Positions 1 to 59,658 of a stretch of 59,658 nt of DNA are shown here, piece by piece. How positions within the stretch are numbered: position 1 is the first letter of the stretch; each line of letters starts with the position of its first letter. The stretch spans positions 1 through 59,658 of the forward strand of contig PBTQ01000053.1 of assembly GCA_002729125.1 (NCBI GenBank), read 5' to 3'. The notes under the pieces are model-generated. The model did no database searches. It was not told where the DNA came from and saw nothing but the letters and a program-made list of their open reading frames with translations. This stretch comes from Acidimicrobiaceae bacterium. Its GTDB lineage: Bacteria; Actinomycetota; Acidimicrobiia; Acidimicrobiales; Aldehydirespiratoraceae. The translations under genes and the position numbers were made by a program.

Positions 1-400
1 AGTCCTTTTCGGCCGTGTCCTTTTCGGCCGTGTCCTTTTCGGCCGTGTCCTTTTCGGCCGTGTCCTTTTCGGCCGTGTCCTCTTCGGCCTCATAGTCGTC
101 GTGTGCAGAGCCGCTCTGGGATGCGTCGGCGTCATCGCTGCCCGACGCTTGCTCCTCGGTCTCTGATGTCGCTTGAGATCCACTGTCGCTGGTCTGGTCG
201 GCGTTGTCGGAATCGCTGGTCGATGCCGTCTCCTCGGCCTGGCTAGCGCTACTCGTCGTTTCATCGACCGCAGTGGTCGAATCAGCGTCGGACTCGACGA
301 CGGTTTGATCCGTGCTGCTGTCGCCGCAGGCGCCGGCAAGCATCGAGACGGCGAGCGCCACTGCGATGGTCGAGCAGATGGTGCGTGGGGTGGTGTTCAT
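1..400 (-). CDS. Lipoprotein with acidic Ser/Thr-rich linker and TAEKD repeats (partial; 3' end lies outside the window)
   Basis: Not in the ORF track because it runs off the edge. GGAGG SD, then ATG at 400: MNTTPRTICSTIAVALAVSMLAGA-CGDSSTDQTVESD... Lipobox LAGA-C; frame open to position 1. Confidence 0.8.
   Translation of the reverse strand, partial: MNTTPRTICSTIAVALAVSMLAGACGDSSTDQTVVESDADSTTAVDETTSSASQAEETASTSDSDNADQTSDSGSQATSETEEQASGSDDADASQSGSAHDDYEAEEDTAEKDTAEKDTAEKDTAEKDTAEKD
2..91. repeat. 15-bp tandem repeat GTCCTTTTCGGCCGT (5 perfect copies at 2-76 plus 1 variant), encoding TAEKD on the minus strand
   Basis: Read directly from the sequence; may continue beyond the window start. 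Confidence 0.95.
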
Positions 401-577
401 GGTGTCCTCCAATTGGTTGGTTGTGGTCGTCCTGATGACCACAACGTCGCTGGTGGACACAAATGTCGAAAAGGTTTTTGGCGGGCCCCGGTGGCCCGAA
501 AACGACCTCGGGCCGGAGACCGCTGGCTGAGGCAGCGACCTCCGACCCGAGCGTCGGTGTTCGAGAAGAACGATCGA

Positions 578-1300
578 TCAGACTGGGCTGCTGCTCCCGC
601 TCCGAGCCTTCGCGATCCCGAGGACCATCAGGCCGTACAGGCCCTTGGAGGTGATGTCAGCGACGGTATAGCCGACCTGACGCAGCGTCTCAAGCGTGCC
701 GGAGGTGTCGTCGAAGACGGGGAACAGGTACGCAATCGGATACACCAGCCAGGTGATCAGCAACACCATGGTGGCGTTCTTGATCGCAGCGGAGACGGCG
801 GGCGTCTCGCGTGCGGCTGCCGCCTGGAGCTGGCCGTAGAGGGTGTAAAGGATGTACACGAACGGGATCATGGCGAGGACCCAGAAGATCCACTTCGTGC
901 TGTTGGAGTCGGCGACTTCACCCGGGTAACCGAGGCCGATCATGAGGACGGTCGCAGGGACAAGCGTCTTCATGAGCTGCTTGCGCAGATCGGAAGCAAC
1001 GCCGAGCACGATGAGCAGCTCGATGACGAGCAACGGCACGGTGATGAGCCAGTCCGCATAGCGGTAGCCCTCGTTCATCTCGCCGTTAGAGAAGCCTTCC
1101 CAGATTCGGTAGTAGTGGTAGCCGGCGATACCGACAACCACGGCCGATGCCGCAACGGCGGGGCGGTATTCCTTGTTTACGGCACTCATCTGTGTCAGGA
1201 AGTAGACGAAGGCGCCGAGCATGACCGCCGTGCCGAACGACAAGGCGTTGTAGACCAGTTGGTGCTGGTCCTCGCTCAATAGGGCAATAGTTGAATCCAT
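578..1300 (-). CDS. Type-1 microbial rhodopsin, DTE-motif proton pump (xanthorhodopsin/actinobacterial-clade-like)
   Basis: 7 hydrophobic helices; helix C RYADWLITVPLLVIE (D-T-E); helix B His (GYHY); GYPGE; WLVYPIAY; helix G DITSK retinal lysine; AGAGGA SD. Confidence 0.95.
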   Translation of the reverse strand: MDSTIALLSEDQHQLVYNALSFGTAVMLGAFVYFLTQMSAVNKEYRPAVAASAVVVGIAGYHYYRIWEGFSNGEMNEGYRYADWLITVPLLVIELLIVLGVASDLRKQLMKTLVPATVLMIGLGYPGEVADSNSTKWIFWVLAMIPFVYILYTLYGQLQAAAARETPAVSAAIKNATMVLLITWLVYPIAYLFPVFDDTSGTLETLRQVGYTVADITSKGLYGLMVLGIAKARSGSSSPV

Positions 1301-1351
1301 GTTTTCCTCTGGTTCGATTTGATCGCATCTTTGGTGGCCGCATCACCAAGC

Positions 1352-1405
1352 CAAACAGTAGTGGCCTGTGACGGCCACCACACAAACAGTAGTGGCCTGT
1401 GACGG
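1352..1405. repeat. 23-bp direct repeat CAAACAGTAGTGGCCTGTGACGG x2 (1352-1374, 1383-1405) in the rhodopsin upstream region
   Basis: Exact duplication with 31-bp period; each copy contains TACTGT (-10-like) on the minus strand. Confidence 0.9.
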
Positions 1406-1562
1406 TCTAGATGCGCGGATGCCGATGTGTCGACCACGCAGCGTGACCTTCGTCCTTGCCAGCCATGGTCAGCAACGCACGGCCGGCGCAGCCACGGAGT
1501 CGCGCGGAGGGTGCTGTTTCGCCTGCGCAGCGATGCTCCCGGAGCGAGTTGATCAACCGTGT

Positions 1563-4500
1563 TCAGCCGAGGCTGTCGTAGCGAGAGAGGAACGCAGCGA
1601 ACTGGACTCGCGTCACCAGCTGATCGGGGGAGAACGTGGTCGCAGACGTTCCCGTCGTCACCGCGTTTTCGTACGCCCAGCGCACAGCCTCGGCGAAGTA
1701 GCGCGACAGGTTGACATCTTCGAAGGGATTCGGCCCATTCGACGGAGGTTGGCCGGCATACCGCCAGAGAAACGTGACTGCTTGCGCTCGAGTGACGGTT
1801 TGTCCGGTGCCGAATCGGGTCGGGCTTACTCCAGAAGTGATACCGGTGTTGTAGGCCCAGGTCACTGCGTTGGTGAAGTAGCGGTTGGCAGGAAGGTCGA
1901 CGAACGGCGTCGTCGGACCCGGCGAGGGCTCACCTGCGTATCGCCAAAGAAACGTGATCTGTTGCTCTCTCGTCATCCCGTCGTCAGGACAGAACTCACT
2001 CGGACTGCACCCGTTCGTAACGCCGGACTGCTGCATCCAGGAGACCGCTTCGTTCCGCCATCCAGCCGTCGAGACATCCGTGAAGCTATGGGGAGTGGTG
2101 ACCAAAAGCTGGGCGGCCTCTCCGTTTCCAAAGGCCGTGGTCGCATGCACCGAAATGGTGTACTTGGTGGCGGCGGTAAGACCGGCGAGCGTGCATGACG
2201 TTGTTGCCGTCACACATCCAGCGGTGGAGGGATTGGTCGAGACGGTGTACGAGACAATTGCGACGTCACCGTCGGCCTCTGGCGGCGTCCAGGAAACCGT
2301 GGCGACGGTTCCCTCCACGGTGGCGTTCAATGCGGTGGGGGGCGGCGGTGGGCTGGGTCGTTCGGCGGCCTGGATCGGTCCACCCCAGAGGGCACGAGTG
2401 CCACTCGAGGTTTCGATGCTGAGTTCGATCAGGTACGAGGCGCCGGGCACGACCCCCGGCAAGGTCACCGTAGGGGTCGTCGAGTCCGTGTCGATACGTA
2501 CCGAGTTCCACGCTGAACCCGTATGAGATTTGATCCAGTCGGTGTAGTTCGACACACGGGTGTACACCCCGGGGTACGCCGCCTGGGCGCAGCCGTAGCC
2601 CCAGCTGACGACGCCTGCGAGCGAGGAGGTTCCGTTGTCGTCGCCGAGCACCACCGGCCCACCGCTATCGCCCTGGCACGAGTCGGTGTTCGGTGCGGCT
2701 GCGCAGAACATCGCACTGTCGATGATCTCGCTGGTCGGGTACTGACCGCAGCCAGTGTCGACGAAGATGGTCGCAGCCTTGAGGCGGGCACTCGGCACGC
2801 CACCTGATGAGGTCGTTCCCCAGCCGGCGACCGTTAGGGCCTGATTCGCGGCAAGGCCGGTGCCGGTCGCCGGATCGTGGAGGGCAATCGGGGTCGCAGC
2901 TTCGAGATCGACCGGCGTTGCCAGTCGAGCGACGGCGATGTCGTTTTCGAGGGTCGAGGAGTTGTACGCAGGGTGCAGATGAACGAGGTCGATCTCGGTG
3001 AGGTGACCCGATTGCTCCTCGACTGGCAGTTGGTATGCGTCGGACCAGTGCTCGAGTCCGTAGATGACGTCGTCGCCAAGGGAGGGAGCGCAGTGGGCAG
3101 CAGTGACGATCCATTGAGGCGCGATGATGGCCGCTCCGCATCCGGAGATCTTTGCGATGTGACGGGTTGCGTCGATCCCCGGGAAGTAGCCACCGACGAT
3201 CTGCCCGTCGTTGTCGTCGACCGAGGTTGAGACGATCGGCTGGTACGTAATTTCGTAGGCCGTGACCTCGGCGCCGTCGATGGAGGTCGTCCACGTGAGT
3301 TCGCCGTTGTCGGTGAGCGCGAGATCGTCCACGGAGACGGCGAACGGTGTAGTCACCGGCGACAGGGCAGAGGCGTTGCTGGTTCCGGCCGCGTTGCTCG
3401 CCGAGACTGTGAACGTGTACGGCGTGCCGTTGATGAGATCACTGATCTCGCAGGCGTACGGCCCGTCGGTCCATGTGCAGGTCGGCCCGTCGCCGACCGT
3501 GGCCACCGTGAACGACGTCGCAGGGTTGGCCTCGGGCGAGGCAGGACTCCACGAGATGGTGACGGACTGATCGCCCGCTTCTGCGGCGATGTCAATCGGT
3601 GCCGCTGGGGGAAGAAGCGGCGTCGTGACGACGATCTCTCCGGGCGCTGCGGCCGTGGTGAAGCCGTCGCCGATCATCACCAATCGGCTGAGGGATGTCG
3701 TCGCAGCATCGAGGAGCGCATCGTGGGTGATCGTGGCGGCTCCGTCGGCGAGCGCAACGTCGGTGACGAGCGGTGCCGCACCCGCCTCGTCGAGCAGGGT
3801 GAGCCCGACACAGTGGACGGCTCCGGTGTCGGCAGAGGCATCGTCGCGAATGTGAAGCTCCCACGTTCCCTGCGCGGATTCACCGTCGAATGCGGAAAGT
3901 GCTTGTTCGGGGCGCCACGATCCGCTGAAGGGCGCAATGCCTGACGAGATCGAGCGTTCGGCGTTATCGGTGAACTGGGTTGGCGATCCGGTGCAGTCGT
4001 CGGTGCCAGTGCCGAAATCGTTGCCGTAACTCCCGCGGCGCTCCACGAGGACGACCTCGGTGCCGGATGGCGAGATGAGGCGAACGGTCAGGTCTTGAAG
4101 GTAGGTGTGATCTGCCCGAAGACTGACGGTGAGATCGTCCACCGTCGTGTCGTCATCGATGTCGATCGGCACGACCGTGGTTGAGTGATCGCTGATGGTG
4201 CCGTTGCTCACGTCCTGGTTGACGCCGGTGAGTGGTGCGAGCGCGAGCACAGCGGTCGAGTCGGGCGATCCGTTCCAGGTCCATTCGACGGCGAGTGATT
4301 CGCCGGAAACGGCGGTTACGTCGTCGTTCGGACGGGTGAGTTCGACGGTCGGATCGAGAACGTTGAGTGCCAGTTGGGCACGGCCGAGGCGGTTGTTGGC
4401 GTCGGTGGCCTCGGCGATGATTAGCACCGATCCGGCCTCTTCGAGGGTCGTGGTCAGCGACGGCCCGGTGCCGAGGAGGGCTCCCGACTGGTTGCTCCAG

Positions 4501-5987
4501 GTGACCGTTGAGGAAAGGTCGGTTCCGTCGGAAGTGGTCGCGGCTGCTGTCAGTGACAGCTGAGTGCCGACCATCACGGTCGTCTCTGCGGGTTGGCCGC
4601 TGAGTGTCACGGTTGGACCGTCGCCGGTGAGTTGGAGCGCCTTTTCTGCATCGAGTGCCGACCCGGAGCGAACCGACTCGAAGGCCGCGTCTGGTCGACC
4701 GGCCTGCAGCACAATGTCGATCATCTCCGATGGTGATAGTTCAGGGGCCGCTCCCAAGAGCAGTGCAGCGACCCCTGCGGCGTGCGGGGCGGCCATCGAC
4801 GTGCCGCTGATCGAGTTGTATCCGGAGCCTGGCCACGTCGAACGAATCGAGACGCCCGGTGCTGAGATATCTACGGCAGTCGTTCCGTAGTTGCTGAAGC
4901 CGGCCAGCGAGCCGGACGAATTGTGGGCCGCCACACTCAGGATGTTCGTTGCGTTGTACGCCGCCGGATATTGCGGGGAGGAATCGATATCGAGTCCGGA
5001 GTTTCCAGCGGCAGCGACGAAGAGATGGGTGTTGGCGTTCGAGGCGATGAGCGACGAAAGCGCCGTGTTGAAGCCGCCTCCGCCCCAGGAGTTGTTGGAG
5101 ATCGGCGCGCCGTTATCGATGGCGTACTCGAGCGCAGCAAGGGCGGCAGAGGTGTAGCCAGATCCGTCGGCATTGAGAAAGCGCAGGGCCATGACGCGGG
5201 CGTTGTCAGCGACCCCGGCGACTCCGATGCCGTTGTCGCGAACGGCGGCGATGGTTCCGGCGACATGGGTGCCGTGCCCGTTGTCGTCGTTCGGGGTGGC
5301 ATCGTTTTCCACGAAGTCCCAGCCGTGGATGTCGTCGACGAAGCCGTTGTTGTCATCGTCGATACCGTTTCCGGCAATCTCACCAGGGTTTGTCCAGATG
5401 TTGTCGGCAAGGTCGGGGTGGTCGGTGTCGACGCCACTGTCGATCACTGCGACGACAACGGGAGCACCAGTGCCAGCGAGATCCCAGGCGGCGGTTGCGT
5501 TGATGCCGTGAGTGTCGAAGAGTCCCCAGAGCGAGCCTGCCTCGAGATCATTGCTCGTGGAGACTTGAACGGTGGTGTCGAGCGCAACCTGATGGACTGC
5601 AGGATGCGCTTCGAGCGTTTCCTGAGTTTTGTTGAGGTCGGCTCGTGTCTCGAGCAGGTAGATGTCGCTCTCGCCGAAGCGCCTGACGAGCGCTGCGTGG
5701 GCGAGTTCGAGGAGATTGTCGACATCGGCGTGGTTGGCGTCGGACTCGAACTCGACGAGGAGTGCGTACGGGTTGTAACCGACGTCCGAGCCGTATTCGA
5801 GCACGACATGCGCAAGTTGGTCGGCGTAGCGCCCCGAGCCGTTGAGCGAGAGCGTGTCGTCGTTCGCCGGCTCCGTCGCCGCCACGCTTACGGTCGGGGC
5901 CACAGCAACGAAGGAGAGTGCGAATGCGGCCGCTGACGCAGTGAAGAAGCCGAGTCGAAGGCGAGTGTTCTTGTGACTTCGCCGCAT
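1563..5987 (-). CDS. Secreted multidomain protease: S8 subtilisin + P-domain + FN3 + S1 trypsin-like + FN3 + 3 SLH domains
   Basis: Signal peptide after ATG 5987 (AGGAGG upstream). S8 triad VIDSG/HGTHVAG/GTSMAAP; P-domain HTYLQDLTVRLISPSG...GTWELHIRD; S1 IVGG/TAAHC/NDIAV/CQGDSGGP; SLH repeats F.DV...EAV.W....G.T.G...F.P...TR. Confidence 0.92.
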   Translation of the reverse strand: MRRSHKNTRLRLGFFTASAAAFALSFVAVAPTVSVAATEPANDDTLSLNGSGRYADQLAHVVLEYGSDVGYNPYALLVEFESDANHADVDNLLELAHAALVRRFGESDIYLLETRADLNKTQETLEAHPAVHQVALDTTVQVSTSNDLEAGSLWGLFDTHGINATAAWDLAGTGAPVVVAVIDSGVDTDHPDLADNIWTNPGEIAGNGIDDDNNGFVDDIHGWDFVENDATPNDDNGHGTHVAGTIAAVRDNGIGVAGVADNARVMALRFLNADGSGYTSAALAALEYAIDNGAPISNNSWGGGGFNTALSSLIASNANTHLFVAAAGNSGLDIDSSPQYPAAYNATNILSVAAHNSSGSLAGFSNYGTTAVDISAPGVSIRSTWPGSGYNSISGTSMAAPHAAGVAALLLGAAPELSPSEMIDIVLQAGRPDAAFESVRSGSALDAEKALQLTGDGPTVTLSGQPAETTVMVGTQLSLTAAATTSDGTDLSSTVTWSNQSGALLGTGPSLTTTLEEAGSVLIIAEATDANNRLGRAQLALNVLDPTVELTRPNDDVTAVSGESLAVEWTWNGSPDSTAVLALAPLTGVNQDVSNGTISDHSTTVVPIDIDDDTTVDDLTVSLRADHTYLQDLTVRLISPSGTEVVLVERRGSYGNDFGTGTDDCTGSPTQFTDNAERSISSGIAPFSGSWRPEQALSAFDGESAQGTWELHIRDDASADTGAVHCVGLTLLDEAGAAPLVTDVALADGAATITHDALLDAATTSLSRLVMIGDGFTTAAAPGEIVVTTPLLPPAAPIDIAAEAGDQSVTISWSPASPEANPATSFTVATVGDGPTCTWTDGPYACEISDLINGTPYTFTVSASNAAGTSNASALSPVTTPFAVSVDDLALTDNGELTWTTSIDGAEVTAYEITYQPIVSTSVDDNDGQIVGGYFPGIDATRHIAKISGCGAAIIAPQWIVTAAHCAPSLGDDVIYGLEHWSDAYQLPVEEQSGHLTEIDLVHLHPAYNSSTLENDIAVARLATPVDLEAATPIALHDPATGTGLAANQALTVAGWGTTSSGGVPSARLKAATIFVDTGCGQYPTSEIIDSAMFCAAAPNTDSCQGDSGGPVVLGDDNGTSSLAGVVSWGYGCAQAAYPGVYTRVSNYTDWIKSHTGSAWNSVRIDTDSTTPTVTLPGVVPGASYLIELSIETSSGTRALWGGPIQAAERPSPPPPPTALNATVEGTVATVSWTPPEADGDVAIVSYTVSTNPSTAGCVTATTSCTLAGLTAATKYTISVHATTAFGNGEAAQLLVTTPHSFTDVSTAGWRNEAVSWMQQSGVTNGCSPSEFCPDDGMTREQQITFLWRYAGEPSPGPTTPFVDLPANRYFTNAVTWAYNTGITSGVSPTRFGTGQTVTRAQAVTFLWRYAGQPPSNGPNPFEDVNLSRYFAEAVRWAYENAVTTGTSATTFSPDQLVTRVQFAAFLSRYDSLG

Positions 5988-6121
5988 GATGACCCGAGCT
6001 CCTCCTTCCTGGTCGCCAACCATTGGCAGGACATAATCGTCGATGTGACGAAAATGCTAGTCCGCTCACGCTGCGTAGTGGCCGCGAGCGCGCTGCGCCG
6101 CCGTAGCCGAGCGTTAGGTCG

Positions 6122-7264
6122 CTAGTGGTCGGTGCGAGTGTGTCGCAGTTGGCGGGCGTGGCGTTGGAGCGCCAGCCCGACAAGGCGATCGATCAACAAC
6201 GCATAGTCGAGACCGCTGGCCTGCCACATCTTGGGGTACATCGAGATCGGCGTGAACCCCGGCATGGTGTTGATCTCGTTGATCAGCCAGCCTCGGGAGT
6301 GAGCGGTGTTGCGGGACCCGTCCTCGAAGAAAAAATCGACGCGGGCCAGCCCCTCAACCCTGCAGGCGCGGTAGGCGCCGATCGCAAGGCGCTGGAGCTC
6401 CGCCAGTTCGTCGCCGGTCAAGGGTGCCGGGATGAGGAGATCGGCGCCGTCGTCGTACTTGTCGGCATAGTCGTAGAAGTCGGCGCCCGGCACGATCTCG
6501 CCGGCGACACTCGCCTCGGGATCCTCGTTTCCGAGCACGGCGATCTCGATCTCGCGGCCGACGACCTCTTCCTCAAAGATGACTTCACGGTCATAGGTCG
6601 CCGCCAACTCAATCGCTGCTGCGACCTCGTCGGCGGTCGTGGCCCGCGAGACGCCGACCGACGACCCCATGTTGGCGGGCTTCACGAACATCGGGAGACC
6701 AAGTTCGTCGATTGCGGCATCGATCTCGGCGAGGAGTTGTACCCGGCTGCCGTCGGGGCGGCGAATGATGTCGTCGTCGACCGTGATCCATCGATATGCG
6801 CACTGCGGGAGTCCGTGGCTGGCGAGATGGTCCTTGCAGGCGACCTTGTCCATGCAGAGCGCCGAGGCGAGGACACCCGCGCCGACGTAGGGCACCCCGG
6901 CGAGTTCGAGCAGACCTTGCACGGTGCCGTCCTCGCCCATCGGTCCGTGCAAGACGGGCAGAACGACGGTGGGGGCCGACCCGGAGTCGGCGAGCATTGG
7001 TAAGGGCTGGACCTCGGGGCCGAGCGCTTCGAGACGACCAGGCATCGAGTCGTCGCCTCCCTCGAGCGCCGTCCGTGCCTGTTCCACCTGGACCCACCGG
7101 CCGTCGCGGGTGATCCCGATTGGCTCGACCTCGTAGCGGCCGGGGTCGACGGCGGCGAGGACATGGCGAGTGGACACGCACGATACGTCGTGTTCGGCGG
7201 AACGCCCACCGAAGAGAACGACGAGTCGGATGCGCTCGGGCGTGTCGGAATCGGGGGCGGTCAC
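6122..7264 (-). CDS. ddl: D-alanine--D-alanine ligase
   Basis: GGRSAEHDVS, LHGPMGEDG, KPANMGSSVG, NEINTMPGFT motifs. Confidence 0.96.
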   Translation of the reverse strand: MTAPDSDTPERIRLVVLFGGRSAEHDVSCVSTRHVLAAVDPGRYEVEPIGITRDGRWVQVEQARTALEGGDDSMPGRLEALGPEVQPLPMLADSGSAPTVVLPVLHGPMGEDGTVQGLLELAGVPYVGAGVLASALCMDKVACKDHLASHGLPQCAYRWITVDDDIIRRPDGSRVQLLAEIDAAIDELGLPMFVKPANMGSSVGVSRATTADEVAAAIELAATYDREVIFEEEVVGREIEIAVLGNEDPEASVAGEIVPGADFYDYADKYDDGADLLIPAPLTGDELAELQRLAIGAYRACRVEGLARVDFFFEDGSRNTAHSRGWLINEINTMPGFTPISMYPKMWQASGLDYALLIDRLVGLALQRHARQLRHTRTDH

Positions 7265-7296
7265 AGCGTCGACCGTAGTCGTGCCACACTCCCGTT

Positions 7297-8619
7297 ATGC
7301 GTTGGACCACCGCCGAGATCGCATCGGCTGTCGGTGGCCGCCTCGTCGGTCGCAATGTTGCCGTCGATCGCGTCACCCAGGACTCCCGTGAGATCGACCC
7401 ATCCTCCGGTTCGTGGCTTTTTGTTCCTCTTGTTGCCGAACGCGATGGTCATGACTTCGTACCAACCGCGGTTGGCGCCGGTGCGGCTGCGACCTTCGCC
7501 GCTCGACCGGTCGATGCCAGCGACGCCGTCGTGATCGAGGTGGCATCGACTGATGAGGCCCTGACTGCGCTCGGCGCCGCTGCCCGTGATCGTCTCGGTG
7601 ACGCTGCCGTCATCGGGATCACTGGGTCGGTCGGCAAGACGACAACGAAAGATCTTCTCGCGGCCGTCCTTCGTCGTGACCGGACCACGCACGCCAACCT
7701 TCGCTCGTTCAACAACGAGATTGGGGTTCCCTTGACCCTGCTTAGCGCTCCCGACGACAGTCGCGCTGTTGTGCTCGAAATGGGTGCCCGCGGTGTCGGG
7801 CACATCGCCACCCTGTGCCGGCCTGCTCGGCCGACGGTCGGCATCGTTACGACCGTCGGGAAGGCTCACACCAGCGAGTTCGGCAGCGTGGAGGCCGTCG
7901 CCCTCGGCAAGGGCGAACTCGTGGAGTCGCTCCCCGCCGAGGGCTTCGCCGTGCTGAACGCCGATAACCCCTACATCAAATCGATGGCCGACCGCACGGA
8001 AGCCACGGTGGTCACCTTCGGCGATGCCGGTGAGGTGCGGGCCGAATCGGTCACCATCGCCGAGGATCTGATCCCGTCGTTCCGGTTGGTATCGCCCTGG
8101 GGCGACGTCAACGTCCGGTTGGGAGTGCAGGGCGACCATCTCATCCCGAACGCGCTCGCCGCGGCTGCAGCGGCGCTGTCATTGGGCGTCTCGCTCGAGC
8201 GTCTTGCCGCTGGCCTCGAAGAACCTGACCGGTCACCAATGCGGATGGCGATGAAGACTGCGCCGTCTGGTGCTCGCATCATCGACGACACCTACAACGC
8301 CAATCCGTTGTCGGTTGCGGGCGCGATCGAGGCGCTCGCCGCCGTGTCGGCCGGCCGCAAGGTTGCCGTGCTCGGTGTGATGGCCGAACTCGGCGAGTCG
8401 AGTCGCACCGACCACGAGCGCATGGTGGCGCTCGCCGCGGAGCACGGCATCTCGGTGATTGCTGTCGATGCTCCCGAGTATGGCAGTAGCGCCCTCCACT
8501 TGGCCGACATCGACGAAGCGGAGGCGGCACTCGGCGCACTCGACATCGCGACCGCTGTCCTCGTGAAGGGTTCTCGGGTTGCGGCGCTCGAGCGTCTTGT
8601 TGCCAGGTTGCTCGGCTAG
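7297..8619 (+). CDS. murF: UDP-N-acetylmuramoyl-tripeptide--D-Ala-D-Ala ligase
   Basis: DGHDF, ITGSVGKTTTK, NNEIGVPLT, DDTYNANP, LVKGSR. Confidence 0.95.
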   Translation: MRWTTAEIASAVGGRLVGRNVAVDRVTQDSREIDPSSGSWLFVPLVAERDGHDFVPTAVGAGAAATFAARPVDASDAVVIEVASTDEALTALGAAARDRLGDAAVIGITGSVGKTTTKDLLAAVLRRDRTTHANLRSFNNEIGVPLTLLSAPDDSRAVVLEMGARGVGHIATLCRPARPTVGIVTTVGKAHTSEFGSVEAVALGKGELVESLPAEGFAVLNADNPYIKSMADRTEATVVTFGDAGEVRAESVTIAEDLIPSFRLVSPWGDVNVRLGVQGDHLIPNALAAAAAALSLGVSLERLAAGLEEPDRSPMRMAMKTAPSGARIIDDTYNANPLSVAGAIEALAAVSAGRKVAVLGVMAELGESSRTDHERMVALAAEHGISVIAVDAPEYGSSALHLADIDEAEAALGALDIATAVLVKGSRVAALERLVARLLG

Positions 8620-8936
8620 CGGGGATCGACCGGGAGATCGTCGGGTGGCAGCGGGACATTGCTGTCGAGCCAGCGCCGCAATTTCTCGGCATCACAGTCG
8701 GGACAGAGCCAGACGACCTTCATGCCCTGGATGGAGAGTTGCGTGCCTCGGCTCTTGTCGAGGATCGCTTGCAGCGCATCTCGGAGGTCGGTGCGTCCGC
8801 ACGTGTCGCACTGAGGGGTGAGGTCGCGGGCCCAGACCGTCCCGCAGGTCCCGCAGGTGATCTCGATCGTGCCATCAACGTCGCGACCGTCGAGATCCTC
8901 GTCCTCGTCACAGGTGGGGCACACGACCAGCGGCAT
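8616..8936 (-). CDS. Small hypothetical zinc-ribbon protein (four CxxC pairs)
   Basis: CPTC, CGTC, CDTC, CPDC; TACCGT -10-like hexamer 7 nt before ATG; stop overlaps the murF stop. Confidence 0.75.
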   Translation of the reverse strand: MPLVVCPTCDEDEDLDGRDVDGTIEITCGTCGTVWARDLTPQCDTCGRTDLRDALQAILDKSRGTQLSIQGMKVVWLCPDCDAEKLRRWLDSNVPLPPDDLPVDPR

Positions 8937-9021
8937 CGCCCCGACGGTACCGTCTGGTTCCCGGCCTCAGTGTCCTGTCGAGCGTTGCACAGCGTCGACT
9001 CGAATTGCCTAGGGTCCGGGC

Positions 9022-10437
9022 ATGGCTGATGTTCCGGATTTTCGATCGACCACCGTCGAAGCGCTCGCTGCCTCTGTTCGCAGTGGGGAACGATCGGCCC
9101 GTTCGTTGACCGACGCGGCCCTCGATCGGATCGAGGCCGGAAACGTCGAACTGAACGCCTTCGTCGCGATCGATGCAGAGGCGGCGCGGCGTCAAGCCGA
9201 TGCGGTCGATGAGCGGCTCGCAGCGGGGAAGGATGTCGGTCCCCTCGCCGGGATCCCGATCGGCGTGAAGGACCTTGCGGACGCTGCCGGTTTCCGCACG
9301 ACGCGGGGCGCCGCTCACCTCGCCGACAGTGCGCCGGTGAACCACGATGCCACCGAGGTTGCCCGACTCCGGGCGGCGGGCTGTGTGGTGATCGGCAAGA
9401 CCAACACGCCAGAAGCGGGCTTCGTCGGCGACACGTACAACCCGACCTTCGGTCCGACCCGCAATCCGTGGAACACCGAACGTTCACCTGGCGGTTCGTC
9501 GGGAGGTACCTCGGCGGCGATCGCGAGCGGATTTGTCCCGCTTGCGACCGGTTCGGACGGTGGTGGGTCCATCCGGATCCCGTCCACCGTCTGCGGCCTG
9601 TCGGGCTTCAAGTCGAGCCAGGGCCGCATCCCGCACGGCCCGGCACCGATGGGAGCCGCCGACCTGTCGACCGTCGGGCCGATGGCGCGCAGGATCCGCG
9701 ATGTCGCGCTCGCCCTCGATGTCGTCGTCGGCCCGAGCGCCGACGACCTGCGCTCGCTCCCACACCCGAAAGCATCGTTCCGGGCGGTCTGCGACGCGCC
9801 GCAGGCACCGAGGCGCCTGCTCTACTGCGCTTCGACGGACGACACCTCCACGGTCGACGACGAGATCGCTGCTCGCACCGCCGAGGCAGTCGACACCATC
9901 CGGGCTGCCGGGGTCGAGGTCGTCGAGGTTGATGGCGTGCTTCCCGATGCCTTCTCCCCGTTCCTCCTGTTGTTCTTCGGCGGCATGGTGCCTGCGTACC
10001 GCCATCTCATGGGCACGGACGCCTTTGATGCAGTCACTCCAGACCTGCAACGCATCCTGCTCATGGCCGATGAGCGGCTCACCCCCGACTCGATCGAGGA
10101 GGCCCGCAAAGACGCGCAGGCCAATTCGGTGATGCTGGCCGAGGCGATGGTTGGGTTCGATGCGCTCATCACTCCGACGGTGATTGGCCACACGCCGGTG
10201 TCCCAGCGGGGTGGTGTGATCAACGGCAACGAGGAGCTCGGGTGGGTCGGGAACACCTTTGCGTTCAATGTGACCCGTCGACCGGCCGGCACCACACCGA
10301 TCGGTCTCACCGCCGACGGGATGCCGCTCGGACTGCAGATCGTCGGTCACCAACTCGACGATCTGCGAACGGTTGAACTCACGGCCTGGGCCGAGGACGT
10401 GTTCGGCCTTGACCTGGTCGCTCCGTTCCCCGCATGA
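9022..10437 (+). CDS. Amidase signature family protein
   Basis: GIPIGVKDL, GKTNTPE, PGGSSGGT, GSDGGGSIRIP. Confidence 0.93.
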   Translation: MADVPDFRSTTVEALAASVRSGERSARSLTDAALDRIEAGNVELNAFVAIDAEAARRQADAVDERLAAGKDVGPLAGIPIGVKDLADAAGFRTTRGAAHLADSAPVNHDATEVARLRAAGCVVIGKTNTPEAGFVGDTYNPTFGPTRNPWNTERSPGGSSGGTSAAIASGFVPLATGSDGGGSIRIPSTVCGLSGFKSSQGRIPHGPAPMGAADLSTVGPMARRIRDVALALDVVVGPSADDLRSLPHPKASFRAVCDAPQAPRRLLYCASTDDTSTVDDEIAARTAEAVDTIRAAGVEVVEVDGVLPDAFSPFLLLFFGGMVPAYRHLMGTDAFDAVTPDLQRILLMADERLTPDSIEEARKDAQANSVMLAEAMVGFDALITPTVIGHTPVSQRGGVINGNEELGWVGNTFAFNVTRRPAGTTPIGLTADGMPLGLQIVGHQLDDLRTVELTAWAEDVFGLDLVAPFPA

Positions 10438-10835
10438 CCGGCGTTCGTGTCGAAGGCCACGACCATGTCGTGGTGACGGTTGCCGACGTTGAACGCTCGC
10501 TCACCTGGTACCGCGATCTTCTCGGACTCAAGGTCGAGCGAGAAGCCGAGTGGCGGGCCGGTGAAGTGCCGTTTCCGTCGATGCGTATTGACAACGGCGC
10601 CGTGATCGACCTCCTCGCCGGCGAACGCACCGGCCAGAACATCGATCACGTGGCGCTCCGGGTCGCCGGCGACACCGACCTCGACGCAGTGGCGTCATCC
10701 GGTGATTTCGATGTCGTTCGCGGGCCGATCTGGGTGTGGGGCGCGAAGGGTGGCGGCTGGGCGTTGTACGTGCGTGATCCCGACGGCAATGTGGTCGAAC
10801 TTAAGCGGTACGGCGGTGAGCCGCCGCAGCGGTGA
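10434..10835 (+). CDS. VOC/glyoxalase family protein
   Basis: DHVVVTVADVERSLTWY...DHVAL...YVRDPDGNVVEL; ATGA overlap with the amidase stop. Confidence 0.9.
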   Translation: MTGVRVEGHDHVVVTVADVERSLTWYRDLLGLKVEREAEWRAGEVPFPSMRIDNGAVIDLLAGERTGQNIDHVALRVAGDTDLDAVASSGDFDVVRGPIWVWGAKGGGWALYVRDPDGNVVELKRYGGEPPQR

Positions 10836-10889
10836 TCCCGGCCGAAGGGTCGGCGCCCGGGATGTGATCCGGTATCGTTTCGGTCTCTT

Positions 10890-10966
10890 GGGCCGTTAGC
10901 TCAGTTGGCTAGAGCGCTGCCTTCACACGGCAGAGGTCACTGGTTCGAATCCAGTACGGCCCACCA
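10890..10966 (+). tRNA. tRNA-Val (anticodon CAC)
   Basis: Acceptor stem GGGCCGT/ACGGCCC, D-arm AGCTCAGTTGGCTAGAGC, anticodon arm CTGCC-TTCACAC-GGCAG, T-loop GGTTCGAATCC, encoded CCA. Confidence 0.97.
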
Positions 10967-10978
10967 CTCCCGGAAGGT

Positions 10979-11004
10979 CCGGCCCGGCGACTGTCGCCGG
11001 CCGG
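10979..11004. terminator. GC-rich hairpin between convergent tRNA-Val and esterase genes
   Basis: CCGGCGA-CTG-TCGCCGG inverted repeat with flanking extension; no U-tract. Confidence 0.45.
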
Positions 11005-11640
11005 TCAGAGCACGCTCGAGAGCCAGGCCCGGGCGTCGATCATCATTTCGATAGTCTGGCTGTGGGTCATCTCGTAGGCGTGATGGTCAAGGTTCCAGCC
11101 CCCGGCCTGCAGTGTGGAGATCACCTCGGCCGGTGCATCGGGTCCGATCACCGGGTCCTTGGTTCCCCACTGGAAGAGCACGGGGCGCCCATCACCGTCG
11201 GAGAGATCGAACTCGAAATCCGGCGCGCCGGGGAGGCCGCAGCAGATCGCCCAGACACCGGCGTAACGAGGAGCGCCCGCCTTGCCCGCAAGCGCCAACG
11301 ACAAGAAGCCGCCCTGGCTGAAGCCGCCGACCGCGCAGCGCTCCAAGGGCACACCGGCTTTGTCGGCCTCGTTGGCGATGAAGTCCTCGAGCATCTCGAG
11401 TGACGGAACAAAGCGCGACCAGTCGTGCTCGAAGGTCTGAACGTCGATCGTCCACCAGCCGGCGCCGTCGCCGTCGGGCATGTCGATCGGGCCACGGGGG
11501 GCGATCGCCGTGAAGCGTTCGTCGGGATCGACGAGGGGCACGTACGACGCCAGGTGATGCTGTTCGGCTGTGTAGCCGTGCATGAGAAAGAGGAGACGGT
11601 CGGCACCGTCGCGATCGATGCGGTACTGGGTCAGCGGCAT
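11005..11640 (-). CDS. Phospholipase/carboxylesterase (alpha/beta hydrolase)
   Basis: MHGY, APRGP, GFSQGG nucleophile elbow, GTKDPVI, TH; start taken at MPLTQY. Confidence 0.88.
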   Translation of the reverse strand: MPLTQYRIDRDGADRLLFLMHGYTAEQHHLASYVPLVDPDERFTAIAPRGPIDMPDGDGAGWWTIDVQTFEHDWSRFVPSLEMLEDFIANEADKAGVPLERCAVGGFSQGGFLSLALAGKAGAPRYAGVWAICCGLPGAPDFEFDLSDGDGRPVLFQWGTKDPVIGPDAPAEVISTLQAGGWNLDHHAYEMTHSQTIEMMIDARAWLSSVL

Positions 11641-11742
11641 GAAGGGAGTCTGGCACCAGAATCTCGGTGCCGGGGGAACGCCGTGAGCTGGGGCCGCCCG
11701 TCGCATCGGACGCCGATCGTCGGGGCAGGCCGGCGTGGCCCG

Positions 11743-12261
11743 TCAGAGGAACTCGCCGCAGAAGCGGCACTTGACCGCCGCCGCCTTGATCACCTCGGCG
11801 CAGTACGGGCAGCGTTTCTCGGCCTCAGGGTCGACCTCGACGCGGATGTCGTTCGTCACGGCGACGGTTGCGTTTCGGAGCGCGGCGGCCATGCGGGCTG
11901 CGCCCGAGGTCATGTTGTCGACCGTGACATCGCCGGAGCTGGTCGTGAGCGTGAGGGTCGACTGGAACATGCCCTCGACGAGCACCACGGCGCTGATCGA
12001 GTCAAGTTCGATGCTCTCCACCGTCGACTCGGATGCGAGCGCCCGGACGGCTTGGCCGACGAGGATGACTCGGGTCTCGGTCGCCACGATGTAGCCGAGT
12101 CCGTTGCCTATCTTGCCCCTGGCCGCCTCGACGACCAACTCGGTGTCACCGAGCTCTGCCATCAGGGCTCGGAATGGGCGGCGGCTCGTGAGACCGTTCT
12201 TGATCCCGCGCCCCGCCAACCAGCGGTCGAAGTTGTCGTCGCTGCGGGTCAGGCCGTGCAT
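11743..12261 (-). CDS. Bacterial PH-like domain protein with C-terminal zinc ribbon
   Basis: GYIVATETRVIL...ESIELDSISAV (bacterial PH-like); KRCPYCAEVIKAAAVKCRFCG. Confidence 0.75.
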   Translation of the reverse strand: MHGLTRSDDNFDRWLAGRGIKNGLTSRRPFRALMAELGDTELVVEAARGKIGNGLGYIVATETRVILVGQAVRALASESTVESIELDSISAVVLVEGMFQSTLTLTTSSGDVTVDNMTSGAARMAAALRNATVAVTNDIRVEVDPEAEKRCPYCAEVIKAAAVKCRFCGEFL

Positions 12262-12286
12262 TGGTCGAACCCGGCGTGCCTGTCGA

Positions 12287-15085
12287 TCAGCGGCCGATGC
12301 TGACCGGCGTGGCCGTCAACTCTTCGGTCGGCGGCTCGAAGCGGGTCAGGTCGATGCCTTCGACGGCGGCCTTGTACTCCTCGATAGTGGGCGTGCGCCC
12401 GAGTACCGACGACAGCACCACCACCGGTGTCGAGGCAAGCAGCGACTCGCCCTTCTTCTCATCGGAGTCACGCACGACGCGGCCCTGGAAGAGGCGGGTG
12501 GAGGTGGCCATCACCGTGTCACCCGGCTCGGCCTTCTCCTGGTTGCCCATGCAGAGATTGCAGCCCGGACGCTCGAGATAGAGGATGTTCTCGTAGCCGG
12601 TTCGGGCAACGCTCTTCGGGTCGGTGTCGTCGAACTCGAATCCGGCGTAGCGGCTAAGCAGCTCCCAGTCACCCTCGGCCTTGAGTTCGTCGACGATGTT
12701 GTACGTCGGCGGTGCGACCACGAGCGGCGCCTGAAACTCCACTTCGCCGTGTTGTGCTTCGAGGTTGCGCAGCATCTGGGCGAGGATCTTCATGTCGCCC
12801 TTGTGCACCATGCACGAGCCGACGAAACCGAGGTCGACCGTCTTGGTCCCGCTGTAGTGCGACAGCTCACGAATGGTGTCGTGGGTGTAGCGCTTCGACG
12901 GGTCGTCGTTGTTCACGTCGGGATCGGCGATCATCGGTTCGTCGATCTGATCGAGGTCGACGGTGAACTCGGCGTAGTACTTCGCGTCGGTGTCGGGAGC
13001 CAGCGGTGGGCGCTCACCGCTCTCGATCTCGGCGATGCGGGCGGTGGCGCGATCGACGAGGCCCTGGAGCACGGCGTTGACGTTGTCCATGCCCTTGTCG
13101 ATCATCACCTGGATGCGATCGCGGGCGATCACGAGCGACTCGACGAGGGTCTGGCTGTCTGAGATGTTGATCGAGGCCTTCGCCTTCATCTCGGCGGTCC
13201 AGTCGGTGAACGTGAACGCCTGGTCGGAGGCGAGCGTGCCGATGTGAACCTCGATGACCCGGCCCTGGAAGACGTTCTCGCCGTCGAACCCCTCCAACAT
13301 CTGCGTCTGGGTGGCGTGCACGACATCGCGGAAGTCCATGTGGGCGGGCATGTCACCTTTGAAGGTGACCTTGACCGATTCGGGGATCGGCATCGATGCC
13401 TCGCCGGTGGCGAGGGCGAGAGCGACCGTGCCGGAGTCGGCGCCGAACGCCACACCCTTCGACATGCGGGTGTGGGAGTCGCCGCCGATGATGATCGCCC
13501 AGTCGTCGACGGTGATGTCGTTGAGGACCTTATGGATCACGTCGGTCATCGGGGCGTAGTGGTGCTCCGGATCGCGAGCGGTGATCAGCCCGAAGTCGTT
13601 CATGAATTTCATCAGGCGCGGGATGTTTTCCTGCGCCCTGGTGTCCCACACCGAGGCCGTGTGGCAGCCCGACTGGTAGCCGGCGTCGACGATCGGGGAG
13701 ATGACCGTCGACGCCATCATCTCGAGCTCCTGGGAGGTCATCAGGCCGGTGGTGTCCTGCGAGCCGACGATGTTGACTTCGACCCGGGTGTACGACCCGG
13801 CATGGAGCGTGGCGCCGGACGTGCCGACGGCGTTGCGGTTGAAGATCTTCTCGACAGCGGTAAGGCCCTGGCCCTCGTGGGAGACCTCGTCGGACGGGGC
13901 GAACACCGCCGGGGTGTCGATGCCGAGCGTGTTGGCGGCGAAGGTCTGCAGCTTCTTGCCGAAGACGACGGCGTAGGAGCCACCGGCCTTCATGAACTCG
14001 ACCTTCTGCGGTGTGAAAGCCGACGAGATGTCCATGACCTTGTTGCCATCGGTGTCGATCAGTTTCCGAGTGCGGGTGTTGATCGTGAAGACCGAACCGG
14101 TATCGACCGAGTAGGTCTGTTCGAGAATTGCTTCACCGTCGTCGTCGACGATGAGCTCGCCGTCGGCGTCGAACTGGGTCACCCAGTTCTTGAGGTCGAG
14201 ACCGATACCGCCGGTGACGCCGACAGTGGTGAGAAAGATCGGGGAAATGCCGTTCGTGCCGCCGACGATCGGGGCGTAGTTGATGAACGGCACGTACTCG
14301 CTGGCCTGCTTGCCGATCCAGAGGGCGACGTTGTTCACCCCGGACATGCGCGACGAACCCACACCCATCGTGCCCTTCTCTGCGACCAGCAGAACGCGCT
14401 TGTCGGGGTGGGCGGCCTGGAGGTCGAGCAGCGCCTGCTTCTGTTCCTTGTTGTGCTCGAACATGCTCTGGCCGTGCAACTCCCGATCGGAACGGGAGTG
14501 GGCATCGGCGCCGGGGGATAGGAGGTCGGTGGAGATGTCGCCGACGCCGGCGACGAAGGTCACGACCTCGATCTCTTCATCTATGTCGGGGAGCTCGGTG
14601 AAGAACTCAGCGTTTGCGTAGCTCTGCAGCACCTCGGTGGCGAGCGCGTTCCCGCCCTGGTGCGCTTCGGCCAGGCGGGCCATGTCCGCTTCGTAGAGGA
14701 AGACCTGGGTCCTGAGCACATCGGCGGCGGCTCGGGCCAAGTCCTCGTCGTCGCCGAGCAGGAGGTCAAGCAGGACCGCAATCGACGGGCCGCCCTTCAT
14801 GTGCGAAAGCTGCTCGAACGCTGACTCGACCGAGATGCCATCGATGGCGCGAGCACCGGTGATCGCGTCCTTCAGCACGACGGCTTTGAGGCCGGCAGCA
14901 CTCGTGGTGCCGGGGAGCACGTTGTAGACGAAGAAGTCGAGGCAGTCGGTCCGGTGGGCGCTGTCGGAGTCTGACATGCGCGCAACGATCTCGGTCAGCA
15001 GGTCGACGCCGTCGACCGGCTTCGGGTTGAGCCCGTGCGCCTCCCGGTCCTCGATCTCGTCCAGGTAGTCCTCGTACAAGCTCAT
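12287..15085 (-). CDS. acnB: Aconitate hydratase 2 / 2-methylisocitrate dehydratase (AcnB type)
   Basis: N-terminal HEAT-like region; STDLLSPG..AHSRSD; GVGSSRMS; GSQDTTG; QSGCHT; GGDSHTR; GSCMVH; PGCNLCMGNQ; STRLF. Confidence 0.93.
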   Translation of the reverse strand: MSLYEDYLDEIEDREAHGLNPKPVDGVDLLTEIVARMSDSDSAHRTDCLDFFVYNVLPGTTSAAGLKAVVLKDAITGARAIDGISVESAFEQLSHMKGGPSIAVLLDLLLGDDEDLARAAADVLRTQVFLYEADMARLAEAHQGGNALATEVLQSYANAEFFTELPDIDEEIEVVTFVAGVGDISTDLLSPGADAHSRSDRELHGQSMFEHNKEQKQALLDLQAAHPDKRVLLVAEKGTMGVGSSRMSGVNNVALWIGKQASEYVPFINYAPIVGGTNGISPIFLTTVGVTGGIGLDLKNWVTQFDADGELIVDDDGEAILEQTYSVDTGSVFTINTRTRKLIDTDGNKVMDISSAFTPQKVEFMKAGGSYAVVFGKKLQTFAANTLGIDTPAVFAPSDEVSHEGQGLTAVEKIFNRNAVGTSGATLHAGSYTRVEVNIVGSQDTTGLMTSQELEMMASTVISPIVDAGYQSGCHTASVWDTRAQENIPRLMKFMNDFGLITARDPEHHYAPMTDVIHKVLNDITVDDWAIIIGGDSHTRMSKGVAFGADSGTVALALATGEASMPIPESVKVTFKGDMPAHMDFRDVVHATQTQMLEGFDGENVFQGRVIEVHIGTLASDQAFTFTDWTAEMKAKASINISDSQTLVESLVIARDRIQVMIDKGMDNVNAVLQGLVDRATARIAEIESGERPPLAPDTDAKYYAEFTVDLDQIDEPMIADPDVNNDDPSKRYTHDTIRELSHYSGTKTVDLGFVGSCMVHKGDMKILAQMLRNLEAQHGEVEFQAPLVVAPPTYNIVDELKAEGDWELLSRYAGFEFDDTDPKSVARTGYENILYLERPGCNLCMGNQEKAEPGDTVMATSTRLFQGRVVRDSDEKKGESLLASTPVVVLSSVLGRTPTIEEYKAAVEGIDLTRFEPPTEELTATPVSIGR

Positions 15086-15140
15086 GACGTCGGTCTCGCT
15101 TTTGCTGCGGTGGTCGTCGGGAATCCCCGGAAACGGGACC

Positions 15141-15168
15141 TACCGTACCTTGTATTGAAGTTGTATTG
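15141..15168 (-). promoter_or_regulatory. Putative acnB promoter: TACGGT -10 with two upstream CAATACAA direct repeats
   Basis: TTGTATTG at 15150-15157 and 15161-15168 (11-bp period); AT-rich patch in GC-rich DNA. Confidence 0.5.
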
Positions 15169-15210
15169 GACCGATGTCGCGGCTTCCGGAGGAGTCGACA
15201 CGGTTGGCGA

Positions 15211-16410
15211 TCACGCCGGTGTGGGCGGCGGACGCATCGTGAGGAGCAGTGCTGTGCCGAGTAGGCCGCTCACGAGCGCGGTGATCTGGGCCGCGGTGTG
15301 GCCCGAAGCGTCGATGATCGCTCCGATTGTCGGCGGCCCGACGAGGCCGCCCACACCAGCGGCCGTGTAGAGCGCACCGAGCACGCCACCCATCCCGACG
15401 ACACCGAACCGCGCGGCGACCACGGCGGGGGACAGGGCGATGAAGCCGCCGTAGGCGACCCCGAGGACGACGGCGAAGAGGATCAGCAGGCTGTAGCTCG
15501 TATCGGCGACGATCCACAGCAACACACTGAGCGACAGCACGAGGAACGACAGTTGGTACAGCCCGGTGATGCCGATGCGGGCGGCGACCGCACCGAAGCC
15601 GAGCCGGCCTGCGATCGAACTCATGCCGATCAACCCCAGCAAGACCGCAGCCGAACCGGTGCCGCCGACCGTGTCGATGTAGTCGGCGAGGAAGACGAAG
15701 GGGGTGAACAAGGTGATCGAGATCAGGATCGACGAGACGTAGAGAATCCAGAAGTCGACGCGACCACGAACCGCCTCTCGGATCGGTACGGCCGACGCCG
15801 CCGAGGTGGGGGGACGGTGAGCCCCGACGGCAGCGACGGTCAGGAGCACGGCGGTCATGATCGCAAGCAGTCGATAGGCGTCACGCCAGCCCTGGTTGTC
15901 GATGACCCACTCGACCAGCGGCACCATGACGAGGGTTCCCGTGCCGATGCCGGCCACGGCCAAGCCCAGCGCGAGCGTTCGCCTCGCTTCGAACCAGCCG
16001 CCGACCGTGGCGACCATCGGCACGTAGCAGCATGCGACGCCGAACCCGACGCCGAGGCCGTACGTGAGGTAGCCGAGTTGGATCGACTCGACCTCGGCGG
16101 TGAGGAGAAGTCCGATGGTCATCGCTGTCGCACCAAAGAGGACGACTCGGCGAGGGCCATGGCGATCGGTGATCCGCCCGGTCACGATCCCAAGCGCGAA
16201 GTAGGCGAAGGTCGTCAGCGCGAAGAACAGCGCCGTTTCCGACCGATCGGTGCCGAACTCGTCGGCCATTGGGCCAAAGAATTCACCGAAGCTGTACGCC
16301 ACCCCGAACACCGTGAACATCGCCAAGAAGGCGGATGCCACGACGACCCACGACCGCGCCGAATCGACGCCGTGGATCGATGGGGGATCGGTGGACGTGG
16401 AATCGGTCAG
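15211..16410 (-). CDS. MFS transporter (monocarboxylate/OFA-like)
   Basis: About 12 TM helices; GRITDRHGPRRV motif A; WFEARRTLALG. Conserved-looking DSARSWVV lies upstream of the GTG at 16341, so the start is placed at CTG 16410 (uncertain). Confidence 0.85.
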   Translation of the reverse strand: MTDSTSTDPPSIHGVDSARSWVVVASAFLAMFTVFGVAYSFGEFFGPMADEFGTDRSETALFFALTTFAYFALGIVTGRITDRHGPRRVVLFGATAMTIGLLLTAEVESIQLGYLTYGLGVGFGVACCYVPMVATVGGWFEARRTLALGLAVAGIGTGTLVMVPLVEWVIDNQGWRDAYRLLAIMTAVLLTVAAVGAHRPPTSAASAVPIREAVRGRVDFWILYVSSILISITLFTPFVFLADYIDTVGGTGSAAVLLGLIGMSSIAGRLGFGAVAARIGITGLYQLSFLVLSLSVLLWIVADTSYSLLILFAVVLGVAYGGFIALSPAVVAARFGVVGMGGVLGALYTAAGVGGLVGPPTIGAIIDASGHTAAQITALVSGLLGTALLLTMRPPPTPA

Positions 16411-17729
16411 CGGCGAGTTACCTTCACCGGCATGCTCGCGTAGCCGTGGACGAACGACGAGAAGACCCGCTCGGGCTCGGCGAGAACCTCAATGGTGTCG
16501 AAGCGCTTGAGCATCTCTTCCCAGAACACTCGGAGCTGAAGTTCGGCGACGCGGCTTCCCATGCAGAAGTGAATGCCGTAGCCGAAGGACAACTGGCGGT
16601 CGGCATTCTCCCGGTCGATGTCGAGGACTTCGGGATTGTCGAAGACTTCCTCGTCCATGTTGGCGGAGATGTACCACATGAGGAGCTGGTCGTCCTTCTT
16701 GATCTCCTTGCCGTTCAGGACGGTGTCCTTGGTGGCCGTGCGGCGCATGTAGGCCAGCGGCGTCTGCCAGCGGATGACCTCGGGGACGAACTTCTCGATC
16801 AACGACGGGTCGGCCTTCAGCTTCTCGAAGTTGTTGGGGAACTTGTGGAGGCCGTAGACGCTGCCGGTCATCGTGTTGCGGGTGGTGTCGTTGCCGCCGA
16901 CGATCAGCAACAGCAGATTGCCGAGGTGCTCGAAGGCCGACATGTCCTTGGTGTGCTCGCCGTTGGCGAGCATGGTGACGAGATCGAAGCCGGCCTGGCC
17001 ACGACGCTCGTCCCACAGCTTCTCGAAATAGGCGACGCACTCGAACAGCTCGTCGATCTTTTGCTGCTGAGTTTCGACGACGCCGCCCGGGCCGGGAATG
17101 GCGAACACGATGTCGGACCAGCGGGTGAGCTTGCGACGATCCTCCATCGGGAAGTCGAAAAGGGTGGCGAGCATGAGGGTCGTGAGCTCGATCGAGACCG
17201 TGTCGACCCAGTCGAACGCCTCGTCCTCAGGGAGCGAGTCGAGGAGGGCCGCAGTGCGCTCGCGGATCATCGGTTCGATGTTGCGAAGGTTGCTCGGCGC
17301 CGACACGCCACGCACCGTCTTGCGCTGCTCGGTGTGGTCGGGCGGATCCATGGCGATGAACGGGGTGAGCTGCTGGGGAAGCGCTTCTCCCTGCATCTTC
17401 TCGGCCGACAGCCCCAGAGTGATGCCGCTAGCCGAGGAGTAAGTCTCCCAATCGCCGTCGACGGCGCGGACATCGTCGTACTTGGTGATCGACCAGTAAC
17501 GACCTGAGGTCTCGAGTTCGTTGAAATGGACCGGATCCTCGGCGCGCAGGCGAGCGAAGTGTTCCTGCCAGCGATCCTCGAGGAAGAGGTGGGCGTTGAG
17601 TGGGTTGACCTCCTCGATGGGCACGTCGAAGGCGCCGGGGGCATTGCGGCCCTTCTCCGACATCTCCATCTCGGGGGTGACCACGTCGGGGTTGAAGATT
17701 TGACGCGTCTCTTCGGCCATGTCGGTCAT
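16407..17729 (-). CDS. Cytochrome P450 (CYP153-like)
   Basis: FIAMDPPDH, LLIVGGNDTTRN, EVIRWQTPLAYMRRTA, FGYGIHFCMG. Confidence 0.92.
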   Translation of the reverse strand: MTDMAEETRQIFNPDVVTPEMEMSEKGRNAPGAFDVPIEEVNPLNAHLFLEDRWQEHFARLRAEDPVHFNELETSGRYWSITKYDDVRAVDGDWETYSSASGITLGLSAEKMQGEALPQQLTPFIAMDPPDHTEQRKTVRGVSAPSNLRNIEPMIRERTAALLDSLPEDEAFDWVDTVSIELTTLMLATLFDFPMEDRRKLTRWSDIVFAIPGPGGVVETQQQKIDELFECVAYFEKLWDERRGQAGFDLVTMLANGEHTKDMSAFEHLGNLLLLIVGGNDTTRNTMTGSVYGLHKFPNNFEKLKADPSLIEKFVPEVIRWQTPLAYMRRTATKDTVLNGKEIKKDDQLLMWYISANMDEEVFDNPEVLDIDRENADRQLSFGYGIHFCMGSRVAELQLRVFWEEMLKRFDTIEVLAEPERVFSSFVHGYASMPVKVTRR

Positions 17730-17752
17730 CGGGGATGCTCCTCAGCTCAGAC

Positions 17753-17763
17753 TTACAGTGTAA
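17753..17763. promoter_or_regulatory. Palindrome TTACA-G-TGTAA, candidate repressor operator between the divergent P450 and nitroreductase-like genes
   Basis: Perfect 5-bp arms in an AT-rich intergenic spot. Confidence 0.4.
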
Positions 17764-17816
17764 TAGCGTCACGTATGGCTCTTCCAGACCTGCTCGCCGG
17801 GGTTACGCTCCGCGCC

Positions 17817-18284
17817 ATGACGCCCGAGCGACTGGCAGCTGTTCGCACCGCCCTTCTGCGCGACATGACGATCGACATCGTCACGCTCGGTGCGCGAAGC
17901 GGCGAGTGGCGCACCACCGAGATCTGGTACGTCGTCGTCGACAGCCGGATCTACCTCTGCGGCACGCCCGGGGCCGGTGAGAACGAGCGCGAGTACGCAC
18001 CTCGCGACTGGATCGCGAACCTCAAGGCCCATCCTGAGTTCCGCTTCGTGCTCAAAGAGTCGGTCGACGAAACCCTCGACGCCCGAGCCGTGATCGTCAC
18101 CGATCCCGACGAGCGACGCCGCGTGTTCAGCGCCAATGTCACCGGGTGGTATCGCCGCCAGACCGGCTCTCTCGAGGCCCTCGTCGAGCACGGCCCGATG
18201 GTGCGGGCCGACCTGCTCGGTTCCGCCGCCGGCCTCGACCTGACAACGGCAGGTACGGTCCCACCACCGAGGGAGGTCCCATGA
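17817..18284 (+). CDS. Deazaflavin(F420)-dependent nitroreductase-like (split beta-barrel) protein
   Basis: TLGARSGEWRTTEIW...RDWIANLKAHP; TACGCT 7 nt before ATG; alternative start 17775. Confidence 0.75.
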   Translation: MTPERLAAVRTALLRDMTIDIVTLGARSGEWRTTEIWYVVVDSRIYLCGTPGAGENEREYAPRDWIANLKAHPEFRFVLKESVDETLDARAVIVTDPDERRRVFSANVTGWYRRQTGSLEALVEHGPMVRADLLGSAAGLDLTTAGTVPPPREVP

Positions 18285-19009
18285 CGATCACTGAGCAGAT
18301 CACCGACACCGAGACAGCGGACGGCCCGATGGCCATCGTGCACGCGTCCCCGGAAGGCGGCAGCCCGAAGAGGGTGCTGATCTTCATGGACGCGCCAGGT
18401 ATCCGCCCGTCGCTCAAGCACTTCACCGCCAGACTGGCCGAGGTCGGCTACGAGGCGGCGATCCCCGACCTGTGGCATCGCCACGGCCGCATGATCGGCT
18501 TCGAACCCGTCGACGACGCCGAGGCGAATCAGGCCAACCGGCTGAAGATCATGGAAATGCTCGGCACCCTCGACGACGGTCAGGTGCAGATGGATCGCGA
18601 CGCAACACTCGATGCGCTCGGGTGGACCGACGGACCGATGGCGACCATTGGGTTCTGTCTCGGCGCGCGGTATGTGCACAAGGCCATGCAGGAACTCCCG
18701 CACCGGTTCCCGACCGGTGCGATGTGGCACCCGTCGTTCCTCACCGACGACACCGAAGCGTCACCCCACCTCACCGTCGACGCCATCGGAGAACTCTGGA
18801 TCGGTATCGGCACCGCCGACAAGGTCCAGTCGATCGAGATGCACCAGCGATACCTCGACGCCATCGAGGGGCTGGACAACATCACGCTGCGAATCTTCGA
18901 CGGCGCGGATCACGGCTACACCTGGCCGGTCTCGCCGACGTATCACGAGGAAGCGGCGACGATCGGCTGGAACGCCACCACCGAGATGTTCGATGGGGTG
19001 CTCGGCTAA
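18281..19009 (+). CDS. Dienelactone hydrolase family protein
   Basis: MDAPGIRP, PDLWHR, GFCLG nucleophile, GADHGY; GGAGG SD and ATGA overlap. Confidence 0.9.
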   Translation: MTITEQITDTETADGPMAIVHASPEGGSPKRVLIFMDAPGIRPSLKHFTARLAEVGYEAAIPDLWHRHGRMIGFEPVDDAEANQANRLKIMEMLGTLDDGQVQMDRDATLDALGWTDGPMATIGFCLGARYVHKAMQELPHRFPTGAMWHPSFLTDDTEASPHLTVDAIGELWIGIGTADKVQSIEMHQRYLDAIEGLDNITLRIFDGADHGYTWPVSPTYHEEAATIGWNATTEMFDGVLG

Positions 19010-20463
19010 CCGAAAACCATGACGCCGTCGTCGACGGGTTCCTTACCGATCAGCTTTATGTCGTCGCTCACCGACTGGGTGTTGAGCCAGGGGGCCCGAT
19101 CGCCCTGCTTGGGCAGCATCGGCATTATTCGCCGCATATAGCCAGCCGGGAAGTCGTCGATGAAGGGGCGACGCGGCATGTCGAGATCGCGCGGGCGGAG
19201 ACGCGGGGTGGCGGTGTCGGTGCCGGTGTTGCGCATGTGGTTGAGCAGGCGGCAGCCGTACTCAACGATCAGGTCGGCCCGCAGGGTCCACGACGCGTTG
19301 ATGTACCCGAAGACGGAGATCAGGTTGGGGATCTCGGAATAGCCGAGGCCCTTGTAGGTCCAGAGCTCCGAGAAATCGATCTTCTCGCCATCGATGTCGA
19401 GGTCCATCTCGCCGATCGTCACCAGGTTGAGCCCCGTGGCGGTGACGATGATGTCGGCATCGACATGCGCGCCCGAATCGAGCTGGATTCCCGACTCGGT
19501 GAAACGCTCGATAGTGTCGGTGACGATGTCGGCCTTGCCAGCCTTGATCGCCTCGAACAGGTCGGCGTCGGGCACGAGGCAGACCCGCTGGTCCCACGGG
19601 TTGTACGACGGAGTGAAGTGGGTGTCGATCTGCTCCTGCGGCAGGTGCTTGGCGAGCTCGCTCAGCAGCCGTCGACGGACTCGGTCGGGGTTGGTGCGGG
19701 TCTGGCGATACACGTACTCGCCGAAGCGCCGATTCTTCTGGCGGGTGAGTTCAAACGCCAGGCCATTGGGCAGCACCTTCCGGAGCGCGTTCGCGATCGG
19801 GTCGTGCGACGGCGCAGACACGACCCAGGTCGGTGTGCGCTGCACCATGGTCACGTGCTCGGCTCGGTCGGTCATGGCCGGAACGAGCGTCACCGCCGTG
19901 GCACCCGACCCGATGACCGCAACCCGCTTACCGGCGTAGTCGAGATCTTCGGGCCATTCCTGGGGGTGGATGATCTGGCCGCCAAACCTGCCGGAGCCGG
20001 CGAACTGGGGCGTGAAGCCTCCGCGGTACGAGTAGTACCCGGTGCACATGAATACGAAGTTGGCTGCGATCTCGAACGTGTCATCACCGTGATCGACCGT
20101 GAGCGTCCATCGCCGATCGGTCCATGACCAACTTGCCTTCGAGATGCGATGGTCGAAGCGGATCTTGTCTCGGATCCCGAACTCGTCGACCGTTTCGTTT
20201 AGGTAGTCGAGGATCGACGGACCGTCGGCGATCGCCTTCGGGTTGCTCCACGGCTTGAACTTGAAGCCCAGCGTGTGCATGTCGCTGTCGGAGCGGACAC
20301 CGGGATAGCGGAATAGGTCCCAGGTGCCGCCGAGTGTCGACCGTCCCTCGAGGATCGCGAACTCGCGGTCGGGGCACATGGTCTGCAGGTGGTAGGCCGC
20401 AGAAATGCCGGAGATGCCGGCGCCGATGACGACGACGTCGAAATGCCCGGGGGAGTCGCTCAT
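19006..20463 (-). CDS. Flavin-containing (Baeyer-Villiger-type, EthA-like) monooxygenase
   Basis: GAGISG, GGTWDLFRYPGVRSDSD, FGGQIIHPQEW, GSGATA, ATG, SWTLRAD. Confidence 0.92.
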   Translation of the reverse strand: MSDSPGHFDVVVIGAGISGISAAYHLQTMCPDREFAILEGRSTLGGTWDLFRYPGVRSDSDMHTLGFKFKPWSNPKAIADGPSILDYLNETVDEFGIRDKIRFDHRISKASWSWTDRRWTLTVDHGDDTFEIAANFVFMCTGYYSYRGGFTPQFAGSGRFGGQIIHPQEWPEDLDYAGKRVAVIGSGATAVTLVPAMTDRAEHVTMVQRTPTWVVSAPSHDPIANALRKVLPNGLAFELTRQKNRRFGEYVYRQTRTNPDRVRRRLLSELAKHLPQEQIDTHFTPSYNPWDQRVCLVPDADLFEAIKAGKADIVTDTIERFTESGIQLDSGAHVDADIIVTATGLNLVTIGEMDLDIDGEKIDFSELWTYKGLGYSEIPNLISVFGYINASWTLRADLIVEYGCRLLNHMRNTGTDTATPRLRPRDLDMPRRPFIDDFPAGYMRRIMPMLPKQGDRAPWLNTQSVSDDIKLIGKEPVDDGVMVFG

Positions 20464-20527
20464 CACGTAAAGCCTACGGCGGCGTCGCAGGCCGACCCGC
20501 ATTCGTCTCGACGGTCGCCGTGACCCC

Positions 20528-21295
20528 TCAGGAACGGGGCACCTTCCAGTAGCCACGGATCGTCGTGTGTGAACGGGGAGTAGCCCGTTCGTCGAAGAGG
20601 TGCTTGCGAATCGCCTGCATCGAAGCGGCCTCGCCGGCCGCCCAAACCCGAGTACCGCCCGTGACGGTGGTGCCCGCAATCGCTTGACGCAACGAGGTGC
20701 CGGGTGGTTCGGTCTCGACGACGTGATGCCACATCACAGTCGCAGCCGGATGGTCGGGCAACACCAGGCGAGCGTCGGTATGTTCGATCTCGAGGTGGAC
20801 GTCAACCTCCATCGATGTCGGGATGGCACCGAGCAGCTGCTCGATCGCCGGGATGGCGGTCTCATCGCCGAGCAACACGTAGCGGTCTGCTGATTCGTCG
20901 ATGGCCTCGCCGCGGCCGGGCCCCGAGATCGCACACGGGTCGCCGGGCGACGCCGTCTCGGACCAGTCGGCGATCGCTCCGCCCGGATGCCGAACGATGT
21001 CGATGGCGAGTTCGTGGCCGTCGAGGTGCACCGGGGTGAAGGTACGGAGCGCTGGACGACGACCATCGGCGAGGAGAAATTCGTTGCCGTTCCACGTCGG
21101 TAGCTCGAAGGGCTCACCCGGCCAGGGGACGAGCAATCGCACGCTCGCCGCCGGTTCGGGTAGTTCGAGTCCCTCGAGTCCGATCCCTCCGACCACGACC
21201 CGCATCATCCGGACCGATCGTGGCTCGGTGTGAAGAACGGCGAGACGGCGGAGCGGTGGGGGTTCACGCCGGAGGCGGGTGGGGGCGTCGCTCAT
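20528..21295 (-). CDS. Siderophore-interacting protein (ViuB/FAD-binding family)
   Basis: LRTFTP, IDIVRH.GG, GPG, GDETAIPAI, WAAGEA, GYWK. Confidence 0.9.
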   Translation of the reverse strand: MSDAPTRLRREPPPLRRLAVLHTEPRSVRMMRVVVGGIGLEGLELPEPAASVRLLVPWPGEPFELPTWNGNEFLLADGRRPALRTFTPVHLDGHELAIDIVRHPGGAIADWSETASPGDPCAISGPGRGEAIDESADRYVLLGDETAIPAIEQLLGAIPTSMEVDVHLEIEHTDARLVLPDHPAATVMWHHVVETEPPGTSLRQAIAGTTVTGGTRVWAAGEAASMQAIRKHLFDERATPRSHTTIRGYWKVPRS

Positions 21296-21372
21296 GGTCT
21301 GATCCTGCCACGACCGATCCACTGAACGGGTGGGACGCATCCGGTTGCGCGTTGCCGACCGTAGATCTGGGC

Positions 21373-22173
21373 ATGGCCAGCATCACTGCGCCCCTCGACA
21401 CGCCCGTAGTTTCCGATGGTCGCATCGACCGCCTGCGGCGGTTCAACCTCATCATGGGTGTGCTCCATCTGGTCTCGGGTGGGTTCATGCTGCTAGTCAG
21501 CAACGACTTCTCACTCCCGGTCACCTCGTTCGCCACAAACGGGCCGCCGGGAACCTCACTCGCCGACGGTGAAGTTGTCGAGGCGTTCTCGTACCCACTC
21601 GCCGTCGGCACCGCCGGCTTCTTGCTCCTCTCCGCCGTCGCTCACCTCTTTGTCGCAACGCTCGGGTTCTCCTTCTATGCGAGTGAGCTGCGTGCCGGCC
21701 GCAACCGGATCCGTTGGGTCGAGTACGCAGCGTCGTCGACGCTCATGATCGTGTTGATCGCCTCGGTGGTCGGTATCTACGACGCCGGTGCGTTGCTCGC
21801 GATCGCCGGGGCGAACATCGCCATGATCTTGTTCGGCTGGCTGATGGAGACGGTCAACCAACCGGGTCGCCCGGTGTACTGGTCGCCGTTCTGGTTCGGG
21901 TGCATCGCGGGTATTGCTCCCTGGAAGGCGGTCACCGCCTCCGTGTGGATCAGTGTCGCCGTCGCCGACGACGGCCCGCCCGGATTCGTTTACGGCATCC
22001 TCGTTACGATCTTCCTCGCCTTCAACTGCTTCGCCCTGAACCAATGGTTGCAGTACAGCGGCAAGGGGCGTTGGGCCGATTACGCCCACGGCGAAACCGT
22101 CTATATCTGGCTCAGCTTGATCGCCAAGAGCCTTCTGGCCTGGCAGATCTGGGGTAACACCCTTATCGAATAG
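21373..22173 (+). CDS. Heliorhodopsin
   Basis: LRRFNLIMGVLHL, SAVAHL, NRIRWVEYAASSTLM, FGWLME, FALNQWLQY, GETVYIWLSLIAKSLLAWQ (SxxxK retinal lysine). Confidence 0.95.
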   Translation: MASITAPLDTPVVSDGRIDRLRRFNLIMGVLHLVSGGFMLLVSNDFSLPVTSFATNGPPGTSLADGEVVEAFSYPLAVGTAGFLLLSAVAHLFVATLGFSFYASELRAGRNRIRWVEYAASSTLMIVLIASVVGIYDAGALLAIAGANIAMILFGWLMETVNQPGRPVYWSPFWFGCIAGIAPWKAVTASVWISVAVADDGPPGFVYGILVTIFLAFNCFALNQWLQYSGKGRWADYAHGETVYIWLSLIAKSLLAWQIWGNTLIE

Positions 22174-22228
22174 TCAGCCGCGAACGACGATGACCAGTCT
22201 GCGATCGATCACCGTTCGGCACGCCGGA

Positions 22229-23011
22229 TCATTCGAAATCAGGGGCTCGTTTCTCGACGAAGGCGGCGACCCCTTCGAGCCCGTCGGCGCTCGCCATTGC
22301 CTTGGTTATCATCGCCGCCTCGAACTCACCGGCGGTCTCGAGGGTGGCGTCGATGCCGTTGTAGACCACCCGCTTGGCTTCTCCGAGCGCCGACGTGGCG
22401 CCCTGCGCGAGTGACGTGGCCAGCTCGACGGTGGCGGTGTCGACATCGTCGTCGGCGGCGACCCGGTTGACTAGCCCCCAGCTCTCGGCCTCCTCGGCGG
22501 AGAGGACCCGGTTGGTGAGGGTGAGATCAAGCATGCGGCGCAGGCCGATGTGGCGGGTGACGAAGTACGACGACGTGCCGTCGGGGGTCACGCCCGCTCG
22601 GGTGTAGGCCATCGTGTACTTGGCGCTTTCGCCCGAAACCACGAGGTCGAAGGCGCTCATGAGACTCATGCCCGCACCGCCTGCGGCGCCGCGCACGCCG
22701 GCGATGAACGGCTTCGGGGTGTGGTTCATCATGTGAATCGCAGCGTGGAAGTCGATCAGCATGTCGTGGGCGTGACGGGCCATCTGGTCGCCCCAGGCGT
22801 GGAAAAGTTTCAGATCGCCACCGGCGCAGAAGACCTTGCCCTCGGCGGTGACGGCCACGGACTTGACGCTGTCGTCGTAGTGGATTTGCAGCATCGCCTC
22901 GCGCAGCTCACGGGCGAAGGTCGGGCTGACGGCGTTTGCGCCCTCGGGGCGGTCAAAGTGCAGTCGTCCGACACGATCCTGCACGTCGTAGGTAATGGTC
23001 TCGAACTCCAT
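22229..23011 (-). CDS. Enoyl-CoA hydratase/isomerase family protein
   Basis: FCAGGDL, AAGGAGMSL, GVTPDG, AEEAESWGLVNRV, EGVAAFVEKR. Confidence 0.92.
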   Translation of the reverse strand: MEFETITYDVQDRVGRLHFDRPEGANAVSPTFARELREAMLQIHYDDSVKSVAVTAEGKVFCAGGDLKLFHAWGDQMARHAHDMLIDFHAAIHMMNHTPKPFIAGVRGAAGGAGMSLMSAFDLVVSGESAKYTMAYTRAGVTPDGTSSYFVTRHIGLRRMLDLTLTNRVLSAEEAESWGLVNRVAADDDVDTATVELATSLAQGATSALGEAKRVVYNGIDATLETAGEFEAAMITKAMASADGLEGVAAFVEKRAPDFE

Positions 23012-23205
23012 GATGCGCACCGTAGTGCGCCTTGGTGCCACCGAACCAAGGGCAGAAGACCACGCCCTCGCGATCGTCGGACACCGGACCGGTGTGTCGG
23101 TCGCCGGGACGCGCTGTCCTCAGGGGAAGAGACTGGTCGACACAGCGGAGCGGCGGGTCTTACGATGCCGCAGCCAACGAGGGCACCAACAACAGGGGGG
23201 CGGCC

Positions 23206-24165
23206 ATGAAGGTCGGTTTCATCGGTCTCGGCAATGTGGGCGGCAAGCTCGCCAGCTCGTTGCTGCGCAACGGCTACGACCTGATGGTCAGAGACCTCGA
23301 TCGGGAGATCGCGCAGCCCTTCGTCGACGCCGGCGCAAGATTCACCGAGTCGCCCAAGGAAATGGCCGAGCAGTGCGATCTCGTCATCACGTGCCTGCCG
23401 TCGCCTGCTGCGTCGGCGACGGTCATGGAGGCCGAGGACGGGTTACTTGCCGGATTCGGCTCGGGGAAGATCTGGGCCGAGATGTCGACCACTGACGAGG
23501 CCGAGGTGAAGCGTCTCGGCGCCAAGGTGATCGAAAGCGGTGCGTCACCCGTCGACTGTCCGGTGAGCGGTGGCTGCCATCGTGCTGCTACCGGCAACAT
23601 CGCCATCTTCGCTGGCTGTGATCGAGACGTCTTCGATCGGATGCTGCCGGTGCTCACAACCCTCGGCCGCCGGGTACTCCATACCGGTGAACTCGGCTCG
23701 GCGTCGGTGCTCAAGGTGCTAACCAACTATCTTGCCACCGCCAACCTGATCACGTGCGCCGAGGCACTCGTCACGGCCAAGGCAGCCGGGATGGATCTCA
23801 ACACCACATATGAGGCGATCGCGATCTCATCGGGCAACTCGTTCGTCCACGAGACCGAGAGTCAGGTGATCCTCAACGGCACCCGCGACATCAACTTCAC
23901 CATGGACCTCGTCGTGAAGGACATCTCGCTGTTCCAGGCGATCGCAGACCGTCACGATGTGCCGCTCGAGATGAACCCCCTGATGATTCAGATCTTCAAG
24001 GACGGCATGGATCGTTTCGGCCCCCGCGAGTGGTCGCCCAACATCATCAAGCGGCTCGAGGAGGCCACCGGACTCGACATCCTCGCCTCCGGCTTCCCAG
24101 CAGAGATGGTCGATCTCGAGCCCGAGGAGCCGGGCTACGAGGTCATCCCCACCGGTGCCCGCTGA
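23206..24165 (+). CDS. NAD(P)-dependent 3-hydroxyisobutyrate/beta-hydroxyacid dehydrogenase family protein
   Basis: GFIGLGNVGG, DCPVSGG, catalytic K in LKVLTN, FTMDLVVKD. Confidence 0.9.
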   Translation: MKVGFIGLGNVGGKLASSLLRNGYDLMVRDLDREIAQPFVDAGARFTESPKEMAEQCDLVITCLPSPAASATVMEAEDGLLAGFGSGKIWAEMSTTDEAEVKRLGAKVIESGASPVDCPVSGGCHRAATGNIAIFAGCDRDVFDRMLPVLTTLGRRVLHTGELGSASVLKVLTNYLATANLITCAEALVTAKAAGMDLNTTYEAIAISSGNSFVHETESQVILNGTRDINFTMDLVVKDISLFQAIADRHDVPLEMNPLMIQIFKDGMDRFGPREWSPNIIKRLEEATGLDILASGFPAEMVDLEPEEPGYEVIPTGAR

Positions 24166-24183
24166 GCGGTCGGGCGGGCCGGC

Positions 24184-25110
24184 TCAGTCCAGTCGGGATC
24201 GGATCCACTCGCAGACCTCGGCCATCGAAGCACGGGCCTCGGGGAGCTCGCGGAAGAACTCGAAGACGTGCCACATGCCTTCCCAGATCCGGAGGGTCAC
24301 GTCGACGCCGTCACTCCGCATCCCGGCCGAGATCCGAACACCGTCTGAGAGCAGGAGATCCCGAGTTCCTGTCGTGATGTAGGTGGGTGGCAAGTCGGTG
24401 AAGTCGGCGTGCACCGGCGAGACGAAGGGATCGTCGACCGCAGCATCGCCGCGGTAGAGATCGGCCATCACGCGCAAGTCATCGTTGTCGAGCACAAGGG
24501 TCGGGTCGCGGTTCGTCTCGTGACTGTCGCCGCCGAGCGCGAGGTCGCCCCATGGCGACAGCAGCGCGAGCGCATCGGGGAAGCGGAGTCCGGCGTTCCG
24601 GATCCGTTGCATGAGTGCGAGGGCGAGATTGCCGCCCGCAGACTCTCCGGCGACCGCCACCGGGCCGTCACCGATCTCGTCGAGCACGCCTCGGTATGCC
24701 GCCTCGGCGGTGTCGACCGCAGCGGGGTATGGCTGCTCCGGCGCCAACGGATACCGCACGGCGATCACCCGTGCGCCGCCATCGACCGCCAGCGGTGCCG
24801 TGATGACGATGTCCTCCTCGGGCGAGCCGACCGTGTGTCCGCCACCGAAGAAGTAGACGATCGTGCCAGCCGGCGTGTTGCCGGTGACCTCGAGACACGG
24901 CACACCACCGACCTCGATCTCCCGCTCGTTCGGTGCGAACTCGGCACGGGCCGCCGCCATCGACGGCTCCCAGCCCGAACGGATGGTTGCCCGGACCTCC
25001 GCAGCGTTGTCGAGACTGATCAGGGCCCGATCCGACGGCGGATTTGCAGCCAGCCAGGCCCGTGCCTCGGCGCTGATGCCGGATCGCGACCATGTTCCGG
25101 GGGACTTCAC
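24184..25110 (-). CDS. Hormone-sensitive-lipase family alpha/beta hydrolase
   Basis: FGGG (HGGG-like), YPLAPE, GESAGG, D and GMWH; start inferred at GTG 25110. Confidence 0.85.
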   Translation of the reverse strand: MKSPGTWSRSGISAEARAWLAANPPSDRALISLDNAAEVRATIRSGWEPSMAAARAEFAPNEREIEVGGVPCLEVTGNTPAGTIVYFFGGGHTVGSPEEDIVITAPLAVDGGARVIAVRYPLAPEQPYPAAVDTAEAAYRGVLDEIGDGPVAVAGESAGGNLALALMQRIRNAGLRFPDALALLSPWGDLALGGDSHETNRDPTLVLDNDDLRVMADLYRGDAAVDDPFVSPVHADFTDLPPTYITTGTRDLLLSDGVRISAGMRSDGVDVTLRIWEGMWHVFEFFRELPEARASMAEVCEWIRSRLD

Positions 25111-25135
25111 GCCCCTACAGCTACCATCACCGCCC

Positions 25136-25756
25136 ATGCGTCCGCAGAAGATGGTGACCCTCGATGTCGAGGGCGTGCTCATTCCCGAGGTGTGGGTCGA
25201 CCTCGCCGAGCGGACGGGCATCGACGAACTCACGCGCACGACACGGGACGAACCCAACTACGACACGCTGATGAACTACCGGCTCGAAATCCTCGAGCGG
25301 GAGGGTGTCACGATGGGTGACCTGCGGGACGTGCTCGCCGAGATGGGTCCGCTCAACGGTGCCCACGATTTCCTCCAGAGCCTTCGCGACCAGTATCAGG
25401 TGATCTTGCTGAGCGACACATTCCAGCAGTTCGCTTCGCCGCTGATGAAGCAGCTCGGCTGCCCCACGATCCTGTGTCACCAGCTGCGGGTGAAGGGCGA
25501 TCGCATCGTCGACTATGTGCTCCGCATCGACGATCATAAGCGCCGATCGGTCGAGGCGTTCCGCTCGCTGAACTACCAGGTGGTCGCCGCCGGTGATTCG
25601 TACAACGACCTCTCGATGATTCGAGCCGCTAACGCCGGGGCGTTGTTCCACGCCCCACAGAACGTCATCGACGAGAACCCCGACTTGCCAGCGTTCGACT
25701 CCTACGACGAGCTGCGGGCGTGGATCGACTCGACTGATCCCAGCCCTGGGACCTAA
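25136..25756 (+). CDS. thrH: Bifunctional phosphoserine phosphatase/homoserine phosphotransferase (HAD)
   Basis: [33 protein letters not shown]; TACCAT 8 nt before ATG. Confidence 0.9.
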
Positions 25757-27120
25757 GCGTCGATGATCGGCACCTGCGCCATCGCCTCGGCGATCGCGTC
25801 GTCGCTCAGGTCGTAGTCGACCATCTCACCCGAGAGGAAGCTCTCGTAGGCGGCGAGGTCGAGGTGGCCGTGGCCGCACAGCGCGGTGAGGATCACACGC
25901 TCTTCGCCGGCCTCCTTGGCGCGGTTGGCCTCACGGATCGCAGCCGCGATGGCGTGGGTCGGCTCAGGGGCAGGGACGATACCTTCGGTGCGGGCGAATT
26001 GCAGTGCACCGGTGAAGCATTCGGTCTGGCCGATCGCCTCGGCTTCGACGAGGCCCGTCTCGTACAGGTGCGAGACCAGCGGCGACATGCCGTGGTAGCG
26101 CAGGCCACCGGCGTGGATCGGATCGGGGATGAAGTTGTGCCCGAGGGTGTGCATCTTCACGAGAGGTGTCATGCCGGCGCTGTCGCCGAAGTCGTAGCGG
26201 TACTCGCCCTTACTCATTGACGGACATGCCGCCGGCTCGACGCAACGGATCGTCGGGTTCATGTTGCCCTTCAGCTTCTCGCGAAGGAACGGGAAGCTGA
26301 GACCGCCGAAGTTCGAGCCGCCACCGGTGCAGCCGACGAGCACGTCGGGCTGTTCGCCGACCTTGGCGAGCTGGAGGAGCGCCTCTTCGCCGATGATCGT
26401 CTGGTGCAGCAGCACGTGGTTGAGCACCGAGCCGAGGGCGTAACGGGTGGTGGGATCCTCGACCGCCATGGCGACAGCCTCGGAGATTGCGATGCCGAGC
26501 GAACCTGGATGATCCGGATCCTGGGCGAGCAGTTGGCGACCGAAGTCGGTCTTGTCGCTCGGTGACGGGTGCACGGTGGCGCCCCAGATTCCCATCATCG
26601 TCTTGCGGTATGGCTTGGCTCGGTACGACGCTGCGACCTGCCACACCTCGCACTCAATGCCGTATTGGGCGGTGGCGAACGCAAGGGAGCTGCCCCACTG
26701 GCCAGCGCCGGTCTCCGTGGTGAGCTTCGTGATGCCCTCTTGGTGGTTGTAGTAGGCCTGTGGCACGGAGGTGTTGGGCTTGTGGGAGCCGGCCGGGCTC
26801 ACGCCTTCGTACTTGTAGTAGATGCGGGCGGGCGTATCGAGCAGCTGTTCGAGTCGTCGAGCTCGGAACAGCGGGCTCGGGCGCCACAGCTTGTAGACGT
26901 CAATTACCCCGCCGGGGATGTCGATATAGGAGTCGGTGGAGACCTCCTGCATGATCAGCGCCATCGGGAACAGCGGGGCGAGATCGTCGGGTCCGATCGG
27001 CTCGTGGGTGCCGGGGTGAAGGGGCGGGGGCGGCGGCGTCGGCAGATCGGGGATGACGTTGTACCACTGGGTGGGCATCTCAGATTCGTCGAGCAAAATC
27101 TTGCTGTAGTCCGCAGCCAT
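25753..27120 (-). CDS. trpB2: TrpB-like PLP enzyme (TrpB2)
   Basis: [46 protein letters not shown]. Confidence 0.93.
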
Positions 27121-27218
27121 GGGCGCCTCTTTCGCGTCGTTGAGAACGACGATTTATATCACGCTCTCGTCGTACGACCAGCGGGTCCCGGGCTCCGGGC
27201 TGGGTGAGGTGCGCCTGA

Positions 27219-28079
27219 TCAGATGAGATGGAAGAGGTGGTCGCCGTCGTACGCGGCGTCGGGGTTGTCCCGAACCCGACGGTCGAGCTCGTGGGCGTCG
27301 TCGCCCACGAGGATGCGCCACCGGCCGCCAAGCACGCCAGCGAGAATCACCGCAGCTGCCTCGGAGGCGGTCATCGGAGCCTGCTCCTCGAATATCTGGT
27401 CGACGGCGATCATGAACTCCGCCACCTCGGCGGTGGGTTCGACCGCAGCGTGGCGCAGGGAGTTGGCGACGATCTTCGTCCCGATGTGGCCGGGCATGAC
27501 GACGTGAGCCGAGACGTGTGGGGCGTGCACCTGGAGGTCGGTGATCAGGGCTTCGGTGAAGCCTTTCACTGCGAACTTCGACGCCGAGTAGGCGGTGTGG
27601 GGACGGTCGGGTCCGACGGACGCGTAGAAGCCGTTGACGCTCGACGTGTTGACCACTGCGCCTTCGGATGCGGCCGCGACGAGTGGCAGGAAGACGCGGC
27701 AGCCCAGGTAGACACCGCCCCAGACGACATCGAAGGTTCGTTCCCACGCCGGCCGCTCGGTCTCGAACATGGAGCCGCCGCCGGCGATGCCGGCGTTGTT
27801 GAACAGCAGATGGATGTGATCGGTGTCCAAGCTCTCGACGATCGCGTCGCGAAAGGCCTCGAGATCCGCTTCCTTCGACACGTCGGCCGTGTGGGTGAGC
27901 ACCCGCACGTCGGGCGACTCGTCGGCGACTATCGCCGCCGTCTCAGCCATCGTGTCGGGGGAGAGGTCGCAGAAGGCGACGTCGCAGCCGCCGGCCGCGA
28001 GCTGACGCACGAGCTCGCGGCCCATGCCGGTGCCGCCGCCGGTGACGATTGCGATCTTGCGGGAAAGATCAGTGATCAT
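27219..28079 (-). CDS. Short-chain dehydrogenase/reductase
   Basis: TGGGTGMG, NNAG, NTSS, YSASK; ATG overlaps the P450 stop (TGATG). Confidence 0.92.
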   Translation of the reverse strand: MITDLSRKIAIVTGGGTGMGRELVRQLAAGGCDVAFCDLSPDTMAETAAIVADESPDVRVLTHTADVSKEADLEAFRDAIVESLDTDHIHLLFNNAGIAGGGSMFETERPAWERTFDVVWGGVYLGCRVFLPLVAAASEGAVVNTSSVNGFYASVGPDRPHTAYSASKFAVKGFTEALITDLQVHAPHVSAHVVMPGHIGTKIVANSLRHAAVEPTAEVAEFMIAVDQIFEEQAPMTASEAAAVILAGVLGGRWRILVGDDAHELDRRVRDNPDAAYDGDHLFHLI

Positions 28080-29344
28080 CAGGAACTCCACTTCACCCGC
28101 ACGGGGAGGTGCTTATAGCCGTGCACGAAGCTGGCCGAGACGACACTGCGGTCGCCGGCCGGTTCGATCGAGTCGATGCGTTCGACCATCTGCTCGAGCA
28201 GGGCGGCGATGCTCGCCTTCGCCAGATGGGCGCCAAGGCAGTAGTGCTCCGCCCAGCCGAAGCCGAGATGCCGGTTGGGGGTGCGGCCGACATCGAAGCG
28301 GTCAGGATCGTCGAACACCTCTTCATCGCGGTTGGCGGCGCCGTAGAACATCGCCACCGCCGCGCCCTCACGGATGAGGGTGTCGTCGAGCTGGTAGTCG
28401 CGAAGCGCTGTGCGCTTCATGTAGTTGACGGGGGCCGTCCAGCGCACGATCTCCTCGACCGCTGTCTTGATCAATGACGGGTCGGCCTTGAGTCGAGCGA
28501 ACTCTTCGGGGTGGTCGAGGAAAGCCGCGATCGCGCCGGAGAGAGAATGGCGGGTCGTGTCGTGGCCGGCATTGAACACGATCAGGTAGTAGCCGAGAGT
28601 CTCGACGAGACCCATCGGTTCGCCATTTTCGAGGGTGGCATTGGCGAGCAGCGAGGCGAGATCGTCGCAGGGGTTGGCCCGCCGGTCCTCGATGATCGTG
28701 TTGAACATGGTGAAGAACTCCATGCCCAGTTCTGCCGAGGCAGCGGCCCGATCCTCGCCGGGGCGCCCGACGTCGGGATCGTCGAATGCGAACAGTTGCG
28801 AGGTGAGCTCAAGCAGCCGGTCCTCGTCGGCCTCGGGCACGCCGAGGATCGTGCAGAGGACGCGAAGCGGGTGCCGCTGAGCGACGAGCTCGACGAAGTC
28901 GACCGGCTCGTTGCCGTGCCCGGCGAGACGATCCATCATCAGTGTGGCGGTGTCGGTGACGATCTCATCGAGGCGGGTGATGCCCCGCGGGGTGAAGAAT
29001 CCGCTGGCGACCTTGCGGAACGCGCGGTGGTCGGGCGGGTCCATCGAGATGATCACCCGCATCTGATTGAAGGGGTTCGACTCGTCGGCGATGACGTCCA
29101 GCTGGTCCTTGCGGAACAGGATGATGTTGCCCGCTGCGCTGGAGAACACTTCCGGCTGCGACGAGATCTCCGTGATGTGGCGGTGCTTTGTGATCGCCCA
29201 GAACGGCTGCACAGCGTCGGCGTCGGTCATGTGCACCGGCTCGTTGGCGCGGAGCCATCTCCATTCCTCGTATGGGAAACTCTGCTCGCCGTACTCGTGG
29301 TTGAGCACAAGCCGATTGTCGAGGTTGTCGGGAGCCATCGTCAT
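28079..29344 (-). CDS. Cytochrome P450
   Basis: MDPPDH, AGHDTT, EIVRW, FGWAEHYCLG heme Cys; TACGAT 6 nt before ATG. Confidence 0.92.
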   Translation of the reverse strand: MTMAPDNLDNRLVLNHEYGEQSFPYEEWRWLRANEPVHMTDADAVQPFWAITKHRHITEISSQPEVFSSAAGNIILFRKDQLDVIADESNPFNQMRVIISMDPPDHRAFRKVASGFFTPRGITRLDEIVTDTATLMMDRLAGHGNEPVDFVELVAQRHPLRVLCTILGVPEADEDRLLELTSQLFAFDDPDVGRPGEDRAAASAELGMEFFTMFNTIIEDRRANPCDDLASLLANATLENGEPMGLVETLGYYLIVFNAGHDTTRHSLSGAIAAFLDHPEEFARLKADPSLIKTAVEEIVRWTAPVNYMKRTALRDYQLDDTLIREGAAVAMFYGAANRDEEVFDDPDRFDVGRTPNRHLGFGWAEHYCLGAHLAKASIAALLEQMVERIDSIEPAGDRSVVSASFVHGYKHLPVRVKWSS

Positions 29345-29457
29345 GTGTCGATCGTAGGTTCGACGGCGCCTCTGAGCGAAAAGTGTCCTCGTCGAGCGGA
29401 AGCTTTGGGCGTTGCATCGTTCGACGTGATCGGCCAAGGGCGACTAAGACGACGGAC

Positions 29458-29994
29458 ATGGCGACCCCACGACAGCCCGGCCTCGGAGCGGTTTTCACCG
29501 ACCGTGGTGACGACGACGAGATCCCCTACATCAAGGTTCGTAGCCAGCGAAACGCAGACGGGACCGAAGTCCACGTCTGGGAAAAGTGGGTCGCGTTCAA
29601 CGTCGACCCGCTCTATCTCGCCCTGTTCGCCCGCTATGACCCCGGCATGATCGTTCGTCACCACGGCCACCACAGTCCGCACACGCTGCTGGTGCTTGGC
29701 GGGTCGATTCGATGTGGTGATGTCGATCTCGGGCCCGGCGATCACGTCGAACTGCCACTCGGCGCCTCGTTCGGCCCGTTCGAAGCTGGCCCCGATGGGG
29801 CTGAGCTGTACGAGGTGATGATGGGCGACCCTCGTTCCTGGTCTGACGACGAGGAATCCATGGTCGCCCTCCTCGCCGCTCGCGGCGCCGAACGGCTGCC
29901 CGACCCTCCGATTGATCTCCCCGGCGGGCTCGAGGACCTCCGCCAGGTCTACGCCCGAGCCGAAGCACTCGCCGCGGAGGCCGACCCTGACTGA
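29458..29994 (+). CDS. Cupin-like hypothetical protein
   Basis: HHGHHSPHTLLVLGGS...GDHVELPLGASFGPFEAGPDG cupin-type motifs. Confidence 0.7.
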   Translation: MATPRQPGLGAVFTDRGDDDEIPYIKVRSQRNADGTEVHVWEKWVAFNVDPLYLALFARYDPGMIVRHHGHHSPHTLLVLGGSIRCGDVDLGPGDHVELPLGASFGPFEAGPDGAELYEVMMGDPRSWSDDEESMVALLAARGAERLPDPPIDLPGGLEDLRQVYARAEALAAEADPD

Positions 29995-30847
29995 GCACCG
30001 TCTCGGCGTCGGGGCGCCGATGTGGGCGAACCGGGACTGGGTCGGGCGCTCGCTTCCCGCCGGTACACCCGCCGGACGCGAACTCGATGCCTACGCCAGA
30101 GTCGTCAATGCCGTTGAGGGAAACACGACCTTTTACGCCACGCCCGATGCGGCCACGATCGATCGATGGCGTACCGCCACGGCACCCGGCTTCCGTTTCG
30201 TCTTCAAGCTCCCTCGTGAAATCACGCACGACTGGCGCCTGCGCAACACCACTGCGGAGCTCGGGATATTTCTCGACCGCATCGAACCCCTCGGGGACCG
30301 TCTCGGTCCGCTGATGATTCAGCTCCCGGCGTCGTTTCGTCCCGACGACCTTCCGGTGCTTGCGGCCTTTCTCGACACCGTCTCGACCTCGTTCGCGTGG
30401 TCGGTCGAGGTGCGGCACCTCGCCTTTCATGCCGGGGGCGACGCCGAACGGCTGCTCAACGATCTTCTCCATGAACGGTCCGTCAACCGGGTTGTGCTCG
30501 ACAGCCGTCCCGTCTTCGACGGACCTCGCGAGACGCCGGAAGAGATCGATGCCTGGGAGAAGAAGCCGCGGGTCCCCGTGCGTGCCGTCGCGACGGGGGA
30601 GCAACCGATCGTGCGGTTCATCGGGCAGATCGACGCCAACCCGCCCTACTGGAAGAAGTGGGTCGACACCGTGGTGCGTTGGCTCGATCAGGGCCGCCGT
30701 CCGGTCGTTTTCCTCCATACGCCCGACAACCTCGTCTCTCCTGAACTCTGCCGCCGGTTTCATGCCGAGGTCGCAGACCAAAGCGATGAACCAAACCTGC
30801 CGCCTGCACCACCGGTGCCGACCCAGGACGGACTGGAATTGGGGTGA
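29987..30847 (+). CDS. DUF72 (YecE-like) protein
   Basis: GAPMW, VEGNTTFYA.P, FRFVFKLPREITH, QLPASF, VEVRH, FLHTPDN; start inferred at CTG 29987 after GGAGG. Confidence 0.88.
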   Translation: MTEHRLGVGAPMWANRDWVGRSLPAGTPAGRELDAYARVVNAVEGNTTFYATPDAATIDRWRTATAPGFRFVFKLPREITHDWRLRNTTAELGIFLDRIEPLGDRLGPLMIQLPASFRPDDLPVLAAFLDTVSTSFAWSVEVRHLAFHAGGDAERLLNDLLHERSVNRVVLDSRPVFDGPRETPEEIDAWEKKPRVPVRAVATGEQPIVRFIGQIDANPPYWKKWVDTVVRWLDQGRRPVVFLHTPDNLVSPELCRRFHAEVADQSDEPNLPPAPPVPTQDGLELG

Positions 30848-30891
30848 ACCTGACCCCGACTCGGCTCGATCGAGTTGATATCGTTCAGCGC

Positions 30892-31284
30892 ATGGCGACC
30901 CCCACCTCCAACGCTCCCCGGCACACCGGGCTGCTGGTTGCGGGCCTGCTTGCGATCCCGTTCGCCTCGGTGTCGATCGCAGCGCAGTTGGGCGACATTG
31001 CCTCCACCACCGATCCCCGTGACGCCCTCGCTGGCGGTCTTGCCTTGCTCATGGGCGTAGCGCTTGGTCTTGTCGTACGGAGCGTTGTCGTCACCCTCGA
31101 CGCCCGTGTCCGAGGCGGTGTCCGGCTTGTCGCTGCGGCACTGCGTCCGCTGCCCGGTGCGATCGTCGATATCGTCGATATCGTCGGCGTCAGCGGCCGA
31201 TCGATCGGCGCGGCGACCATGCCTCGTCTCGTCTTCGTCCCCGCTGAGACTGGTCGAAGAGGACCTCCGATTCGCGTGCGCTGA
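30892..31284 (+). CDS. Small membrane leader protein ending in RRGPP (candidate ribosome-arrest peptide)
   Basis: TATCGT 7 nt before ATG; two hydrophobic segments; C-terminus ETGRRGPPIRVR*. Confidence 0.7.
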   Translation: MATPTSNAPRHTGLLVAGLLAIPFASVSIAAQLGDIASTTDPRDALAGGLALLMGVALGLVVRSVVVTLDARVRGGVRLVAAALRPLPGAIVDIVDIVGVSGRSIGAATMPRLVFVPAETGRRGPPIRVR

Positions 31285-31339
31285 GCCATCGCGGCCGCGA
31301 TCTCGCCTGGCCGCTTCCCGCACGAATCGAATCAAGGAG
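31265..31339 (+). promoter_or_regulatory. Predicted anti-SD/SD hairpin controlling the gene starting at 31349
   Basis: CTCCGATTCG (31265-31274) is complementary to CGAATC-AA-GGAG (31328-31339, containing the SD); inner GCGGCC/GGCCGC stem. Confidence 0.6.
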
Positions 31340-31348
31340 ATTTCACCT

Positions 31349-32251
31349 ATGCGCACGAACGCGCTGCGGCTGCTGGCCGCACTCTTTACCCTCTGCGTTG
31401 TCGCTGCCGCCTGTGGCGACCACGAGGCCGCGGAGGTCACCCCGCTCGACGATGTGTCCAACATGGAGGCCATCGACGAGAAACACGACCACGGCGATCA
31501 TGAAGACCATGACCACGACGATCATGACGATCATGGCGATCACGGCCAGGACCACGGGTCGCCCGTTGAATTCGAGGGTGCCGCCGTCCCGGCCCTTGGC
31601 GTCAGTGTCGAGCCCGACCCGGCCGGCGGCATCAACATCACGGTCAACACGACCAACTTCGCAGTGGTTCCTGAGGCTGCGTCTACGGCGCACGTTGAGG
31701 GCGAGGGGCACTTCCACCTCGACGTCGATGGCACGAAGGTCCAGCGCTTCTACAACGAGGCGATCTACTTCGCCGGCGTGACCGAAGGCGAGGTCACCGT
31801 CATGGTCGAGCTTTCGGCGAACGACCACCGCACCTATGCCGTCGACGGCGAGCCGATCGTCGCCATGGTGACCGTCGACGTGCCACCGCACGATCACGGT
31901 GCACACAGCCATGGTGATGCCGGCCAGGTCGCGTGGGCAGGCGAGGCGCCGCAGATGGCGATCGAGGTCGTGGAGGATCCGAAGTCGGGCTACAACGCTC
32001 TGATCACGGTCGACGGCATGACGCTCTCCGCGGAGAACGTCAACGGCGACAATGTCGATGGCGAGGGCCATCTGCACCTGCACGTCAACGGTCAAAAGGT
32101 CGGACGTCTCTACGGCGACGCCACCCACATCCCGGTGCTCCCTGTCGGCGAGGTCGAGATCACGGTTGGCGCGTTCGCCAACGACCACAGCGCCTATGTC
32201 ATCGACGGTGAACCGATCGAGGCGTCGACCTCGATCGTGGTTGCGTCATGA
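31349..32251 (+). CDS. His-rich lipoprotein with two tandem GEGH.HL.V.G...ANDH domains (putative metal-binding)
   Basis: AAGGAG SD; lipobox VAAA-C; HDHGDHEDHDHDDHDDHGDH tract; internal ~100-aa duplication. Confidence 0.85.
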   Translation: MRTNALRLLAALFTLCVVAAACGDHEAAEVTPLDDVSNMEAIDEKHDHGDHEDHDHDDHDDHGDHGQDHGSPVEFEGAAVPALGVSVEPDPAGGINITVNTTNFAVVPEAASTAHVEGEGHFHLDVDGTKVQRFYNEAIYFAGVTEGEVTVMVELSANDHRTYAVDGEPIVAMVTVDVPPHDHGAHSHGDAGQVAWAGEAPQMAIEVVEDPKSGYNALITVDGMTLSAENVNGDNVDGEGHLHLHVNGQKVGRLYGDATHIPVLPVGEVEITVGAFANDHSAYVIDGEPIEASTSIVVAS

Positions 32252-32592
32252 GCCGCGGACGTCTCATTGCCGTCGCTGCGCTCGGGGCCCTTGTGGCTGC
32301 GTGCGGCGGCAGCGACAGCGGTGCCGTCTCGGCTGAAGATGAGATCATCCTCGAGTTCGATGACGATGGTGGTCTCGTCGGCGGCGTTCGTCGGGAGTCA
32401 GTCGATCTCGGTTCGAAGGTGACCATGATCGTCGAAGGCAGCACCGATGAGCAGGTGCACGTCCACGGTTACGACCTCTACATCGAACCCGAGGGTCCCG
32501 CCGCCCTTGAGTTCGACGCCCTCATCCCCGGGCGCTTCGAGGTCGAACTCGAGCAGTCCGGTCAGTTCCTCATCGAGCTCACGGTCTCATGA
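32248..32592 (+). CDS. Small cupredoxin-like lipoprotein
   Basis: Lipobox LVAA-C; EQVHVHGYD...PGRFEVELE beta-sandwich pattern; ATGA overlaps on both sides. Confidence 0.7.
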   Translation: MSRGRLIAVAALGALVAACGGSDSGAVSAEDEIILEFDDDGGLVGGVRRESVDLGSKVTMIVEGSTDEQVHVHGYDLYIEPEGPAALEFDALIPGRFEVELEQSGQFLIELTVS

Positions 32593-33977
32593 CCCGTCGT
32601 AGCCGCCTCGGTATCGCAACCGTCCTCGCCGGCGTGGCGGTGGCGGTCGCAACGCCGGCCGCTGCTCACGGCATCGGTGGCCGTACCGATCTGCCGTTGC
32701 CGGCCTGGCAGTTGGCGTGGGCGGCCGGCTTCGCCGTTGCGAGCTCCTTCGTGGCGCTTGGCGCGTTCTGGTCGCAGCCGCGGCTCGTCGCTGCGGCAGG
32801 CGGAGGGCGGACCCTCGTCGACACCCGGCGCCCGGTGATCCGCTGCCTTGAGTTCATCACCAAGTCGATCGGCGTGTTCCTCTTCGGCGTGCTCATGTGG
32901 GCAGCCTGGAGGGGCAACCCGAACGGGGCGGTCAATATCGCAGGCGATGCGTTGCTGATCTGGTTCTGGGTCGGCTTGCAGCTCGTGTCGTTCCTGTTAG
33001 GTGACGTCTGGCGAATGTTCAATCCCTTCGTCACGATCGCCAACTCGGGCGCGTGGGTTCGAGCCAAGATTCGGGGGGAAGAAGCGGCCCCAACCGAAGA
33101 CACGGGTCGGCTCAGCCTCTGGCCGGCCGTCGCTGCGATCTTCGCCTACCTGTGGTTCGAACTCGCCTATCACTCGACCGACAGCCCCCGATCGATCGCC
33201 GTGTTTCTCACCGTCTACTCGGTGGCGATGATCGGCGGCGCGACCGTGGAAGGCCGCGGCTGGGTGCGCCGAGCCGATGGCTTCGCCGTGTTGTTCACAA
33301 AGTTGGCCGCCATGTCGCCGATCCATCGCGACGACGACGGTCGTCTGCGGCTGCGTTCACCGCTCGCCGGGCTGTCGACCCTGCCTGACATCCCCGGCAC
33401 GGTGCCGTTCATCCTCGTGGTGCTCGGCTCAACCACGTTCGACGGCTTCACCCGCAGCTCGATCTGGCTCGACATCGCGGGTGAACAGACCGGCTGGGGC
33501 CGCACGGTCAGCAGCACGGTCGGCCTGCTCGTCATCACCGGGCTGGTCGCCATGGCCTACTCGGTTGCCATTTCGGCGATGGCGAATATCACCAGGGAGG
33601 AGTCGGTCGAGCTGAGCCGGTTGTTCGGGCCGACGCTCGTTCCGATCGCAGCGGCCTACGCCGTCGCCCACTACTTCAGCTTTCTCGTGCTCACCGGTCA
33701 GCGGATGTTCATCCGGATCAGCGATCCGGCCGGTCGCGGTTGGGATCTGTTCGGCACCGCCGATTACGCGATCGATTGGACGATCGTGTCGCCGGCCACG
33801 ATCGCGTGGGTGCAAACCCTTGCGATTGCGATCGGTCACGTTGCAGGTGTCGCAGCGGCTCACGATGTCGCGGTTAGTCGGTACGACCACCGACTCGCTG
33901 TCAGGTCGCAGTATCCGATGCTGGCTGCGATGATCCTCTACACCGTTCTCGGGCTCTTCCTCCTGCTTGGCGCCTAG
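32589..33977 (+). CDS. Multipass membrane protein of unknown function with N-terminal His after the signal peptide
   Basis: PAAA-HGIGG predicted cleavage site; about 10 TM segments; AHYFS, GHVAGVAAAHD, SQYPML..M..YT. Confidence 0.85.
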   Translation: MTRRSRLGIATVLAGVAVAVATPAAAHGIGGRTDLPLPAWQLAWAAGFAVASSFVALGAFWSQPRLVAAAGGGRTLVDTRRPVIRCLEFITKSIGVFLFGVLMWAAWRGNPNGAVNIAGDALLIWFWVGLQLVSFLLGDVWRMFNPFVTIANSGAWVRAKIRGEEAAPTEDTGRLSLWPAVAAIFAYLWFELAYHSTDSPRSIAVFLTVYSVAMIGGATVEGRGWVRRADGFAVLFTKLAAMSPIHRDDDGRLRLRSPLAGLSTLPDIPGTVPFILVVLGSTTFDGFTRSSIWLDIAGEQTGWGRTVSSTVGLLVITGLVAMAYSVAISAMANITREESVELSRLFGPTLVPIAAAYAVAHYFSFLVLTGQRMFIRISDPAGRGWDLFGTADYAIDWTIVSPATIAWVQTLAIAIGHVAGVAAAHDVAVSRYDHRLAVRSQYPMLAAMILYTVLGLFLLLGA

Positions 33978-34759
33978 ACCGGCGCGAGTCGCTCGGAGAG
34001 AAACTCGAGGGTTCGAGCCAACGCCACCTGGCTCGGATGATCAGGCTGGTCATCCGGGGCCAGGTGCTCGGTCAACACGCTGTGATCCTGCTTGCCGGTC
34101 TCGGCCCCGGGTGTGTCGTTGGGACTCGGAATCTCTTCGTGCAAAAAGTTGTCCCCGAGTGTGTGCTTGAGGGTGGCGAAACGCTCGCCAGGGACGAGCG
34201 CGTCGCCGGTGAAGCGAAGCCCGAGCACAGGACAGCCCGTGGCGGCAACGGCGGCGAGTTCGTCGGCGCTGAGCCCGGTCGATGCCTTCCGGGCACCGCC
34301 GAAGCCGAACGGCAGGCTCGGCTGACTGAGCACCGGCGCAACCACCGTGTCGTCGAGCAGCATCGCGAGTCCGAAACCACCGGTGAAGCACATGCCGACG
34401 AACCCGACGCCCGGACCACCGTGGCGTCGGTGGAGGTCACGGGCGAGGGCCCGCAGCCAGGCGGTGGCGGGGGAGGAGTCCCGGGTGGCAAGGACGTGGA
34501 ACTCTCGGCTCACGCACGCCTTGGCGATCACGCCGAGAGCACGCCGCGTCGATGATGGTCTCCCAGGGGTGCCGAAGAGCGATGCGATCGCGACGGAGAA
34601 ACCGCGGTCGACCAGTCGGTCGGCGAAGCCGGCGACGTTCGGTGTGATCCCGGGGATCTCGGGCGCGACCAGAACGCAGGGCCCGGTACCCCGGTGGCAC
34701 ACGTCGTGTGTGATCCCATCGGCGCTGAACGGTTCGACTCGGTAGTCGGCGAGTGGCAT
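33974..34759 (-). CDS. Dienelactone hydrolase family protein
   Basis: EIPGITP, GMCFTGG, SQPSLP, LRFTGD, HSVLT; start MPLADY (34771 is an alternative). Confidence 0.85.
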   Translation of the reverse strand: MPLADYRVEPFSADGITHDVCHRGTGPCVLVAPEIPGITPNVAGFADRLVDRGFSVAIASLFGTPGRPSSTRRALGVIAKACVSREFHVLATRDSSPATAWLRALARDLHRRHGGPGVGFVGMCFTGGFGLAMLLDDTVVAPVLSQPSLPFGFGGARKASTGLSADELAAVAATGCPVLGLRFTGDALVPGERFATLKHTLGDNFLHEEIPSPNDTPGAETGKQDHSVLTEHLAPDDQPDHPSQVALARTLEFLSERLAPV

Positions 34760-34834
34760 GGCGTCGATCATCGCATGGACGACAACGCCCCACCCGCGTT
34801 CAACAAATATTGCATTTGCGTTACGATTGTGTCC

Positions 34835-36094
34835 ATGTCCGTTTGCTGCCGACTCCGCACTCCTGTCGGAATGCTCCTGTTGAGCCTCGTGCTCGGCGTC
34901 ATCATTCCCGGCGCCTTTGCCCAGGACTCTGTCGACGACCTCCGAAGCCAGCGAGAAAACATCCGCCGCGAAGCAGCCGACGCAGCCGCTCAACTCGATG
35001 CCTTGTCGGCGGAGGATCTGGAGCTCGTCGAGGCGCTTGAGGCGCTCGACGCCCACATTGCACTTCAGGAGAACAAGATCGCTGCGTCGGCGCAGTCCAG
35101 CAAGGTGGCGGAGGCCGAGGCGGCGAAGGCACAGGCCGAGGCCGACATCCTCGCCGAGGAGATCGAGGCCATCCGCGATCGTTTGCGCCGGCGAGCGGTC
35201 GATGCCTATGTCGCACCCGCCGCCAACGTGCTCGATCAACTCAACAGCGATGATCTGATCGGTTCGGCCCTCCGACGCGAGTACCTCGACGACATCGTAG
35301 GCGACGAGTACGAGATCGTCGATCAACTCCGAGGAGCCATCGCCGAACAGGAGGCGGCGAAACGTGCCGCAAAGGCGTTCCTCGCCGAGGCGCAAGCCGA
35401 GCGGGTCGATCTCGACCATCGACGTGCCGAACTCGAGGTCACCCGCACCGAGGCCGAACGATTGCGAGCCGAGGTGCAGGAGCGAATCGCTAAGTGGCAG
35501 ACCAGTTCCGACGAGTTCGCCGAGGCGGACCGGTTGATCGGTGACGAGATCCGACGCCTCGAGGAGGAGGCAAGAATCGCCGCCGAGGCCGAAGCTCAGC
35601 GCTTGGCAGAGGAAGAAGCCCGGCGCCTTGCGGAGGAGGAAGCTCAGCGCTTGGCGGAGGACGAGGCCGCCAACGACCCGGTGGCATCCACGCCCTCAGG
35701 GGATTTCGCGATTACCGACCGGCCGGCGGCCGGCGTCCTGACGAGCCCGTTCGGCCCGCGTGTGCATCCGATCTTCGGGACCACCCGTACGCACAACGGC
35801 ATCGATCTCAACGGCGACACGGGCGATCTGATCCTTGCGGCCAACGATGGCGTAGTGCTCTCGGCGGGGTGGCGAACCGGCTACGGCAATGCGATCGTCA
35901 TCAGCCACGGTGGCGGCTACACGACGCTCTACGCACATCTGTTCGACATCGATGTGAGCACGGGACAACAGGTGTCGGGCGGCGACGCGATCGGCTGGCT
36001 CGGCAGCACCGGTTGGTCGACCGGGCCGCACCTGCACTTCGAGGTCCGACTCGACGGCACCGCCCTTGACCCGGTCGGCTTCTATCCGTTCTGA
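34835..36094 (+). CDS. Secreted coiled-coil M23 peptidase (murein endopeptidase/EnvC-like)
   Basis: Signal peptide, long coiled coil, HNGID, YAHL, STGPHLHFE. Confidence 0.92.
   Translation: MSVCCRLRTPVGMLLLSLVLGVIIPGAFAQDSVDDLRSQRENIRREAADAAAQLDALSAEDLELVEALEALDAHIALQENKIAASAQSSKVAEAEAAKAQAEADILAEEIEAIRDRLRRRAVDAYVAPAANVLDQLNSDDLIGSALRREYLDDIVGDEYEIVDQLRGAIAEQEAAKRAAKAFLAEAQAERVDLDHRRAELEVTRTEAERLRAEVQERIAKWQTSSDEFAEADRLIGDEIRRLEEEARIAAEAEAQRLAEEEARRLAEEEAQRLAEDEAANDPVASTPSGDFAITDRPAAGVLTSPFGPRVHPIFGTTRTHNGIDLNGDTGDLILAANDGVVLSAGWRTGYGNAIVISHGGGYTTLYAHLFDIDVSTGQQVSGGDAIGWLGSTGWSTGPHLHFEVRLDGTALDPVGFYPF
35582..35670 (+). repeat. Degenerate 24-bp coding repeat (AE[AE]EA[QR]RL) in the M23 linker
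   Basis: GAAGCTCAGCGCTTGGC occurs twice; protein AEAEAQRL-AEEEARRL-AEEEAQRL-AEDEAA. Confidence 0.75.
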
Positions 36095-36143
36095 CGTTCC
36101 TCTTGGTGGGGTCAGCGCAAGCGGCCGTTCTAGAGTCCTCCCC

Positions 36144-36839
36144 ATGAGACCCGACTGTCGAGTGTTGATCGTGGCGTCTGCATCGCCAGAGCAACTCATC
36201 GGTATCGAGACACGTCCGGATGTCGTGATCGCTGCCGACAGCGGGCTGCATGCACTGTTGGCCGCCGGGTGGATCCCGGATCGTCTCATCGGTGATCTCG
36301 ACTCCGCCGACCCTTCAGCAGTGCAGATCGCGGCTGAGGGCGGGGCAGTCGTGGATCGTTACCCGGTCGGAAAGAACGAGACCGATCTCGAGCTGGCCCT
36401 CGCCGCCGCAGTCGATGCCGGCGCGACCGAGATTCGGGTTGTCGTGCGCAGCGACGGACGTCTCGATCACCAGCTCGCCAACCTGTTCGCACTCGCCAAG
36501 CCCGACTGGAGCACCGCCGAGGTCCGTGCCAATGTCGGCGATCATGTCGTGTGGGTGGTGCGCGGCGAACGACGCCTTGAGGTCGAGATCGGTCAGCATC
36601 TTGCGCTCCTCCCGATCGGAGGTCCGGCTCGGTTGACGACTTGCGGGGTCGCGTTCCCCCTCGCCAACGAGGTGTTGTCTGCCTTCGACGGGCGTGGCAT
36701 CGCCAACGAGGCGACCGAGTCCGTGGTGTCGTTGGGGGTGTCGGACGGTGTCGTGCTGGTGGTCAGTTCCCCTGCTCAAGCCGACGACCCCAACGACACC
36801 ACGGACTCGGTCGCGTCGGCAGCACAACCGGGGAGTTGA
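36144..36839 (+). CDS. thiN: Thiamine pyrophosphokinase
   Basis: IAADSG, IGDLDS, KNETDLELAL, GRLDHQLAN, GIANE. Confidence 0.88.
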   Translation: MRPDCRVLIVASASPEQLIGIETRPDVVIAADSGLHALLAAGWIPDRLIGDLDSADPSAVQIAAEGGAVVDRYPVGKNETDLELALAAAVDAGATEIRVVVRSDGRLDHQLANLFALAKPDWSTAEVRANVGDHVVWVVRGERRLEVEIGQHLALLPIGGPARLTTCGVAFPLANEVLSAFDGRGIANEATESVVSLGVSDGVVLVVSSPAQADDPNDTTDSVASAAQPGS

Positions 36840-38756
36840 TCAGGCGGCTCCGCCATGACGGACCCAGGTCTCGAACATGTCGGCGTAGCGGCCGCGCTGG
36901 GCCACGAGTTCGTCATGGCTGCCGAGCTCGACGATGCGCCCGTCGTCGACGACGGCGATCCGGTCGGCGCGGCGAGCAGTGGCGAGCCGGTGGGCGATGA
37001 TCACGGCCGTGCGACCTTCAAGCACGACATCGAGCGCGCGCTCGACCTGAGTTTCGGAGTTGAGGTCGAGGTTGCTGGTCGCCTCGTCGAGGATCAGCAC
37101 ACGCGGTCGGGCAACGAATGCTCGTGCGAGAGCGAGAAGCTGACGTTCGCCGGCGGAGAGTGACGCGCCCCGCTCGTGGACGGGCGCGTCGAGCCCGCCC
37201 AACCGCTCGATGAGATCGCCGATCCCGACGGCGTCGAGCGCTGCTTGGAGTTCGGCGTCGTCGGCGCCCGGGCGAGCGAAGGCGACGTTGTCGCGCACGA
37301 TACCCGCAAACAGGAAGGGCTCTTGGGGCACGACCCCCAGCTGGCTCCGCAGGCTGTCGATGGTGATCTCGCGCAGGTCGTGCCCATCGATGCGCACTGT
37401 GCCCACATCGGGGTCGTGAAAGCGGGTGAGGAGACGGGCGATGGTCGACTTGCCGCTGCCGGTCTCACCGACGAACGCCACGGTCTCGCCCGGCTCGATG
37501 CGCAGTGAGAGGTCATGGAGCACCGGCCGATCGGTGTCGTAACCGAACGTAACCCCGTCGAGTTCGATCGCGCCGTCGATGGGGAGAAGGTCGGTGGCGT
37601 CGGACGCCTGCGGGATGGCGGGTTCGGTGCCGAGCAACTCACGAAGCTTGACGATTGCAGCACCCCCTTGCTGGTAGCTGTTGTAGAGCTGGACCAGGGT
37701 CTGGATCGGGGCGAAGAACGACGCGAGGAAGAGCAGGAAAGCGGCGAGCTCTCCCACAGTGATTCGCCCGCTGGCTGCCATGGCACCGCCGACGGCCAAC
37801 AGCGTCGCCTGGGTGGCGATGCCGATCATCTCGGTGCCGGGGGCGTACAGCGAGTTGGCGCGGCTCGTGTTGACCTGGGCATCGAGGTGTTCGCCCACGA
37901 CCTCTCGGTGGTCGACCAGGTTGCGGGCCCGGCGGTTGTGGGCGGCGATGACGCTAATGCCGGCGAGCGACTCCTGCAGGTGCGAGAGCAGACCTGCGAT
38001 GCGGTCGCGAACCCGGAGGTAGCCGACCGATGAGACCTTCCGGAACCACAGCGACGCAAAAAGTGTCGGGGGCAGGGTCACCAGGAGCGTGATGATCGCC
38101 AGCAGAGGGTCGTAGAAGAAGAGGGCGATCGTGATGACGAGCAGGGTGAAGATCTGCACGAGGAGGTTGACGATTCCCTCCTGGAACAGCACGGAGAGGG
38201 CCTCGATATCGGAGGTCATGCGGGTGAGCAAAACGCCCGCCTTCTCCTCGGTGTAAAAGCCGACGCCCTGGCGTTGCATGTGGCTGAACACCCGAATGCG
38301 AAGTTGTTCGTTGAGCCGTTCGCCGAGACGACCCGTGAAACTCACGCGGGCCCATCCGAGCAATGCCGCGACGACCACTGCCCCCACATAGATGGCGGCG
38401 ACGGTGACGATCACGGCTCGGTCGTTGGCCCGGACACCGTCATCGATGGCGATCTGGGTGAGGATCGGACCGAGCTGGAGGGCGACCGTCTCGATCAGTA
38501 CGAGGGCGATCGCGCCGAGGAGTCGCCAGCGGTGAGGTCGGAGAAAGCGGAGGAGCGAGAACGGTTCGCGGTCCCACACGTCGACCCGCCAGTCGACGTG
38601 TGGGACGACGTGCTCAGGTTCGTTCTCAAGGACCCTTTCGACCTTCGTGCGCAGTTCACCGGGAACATCGGCTGCCGGAAGGCCGGCGGCGGCGTTCGAT
38701 GCCATCGAGCTCGGCCCGCCGGTGATGCCACCGGGCCCACCTCCCATCGAGAACAT
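36840..38756 (-). CDS. ABC exporter, fused permease/ATPase (heterodimer subunit 2)
   Basis: TM domain; GETGSGKST, LSAGERQ, ILDEATS, IAHRL. Confidence 0.93.
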   Translation of the reverse strand: MFSMGGGPGGITGGPSSMASNAAAGLPAADVPGELRTKVERVLENEPEHVVPHVDWRVDVWDREPFSLLRFLRPHRWRLLGAIALVLIETVALQLGPILTQIAIDDGVRANDRAVIVTVAAIYVGAVVVAALLGWARVSFTGRLGERLNEQLRIRVFSHMQRQGVGFYTEEKAGVLLTRMTSDIEALSVLFQEGIVNLLVQIFTLLVITIALFFYDPLLAIITLLVTLPPTLFASLWFRKVSSVGYLRVRDRIAGLLSHLQESLAGISVIAAHNRRARNLVDHREVVGEHLDAQVNTSRANSLYAPGTEMIGIATQATLLAVGGAMAASGRITVGELAAFLLFLASFFAPIQTLVQLYNSYQQGGAAIVKLRELLGTEPAIPQASDATDLLPIDGAIELDGVTFGYDTDRPVLHDLSLRIEPGETVAFVGETGSGKSTIARLLTRFHDPDVGTVRIDGHDLREITIDSLRSQLGVVPQEPFLFAGIVRDNVAFARPGADDAELQAALDAVGIGDLIERLGGLDAPVHERGASLSAGERQLLALARAFVARPRVLILDEATSNLDLNSETQVERALDVVLEGRTAVIIAHRLATARRADRIAVVDDGRIVELGSHDELVAQRGRYADMFETWVRHGGAA

Positions 38757-40570
38757 CAGGCGTCGCCTTGTTCGGTGTCGGGGCCGGTCGTGTCGGCGAG
38801 GATCGCGGCGTAGCGCGGGTTTGTGGCCAGTAGCTCGTTGTGACTGCCAGTGGCGGCGACCGCGCCGTTGTCGAGCAGGATCACCCGATCAGCGAGGGCG
38901 ATGGTGGACAGCCGGTGGGCGATCAGGATTGTGGTGCGTCCGGCGCGGCGAGCGTCAAGAGCGTCGTGGATGCGCTCTTCGACGGCGACGTCGATGGCGC
39001 TGGTGGCATCATCGAGGATCAGGATCTGTGGGTCGGCAAGCAGGGTACGGGCGATGGCGAGACGCTGACGTTGACCGCCCGACAAGGTGAGGCCGCGTTC
39101 GCCGATCTCGGTATCGGGTCCGTGCGTGAGATCGGCGACGAAGTCGCTGGCGGCGGCGTCGGCGATGGCGGCTTGGACCTCCCCGTCGGAGGCATCGGGG
39201 CGGGCGAAGGCGACGTTGTCGTGGACCGAGGCTGCGAAGAGGAAGGGGTCGTCGGTGACGGTGGCCGCTGTCCGACGGAGATCGCCGAGCGCGAGCGTGC
39301 GAACATCGTGGCCGTCGACGCGCACGATGCCCGAGTCGACGTCGTAGAAGCGGGGGATTAGTCGGGCGATCGTGGACTTGCCGCTTCCGGTGGCGCCGAC
39401 GATAGCGACGGACTCTCCCGGTTCGATCGCGGCGGTGAAACCTCGGAGCACGGGTTCGCCGTCACCCACGGGGTACCCGAAGTGGACGTCGTCGAACTCG
39501 ATGCGGCCGGCCGGGTCGGTGAGGGCGACGGCGTCGTTGGGCTCGATGATCGTCGGGGTCTCGTCGAGGATGTCGAACACCCGAATCGCTGCAGCGCTGG
39601 CGCGCTGCCACTGGATGAGGATGAAGCCTAACAGTCGGAATGGCGTGGCGAGCAAAACGACGTAGGTGGAGAAGGCGACGAGGTCGCCGATGGCGAGTTC
39701 GCCGTCGATGGTCTGCAGGCCGCCGTAGAGCAGCACGAGTGCGAGGCCGAGACGAGGCAGCGATTCCATGCCTGGTGAGTGGCGGGCGCGGGTGTCGGCG
39801 ACGGCGGTACCGGCCCAGCGGAGGCGACGAGTCGCCCGAGCGAGGTTCTGGATCTGGGCGGATTCCTGGTTGAACGCCTTGACCACCCGGATGCCTTGGA
39901 TGTTCTCGTCGACGATCGTGGCCATCTCGGCCTGACGCGCTGTGACCACCCACTGCAGCGGGAACACGCGGTTCCGCAACCGGACGCCGACGGCGTAGAC
40001 GATCGGCAGGGGTGCGATGGCGACGAGGGTCAAGGTGATGTCGACGGTGAGCATCACGACCACTGCGAAAAAGAACAGCACGACCTGCATGGCGACCAGT
40101 GGGCCGAAAGCGAAGAGCAGCTGGATTGACCGGATGTCGGTGTTGGCCCGGCTGATGACCTGGCCGGATTGGGTGCGATCCCAGAAGTCGAACGAGAGCT
40201 CGGTGAGCCGCTCGTACATCAGGTTGCGGAGATCTTTCTCGATGCGCAGCGCCGATCGAAAGAGTCCAAATCGGTAGGTAAAGCCGAAGACGAACCGGGC
40301 GACGGCGAGCCCGAACAGGCCGGCGACGAACGGCGTGGGGGTGTCGCCGTCGGCGACCGCGTTGATACCGCCACCCAACATGATCGGCACTGACACGGTG
40401 GCGGCCATGCTGATCAGTCCTGCGACGATCGAGCCGATGAAGTGCCACTTCTGGACCAGCACGACCGGTCGGAGACGACGGAGCCAGCCAAGCGAACGGT
40501 CCGGATCGACCGACGCAAGCGGGCGCTCGTAGCGCTCCGGGGCAGCGGAGGGCGGGGACGACGCGGTCAT
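38756..40570 (-). CDS. ABC exporter, fused permease/ATPase (heterodimer subunit 1, degenerate Walker B)
   Basis: GATGSGKST, LSGGQRQ, ILDDATS (D in place of the catalytic E); TGATG coupling to the next gene. Confidence 0.93.
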   Translation of the reverse strand: MTASSPPSAAPERYERPLASVDPDRSLGWLRRLRPVVLVQKWHFIGSIVAGLISMAATVSVPIMLGGGINAVADGDTPTPFVAGLFGLAVARFVFGFTYRFGLFRSALRIEKDLRNLMYERLTELSFDFWDRTQSGQVISRANTDIRSIQLLFAFGPLVAMQVVLFFFAVVVMLTVDITLTLVAIAPLPIVYAVGVRLRNRVFPLQWVVTARQAEMATIVDENIQGIRVVKAFNQESAQIQNLARATRRLRWAGTAVADTRARHSPGMESLPRLGLALVLLYGGLQTIDGELAIGDLVAFSTYVVLLATPFRLLGFILIQWQRASAAAIRVFDILDETPTIIEPNDAVALTDPAGRIEFDDVHFGYPVGDGEPVLRGFTAAIEPGESVAIVGATGSGKSTIARLIPRFYDVDSGIVRVDGHDVRTLALGDLRRTAATVTDDPFLFAASVHDNVAFARPDASDGEVQAAIADAAASDFVADLTHGPDTEIGERGLTLSGGQRQRLAIARTLLADPQILILDDATSAIDVAVEERIHDALDARRAGRTTILIAHRLSTIALADRVILLDNGAVAATGSHNELLATNPRYAAILADTTGPDTEQGDA

Positions 40571-40606
40571 TGTGCGACCCTACGGCTAGATTTCGCCCAT
40601 GCACGA

Positions 40607-41929
40607 ATGGGCTCGGAGGTTCTGATCGACACCGCCATACGACTTCTCGCTGCGCTCGCACTCGTCGTTGCCAACGCCGGTTTTGTTGCGGCGGAATTCG
40701 CCCTCGTCGCGGTCGATCGCGCGCGTATCGCTGAGCGGGCCGGTCAAGGCCAGGCGCGCGCTGCGGCGGTGCAGCGCTTGTTGTCGCGCCTCTCGTACCA
40801 CTTGTCGGGGGCGCAGCTCGGTATCACGATCACGTCACTGCTTCTCGGCGTGCTTGCCGAGCCAGCGGTAGCCCGTGTCCTTGAGCCTGGCATCGAAGCT
40901 GCCTTCGGTGAGGTGCCGGCCGGGGTATCGGTCGCGATCGCTCTGGCGGTCGCCACGGTCGTGCAGATGATCTTCGGCGAGCTCATTCCCAAGGCGATCG
41001 CCACCACCCGACCCCTCGAGACCTCGCTGGCCATGGCTCGGCCGACCCAGCTTTACGGCGTGGTCGCCCGACCCCTCGTCGCGCTGCTTGATGGGATGGC
41101 GGCTCGGCTCACCCGACGCGTCGGGGTCGAGCCGACCGAGGAGCTTGAGGTGATCCCCGATCGCGGAGAGCTTGAGCACCTGATCCGTTCTTCGGGGGAG
41201 GAGGGCACCCTCGACGAGGGAGAGGTCGAACTCCTGACCCGTTCGATCCGGCTCTCCGAGAAGTCGGCCGACGACGCCATGGTGCCCCGTGTGCGAGTCA
41301 AAGCGGTCGAGTCGGCCGACACCGTCGAAACGTTGGTCGCGCTTGCGTCGCGCACAGGTCACAGTCGGTTTCCGGTGGCGGGCGAGGATCTCGACGACGT
41401 GCTCGGCGTCGTTCACGTGAAGTCGGTGCACGGTGTGCCGGTCGAGGACCGGGCGACGACCTTGGTCACCGAACTCATGACCCCCGTGCCGGCCGTCCCC
41501 GAGTCCCGTGACCTCGACGAGTTGCTCGTCGATCTCCGCCAGGGCGGCAATCAGCTTGCGGTCGTCATCGACGAGCACGGGGGTTGCGCCGGGATCATCA
41601 CCCTCGAGGACATTCTCGAGGAGATCGTGGGAGAGATCGACGATGAATACGACGGTGCCTCGACGCTGCTGACCCGCGTCGAGGCAAAAGGCTCGACCGT
41701 CGTGCCCGCCTCGCTGCACCCCGACGAAGTCGAGGCCGCGACCGGCTTCGAGATGCCCGAAGGTGAGTTCGAGACCCTTGCAGGCCTCGTACTCGACCAG
41801 CTCGGCCACATTCCGGAACCGGGGGAGATGGTTGAGCTCGGAGGGTGGCGCCTCGAGGTTGTCGCAATGGACCGCCTCCGCATTGCCACCGTCCGCATCG
41901 TCGCGCCCGCCGGGGAGGCCGACTCGTGA
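40607..41929 (+). CDS. CNNM/DUF21-CBS-CorC ('hemolysin family') membrane protein
   Basis: NAGFVAAEFA, AQLGIT, GELIPK, CBS pair HSRFPV, EDILEEIVGEI, ETLAGLV; exact start uncertain (40607 or 40622). Confidence 0.92.
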   Translation: MGSEVLIDTAIRLLAALALVVANAGFVAAEFALVAVDRARIAERAGQGQARAAAVQRLLSRLSYHLSGAQLGITITSLLLGVLAEPAVARVLEPGIEAAFGEVPAGVSVAIALAVATVVQMIFGELIPKAIATTRPLETSLAMARPTQLYGVVARPLVALLDGMAARLTRRVGVEPTEELEVIPDRGELEHLIRSSGEEGTLDEGEVELLTRSIRLSEKSADDAMVPRVRVKAVESADTVETLVALASRTGHSRFPVAGEDLDDVLGVVHVKSVHGVPVEDRATTLVTELMTPVPAVPESRDLDELLVDLRQGGNQLAVVIDEHGGCAGIITLEDILEEIVGEIDDEYDGASTLLTRVEAKGSTVVPASLHPDEVEAATGFEMPEGEFETLAGLVLDQLGHIPEPGEMVELGGWRLEVVAMDRLRIATVRIVAPAGEADS

Positions 41930-42996
41930 CCGGCTGGTTCCTTCTCGCTGCGCTCCTGTTGTTAGTTGCCAACGCCTTTTTCGTGGCGGTCGAGTTTGCG
42001 TTGTTGGCGAGCCGGGTCACTCGCCTCGAGCCGATGGTTGAGGACGACGACCGCCGAGCGGCGATCGCGTTGGCGTCGATCAAGGATCTGCAGTCACAGC
42101 TCGCCGGCGCCCAACTTGGCATCACGATGGCATCGCTCGGTCTGGGCTTTGTCGCCGAGCCTGCTATCGCCACCCTGATCGAATCGGCGGTCGAGTCGTT
42201 CATAGAGATCCCGTCGAACGTGCTCCATGCAATCTCATTCACGTTGGCGCTATCGCTCGTTGTGGTGGTGCACATGGTGATCGGCGAGATGGTACCGAAG
42301 AACATCGCCATCGCTACCCCGGAGCGCTCGGCTCGGATCCTCGCCCCGATTCACCGGGTGTACGTCAAGCTCTTCGCCCCGATCGTGTGGTTCCTGACGG
42401 CGGTGTCGAACGGCATCACCCGGCTGCTCGGCATGGCGCCGGTCGACGAACTCAACACTGCGCTGACAGTCAACGAGTTCCATCGCGTGATCGAGGGTGC
42501 AGCCGAGGAGGGGAAGCTCGAGGATCTCGAACACGATCTCCTCGATCGGGCGCTCGACTTTCGCGCCCGCACGGCGGAATCGATCATGGTGCCTCGCAGC
42601 CGGATGGTCACCGCCCCCCGGTCGACCTCGGTCGCTGATCTCGAGGCGCTGGTCGCTGAATCGGGTCACAGCCGCATCCCCGTCACCGGCCGTACGCTCG
42701 ATGATGTCGTCGGATTCGTACACTCCAAGGATCTGCTACGTTTCGCAGCTGCAGATCGCGAGATTCCGGTGCCGCTCGAGATGGTTCGGCGCATGGTGAT
42801 CGTGACCTCCGACCAGCCCTTGCGTGATCTCATGCGGTCGATGCGCCGCGGGCGTCGTCACGTCGCCCTAGTTCGCGCGAACGAGGGCCGGTTGCTCGGC
42901 ATGGTCACGCTCGAAGATGTGCTTGAGGCCCTCGTCGGCGACATCGCCGACGAGACCGATGGTGGCAGCGATGCCGCCGCGCAGGCGCGGGTCTAG
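41926..42996 (+). CDS. CNNM/DUF21-CBS membrane protein (second paralog, no CorC domain)
   Basis: NAFFVAVEFA, AQLGIT, GEMVPKN, HSRIPV, EDVLEALVG; GTGA overlap. Confidence 0.92.
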   Translation: MTGWFLLAALLLLVANAFFVAVEFALLASRVTRLEPMVEDDDRRAAIALASIKDLQSQLAGAQLGITMASLGLGFVAEPAIATLIESAVESFIEIPSNVLHAISFTLALSLVVVVHMVIGEMVPKNIAIATPERSARILAPIHRVYVKLFAPIVWFLTAVSNGITRLLGMAPVDELNTALTVNEFHRVIEGAAEEGKLEDLEHDLLDRALDFRARTAESIMVPRSRMVTAPRSTSVADLEALVAESGHSRIPVTGRTLDDVVGFVHSKDLLRFAAADREIPVPLEMVRRMVIVTSDQPLRDLMRSMRRGRRHVALVRANEGRLLGMVTLEDVLEALVGDIADETDGGSDAAAQARV

Positions 42997-43104
42997 GAGA
43001 GTTTCCGCAGCACCGTCGCGAGCGCTCCTCAATCCGCGACGAGTCGGCTGGAATGTCGGTGTGCGGGCAGGTCGACGCGCTCACCGGCTGCTCTCGGGCT
43101 GGAC

Positions 43105-43872
43105 CTAGACCCCCATTGCGTGGAAGCCGCCGTCGACATGGATCATCGAACCGGTGGTGGCCGGGAACCAGTCTGACAGCAGCGCAACGGTCGACCTGGC
43201 GACGGCGGAGGAGTCCTCGACGTCCCAGCCGAGTGGCGCCCGGTCGTCCCACACGTCCTCGAACTGGGCGAAGCCGGGGATCGACTTGGCGGCCATCGTT
43301 TTGATCGGTCCGGCGGCGACGAGGTTCACGCGGATGCCCCGGGGGCCGAGTTCGCGGGCCAGATAGCGATTGGCCGACTCGAGCGCGGCTTTGGCGAAGC
43401 CCATCCAGTTGTATGCCGGCCACGCGACCGTGGCGTCAAAATCCAGCCCGATGATCGAGCCGCCGCTCGTCATCAGTGGCGCTGCGACTTCGGCGAGTGT
43501 CTTGAGGCTGTAGGCCGAGATCTCGACTGCGACCTTCACGTCATCCCAGGTAGCCCCCATGAAGTCGTCGCCGAGCGCAGCTTCCGGAGCGAAGCCGATC
43601 GCATGGAGCGCCCCGTCGAGCGTGCCGAACTCGGCAGCTATGGCGTCTCGCAGGGCGGGCACGTGCGCGGGGTCGGTGACGTCGAACTCGAAGACCGATG
43701 GCTCGGTTGGGAGCTTGCGAGCGGTGCGCTGCGTGAGCCGCAGGCCCCGACCGGCGCCGGTCAGGATGATCTCGGCGCCCTCCTCCTGCGCGAGCTTGGC
43801 AATCCCAAATGCCAACGATGCGTCGGTCAACACACCGGTGATGAGGATCTTCTTGCCATCGAGCACGCCCAC
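43105..43872 (-). CDS. fabI: Enoyl-ACP reductase (FabI/InhA)
   Basis: ITGVLTDASLAF, HAIGFAP, YNWMGFAK, AAGPIKT, HVDGG; AGGAGG SD before GTG. Confidence 0.93.
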   Translation of the reverse strand: MGVLDGKKILITGVLTDASLAFGIAKLAQEEGAEIILTGAGRGLRLTQRTARKLPTEPSVFEFDVTDPAHVPALRDAIAAEFGTLDGALHAIGFAPEAALGDDFMGATWDDVKVAVEISAYSLKTLAEVAAPLMTSGGSIIGLDFDATVAWPAYNWMGFAKAALESANRYLARELGPRGIRVNLVAAGPIKTMAAKSIPGFAQFEDVWDDRAPLGWDVEDSSAVARSTVALLSDWFPATTGSMIHVDGGFHAMGV

Positions 43873-43965
43873 GCCGGGCCTCCTGGGATTCGTCGTTCGG
43901 ATTGGTCCTGTTTCGGACCGGGATGACACCTCGGAGGTTACGACGACCGGACTACGGTCTCGGCG

Positions 43966-45096
43966 ATGCACGCGGACGCTCCCATGCACCTCTACGACAC
44001 CAGCCGGGGCGAGGTTGCAACGTTCGCTCCGGACGAGACCGTGACGATGTACGTCTGCGGCATCACGCCCTACGACGCCACCCACCTCGGGCACGCCGCG
44101 ACCTATGTCACCTACGACGTGTTGCAACGCCGGCTGATCGATCGAGGCCACCAGGTGCGCTATGTACGCAACATCACCGACGTCGACGATGACATCATCA
44201 GCGCCGCCCGGTTGCGAGGCGTGCACTACCTCGATCTCGCGTTCGGTGAGACCGCTCGGTTCGACGACGACATGGCGGCGCTGAACACGCTGCCGCCGTG
44301 GTCCGAGCCACGAGCAACCGGTGCGATCAGCTACATCCGCGGTCTGATCGAAACCCTGCTCACCCAGGGCGATGCCTATCTGGTCGACGGTGCGGTGTAC
44401 TTCGACACCGAGGCCGCGAACGACTTCGGATCACTCGTCCGTCTCGGCGACGATCGGATGTGTCAGCTCGCCGCCGAGTGGGGTGAGCGACCGGACGATC
44501 CAGCCAAGCGCAATCCGCTCGATTTCGTGCTGTGGCGTCAGAGCGAGGATGGGGAGCCGGCGTGGGAGGCCCGGTGGGGGCGAGGCCGACCTGGGTGGCA
44601 CATCGAATGCAGCGCCCTCGCCTTGCGTGAGCTGGGACCCACGATCGACCTTCATGGCGGTGGTGTCGATCTCCTCTTCCCGCACCACGAGTCGTGCCTG
44701 GCTCAGTCCGAAGCGATCACGGGCCAGCCGTTCGTCCGGCACTGGCTGCACCAGGCGATGGTGCACTGCGGTGGGCGCAAGATGTCGAAGTCGACCGGCA
44801 ACCTCGTGTTCGTCGGCGACCTCCGCGAACGTCACGACGCCGCCGCGATTCGACTCGTGCTGTTGTTGCACCGCTACCGGCGGCCGTGGAACTGGCACGA
44901 CGACCTCCTCGTCGACGCCGAGGAGCGACTCACCCGGTGGCGTCGGGCCGGTCTCGGCGACGCTGCGCTTGATGTCACCCGAGCGGCGCTCGACGACGAT
45001 CTCGACACACCGACGGCACTGGCGGCAATCGACGCCGCCGCCGATGCCGGACAGGGGGTGTCCGCAGCGGCCGAGTTGCTCGGCGTCGAACTCTGA
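43966..45096 (+). CDS. mshC: MshC-like cysteine ligase (CysRS paralog lacking the anticodon-binding domain)
   Basis: YVCGITPYDATHLGHA, NITDVDD, GRPGWHIEC, FPHHE, KMSKS; only 376 aa. Confidence 0.7.
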   Translation: MHADAPMHLYDTSRGEVATFAPDETVTMYVCGITPYDATHLGHAATYVTYDVLQRRLIDRGHQVRYVRNITDVDDDIISAARLRGVHYLDLAFGETARFDDDMAALNTLPPWSEPRATGAISYIRGLIETLLTQGDAYLVDGAVYFDTEAANDFGSLVRLGDDRMCQLAAEWGERPDDPAKRNPLDFVLWRQSEDGEPAWEARWGRGRPGWHIECSALALRELGPTIDLHGGGVDLLFPHHESCLAQSEAITGQPFVRHWLHQAMVHCGGRKMSKSTGNLVFVGDLRERHDAAAIRLVLLLHRYRRPWNWHDDLLVDAEERLTRWRRAGLGDAALDVTRAALDDDLDTPTALAAIDAAADAGQGVSAAAELLGVEL

Positions 45097-45192
45097 ACCG
45101 CTCATGAAGTGACAGACACAACCGAGATTTCGCGGACTGATTAGCGGTCCTCGGGGCCATACTGCCTTCGGAGAGGTTCCGGGTGAGCGCTG

Positions 45193-45951
45193 ATGGCTGA
45201 TGGCGAACAAGAGCTACAAGCGACCGTGCGGTCAGTGCTGCGCCCGATGTTCCGCTCGATCTGGCGGATCCGGGTCTCGGGTATCGAGAACATCCCGGCC
45301 ACCGGTGGCGCCATCCTCACGCCCAATCACACCTCCGTGATCGACAGCTTTTTCTTGCCGGCTGCGGCGCCGCGCCCGGTCAGCTTCGTCGGCAAGGCCG
45401 AGTACCTCGACGACTGGAAGACCCGCAAGCTCTTCCCGGCGCTTGGCATGATCCCGATCGATCGAAGCGGTGGCGACGCAAGCCAACGGGCGCTCGATAC
45501 GGCCGCTCACGTCCTTGAGGGCGGCAACCTCTTCGCGATCTACCCGGAGGGCACTCGATCTCGCACCGGCTTCCTTCACAAGGGGCACACGGGTGCTGCT
45601 CGGTTGTCGATCCGCACCGGCTGTCCGATCGTCCCGGTGGGAATCAAGGGTGCCCGATCGATCCAACCGCCTGACCAAACGGTGCCCAACGTCTTTCGTC
45701 CTTTGGAGATTCACTTCGGCACGCCGATCCATCCGGCCACCTCGGATTCCGTCAGCGACGAACGGCTTCGGTTGCGTCAGATTACCGACGAGATGATGTT
45801 CGAGATTCGGGATCTCACGGGCCAGGACTATGTGAACGAGTACGCCGGCAAGACGCCGCCGTCTGCCGCGCAGACTCGCCAGACGACCGTGTCGCCGGAG
45901 GTGCCAGAGCGACTTTCTTCTGCGGACGTCCTGAAGCCCGTACCGGCGTAG
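45193..45951 (+). CDS. Lysophospholipid acyltransferase (PlsC family)
   Basis: NHTSVID, FVGKAEY, YPEGTRS, VPVGI. Confidence 0.92.
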   Translation: MADGEQELQATVRSVLRPMFRSIWRIRVSGIENIPATGGAILTPNHTSVIDSFFLPAAAPRPVSFVGKAEYLDDWKTRKLFPALGMIPIDRSGGDASQRALDTAAHVLEGGNLFAIYPEGTRSRTGFLHKGHTGAARLSIRTGCPIVPVGIKGARSIQPPDQTVPNVFRPLEIHFGTPIHPATSDSVSDERLRLRQITDEMMFEIRDLTGQDYVNEYAGKTPPSAAQTRQTTVSPEVPERLSSADVLKPVPA

Positions 45952-46018
45952 CGCCACCCGATTTCCCAAGGCGACGTCACCCCTCGGGGGCGGGGTGCGC
46001 CGGTAGTCTGACCGACCT

Positions 46019-47989
46019 ATGAGCGACGTGATCTCCGTACAGCTGCCCGATGGTTCTTCTCGTGAAGTCCCGGCCGGCACGACGACGTACGAGCTCGCGT
46101 GCTCCATCGGCCCCCGTCTCGCCAAAGAAGCGGTAATCGGCGTCGTTGACGGTGTCGAGGTCGACCTCGACGTTCCGCTCTTCGACGGCGCGTCGGTCGA
46201 GATTGTCACCGGCGACACCGAGCGTGGCCTGCACACCATCCGGCACTCGACCGCCCACGTGATGGCCCAGGCGATCCTCGACCTGTACCCCGGCACGCAG
46301 ATCGCGATCGGCCCACCGGTCGAGTTCGGCTTCTACTACGACGTGGAACTGCCCGAGGGCAAGACCCTCTCCGACGATGACCTCGCCCAGATCGAAGCCC
46401 GCATGCAGGAGATCGTGAAAGCCGACCAGGCGTTCCGACGCCATGAGCTCCGTGCGGCCGAGGCGGCAGCGTTCTTCGCCGACGAGCCCTACAAGGCTGA
46501 GATCATCGAGCGGGTCACGTCTGGCGCTGCCAGCGGTGAGGACGCCGGTGAGATCGGCGGCGGCGACTCGATCAGCTACTACAGCAACGGCGATGGCTTC
46601 CGCGACATGTGCACCGGTCCGCACGTGCCGTCGACTGGTCGCCTCGGCGCGTTCAAGCTTCAGTCGGTCGCCGGTGCGTACTGGCGCGGCGACGTCACCC
46701 GTCCGATGCTGCAGCGCATCTACGGCACCGCGTGGGCCGACCGGAAAGCGCTGAAGACCCACCTTCAGATGCTTGCCGAGGCCGAGAAACGCGATCACCG
46801 TCGTCTTGCCGCCGAACTTGACCTCGTGTCGTGGCCTGACGAACTCGGTCCCGGACTCGCCGTGTGGCACCCCAAGGGCGCGCTGATCCGAAAGATCATG
46901 GAGGACTACAGCCGCGATCGTCACGAAAACGGCGGGTACGACTTCGTGTTCTCACCCCATATTGCAAAGTCGGTGCTGTGGGAGACCTCAGGCCATCTCG
47001 ACTTCTACGCCGATGGCATGTACCCGCCCATGGAGATGGATGGTGCGACGTACTACCCGAAGCCGATGAACTGCCCGTTCCACGTGATGATCTACAAGGC
47101 GAACCAGCGCAGCTATCGCGAGCTGCCGGTGCGCCTGTTCGAGCTTGGCGCCGTCTACCGCTACGAGCTGTCGGGCGCCGTGCACGGTTTGATGCGCAGT
47201 CGTGGCTTCACCCAGGACGACAGCCACATCTTCACCACGCGCGAGGACGTCCAGCGCGAGCTGATGTCACTGCTCGACTTCGTGCTCTCGGTGTTGCGGG
47301 CGTTCGGCTTCGAGGATTTCCAGGCGAAGCTCTCGACTCGCCCGCCCGAGAAGTCGGTGGGTGAGGACGAGTTGTGGGATGAGGCCACCGAAGGTCTTCG
47401 AGCTGCACTCGATCGCAGCGGGCTCGAGTACATCACCGAGGAGGGCGGCGGTGCGTTCTACGGCCCGAAGATCGACGTCGACGTCAAGGACGCCATCGGT
47501 CGGGCGTGGCAGCTGTCGACCATCCAGCTCGACTTCAACCTGCCCGAACGCTTCGATCTCGAGTACGTCGCCAGCGATGGCGAGCGCAAGCGACCCGTGA
47601 TGATCCATCGGGCGCTGATGGGTTCGGTCGAGCGCTTCTTCGGCGTGCTGATCGAGCACTATGCGGGCGCCTTCCCGGCATGGCTGGCGCCTACCCAGGT
47701 CCGGGTCCTCCCGGTCGCCGAGGTCCACGCCGATCACGCGCACGGTGTCGCTGCTCGCTTGCGTTCGTCGGGCTTTCGGGTCGATGTCGTTGGCGCGGTT
47801 GAACAGCTCGGTAAGCGAGTCCGAAATGGCAAGGTCGAGAAGCTGCCCTACATCCTTGTGGTCGGCGACGACGACGTCGCGAACGACACGGTAGGCGTCA
47901 ACAAACGAGGCCACGACAAGCCCGAGCGAGACGTCACTGTCGACGACTTCATCGCCCGTCTGGGCAACGAAGTCGAGAACAAGGTCTGA
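46019..47989 (+). CDS. thrS: Threonine--tRNA ligase
   Basis: TGS domain, RHSTAH, CTGPHV, KPMNCPFH, RGFTQDD, FYGPKID, IHRALMGSVERF. Confidence 0.98.
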   Translation: MSDVISVQLPDGSSREVPAGTTTYELACSIGPRLAKEAVIGVVDGVEVDLDVPLFDGASVEIVTGDTERGLHTIRHSTAHVMAQAILDLYPGTQIAIGPPVEFGFYYDVELPEGKTLSDDDLAQIEARMQEIVKADQAFRRHELRAAEAAAFFADEPYKAEIIERVTSGAASGEDAGEIGGGDSISYYSNGDGFRDMCTGPHVPSTGRLGAFKLQSVAGAYWRGDVTRPMLQRIYGTAWADRKALKTHLQMLAEAEKRDHRRLAAELDLVSWPDELGPGLAVWHPKGALIRKIMEDYSRDRHENGGYDFVFSPHIAKSVLWETSGHLDFYADGMYPPMEMDGATYYPKPMNCPFHVMIYKANQRSYRELPVRLFELGAVYRYELSGAVHGLMRSRGFTQDDSHIFTTREDVQRELMSLLDFVLSVLRAFGFEDFQAKLSTRPPEKSVGEDELWDEATEGLRAALDRSGLEYITEEGGGAFYGPKIDVDVKDAIGRAWQLSTIQLDFNLPERFDLEYVASDGERKRPVMIHRALMGSVERFFGVLIEHYAGAFPAWLAPTQVRVLPVAEVHADHAHGVAARLRSSGFRVDVVGAVEQLGKRVRNGKVEKLPYILVVGDDDVANDTVGVNKRGHDKPERDVTVDDFIARLGNEVENKV

Positions 47990-47992
47990 GTC

Positions 47993-48520
47993 GTGGAGCA
48001 TCTCTGGGCGGGTTGGCGCAGTGCCTATGTCCAAAGGGCCGACGTCCAAGGTGGCGACGACGAGCGACCGGCAATTGACATCGCCGACGACCAGACCCTG
48101 TTCGAGGCGATCCTGCACTCCGGGTATCCCGACTGCGACACGCGGATCCTTTGGCGAGGGGAGCGGGTCTTTGCCATGCTCAACGTCTTCCCTTACACCT
48201 CCGGTCACCTCATGGTGCTGCCCATGCGTGCGGTCGAGCAGCTCACTGAACTCGACGACGCGGAATACGCCGAGCTGTGGCAGGGCGTGCGTCTTGCGAC
48301 GCAGGCGGTCGAGGCGGCCTATGCGCCGCAGGGCATCAACGTCGGCGTGAACCTCGGCAGGGGAGCGGGCGCCGGGATTCCCGACCACCTGCACGTGCAC
48401 GTCCTGCCCCGCTGGGACGGCGACACCAACTTCATGACGGCGATCGCGAACACCCGCGTGATGCCCGAGCCTCTCGCCGCGACCTGGGAGCGTCTCCACG
48501 CCGCATGGCCCAGCGCCTGA
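47993..48520 (+). CDS. HIT family hydrolase (Ap4A phosphorylase-like)
   Basis: LWAGWR, NVFPYTSGHLMV, HLHVHVLPRW; usual position after thrS. Confidence 0.92.
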   Translation: MEHLWAGWRSAYVQRADVQGGDDERPAIDIADDQTLFEAILHSGYPDCDTRILWRGERVFAMLNVFPYTSGHLMVLPMRAVEQLTELDDAEYAELWQGVRLATQAVEAAYAPQGINVGVNLGRGAGAGIPDHLHVHVLPRWDGDTNFMTAIANTRVMPEPLAATWERLHAAWPSA

Positions 48521-48551
48521 CACCTGGCCCGCATGGGCCTAGCCTCGGGGC

Positions 48552-49115
48552 ATGGCCGAACATGGCGACGTGGCGAAAACTAGCGACGAACACGACGACG
48601 GTATCACCGGCCCCGATGACGTCGATCTCGGCGAGATCCGGGACGAACTCCCCGCTGACCTTGACCCGTCCCAGGTCACGGCGCCGTACCTCTTCCCCAA
48701 CAACAGCCGTCGCAAGATTCCGGCGGTGCTCTACACGCTGATCGGCATTGGCTGCATCATGTTGTGGCAGACCGCCGGCGATGACGCCGTGCTCGTGAAC
48801 GGTGGCTTCGGTGTCGCCGGTATCGTGTTGATCGTCGTCGGGCTCTACCACTGGCAGGGCGGCTGGGATCTCTCGTTCGACGAGGAGCAGGCCCTCGGTG
48901 CTGCCGCCGAAGAGGTCGGGTTCCCGGCCGGACATGCGTCGGCGCAGCTGGGGTGGCGTGGTCTGCGCAGCCGCCCAACCTGGCGCATCCTGCTCTACAG
49001 CAACGAGAAGGTCCCCGAGAAGCGTGGCCTCGTGCTGGTCGACGGCGTGAACGGCGAGATCATCGACCGCTTCGTTGAGGACAATCCCGAGGACTGGTCC
49101 GGCTACGACACGTAG
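48552..49115 (+). CDS. Hypothetical two-TM membrane protein
   Basis: Two hydrophobic segments; C-terminal PTWRILLYS...LVDGVNGEI (PepSY-like strand pattern); TAGCCT 6 nt before ATG. Confidence 0.75.
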   Translation: MAEHGDVAKTSDEHDDGITGPDDVDLGEIRDELPADLDPSQVTAPYLFPNNSRRKIPAVLYTLIGIGCIMLWQTAGDDAVLVNGGFGVAGIVLIVVGLYHWQGGWDLSFDEEQALGAAAEEVGFPAGHASAQLGWRGLRSRPTWRILLYSNEKVPEKRGLVLVDGVNGEIIDRFVEDNPEDWSGYDT

Positions 49116-49199
49116 CTGTGATGTGACCCTTGTCCTGCCCTCAACGGCCGATCCGGGCCCAACTGTTACCCTGAACGGAGCAACCCGGGAGGGGTTCAC

Positions 49200-49895
49200 A
49201 TGTTTGACGGCAACTTGCGCGCTCAGGTCGACCGGGGTCTGACGCCCATCGGCCGCAGCCTCGTCAAGACCGGAATCACGCCCGACGTGATCACGGTGAT
49301 CGGCATCGTGATGTCAGGCGTTGCTGCGGTGACCATTGGTGCAGGGTACCTGCGCGTCGGTTTCTTGTTCTTGCTGCTCACCGCCATCCCCGACGCACTC
49401 GACGGAGCGGTGGCCCGGGCCGCGGGTACCGGCTCGAAGCGCGGGGCCTATTTCGATTCGGTGAGCGATCGACTCACCGACGGGATGCTCTTCGGAGGTG
49501 TCGCCTGGCACCTTGCGAGCACCGAACCGGGCCGCGTCATGATGCTGCCGGTGACGATCATGGGTCTCGCCATGTTCATCTCGTACCAGCGAGCCAAGGC
49601 CGAGTCGCTCGGCTGGGATGCCAAGGGCGGCATCATGGAACGTGCCGAGCGCATCGTCGTGCTCGCCTTCGCACTGCTGTTCCCGGAGCTGATGATCGTC
49701 ACCCTCTGGGTGATGCTGGTCCTCACCGCCATCACCGCCGTCCAGCGGTTCGTGAAGGTCTGGAAGCAGGCCACTGCTGAGCACGATCGTCCCGCCCCGG
49801 CCCGCGGGGCTCGGCGCCGGCCGCGCACCCGCACCTCGGTCGAGCCGCTGTGGCGTCAGCGCATGCGCGAGCGTCGCGAAGCCCGCAACGGCTGA
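49200..49895 (+). CDS. pgsA: CDP-alcohol phosphatidyltransferase (phosphatidylinositol phosphate synthase)
   Basis: TPDVIT, DALDGAVAR...GAYFDSVSD, SYQRAKAE, ERAER; PIM operon context. Confidence 0.9.
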   Translation: MFDGNLRAQVDRGLTPIGRSLVKTGITPDVITVIGIVMSGVAAVTIGAGYLRVGFLFLLLTAIPDALDGAVARAAGTGSKRGAYFDSVSDRLTDGMLFGGVAWHLASTEPGRVMMLPVTIMGLAMFISYQRAKAESLGWDAKGGIMERAERIVVLAFALLFPELMIVTLWVMLVLTAITAVQRFVKVWKQATAEHDRPAPARGARRRPRTRTSVEPLWRQRMRERREARNG

Positions 49896-49912
49896 GCGTC
49901 GCAACCTGAACC

Positions 49913-50833
49913 ATGGTCGGCGTTGCGGCCTACAAGGCTGGTTCCTATCTGGCCCGCACCGTCCCAGACGGCGTTGCCACGAGTGTCGCCCGCGCCGGCG
50001 GTTTTACTGCGGGTTTGATGGCCGGCGACGCCGGCACGGTCGTCGGCCGCAACCTCGAACGCGTCTACGGCCGCCTGCTCAGCGATACCGAGAAGAAACG
50101 GAAGATCGCTGAGACGTTTGAGTGGTACGGCCGCTACTACGTTGAGTCGTTCCGCCTGCCCAACGTCAGCGTCGACGAACTCGACCGCGGCTTCTCCTAC
50201 GACGGGGTCGCGTCTATCGAGGCCAACTGCGGACCGGGCAAGTCCGGCGCAATCCTCGCCCTGCCTCACCTCGGAACGTGGGAATGGGCTGCGTTCTGGC
50301 TCGCCCGTGTCATCAAGGTGAAGGTGACGGCGATCGTCGAGCCGTTGCAGCCGCCCGAACTCTTCGAGTGGTTCGTCGGATTGCGCGAGTCGCTCGGCAT
50401 GGAGATCCATCCACTTGGCCCCGATGCGGGCAAGCAGATCATCGATGCCCTCGGCCGCGGCCATCTCGTGTGCCTGCTCTGCGACCGCGACCTGCAGGGC
50501 AATGGTGTACCCGTCGAGTTTTTCGGCGAAAAGACGACCCTTCCCGGCGGTCCGGCTACGATCGCGCTCCGCACGGGGGTGCCTTTGATGCCGGCGGCGG
50601 TGCCGTGGCGCAACCACGCCCGTCACGGATGGTGTCGCCCTCCGCTGAAGATCGAGCGCACGAAGGGTGTGCGGCTGCGCGACGACATTCAGCGTGTCAC
50701 CCAGATGATCGCGGACGAGTTCGAGATCATGATCCGGGAGACGCCCGAGCAGTGGCATCTACTCAACCCCAACTGGCCGAGCGACTACGAGGCGCTCGGT
50801 CGTGAGATCCCCGAACACCTCCGGGACCTCTGA
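49913..50833 (+). CDS. patA: Phosphatidylinositol mannoside acyltransferase (PatA-like)
   Basis: RYYVESFRLP, PHLGTWE, LCDRDL, VEFFG, PEQWH. Confidence 0.88.
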   Translation: MVGVAAYKAGSYLARTVPDGVATSVARAGGFTAGLMAGDAGTVVGRNLERVYGRLLSDTEKKRKIAETFEWYGRYYVESFRLPNVSVDELDRGFSYDGVASIEANCGPGKSGAILALPHLGTWEWAAFWLARVIKVKVTAIVEPLQPPELFEWFVGLRESLGMEIHPLGPDAGKQIIDALGRGHLVCLLCDRDLQGNGVPVEFFGEKTTLPGGPATIALRTGVPLMPAAVPWRNHARHGWCRPPLKIERTKGVRLRDDIQRVTQMIADEFEIMIRETPEQWHLLNPNWPSDYEALGREIPEHLRDL

Positions 50834-50862
50834 GCGGACCTCCGTCTGCCAGACTCAGAACC

Positions 50863-51945
50863 ATGCGGATCGGGATCATCTGCCCCTACAGTCTGACACT
50901 CCCCGGCGGCGTGCAGATGCAGGTCCTCGGCCTGGCCCGGGCGTTGCGCAAGCAGGGAGAGCGAGTCCGGGTGCTCGCCCCGTGCGATGGCCCACCCCCC
51001 GACGCTGGAGTCACCCCGCTCGGCAACAGTCTGCCGACGGCCGCCAACGGCTCGATTGCCCCGGTCGCTCCCGACCCATCTGCTCAGTTGCGGGTGATTC
51101 GGGCCATGCGGGACGAGGACTTCGACGTCATCCACCTCCACGAACCGCTGTCGCCCGGGCCGAACCACACGGCTCTGCTCACTCGTCCGGCTCCGCTGAT
51201 CGGCACCTTCCATGCTGCTGGCGGCAGCTTGGCCTACGACATGATGCCGCGGGCCACTCGCTTTCTGGCCGGCCGACTCGACGATCGCTGCGCCGTGAGC
51301 GAGGACGCTAAGAAGATGGCCCAGGAGGCCCTGGGTGGGCACTACGATCTTACGTTCAACGGGGTCGAGCTCGCACGGTTCGCGTCGGGTACACCGCATC
51401 CGACGACCGGCCCGACGATTTTCTTCCTCGGCCGTCACGAACCTCGCAAGGGCCTGAGGGTTCTGCTCGACGCGATGTCGCAGCTTCCTGCCGACACCCG
51501 TCTGTGGGTCGCAGGGGAGGGGCAGGAGACCGACGAACTCGCGGCCGAGCACGCCGGCGACCACCGCATCGACTGGCTCGGCACCATCTCCGAGACCGAA
51601 AAGATTGCCCGTCTCCGTGGTTCCGACGTGTTCTGTGCGCCCTCACTCGGTGGTGAGTCGTTCGGTATCGTGTTGCTCGAGGCGATGGCCGCCGGCACGG
51701 CTGTGGTCGCCGGCGACATCCCGGGCTACGCCAACGTCGCTCGCCAGGGCCGCGACGCCTTGCTGGTGCCGCCGAACGATGCCCGCGAGTTGGCTCAGGC
51801 CCTCACCGCCGTTCTTTCCCGGGCAGACGAGAGCGAGCGGCTTGTCGAATCGGGCCTGAAGCGAGCCGAGGAGTTCTCGATGGCCCGCCTCGCCCAGCTC
51901 TATCTTGGCCGGTACGAGCGCCTCGCTGCCGGTGCTCCTCGCTGA
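50863..51945 (+). CDS. pimA: Phosphatidyl-myo-inositol alpha-mannosyltransferase (GT4)
   Basis: MRIGIICPYSLTLPGGVQ, HLHEP, EPRKG, GESFGIVLLEAMA. Confidence 0.9.
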   Translation: MRIGIICPYSLTLPGGVQMQVLGLARALRKQGERVRVLAPCDGPPPDAGVTPLGNSLPTAANGSIAPVAPDPSAQLRVIRAMRDEDFDVIHLHEPLSPGPNHTALLTRPAPLIGTFHAAGGSLAYDMMPRATRFLAGRLDDRCAVSEDAKKMAQEALGGHYDLTFNGVELARFASGTPHPTTGPTIFFLGRHEPRKGLRVLLDAMSQLPADTRLWVAGEGQETDELAAEHAGDHRIDWLGTISETEKIARLRGSDVFCAPSLGGESFGIVLLEAMAAGTAVVAGDIPGYANVARQGRDALLVPPNDARELAQALTAVLSRADESERLVESGLKRAEEFSMARLAQLYLGRYERLAAGAPR

Positions 51946-52028
51946 CTCGGGCCGGCCGTGGCCAGGCGAGCGTCGTTCAGCGATACATTGATCGTCTGCG
52001 TGGCGGGCGCTGCGCACGAGAGGAAACC

Positions 52029-52577
52029 ATGGTCATCTGGATCATTCTTGGCATCATCGTCGTGCTGGCCGTCTATGTGATCAGTCTCTACAACAAACTC
52101 GTGAAGTTGCGGAACCGCATCGAGAATGCGTGGGCCCAGATCGATGTTCAGCTCAAGCGTCGCTGGGATCTCATCCCGAATCTCATCGAGACGGTCAAGG
52201 GGTACGCCTCTCACGAGAAGGAGACCCTCGAGTCGGTCATCGCCGCCCGGAACGTTGCCACCACGGCATCGGGCCCGCAGCAATCCGCCGGCGCTGAGAA
52301 CATGCTCACCGGTGCGCTGCGCCAACTCTTCGCCGTCAGCGAGGCCTACCCGGATCTCAAGGCCAACCAGAACTTCTCCGAGCTGCAGGAAGAGTTGACC
52401 GGCACCGAGGGACGGATCGCTTACGCCCGTCAGCACTACAACGACCAGGTGCTGAAGTACAACACTGCGATCGAGACCTTCCCTGCCGTCATCCTCGCCG
52501 GTCCGCTCCGCTTCACCGAGCGTGAGTACTTTGAGGCCGATGACGAGAGCCGCGGCAACGTCCAGGTCGAGTTCTAG
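52029..52577 (+). CDS. lemA: LemA family protein
   Basis: N-terminal TM; YNKLV, QIDVQLKRRWDLIPNL, EAYPDLKAN, RQHYN. Confidence 0.95.
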   Translation: MVIWIILGIIVVLAVYVISLYNKLVKLRNRIENAWAQIDVQLKRRWDLIPNLIETVKGYASHEKETLESVIAARNVATTASGPQQSAGAENMLTGALRQLFAVSEAYPDLKANQNFSELQEELTGTEGRIAYARQHYNDQVLKYNTAIETFPAVILAGPLRFTEREYFEADDESRGNVQVEF

Positions 52578-52596
52578 GCCGACCGGAGCCCTGTTC

Positions 52597-53301
52597 GTGC
52601 CCACTATGTCGTCCCGCACGCTCGCAGCGATTCCTGCGGCACCGCTTGGCTTGATTGTAGCGATCGTCTTGGCCGTGGTTATCCATCCCGTGGCTGGGTT
52701 CGTGCTCGGTGTTGCCGCCGGTGCTGCGCTTTTCTTCTGGGTGCTCAACGGCGCCGTCGGCCCTGCGCTTCGTGCGCTCGGGGCCTTCCCGCTCAACGAG
52801 GGAAGCGAGCCGCGACTGGAGAGCCTTGCCGAGTCGATCTGTGCTAGCCACGGCATCGCGGAACCGATCCTCTACGTCGTCGAGAGTTCAGCGATCGACG
52901 CCGCTGTCGTCGGCAAGCCCGATGACACCCATCTCATCGTCACCCGCGGTGTGCTCACCAAGCTCGAGCGGTTAGAGATCGAAGCGGTCATCGCCCGCCA
53001 GATGACACTGTTTGGCAACGGTGTTTCGGCGGCCACGACGCTTGCGTCGCCGGCCCTCGGCCCGGTCGCCGCTGGCTTGCGCAAGCGGTTGCTCGACGAT
53101 CGGCGGCTCGTGCGGGCCGACTTCGACGCCGTCGGCGTTACCCGTTACCCGCCGGCGCTCGCGGCCGCATTCGAGAAGGCCGTCGAGTCGGCCCGGATCA
53201 GCCACAACGCGAGGACCAATCATCTCTGGATGATCGGGAGCGGTACCGATTCGATCCAGCCCGAGATGGGCGAGCGAGTCGACGCGCTTCGAGAGCTCTA
53301 A
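52597..53301 (+). CDS. HtpX/M48-like membrane protein lacking the HEXXH motif
   Basis: PILYVVESSAIDAAVVG, IVTRGVL..LERLEIEAVIARQMTL, ADFDAVGVTRYPPALAAAFEK, QPEMGERVDAL; follows lemA. Confidence 0.78.
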   Translation: MPTMSSRTLAAIPAAPLGLIVAIVLAVVIHPVAGFVLGVAAGAALFFWVLNGAVGPALRALGAFPLNEGSEPRLESLAESICASHGIAEPILYVVESSAIDAAVVGKPDDTHLIVTRGVLTKLERLEIEAVIARQMTLFGNGVSAATTLASPALGPVAAGLRKRLLDDRRLVRADFDAVGVTRYPPALAAAFEKAVESARISHNARTNHLWMIGSGTDSIQPEMGERVDALREL

Positions 53302-53537
53302 ACGCATTCAAGTTTGAGCGGCATTCGTCGACGGCGGCCCGCTCACCGCCATCTGGAGCGACTGGGGGGCCTTGCGACGAATGACGCAACGGCTTTTCCG
53401 CCCCGGCTGGTGGTGCCGAGATTGTTCGAGAGCTTGGCACGACGTGAATCACGCTCCTGCCCAAGGACAACGAAGAGTTCGCCGTCAACCGGGCGTCCCG
53501 AGGTCTCGTCCTGAGGACTGATGAGTAGACTCGGACT

Positions 53538-54443
53538 ATGACCGACCAGTCTATTCCCAGTAGGGAGCGATCAACCGGTAGCCCTCTTGTCAAGCGTGGG
53601 CTCGCCGAGATGCTCAAGGGCGGCGTCATCATGGACGTCGTCAACCCCGAACAGGCTCGTATCGCCGAAGATGCCGGCGCCGTGGCCGTCATGGCGCTCG
53701 AACGCGTGCCCTCTGACATCCGCAAGGAAGGTGGCGTCAGCCGCATGTCCGACCCGGAGATGATCCAAGGCATCCAGGAGGTCTGCTCCATCCCGGTGAT
53801 GGCCAAGGCCCGAATCGGCCACTTCGCCGAAGCGCAGATTCTCCAGTCGCTCGGCGTCGATTACATCGACGAGTCCGAGGTCCTCACCCCAGCCGACGAG
53901 ACCCACCACATCGATAAGTTCGCGTTCGACGTGCCGTTCGTGTGCGGCGCCACCAACCTCGGCGAGGCGCTGCGTCGCATCAGCGAGGGTGCCTGCATGA
54001 TCCGATCGAAGGGTGAGGCCGGCACCGGCAACGTGGTCGAGGCCGTGCGCCACATCCGTTCGATCAACGGCGACATCCGCAAGATCACGCAGGCCGATTC
54101 TGCTGAGCTGTTCGAGTGGGCTAAGCAGCTGCGTGCGCCGCTGCCGCTGATTCAGGAGATCGCCGAGACCGGTGAGCTTCCTGTCCCAGTGTTCTGCGCA
54201 GGTGGCATCGCCACCCCGGCCGATGCTTCCCTCGTGATGCAGTTGGGTGCGCAGGCCGTGTTCGTCGGATCTGGCATCTTCAAGTCTGACGAACCGGTCA
54301 AGATGGCCAACGCCATCGTCGAGGCCGCCACCCACTACCAGGATCCACAGATCCTGGCGAAGGTGTCGACCGGTCTTGGTGATGCGATGAAGGGCCTCGA
54401 GATGGCGACGCTCGAAACCAAACTCGCCGAGCGGGGTTGGTGA
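53538..54443 (+). CDS. pdxS: Pyridoxal 5'-phosphate synthase lyase subunit
   Basis: [49 protein letters not shown]. Confidence 0.97.
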
Positions 54444-55075
54444 CCAGGCCGGTCACGGTTGGTGTCCTGGCGCTACAGGGCGCCTTCGCTGCGCACCTCT
54501 CGATCCTTCGGGTTCTCGGTGTCGAAGCGCGCGAGGTCAAGACCAACGAACAGTTGGCGTCGGTCGATGCGCTCGTCATTCCGGGCGGTGAGTCCACCAC
54601 GATGTCGATGCTGCTCGTGAAGGGTGACATGCTCGCTCCGCTCCGTCAGCGGGTGGTCGACGGCATGCCGGTCTTCGGTACATGTGCGGGCATGATTCTG
54701 TGCTCGGAACGGATCGAGGACGGCCGCCCCGACCAGCACTGCCTGTCAGCTCTTCCGATCGTGACCCGACGCAACGGGTACGGCCGTCAGATCGATTCAT
54801 TCGAGGCTGAGCTCGATGTCACCGGGCTCGATGAGCCGTTCCATGGTGTCTTCATTCGAGCCCCGATCGTCGACTCGGTCGGTGACGATGTCGCCGTGCT
54901 CAGCGCCGTCGACGGGCAACCCGTGCTCTGTTCGCACGGTCCCGTTACCGTGGCATCGTTTCATCCGGAGCTGTCGGGCGACTCCCGACTGCACCGGCGT
55001 TGGTTGATCGACGCCGGGCTCCTCCCCGAGAGTCTGGCGGAGGCCAGCGACGAGACAGCGGAGGTCACGCCGTGA
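54440..55075 (+). CDS. pdxT: Pyridoxal 5'-phosphate synthase glutaminase subunit
   Basis: GVLALQG, PGGESTT, GTCAG, RNGYGRQ, FIRAP, FHPE. Confidence 0.96.
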
Positions 55076-55821
55076 GCGGTCATTCCAAGTGGGCGACGAT
55101 CAAGCACAAGAAGGGTGCGGCCGACGCAAAGCGCGGCAAGCTCTTCGCCAAGCTGATCAAGCAGGTTGAGGTCGCAGCCCGTCAGGGCGGCGGCGATCCT
55201 GACGCCAACCCGACGCTGCGCACCATGTTTCAAAAGGCGCGCGACAACTCGGTGCCGCTCGACACGATCGAGCGAGCCGTCAAGCGCGGTACGGGCGAAC
55301 TCGAAGGCGTCAACTACGAGACGATCACCTACGAGGGCTACGCGCCGGGTGGGATTGCGCTGTTGATCGAGTGCCTCACCGACAACCGCAACCGCACGTC
55401 CGGCGACGTCCGCTCCACCCTGTCGAAGAACGGTGGTTCGCTTGCCGAGCCCGGCGCGGTGTCGTGGCAGTTCGAACGCAAGGGCGTCATCCTCGTGCCG
55501 TCGTCGGTAGAGGAGGAGGAGGTCATGCTTGTAGCACTCGATGCGGGCGCTGAAGACATCATCGACGAGGGAGAGATGTGGCGGGTCACCACCCCGCCTT
55601 CGGGCCTTCCGCAGGTCCGTGAGGCGCTCGACGAGGCCGGCATTGCAGTCGAGTCGGCCGATCTCGCCATGCTCCCGACCTCCACCGTTGAGGTCACCGA
55701 TGTCGCCCAGGTGAAAGGGCTGATGAAGCTTATGGACCTGCTCGACGATCTTGACGACGTGCAGGATGTGCACGGCAACATGGACGTCAGCGACGAACTG
55801 ATGGATAAAGCGTCGACTTGA
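55072..55821 (+). CDS. yebC: YebC/PmpR family protein
   Basis: [35 protein letters not shown]. Confidence 0.96.
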   Translation: MSGHSKWATIKHKKGAADAKRGKLFAKLIKQVEVAARQGGGDPDANPTLRTMFQKARDNSVPLDTIERAVKRGTGELEGVNYETITYEGYAPGGIALLIECLTDNRNRTSGDVRSTLSKNGGSLAEPGAVSWQFERKGVILVPSSVEEEEVMLVALDAGAEDIIDEGEMWRVTTPPSGLPQVREALDEAGIAVESADLAMLPTSTVEVTDVAQVKGLMKLMDLLDDLDDVQDVHGNMDVSDELMDKAST

Positions 55822-55904
55822 ACGACGTCGTGGCGAGGTTGATGGTCACACCTGCCGCATTGGCTGGCACCACCGGTTCTCGATGACCCGCTAGGGTCGT
55901 ACAC

Positions 55905-56423
55905 ATGTTCGTGTTGGGGATCGACCCAGGGCTTTCCCGTTGTGGGTACGGCTGTGTCGAGCACGGCCGCACGCCTCGTGCTGTGGCCGCCGGCGTAATC
56001 CGCACCGACCCGGCGCTCGATCTTCCGCACCGGCTTGCCGAGGTTCAGTTGGAATTGCGAGCGCTGATCGCGGAACTGCGCCCCGACGTGGTGGCGATCG
56101 AGCGGGTGCTGTTCCAGCACAATGTCTCGACTGCAATGGGCGTCGGGATGGCGAGTGGGCTCGCAATGGCTGAGGCCGTCGCTGCGGGTTGCGATGTCGT
56201 CGAGTATTCGCCCAACGAGATCAAGCAAGCGGTCGCCGGCTCCGGATCGGCCGGCAAGCACGAGATCGGCGAGATGGTGCGGACGCTCCTTAGCCTGCCC
56301 AAAGCGTTGTCCCCGGTCGATGCCGCTGATGCCACCGCCGTGGCGCTGTGCCACCTCGCCCGGGTTCCTGGCCGCCGTGCCCGTGCGGCCGTCGCCGCCT
56401 CCCAGAAAGCGAGTGCGTCATGA
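55905..56423 (+). CDS. ruvC: Holliday junction resolvase
   Basis: LGIDPG, AIE, EYSPNEIK, DAADA. Confidence 0.96.
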   Translation: MFVLGIDPGLSRCGYGCVEHGRTPRAVAAGVIRTDPALDLPHRLAEVQLELRALIAELRPDVVAIERVLFQHNVSTAMGVGMASGLAMAEAVAAGCDVVEYSPNEIKQAVAGSGSAGKHEIGEMVRTLLSLPKALSPVDAADATAVALCHLARVPGRRARAAVAASQKASAS

Positions 56424-57028
56424 TCGGTTCGTTGCGTGGTCGTCTGCTCGACCGTGGGCCCGACGGCGAACTTCTCATCGAGGTCGGTGGTGTTGGTCAT
56501 CGGGTGCAGGTCACGCCGTCGACCTCGGTCACGATCGGCGAACTCGACGGCGAGGTGTTCTTGCACACGCATCACAGCGTTCGAGAAGATTCTGAGACGC
56601 TCTACGGCTTCGCCACCATCGCCGAACGGCGGGTGTTCGAGTCATTGATCTCGGCCCATGGCGTCGGCCCGGCACTCGGTTTGGCGATTCTGTCGGTGCA
56701 TGGCCCCGACGCCTTGCGTCGAGCCGTCGCCGAGGACGATGTCGCTGCGCTCTGCCTCGTTCCCGGCGTCGGGAAGAAGACGGCGGCTCGGCTCGTGATG
56801 GAGCTGAAGTCGAAGCTCAATCTGCCAGAAGGCCAGGTCGTCGTGCCGTCCGCAGACGGCGGACAGACGTCGGCGAGCGGCGATTCCCGGGCCGATGTCC
56901 GCACCGCACTCGAAGGTCTGGGCTACGGCGCCGACGAGATCCATGCCGTTCTGGTCGACCTGCCCACCGAGGGTGATGTGGGCAGGTTGCTCAAGGATGC
57001 ACTTCGTCGGCTCGCTTCGGGTGTTTGA
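56420..57028 (+). CDS. ruvA: Holliday junction branch migration protein
   Basis: MIGSLRG, VREDS..LYGF, GVGP, PGVGKKTA, ALEGLGY. Confidence 0.96.
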   Translation: MIGSLRGRLLDRGPDGELLIEVGGVGHRVQVTPSTSVTIGELDGEVFLHTHHSVREDSETLYGFATIAERRVFESLISAHGVGPALGLAILSVHGPDALRRAVAEDDVAALCLVPGVGKKTAARLVMELKSKLNLPEGQVVVPSADGGQTSASGDSRADVRTALEGLGYGADEIHAVLVDLPTEGDVGRLLKDALRRLASGV

Positions 57029-57065
57029 TCCCGTGCCTGTTGCCCCTGACTGCTAGGAACTCCGC

Positions 57066-58127
57066 ATGGCCCGCGAAGAACTCCTCTCACCGGACGACCA
57101 GCCCGAGGATGCCGGCCTGCTGCTTGACGAGCCTGGGCTGCGGCCCAAGACGCTGGCGGAGTTTGTTGGCCAGTCCGAACTGAAAGGGCATCTCGGGGTC
57201 ATGCTCGGCGCTGCGGCTCGTCGTCGAGAAGCTGCCGACCATCTGCTCTTCGCCGGTCCGCCCGGCCTCGGAAAAACCACGCTCGCCAACATCATCGCCG
57301 CCGAGATGGGCACCAACCTGCAGGTGACGTCGGGCCCGGCCCTCGAACGAGCAGGTGATCTGGCGTCGATTCTTTCGAAGCTTGAGGACGGTGATGTGCT
57401 GTTCATCGACGAGATTCACCGCCTGCCTCGTCCCGTTGAAGAGGTTCTATATCCGGCGATGGAGGACTTCCGCATCGATGTCGTGCTCGGCAAGGGCCCG
57501 GCCGCTCGCTCGATCCCGCTCGATCTTGCCCGTTTCACGCTCGTCGGTGCCACCACTCGTACCGGCCTGATTACCGGCCCGCTGCGCGATCGCTTCGGTC
57601 TCGTGGCCCGCCTCGACTACTACGAGGTCGACGACCTCCAATCGATCGCGATGCGGGCGGCTGGCATCCTTGAGGTCGACATCGACGAGGGCGGCGCCTA
57701 TGAGATCGCCCGCCGGTCTCGCGGGACCCCTCGGATCGCCAACCGGTTGCTGCGACAGGTGCGCGACTATGCCGAGGTCGAACGCGACGGCCACATCTCA
57801 GCCGAGGTCGCCAAGGACGGCCTCGCGTTCTTCGGTGTCGACGAGCTCGGTCTCGACAAGGCCAGCCGGGCGGTGCTCGATTCTGTGTGCCGCCGTTTCG
57901 GAGGCGGTCCGGTGGGTCTCTCGACCCTCGCCATCTCGGTCAGCGAGCCCACCGAGACCGTCGAGGACGTCTATGAGCCGTACCTCATCCAGCAAGGCCT
58001 GTTGATGCGCACCCCGCGAGGCCGCGTTGCCACGCCAGCCGCCTATACCCACCTAGGCATGGCGCCTCCTCCGGCTGCACCGGCCGGCTCTGAACCGCAG
58101 AGCGGCTTGTTCGATTCCGACGACTAG
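57066..58127 (+). CDS. ruvB: Holliday junction branch migration ATPase
   Basis: [51 protein letters not shown]. Confidence 0.98.
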
Positions 58128-58177
58128 TTGGGCGCCTCACGAGCGGGACGTGAGCAAAAACTCCTAGCCTCGGCCGG

Positions 58178-59182
58178 GTGACGGATCGCCCTGAGACGCT
58201 CGCCGACATCGACTACGACCTCCCAGCAGAACGCATCGCCCAGGTACCGATCGAGCCGCGCGACGCCGCTCGACTGCTCGTCGACCGACGCGATCATGTT
58301 GAGCATCGCCATTTGCGCGATCTGCCCGACCTGTTGCTCCCCGGCGATCTTGTCGTCGTCAACGACACCAAAGTCCTGCCCGCTCGGATTCCGGTCCGTC
58401 GTTCTACTGGTGGCGCCGCCGAGATCCTGCTTCTCGAGGAGCGCGACGATGGTTCGTGGGAGGCTCTCGCGAAGCCGAGCAGGAAGCTCAAGCCCGGCGA
58501 TGTCGTCACCGCGGAGGGACTGGCGGTCGAGATCGGGGAGGATCTCGGCGACGGCCGTCGGGCTGTGTGTCTCGATCCAAACGATGCTGACCTGCACGAT
58601 CGGCTGGCGGAGGTCGGGCTTCCGCCGCTTCCGCCGTACATAGAAAATCAGATCGACGACCCTTCTCGGTACCAGACTGTCTACGCCGACCGCCCGCTCT
58701 CGGCCGCTGCGCCCACTGCCGGCCTGCATTTCACCCCGGCCCTTCTCGATGCACTACGGGCGAACGGCATCGCCATAACGACCGTGGAACTCGCTGTCGG
58801 CCTCGACACCTTCCGTCCGGTGATGGTTGACCGCCTTGACGACCATGTGATGCACAGCGAGTGGTACCGGGTGCCCGATGAGACGGTCACCGCCGTTGAG
58901 GCAGCCGAGCGAGTCGTCGCGATCGGCACCACCGTCGTGCGCTCGCTCGAGTCGTGGAAGGCCACCGGTGAGCAATCGGGTCGAAGCAGTCTCTTCATTC
59001 GACGCCCGTACGCATGGAAGGCGGTCGATGTGTTGCTCACGAACTTCCACCTGCCTCAGTCGACGCTGTTGTGCTTGGTCGACGGCTTTGTCGGCCCTCG
59101 CTGGCGGGAGCTATACGAGACGGCGGTCGCCGAGGACTACCGCTTTCTCAGTTTCGGCGACGCCATGTTGCTGGAGCGCTGA
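58178..59182 (+). CDS. queA: S-adenosylmethionine:tRNA ribosyltransferase-isomerase
   Basis: DYDLP..RIAQ.P, NDTKV.PAR, PLPPYI, YQTVYA, AAPTAGLHF, TNFHLP.STL, FLSFGDAM. Confidence 0.96.
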   Translation: MTDRPETLADIDYDLPAERIAQVPIEPRDAARLLVDRRDHVEHRHLRDLPDLLLPGDLVVVNDTKVLPARIPVRRSTGGAAEILLLEERDDGSWEALAKPSRKLKPGDVVTAEGLAVEIGEDLGDGRRAVCLDPNDADLHDRLAEVGLPPLPPYIENQIDDPSRYQTVYADRPLSAAAPTAGLHFTPALLDALRANGIAITTVELAVGLDTFRPVMVDRLDDHVMHSEWYRVPDETVTAVEAAERVVAIGTTVVRSLESWKATGEQSGRSSLFIRRPYAWKAVDVLLTNFHLPQSTLLCLVDGFVGPRWRELYETAVAEDYRFLSFGDAMLLER

Positions 59183-59211
59183 CCCCGGTCGGGTCCCGTA
59201 GCATCGGGGCG

Positions 59212-59658
59212 ATGCGCGCGAACTTCGTCGAGACGGCCCGAGATGGGCAGGCCCGTTGTGGCGTGGTGACCACGGCCCGTGGCGAGTTCACGACCCCGCG
59301 TTTCATGCCGGTCGGCACTCGCGGAGCGATCGTGCATCTCGATGCGAGCGACGTTGAAGCGCTTGGCGCCCAGGTCATCCTGGCCAACACCTACCACCTC
59401 ATGATGCGACCCGGCGCCGAGGTCGTCGAGGCGCTCGGCGGCATCCACGGCATGGCCGACTGGGATGGTCACATCCTCACCGACTCGGGCGGTTACCAGA
59501 TCTTCTCCCTCGGACCCGAACTGTCCGACGCGGGCGCCACGTTCAAGTCGACCTACGACGGCTCGACCCACCTCCTCACGCCGGAAGGCGCGGTCGACGT
59601 GCAGGCCAAGATCGGTGCCGACATCCAGATGGTGCTTGACGTCTGCCCGTCGTCGATC
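59212..59658 (+). CDS. tgt: tRNA-guanine transglycosylase (partial; runs off the window)
   Basis: Translated by hand: ...TPRFMPVGT...LANTYHL..RPG...LTDSGGYQIFSL; follows queA. Confidence 0.95.
   Translation, partial: MRANFVETARDGQARCGVVTTARGEFTTPRFMPVGTRGAIVHLDASDVEALGAQVILANTYHLMMRPGAEVVEALGGIHGMADWDGHILTDSGGYQIFSLGPELSDAGATFKSTYDGSTHLLTPEGAVDVQAKIGADIQMVLDVCPSSI

Follow-up and report, generated by a model that had tools for sequence, protein, structure and literature searches.

The window analysed here comprises 59,658 nucleotides of an Acidimicrobiaceae genome (GCA_002729125.1, contig PBTQ01000053.1). A previous sequence-only reading had described in it a module of three genes for handling metals at the cell envelope. 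The three ORFs indeed lie where it placed them, with ATGA overlaps at both junctions (genes 1-2 and 2-3), but they form part of a four-gene operon headed by a leader ORF (Table 1). It had also claimed that no ATPase is encoded nearby. This is true of the operon itself, whereas two ABC-exporter genes are located 2.9-6.6 kb downstream on the opposite strand. Neither genes 1-3 nor the leader had a Pfam or NCBIfam match above cut-off. In RNA runs (word shares 0.05-0.09), contigs covered the operon and its flanking genes alike, mostly with 90-95% identity, and because of this even coverage and these identity values they provide no evidence of operon expression.

Table 1. Features of the operon (positions in the window) and copper-related genes found beside gene 3 homologues in other genomes (locus labels)
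Feature	Position or locus	Strand	Remarks
-10 hexamer TAnnnT	30879..30884	+	7 nt before the leader start codon; predicted leaderless promoter
Leader ORF, 130 aa	30892..31284	+	RGPP codons 31258-31269; predicted ribosome-arrest peptide
Predicted mRNA hairpin	31265..31339	+	arms 31265-31280 / 31319-31339
Gene 1, 300 aa	31349..32251	+	lipoprotein, H/D tract and two His-rich FN3/Ig-like (DUF4399-like) domains
Gene 2, 114 aa	32248..32592	+	Cys-free cupredoxin-fold lipoprotein
Gene 3, 462 aa	32589..33977	+	signal peptide and ~10-helix membrane protein; candidate permease
copC directly upstream of gene 3 homologue	L080, L081, L084, L086, L087		divergent subfamily
copC-copD	L083
ycnI	L086
COX1/2/3	L106
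SCO1	L109, L111, L112
ctaG	L112
COX3	L115
COX3-COX4-ctaG-cupredoxin-permease	L029		Acidimicrobiia

The motifs previously listed for gene 3 are all present (AAAHG with predicted cleavage before the His, AHYFS, GHVAGVAAAHD and YPMLAAM). The estimate of about ten transmembrane helices agrees with nine hydropathy segments besides the signal peptide and with ten long helices in the AlphaFold model (pLDDT 88), which were read as membrane-spanning by inspection. Conservation of the His residues was far above chance in 106 family members (28-47% identity to the query), as expected by the sequence-only reading: H27 was retained in 105/106, H361 in 104/106, H417 in 99/106 and H425 in 101/106. E191 and D285 were also conserved. 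As for the Met pair YPML..M, M448 was kept in 92/106 members but M444 in 48/106, so the MxxxM pattern is only half conserved. The argument from a CopC-like His at mature position 1 applies to about half of the family. In 48/105 members the N-terminal His is preceded by 12 or fewer residues and is therefore not always freed by signal cleavage; two haloarchaeal and one actinobacterial member lack it. We infer that H417, H425 and M448 are situated in the middle or the inner leaflet of the membrane. With 5303 clusters (50% identity, E<=0.001) the family is large; it has no Pfam model, and no description of its function was found in the literature outside subscription journals.

PDB sequence searches returned nothing for gene 3, and no solved transporter fold was matched in fold searches, which is not proof of a new fold. 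The best Foldseek hit had E 0.036 with TM <=0.16, and VIA matches were helical bundles (Z<=8.5, rmsd >=3.5 A). A relation was detected to membrane polyferredoxins of family Fer4_5 (PF12801), which includes NapH, MauN, CcoG and FtrD. An actinobacterial Fer4_5 subfamily (~460-510 aa) aligned with the gene 3 family in HHalign (99.1%, E 1.3e-18, 338 columns), and the gene 3 family HMM matched five of 29 CxxxCP-containing ORFs (E 5e-22 to 3.5e-9, Z=1000). By these alignments, the two groups share a homologous membrane scaffold. H361 is common to both, and gene 3 positions 142/145 and 226/230 align with Cys residues in all five Fer4_5 relatives. In contrast, CxxxCP occurs in 0/106 gene 3 members, the ferredoxin insert is missing from gene 3, and H27, H417, H425 and M448 are not found in the five Fe-S relatives. 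Searches of the own genome and four others revealed no Fer4_5 protein.

Gene 2 carries VHVHGYD, and its single Cys (Cys19) belongs to the lipobox, both as noted previously. Its profile matched two-domain laccase (HxHG), CuA and nitrosocyanin, and 21/55 members of its family matched Cupredoxin_1 at E<=0.5 (best 4.5e-9). The homologous domain in the model of a fusion protein superimposed on NirK and nitrosocyanin with Z 10.2-10.3 and rmsd 2.3-2.4 A (87-90 residues aligned). Gene 2 is accordingly assigned the cupredoxin beta-sandwich fold. H71 and H73 were each conserved in 62/62 sequences and E100 in 61/62, while position 102 was occupied by Glu in 45 and by His in 17. A type-1 or CuA copper protein was considered and rejected, as the C-terminal loop contains no Cys and conserved Glu/His are found there instead.

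A cupredoxin without type-1 site beside membrane proteins is likewise known from FtrABCD, of which FtrD is a membrane polyferredoxin. FtrB was among the structural neighbours of the gene 2 domain (Z 9.3, rmsd 2.5 A, 86 aligned) and is described as binding Cu without an HHC site (PMC11966278). From this, iron uptake similar to FtrABCD or EfeUOB might be considered, in which the cupredoxin would oxidise Fe(II) with a Cu cofactor and gene 3 would pass the iron. The kinship of gene 3 with membrane polyferredoxins fits such a role, as do the P19-like DUF7350 genes that adjoin haloarchaeal members. We nevertheless regard it as unlikely. The reported FtrB ligands (D118, H121 and an acidic cluster) differ from HxH...ExE/H of gene 2, the Fe-S clusters have been lost, thus leaving no electron sink, and the operon contains neither FTR1 permease nor FtrA/P19. 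Moreover, no FTR1 permease, P19 or EfeO was found among the scanned actinobacterial neighbours, and the CopC, SCO, CtaG and CuMMO contexts indicate copper.

For gene 1, the predicted lipobox (Cys22), H/D tract (residues 42-70, with 9 His and 13 Asp/Glu in 29 aa) and tandem domains were all found. The domains are 37.5% identical over 96 aa (E=2e-22), each with GEGH(F/L)HL and ANDH, and their His residues are highly conserved (H121 93/94, H123 86/94, H160 90/94, H241 93/94, H243 91/94 and H280 93/94). Structure matches were of FN3 type (Z 8-9), and PDB sequence searches gave only low-complexity matches to the H/D tract. A precomputed PF14347 (DUF4399) match exists in some homologues, and also in Atlas neighbours, while gene 1 itself has none; by sequence it can be called DUF4399-like only. 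In 28/120 homologues, gene 1 is fused to a gene 2 domain. The supposed co-occurrence of the three genes held in part: genes 2 and 3 form a conserved core (adjoining in 56/87 loci), but gene 1 is accessory, and the three-gene form was found only in one marine Acidimicrobiales clade. The membrane gene stood by itself in 14/37 close loci.

We then considered the genomic surroundings of the family. A sample of 300 genomes across the phylum Actinomycetota contained 63 positive for gene 3, i.e. about one in five. Forty loci were hand-picked from these, and Pfam was scanned with 230 proteins, almost all from the 448 called neighbours. A Cu-related Pfam neighbour was present in 11/40 loci. When His-bearing leaders (see below) were also counted, the union reached 19/40; the other 21/40 had neither copper neighbour among the scanned genes nor His leader. 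On two mycobacterial plasmids, the gene 2-gene 3 pair closely follows sigC (in one of them with a single gene between) within copper-monooxygenase clusters (hmoCAB), and SigC is reported to prevent copper starvation in M. tuberculosis (PMC7924339). COX3 was present in 55/63 positive genomes, and positives accounted for only 8/127 COX3-negative genomes, although kin are not independent in this count. Both COX3 and COX1 were missing from four positive genomes (93-99% complete). The own genome (90% complete) contains two COX1-family genes and no match to CopC, YcnI, SCO1 or PCuAC, and a CopD match only below cut-off. Together, the His/Met conservation, the cupredoxin fold, the gene 1-2 fusions and the Cu-related neighbourhoods point to copper rather than Zn or Ni.

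The same neighbourhoods bear on the direction of transport. CopC normally partners an importer, and CopCD, YcnJ(I) and E. coli AZY likewise combine, without ATP, an extracytoplasmic protein that carries a His site with a polytopic membrane protein whose His residues are conserved. CopC itself occurs 5' of gene 3 homologues, but only in five loci of a divergent subfamily; the usual partner of gene 3 is a cupredoxin, and control here would be exerted by an arrest leader. Identity of gene 3 with CopD/YcnJ was rejected, since PF05425 was matched neither by gene 3 at E<=1 nor by the 106 members at E<=0.3. Replacement of CopD by the gene 3 family at the genome level was rejected too, CopD being present in 47/63 positive genomes. 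For CcoA/CalT, membrane Met/His residues have been proposed as the Cu path (PMC7558416); gene 3 has such residues as well, but no MFS Pfam match, and the fold searches described above gave no clear match to the 12-helix MFS fold. The opposite direction, i.e. Cu or Zn detoxification or efflux, or a metal-sensing membrane component, induced by metal excess as in CutF-CutO, seems to us quite unlikely. It would agree with the reported ability of arrest leaders to induce detoxification genes too (bioRxiv 2025.02.05.636593) and with neighbouring ATPases: P-type ATPases lie near 2/5 loci of the Fer4_5 relatives, and heavy-metal P-type ATPases adjoin haloarchaeal members without H27 (P1B ATPases with CPC, lacking the Cu(I)-type YN/MxxSS motifs). 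On the other hand, the sigC and cuproenzyme-operon contexts suit supply and not export, and the scanned neighbours included no multicopper oxidase or, in actinobacterial loci, Cu(I)-type P1B ATPase.

On balance, we lean towards the view that the four-gene operon collects copper at the surface of the cell and transfers it, independently of ATP, into or through the membrane to supply cuproenzymes, e.g. heme-copper oxidases. Gene 1 would use its H/D tract and its His triads to enrich Cu(II), which might matter in copper-poor seawater and be dispensable elsewhere. Next, the outward-facing His27 of gene 3 would receive Cu from the surface site of the cupredoxin, His2-Glu-(Glu/His), or in other lineages from CopC. 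The last three helices, with H361, H417, H425 and M448, could then provide a relay across the bilayer. The ATP-independent scheme of capture protein, shuttle and permease in the sequence-only reading is therefore still the best-supported one, but gene 1 is dispensable, and that reading had overlooked both the leader and the Fe-S relation of gene 3.

Alternatively, gene 3 might not transport at all, but hold Cu at the outer face as a scaffold and, with the cupredoxin, load extracytoplasmic cuproenzymes (CuA/CuB, copper monooxygenases) in the manner of SCO, PCuAC or CtaG. Assembly factors or the cuproenzymes they serve are frequent neighbours (SCO1, ctaG, COX, hmoCAB), neither SCO1 nor PCuAC was matched in the own genome, and the Fer4_5 relatives are not known as permeases. 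We consider this rather improbable, as the inferred depth of H417, H425 and M448 suits a path through the membrane and CopC, the usual partner of importers, directly precedes the gene in five loci.

Under the copper-supply reading, expression of the operon would depend on the leader. It has two hydrophobic segments by hydropathy, and its R123, G124, P125 and P126 are invariant in 17/17 orthologues. RGPP also terminates 24/25 leader-profile matches in metagenome loci. In the genome, 4348 ORFs were scored; C-terminal R[AG]PP occurred in two of them, one being the leader, and the control A[AG]PP also in two. The next start lies 36-74 nt from the leader in orthologous loci, and 150 other genomes of the same class were searched without finding the leader. 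A small membrane or secretory uORF, a conserved motif and a same-strand gene 3' of it are the features of RAPP/RGPP arrest peptides, among which the leader can be placed on sequence grounds, and it is predicted to stall ribosomes. Such leaders are reported to arrest actinobacterial ribosomes and to be over-represented upstream of ycnI and PCu(A)C genes (PMC12992588). Like CruR, CutF, ApdA/ApdP and S. lividans SLIV_18480, it is a small membrane uORF before an envelope operon, but it differs in its two hydrophobic segments and in having no conserved Cys or His in the 17 orthologues. A copper-sensing leader of the CruR/CutF (DUF2946) or SLIV_18480 type was rejected because the conserved CxxC and membrane His are absent; neither DUF2946 nor any other Pfam family was matched at cut-off. 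With no conserved metal ligand, this leader is unlikely to respond to metal bound directly. Candidate signals would be a partner or the force of membrane insertion.

The -10 box was identified by cross-species comparison, a sigma-70 consensus scan having found no promoter. TAnnnT at such spacing is a mark of leaderless transcripts in Actinobacteria; it was located 7-8 nt 5' of an in-frame leader start in 17/17 orthologous loci, but 5' of 0/564 start-like codons inside gene 3 of these loci. Downstream, the Pro-Pro and following leader codons pair in the MFE structure with the stretch holding the Shine-Dalgarno sequence of gene 1 (AAGGAG, 31334-31339). A hairpin over the next RBS is described for CutF-cutO as well (bioRxiv 2025.02.05.636593). 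Ribosome stalling at RGPP would open this hairpin, and the ATGA overlaps would carry translation on to genes 2 and 3. Compared with synonymous recodings, the cognate leader-RBS duplex was better than 90% in 15/17 loci; compared with shuffles, it was better than 95% in 14/17. It ranked first or second among 17 partner regions in 11/17. The MFE z was only -1.44, blocking of the stall site was predicted to unmask the SD by >0.2 in only 7/17 loci, and RNAalifold on an automatic MAFFT alignment gave no consensus hairpin.

Other lineages possess hydrophobic leaders of RAPP/RGPP type with two invariant His, observed upstream of the operon in 10/40 sampled loci. The same family precedes ycnI in L086. 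Homology between these and the leader of genes 1-3 was rejected (HHalign probability 1%). Judged by their invariant membrane His, the His-bearing leaders likely sense metal through these residues.

How bacteria import the copper of their respiratory oxidases has long been debated as an open problem. In a 2020 review, CcoA is the prototype of inner-membrane importers, CopD/YcnJ are implicated, and more uncharacterised importers are expected (PMC7558416). We tentatively suggest, as a possibility with less than even chances, that gene 3 represents a new class of prokaryotic copper importers, with thousands of clusters in Actinomycetota, Proteobacteria and haloarchaea. It would have arisen from a membrane polyferredoxin by loss of Fe-S clusters and gain of a His/Met relay, would be served by interchangeable capture proteins (Cys-free cupredoxin, CopC, DUF4399-like Ig) and would be gated by at least two unrelated RAPP/RGPP leaders, one without metal ligand. 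If true, copper importers would gain a new fold, a redox scaffold would have been converted into a transporter, and an arrest peptide would respond to something other than direct metal binding. The family could be tested in the tractable hosts Haloferax volcanii (homologue HVO_RS04650) and Mycolicibacterium chubuense NBB4 (plasmid cluster, MYCCH_RS28725).

Finally, two of the three ESM Atlas clusters closest to gene 3 are automatically named 'fenitrothion hydrolase family protein', a label which presumably refers to the original Burkholderia FedB. The name suggests an organophosphate or ester hydrolase; such an enzyme, or another metallo-enzyme of the membrane, could build its catalytic metal site from the conserved His, Asp and Glu. 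We find this very hard to credit, as gene 3 has no hydrolase fold or Pfam match and no organophosphate-degradation genes were found in the scanned neighbourhoods. The 'fenitrothion hydrolase' label also appears in papers on insecticide-associated microbiomes.

The four-gene feature is real. The sequence-only reading had described three genes; their ORFs, ATGA overlaps, lipoboxes and motifs are all borne out in the sequence, but a fourth gene, the leader, precedes them. Genes 1 to 3 had no Pfam or NCBIfam match above cut-off, and the GC content of the operon matches that of the rest of the window, from a host whose nearest relatives are marine Acidimicrobiales. The full four-gene order was present at 16 of 37 GTDB loci and at 23 of the 42 metagenome loci whose upstream sequence reached far enough, gene 3 alone at 14 and 15, and the leader immediately before gene 3 at one locus in each set. 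The stop codon of the upstream DUF72 gene overlaps an in-frame GTG located 16 codons before the leader ATG, and relatives lacking the leader or genes 1 and 2 (L012, L021) still keep DUF72 upstream.

Features of the operon and of related loci (L, sampled loci with gene 3 homologues; G000, own genome)
Feature	Location	Remark
DUF72 gene	30020-30847	ends just upstream of leader
Leader ORF	30892-31284	130 aa; two hydrophobic segments, RGPP at end
Gene 1	31349-32251	His-rich lipoprotein
Gene 2	32248-32592	Cys-free cupredoxin lipoprotein
Gene 3	32589-33977	~10-helix membrane protein, candidate permease
Dienelactone-hydrolase-family gene	33974-34741	opposite strand; 4-nt overlap with gene 3 stop codon
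~612-aa membrane protein	L094:2713-4548; L095:3142-4977; L098:2996-4837; L099:2861-4690	
55-80-aa His peptide	L100:6673-6873; L101:6771-6935; L104:4714-4953; L105:4729-4950; L108:4672-4875; L109:6458-6664; L119:6440-6664	
Haloarchaeal small protein	L074:6465-6722; L079:6382-6648; L184:5555-5812	
CopD-like match	G000:C10:32454-32684	sub-cut-off, in 143-aa frame

By sequence comparison, gene 3 is an Fe-S-free relative of Fer4_5 (PF12801) proteins, membrane polyferredoxins with CxxxCP motifs. A resemblance to 4Fe-4S-binding membrane proteins was tested: the gene 3 profile matched five of 29 CxxxCP-containing ORFs of Fer4_5 loci, with a best E of 5e-22 at Z=1000, and HHalign gave 99.1% over 338 columns, the second alignment holding only five sequences. 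The four cysteines of the relatives (two CxxxCP motifs) are replaced in gene 3 and their ferredoxin insert is gone; H361 is common to both, whereas the relatives lack H27, H417, H425 and M448. Among 106 aligned gene 3 members, the histidines on which the earlier proposal depended are conserved (H27 in 105, H361 in 104, H417 in 99, H425 in 101), as are E191 (101), D285 (105) and M448 (92), but not M444 (48); 57 loci below 45% identity, including L045 from an unpublished genome, agree. At most 12 residues precede H27 in 48 of 105 members, so signal cleavage would not always free this predicted mature N-terminal His. With the two former Cys motifs assigned to the cytoplasm, the predicted topology exposes H27 to the outside, sets H361 in the outer half and puts H417, H425 and M448 further in. 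The presumed, unrooted direction of evolution is loss of the Fe-S clusters in the gene 3 lineage. We take CcoG to carry the Fer4_5 Pfam domain. PMC7558416 describes CcoG as a membrane cupric reductase working via two Fe-S clusters. Metal reduction in this manner is impossible for gene 3. Iron uptake by the operon appears improbable.

The gene 3 model was confident (pLDDT 88) and matched no solved fold in fold searches. The family comprises 5303 representatives at E<=0.001 and occurs in 64 of 301 Actinomycetota genomes (own genome counted); the 66 plasmid records that carry it span Actinomycetota, Proteobacteria and haloarchaea. Atlas clusters close to gene 3 in sequence bear the name 'fenitrothion hydrolase', yet a hydrolase function of gene 3 is very hard to credit. 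The Fer4_5 relatives sampled (L210-L214) are ~460-540 aa long and terminate in a PM-A/S-x-x tail. Two of the five have P-type ATPase genes close by, one of them encoding an HMA domain, and further neighbours include PCYCGC, DUF1573 or multiheme genes. In one permease homologue, P0313, the fusion partner is an F510_1955-family beta-propeller (NCBIfam E 7.7e-34, below cut-off). Judged by eye, L210 has a similar protein ahead of its Fer4_5 relative, following a DUF6153 gene.

The gene 2 profile matches two-domain laccases at HxHG, CuA domains and nitrosocyanin, and 21 of 55 members touch Cupredoxin_1. In the predicted model of a gene 1-gene 2 fusion, P0228 (pLDDT 90), the gene 2-type domain matches NirK (Z 10.3, rmsd 2.4 A, 90 aligned) as well as nitrosocyanin, CupA and FtrB, and the two gene 1 domains resemble FN3/Ig-type folds (Z 8-9). 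H71 and H73 are kept in 62 of 62 gene 2 members and E100 in 61; position 102 is Glu in 45 and His in 17. Multicopper oxidases have paired HxH ligands at domain interfaces. The conserved gene 2 residues resemble these, and it is therefore plausible that a partner protein completes the putative metal site. Of 87 loci, 56 have genes 2 and 3 side by side. The gene 1 domain occurs in just 22 of the 87, and gene 1 is therefore accessory. Among its homologues (n=188), the histidines of both domains are kept in 86-93 of 94 members and the H/D tract varies; 28 of the 120 listed are fused C-terminally to the gene 2 domain. Atlas neighbours of gene 1 bear DUF4399.

According to PMC12992588, actinobacterial ribosomes are arrested by C-terminal RAPP/RGPP peptides, and such peptides are enriched ahead of genes for YcnI and PCu(A)C; the CutF study (bioRxiv 2025.02.05.636593) describes stalling that melts a stem-loop covering an RBS. 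In 17 leader orthologues R-G-P-P is invariant at an identity of only 28-83%; they have no conserved Cys or His, and a search of 150 other genomes of the class did not detect the leader. A TAnnnT hexamer, which we take for a leaderless promoter, stands 7-8 nt ahead of the leader start at 17 of 17 loci (0 of 564 control codons). The predicted fold has the Pro-Pro and next codons base-paired to gene 1's ribosome-binding region (z -1.44, weak alone). Out of 17 loci, this cognate duplex outscored 90% of synonymous recodings in 15 and 95% of shuffles in 14, and in 11 it was one of the top two among 17 partners; the loci are related and thus not independent trials. Blocking the stall site raised mean predicted Shine-Dalgarno accessibility from 0.30 to 0.48. 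Against the hairpin model, the gain exceeded 0.2 in only 7 of 17 loci, and an alignment-based fold yielded no consensus hairpin.

We consider ATP-independent copper acquisition under arrest-peptide control the probable function. Of the earlier uptake-or-metallation proposal, the uptake half is favoured, and envelope metallation without transport is an unlikely rival. The operon is proposed to work like CopCD/YcnJ, yet is not a member of that system. The literature searched held no functional description of the family or operon, although the supplements of PMC12992588 may list the leader.

The suggested survey for copC/D, ycnI and SCO covered 40 loci picked by hand from 63 positive genomes, 20 of them strong matches and 20 weaker, with two loci coming from one genome. 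In 11 (raw count), copC, copD, ycnI, SCO1, ctaG or COX subunits lay nearby, five of these being copC directly upstream within one family. Ten (raw count) had upstream a hydrophobic RAPP-type leader with His residues, related to the one preceding ycnI in L086 as a member of its family (one ended RRPPP); 21 loci had neither. With 15 close loci added, 448 neighbours were called and 230 proteins scanned, mostly the nearest. Ten plasmid regions were read, one lacking annotation: two held copper-monooxygenase clusters with the gene 3 homologue after sigC, three haloarchaeal ones lay near DUF7350 genes and heavy-metal ATPases without Cu(I)-type motifs, and four had no clear metal context. Detoxification or sensing seems slightly more doubtful than iron uptake.

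COX3 was found in 55 of 63 positive genomes and the gene 3 family in 8 of 127 COX3-negative genomes; four of these eight also miss COX1. CopD was present in 47 of 63 positives, at odds with mutual exclusion. These tallies include unpublished positives (G018, G174, G226, G239, G268), but every claim has other genomes behind it too. Searches of the own genome (90% complete) gave two COX1-family genes, no CopC, YcnI, SCO1 or PCuAC match, and a sole CopD-like match.

Several other genes accompany the permease elsewhere. In family f43 genomes, the cupredoxin-permease pair is preceded by a ~612-aa membrane protein that matches no Pfam or NCBIfam model and is in most cases separated from the pair by a peptide of ~50-60 aa. 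The two W/L-D-x-x-x-H...P-x-H motifs of the ~612-aa protein are putatively similar to the PmoC/AmoC copper site. A 55-80-aa single-helix peptide with N-terminal His, sometimes bearing a C-terminal CxxC-CxxC ribbon, follows the permease gene in many loci and is absent from the window. In haloarchaea, a small protein replaces the cupredoxin before the permease; in L074 and L079 it combines a zinc-finger-like CxxC...H motif with a C-terminal helix.
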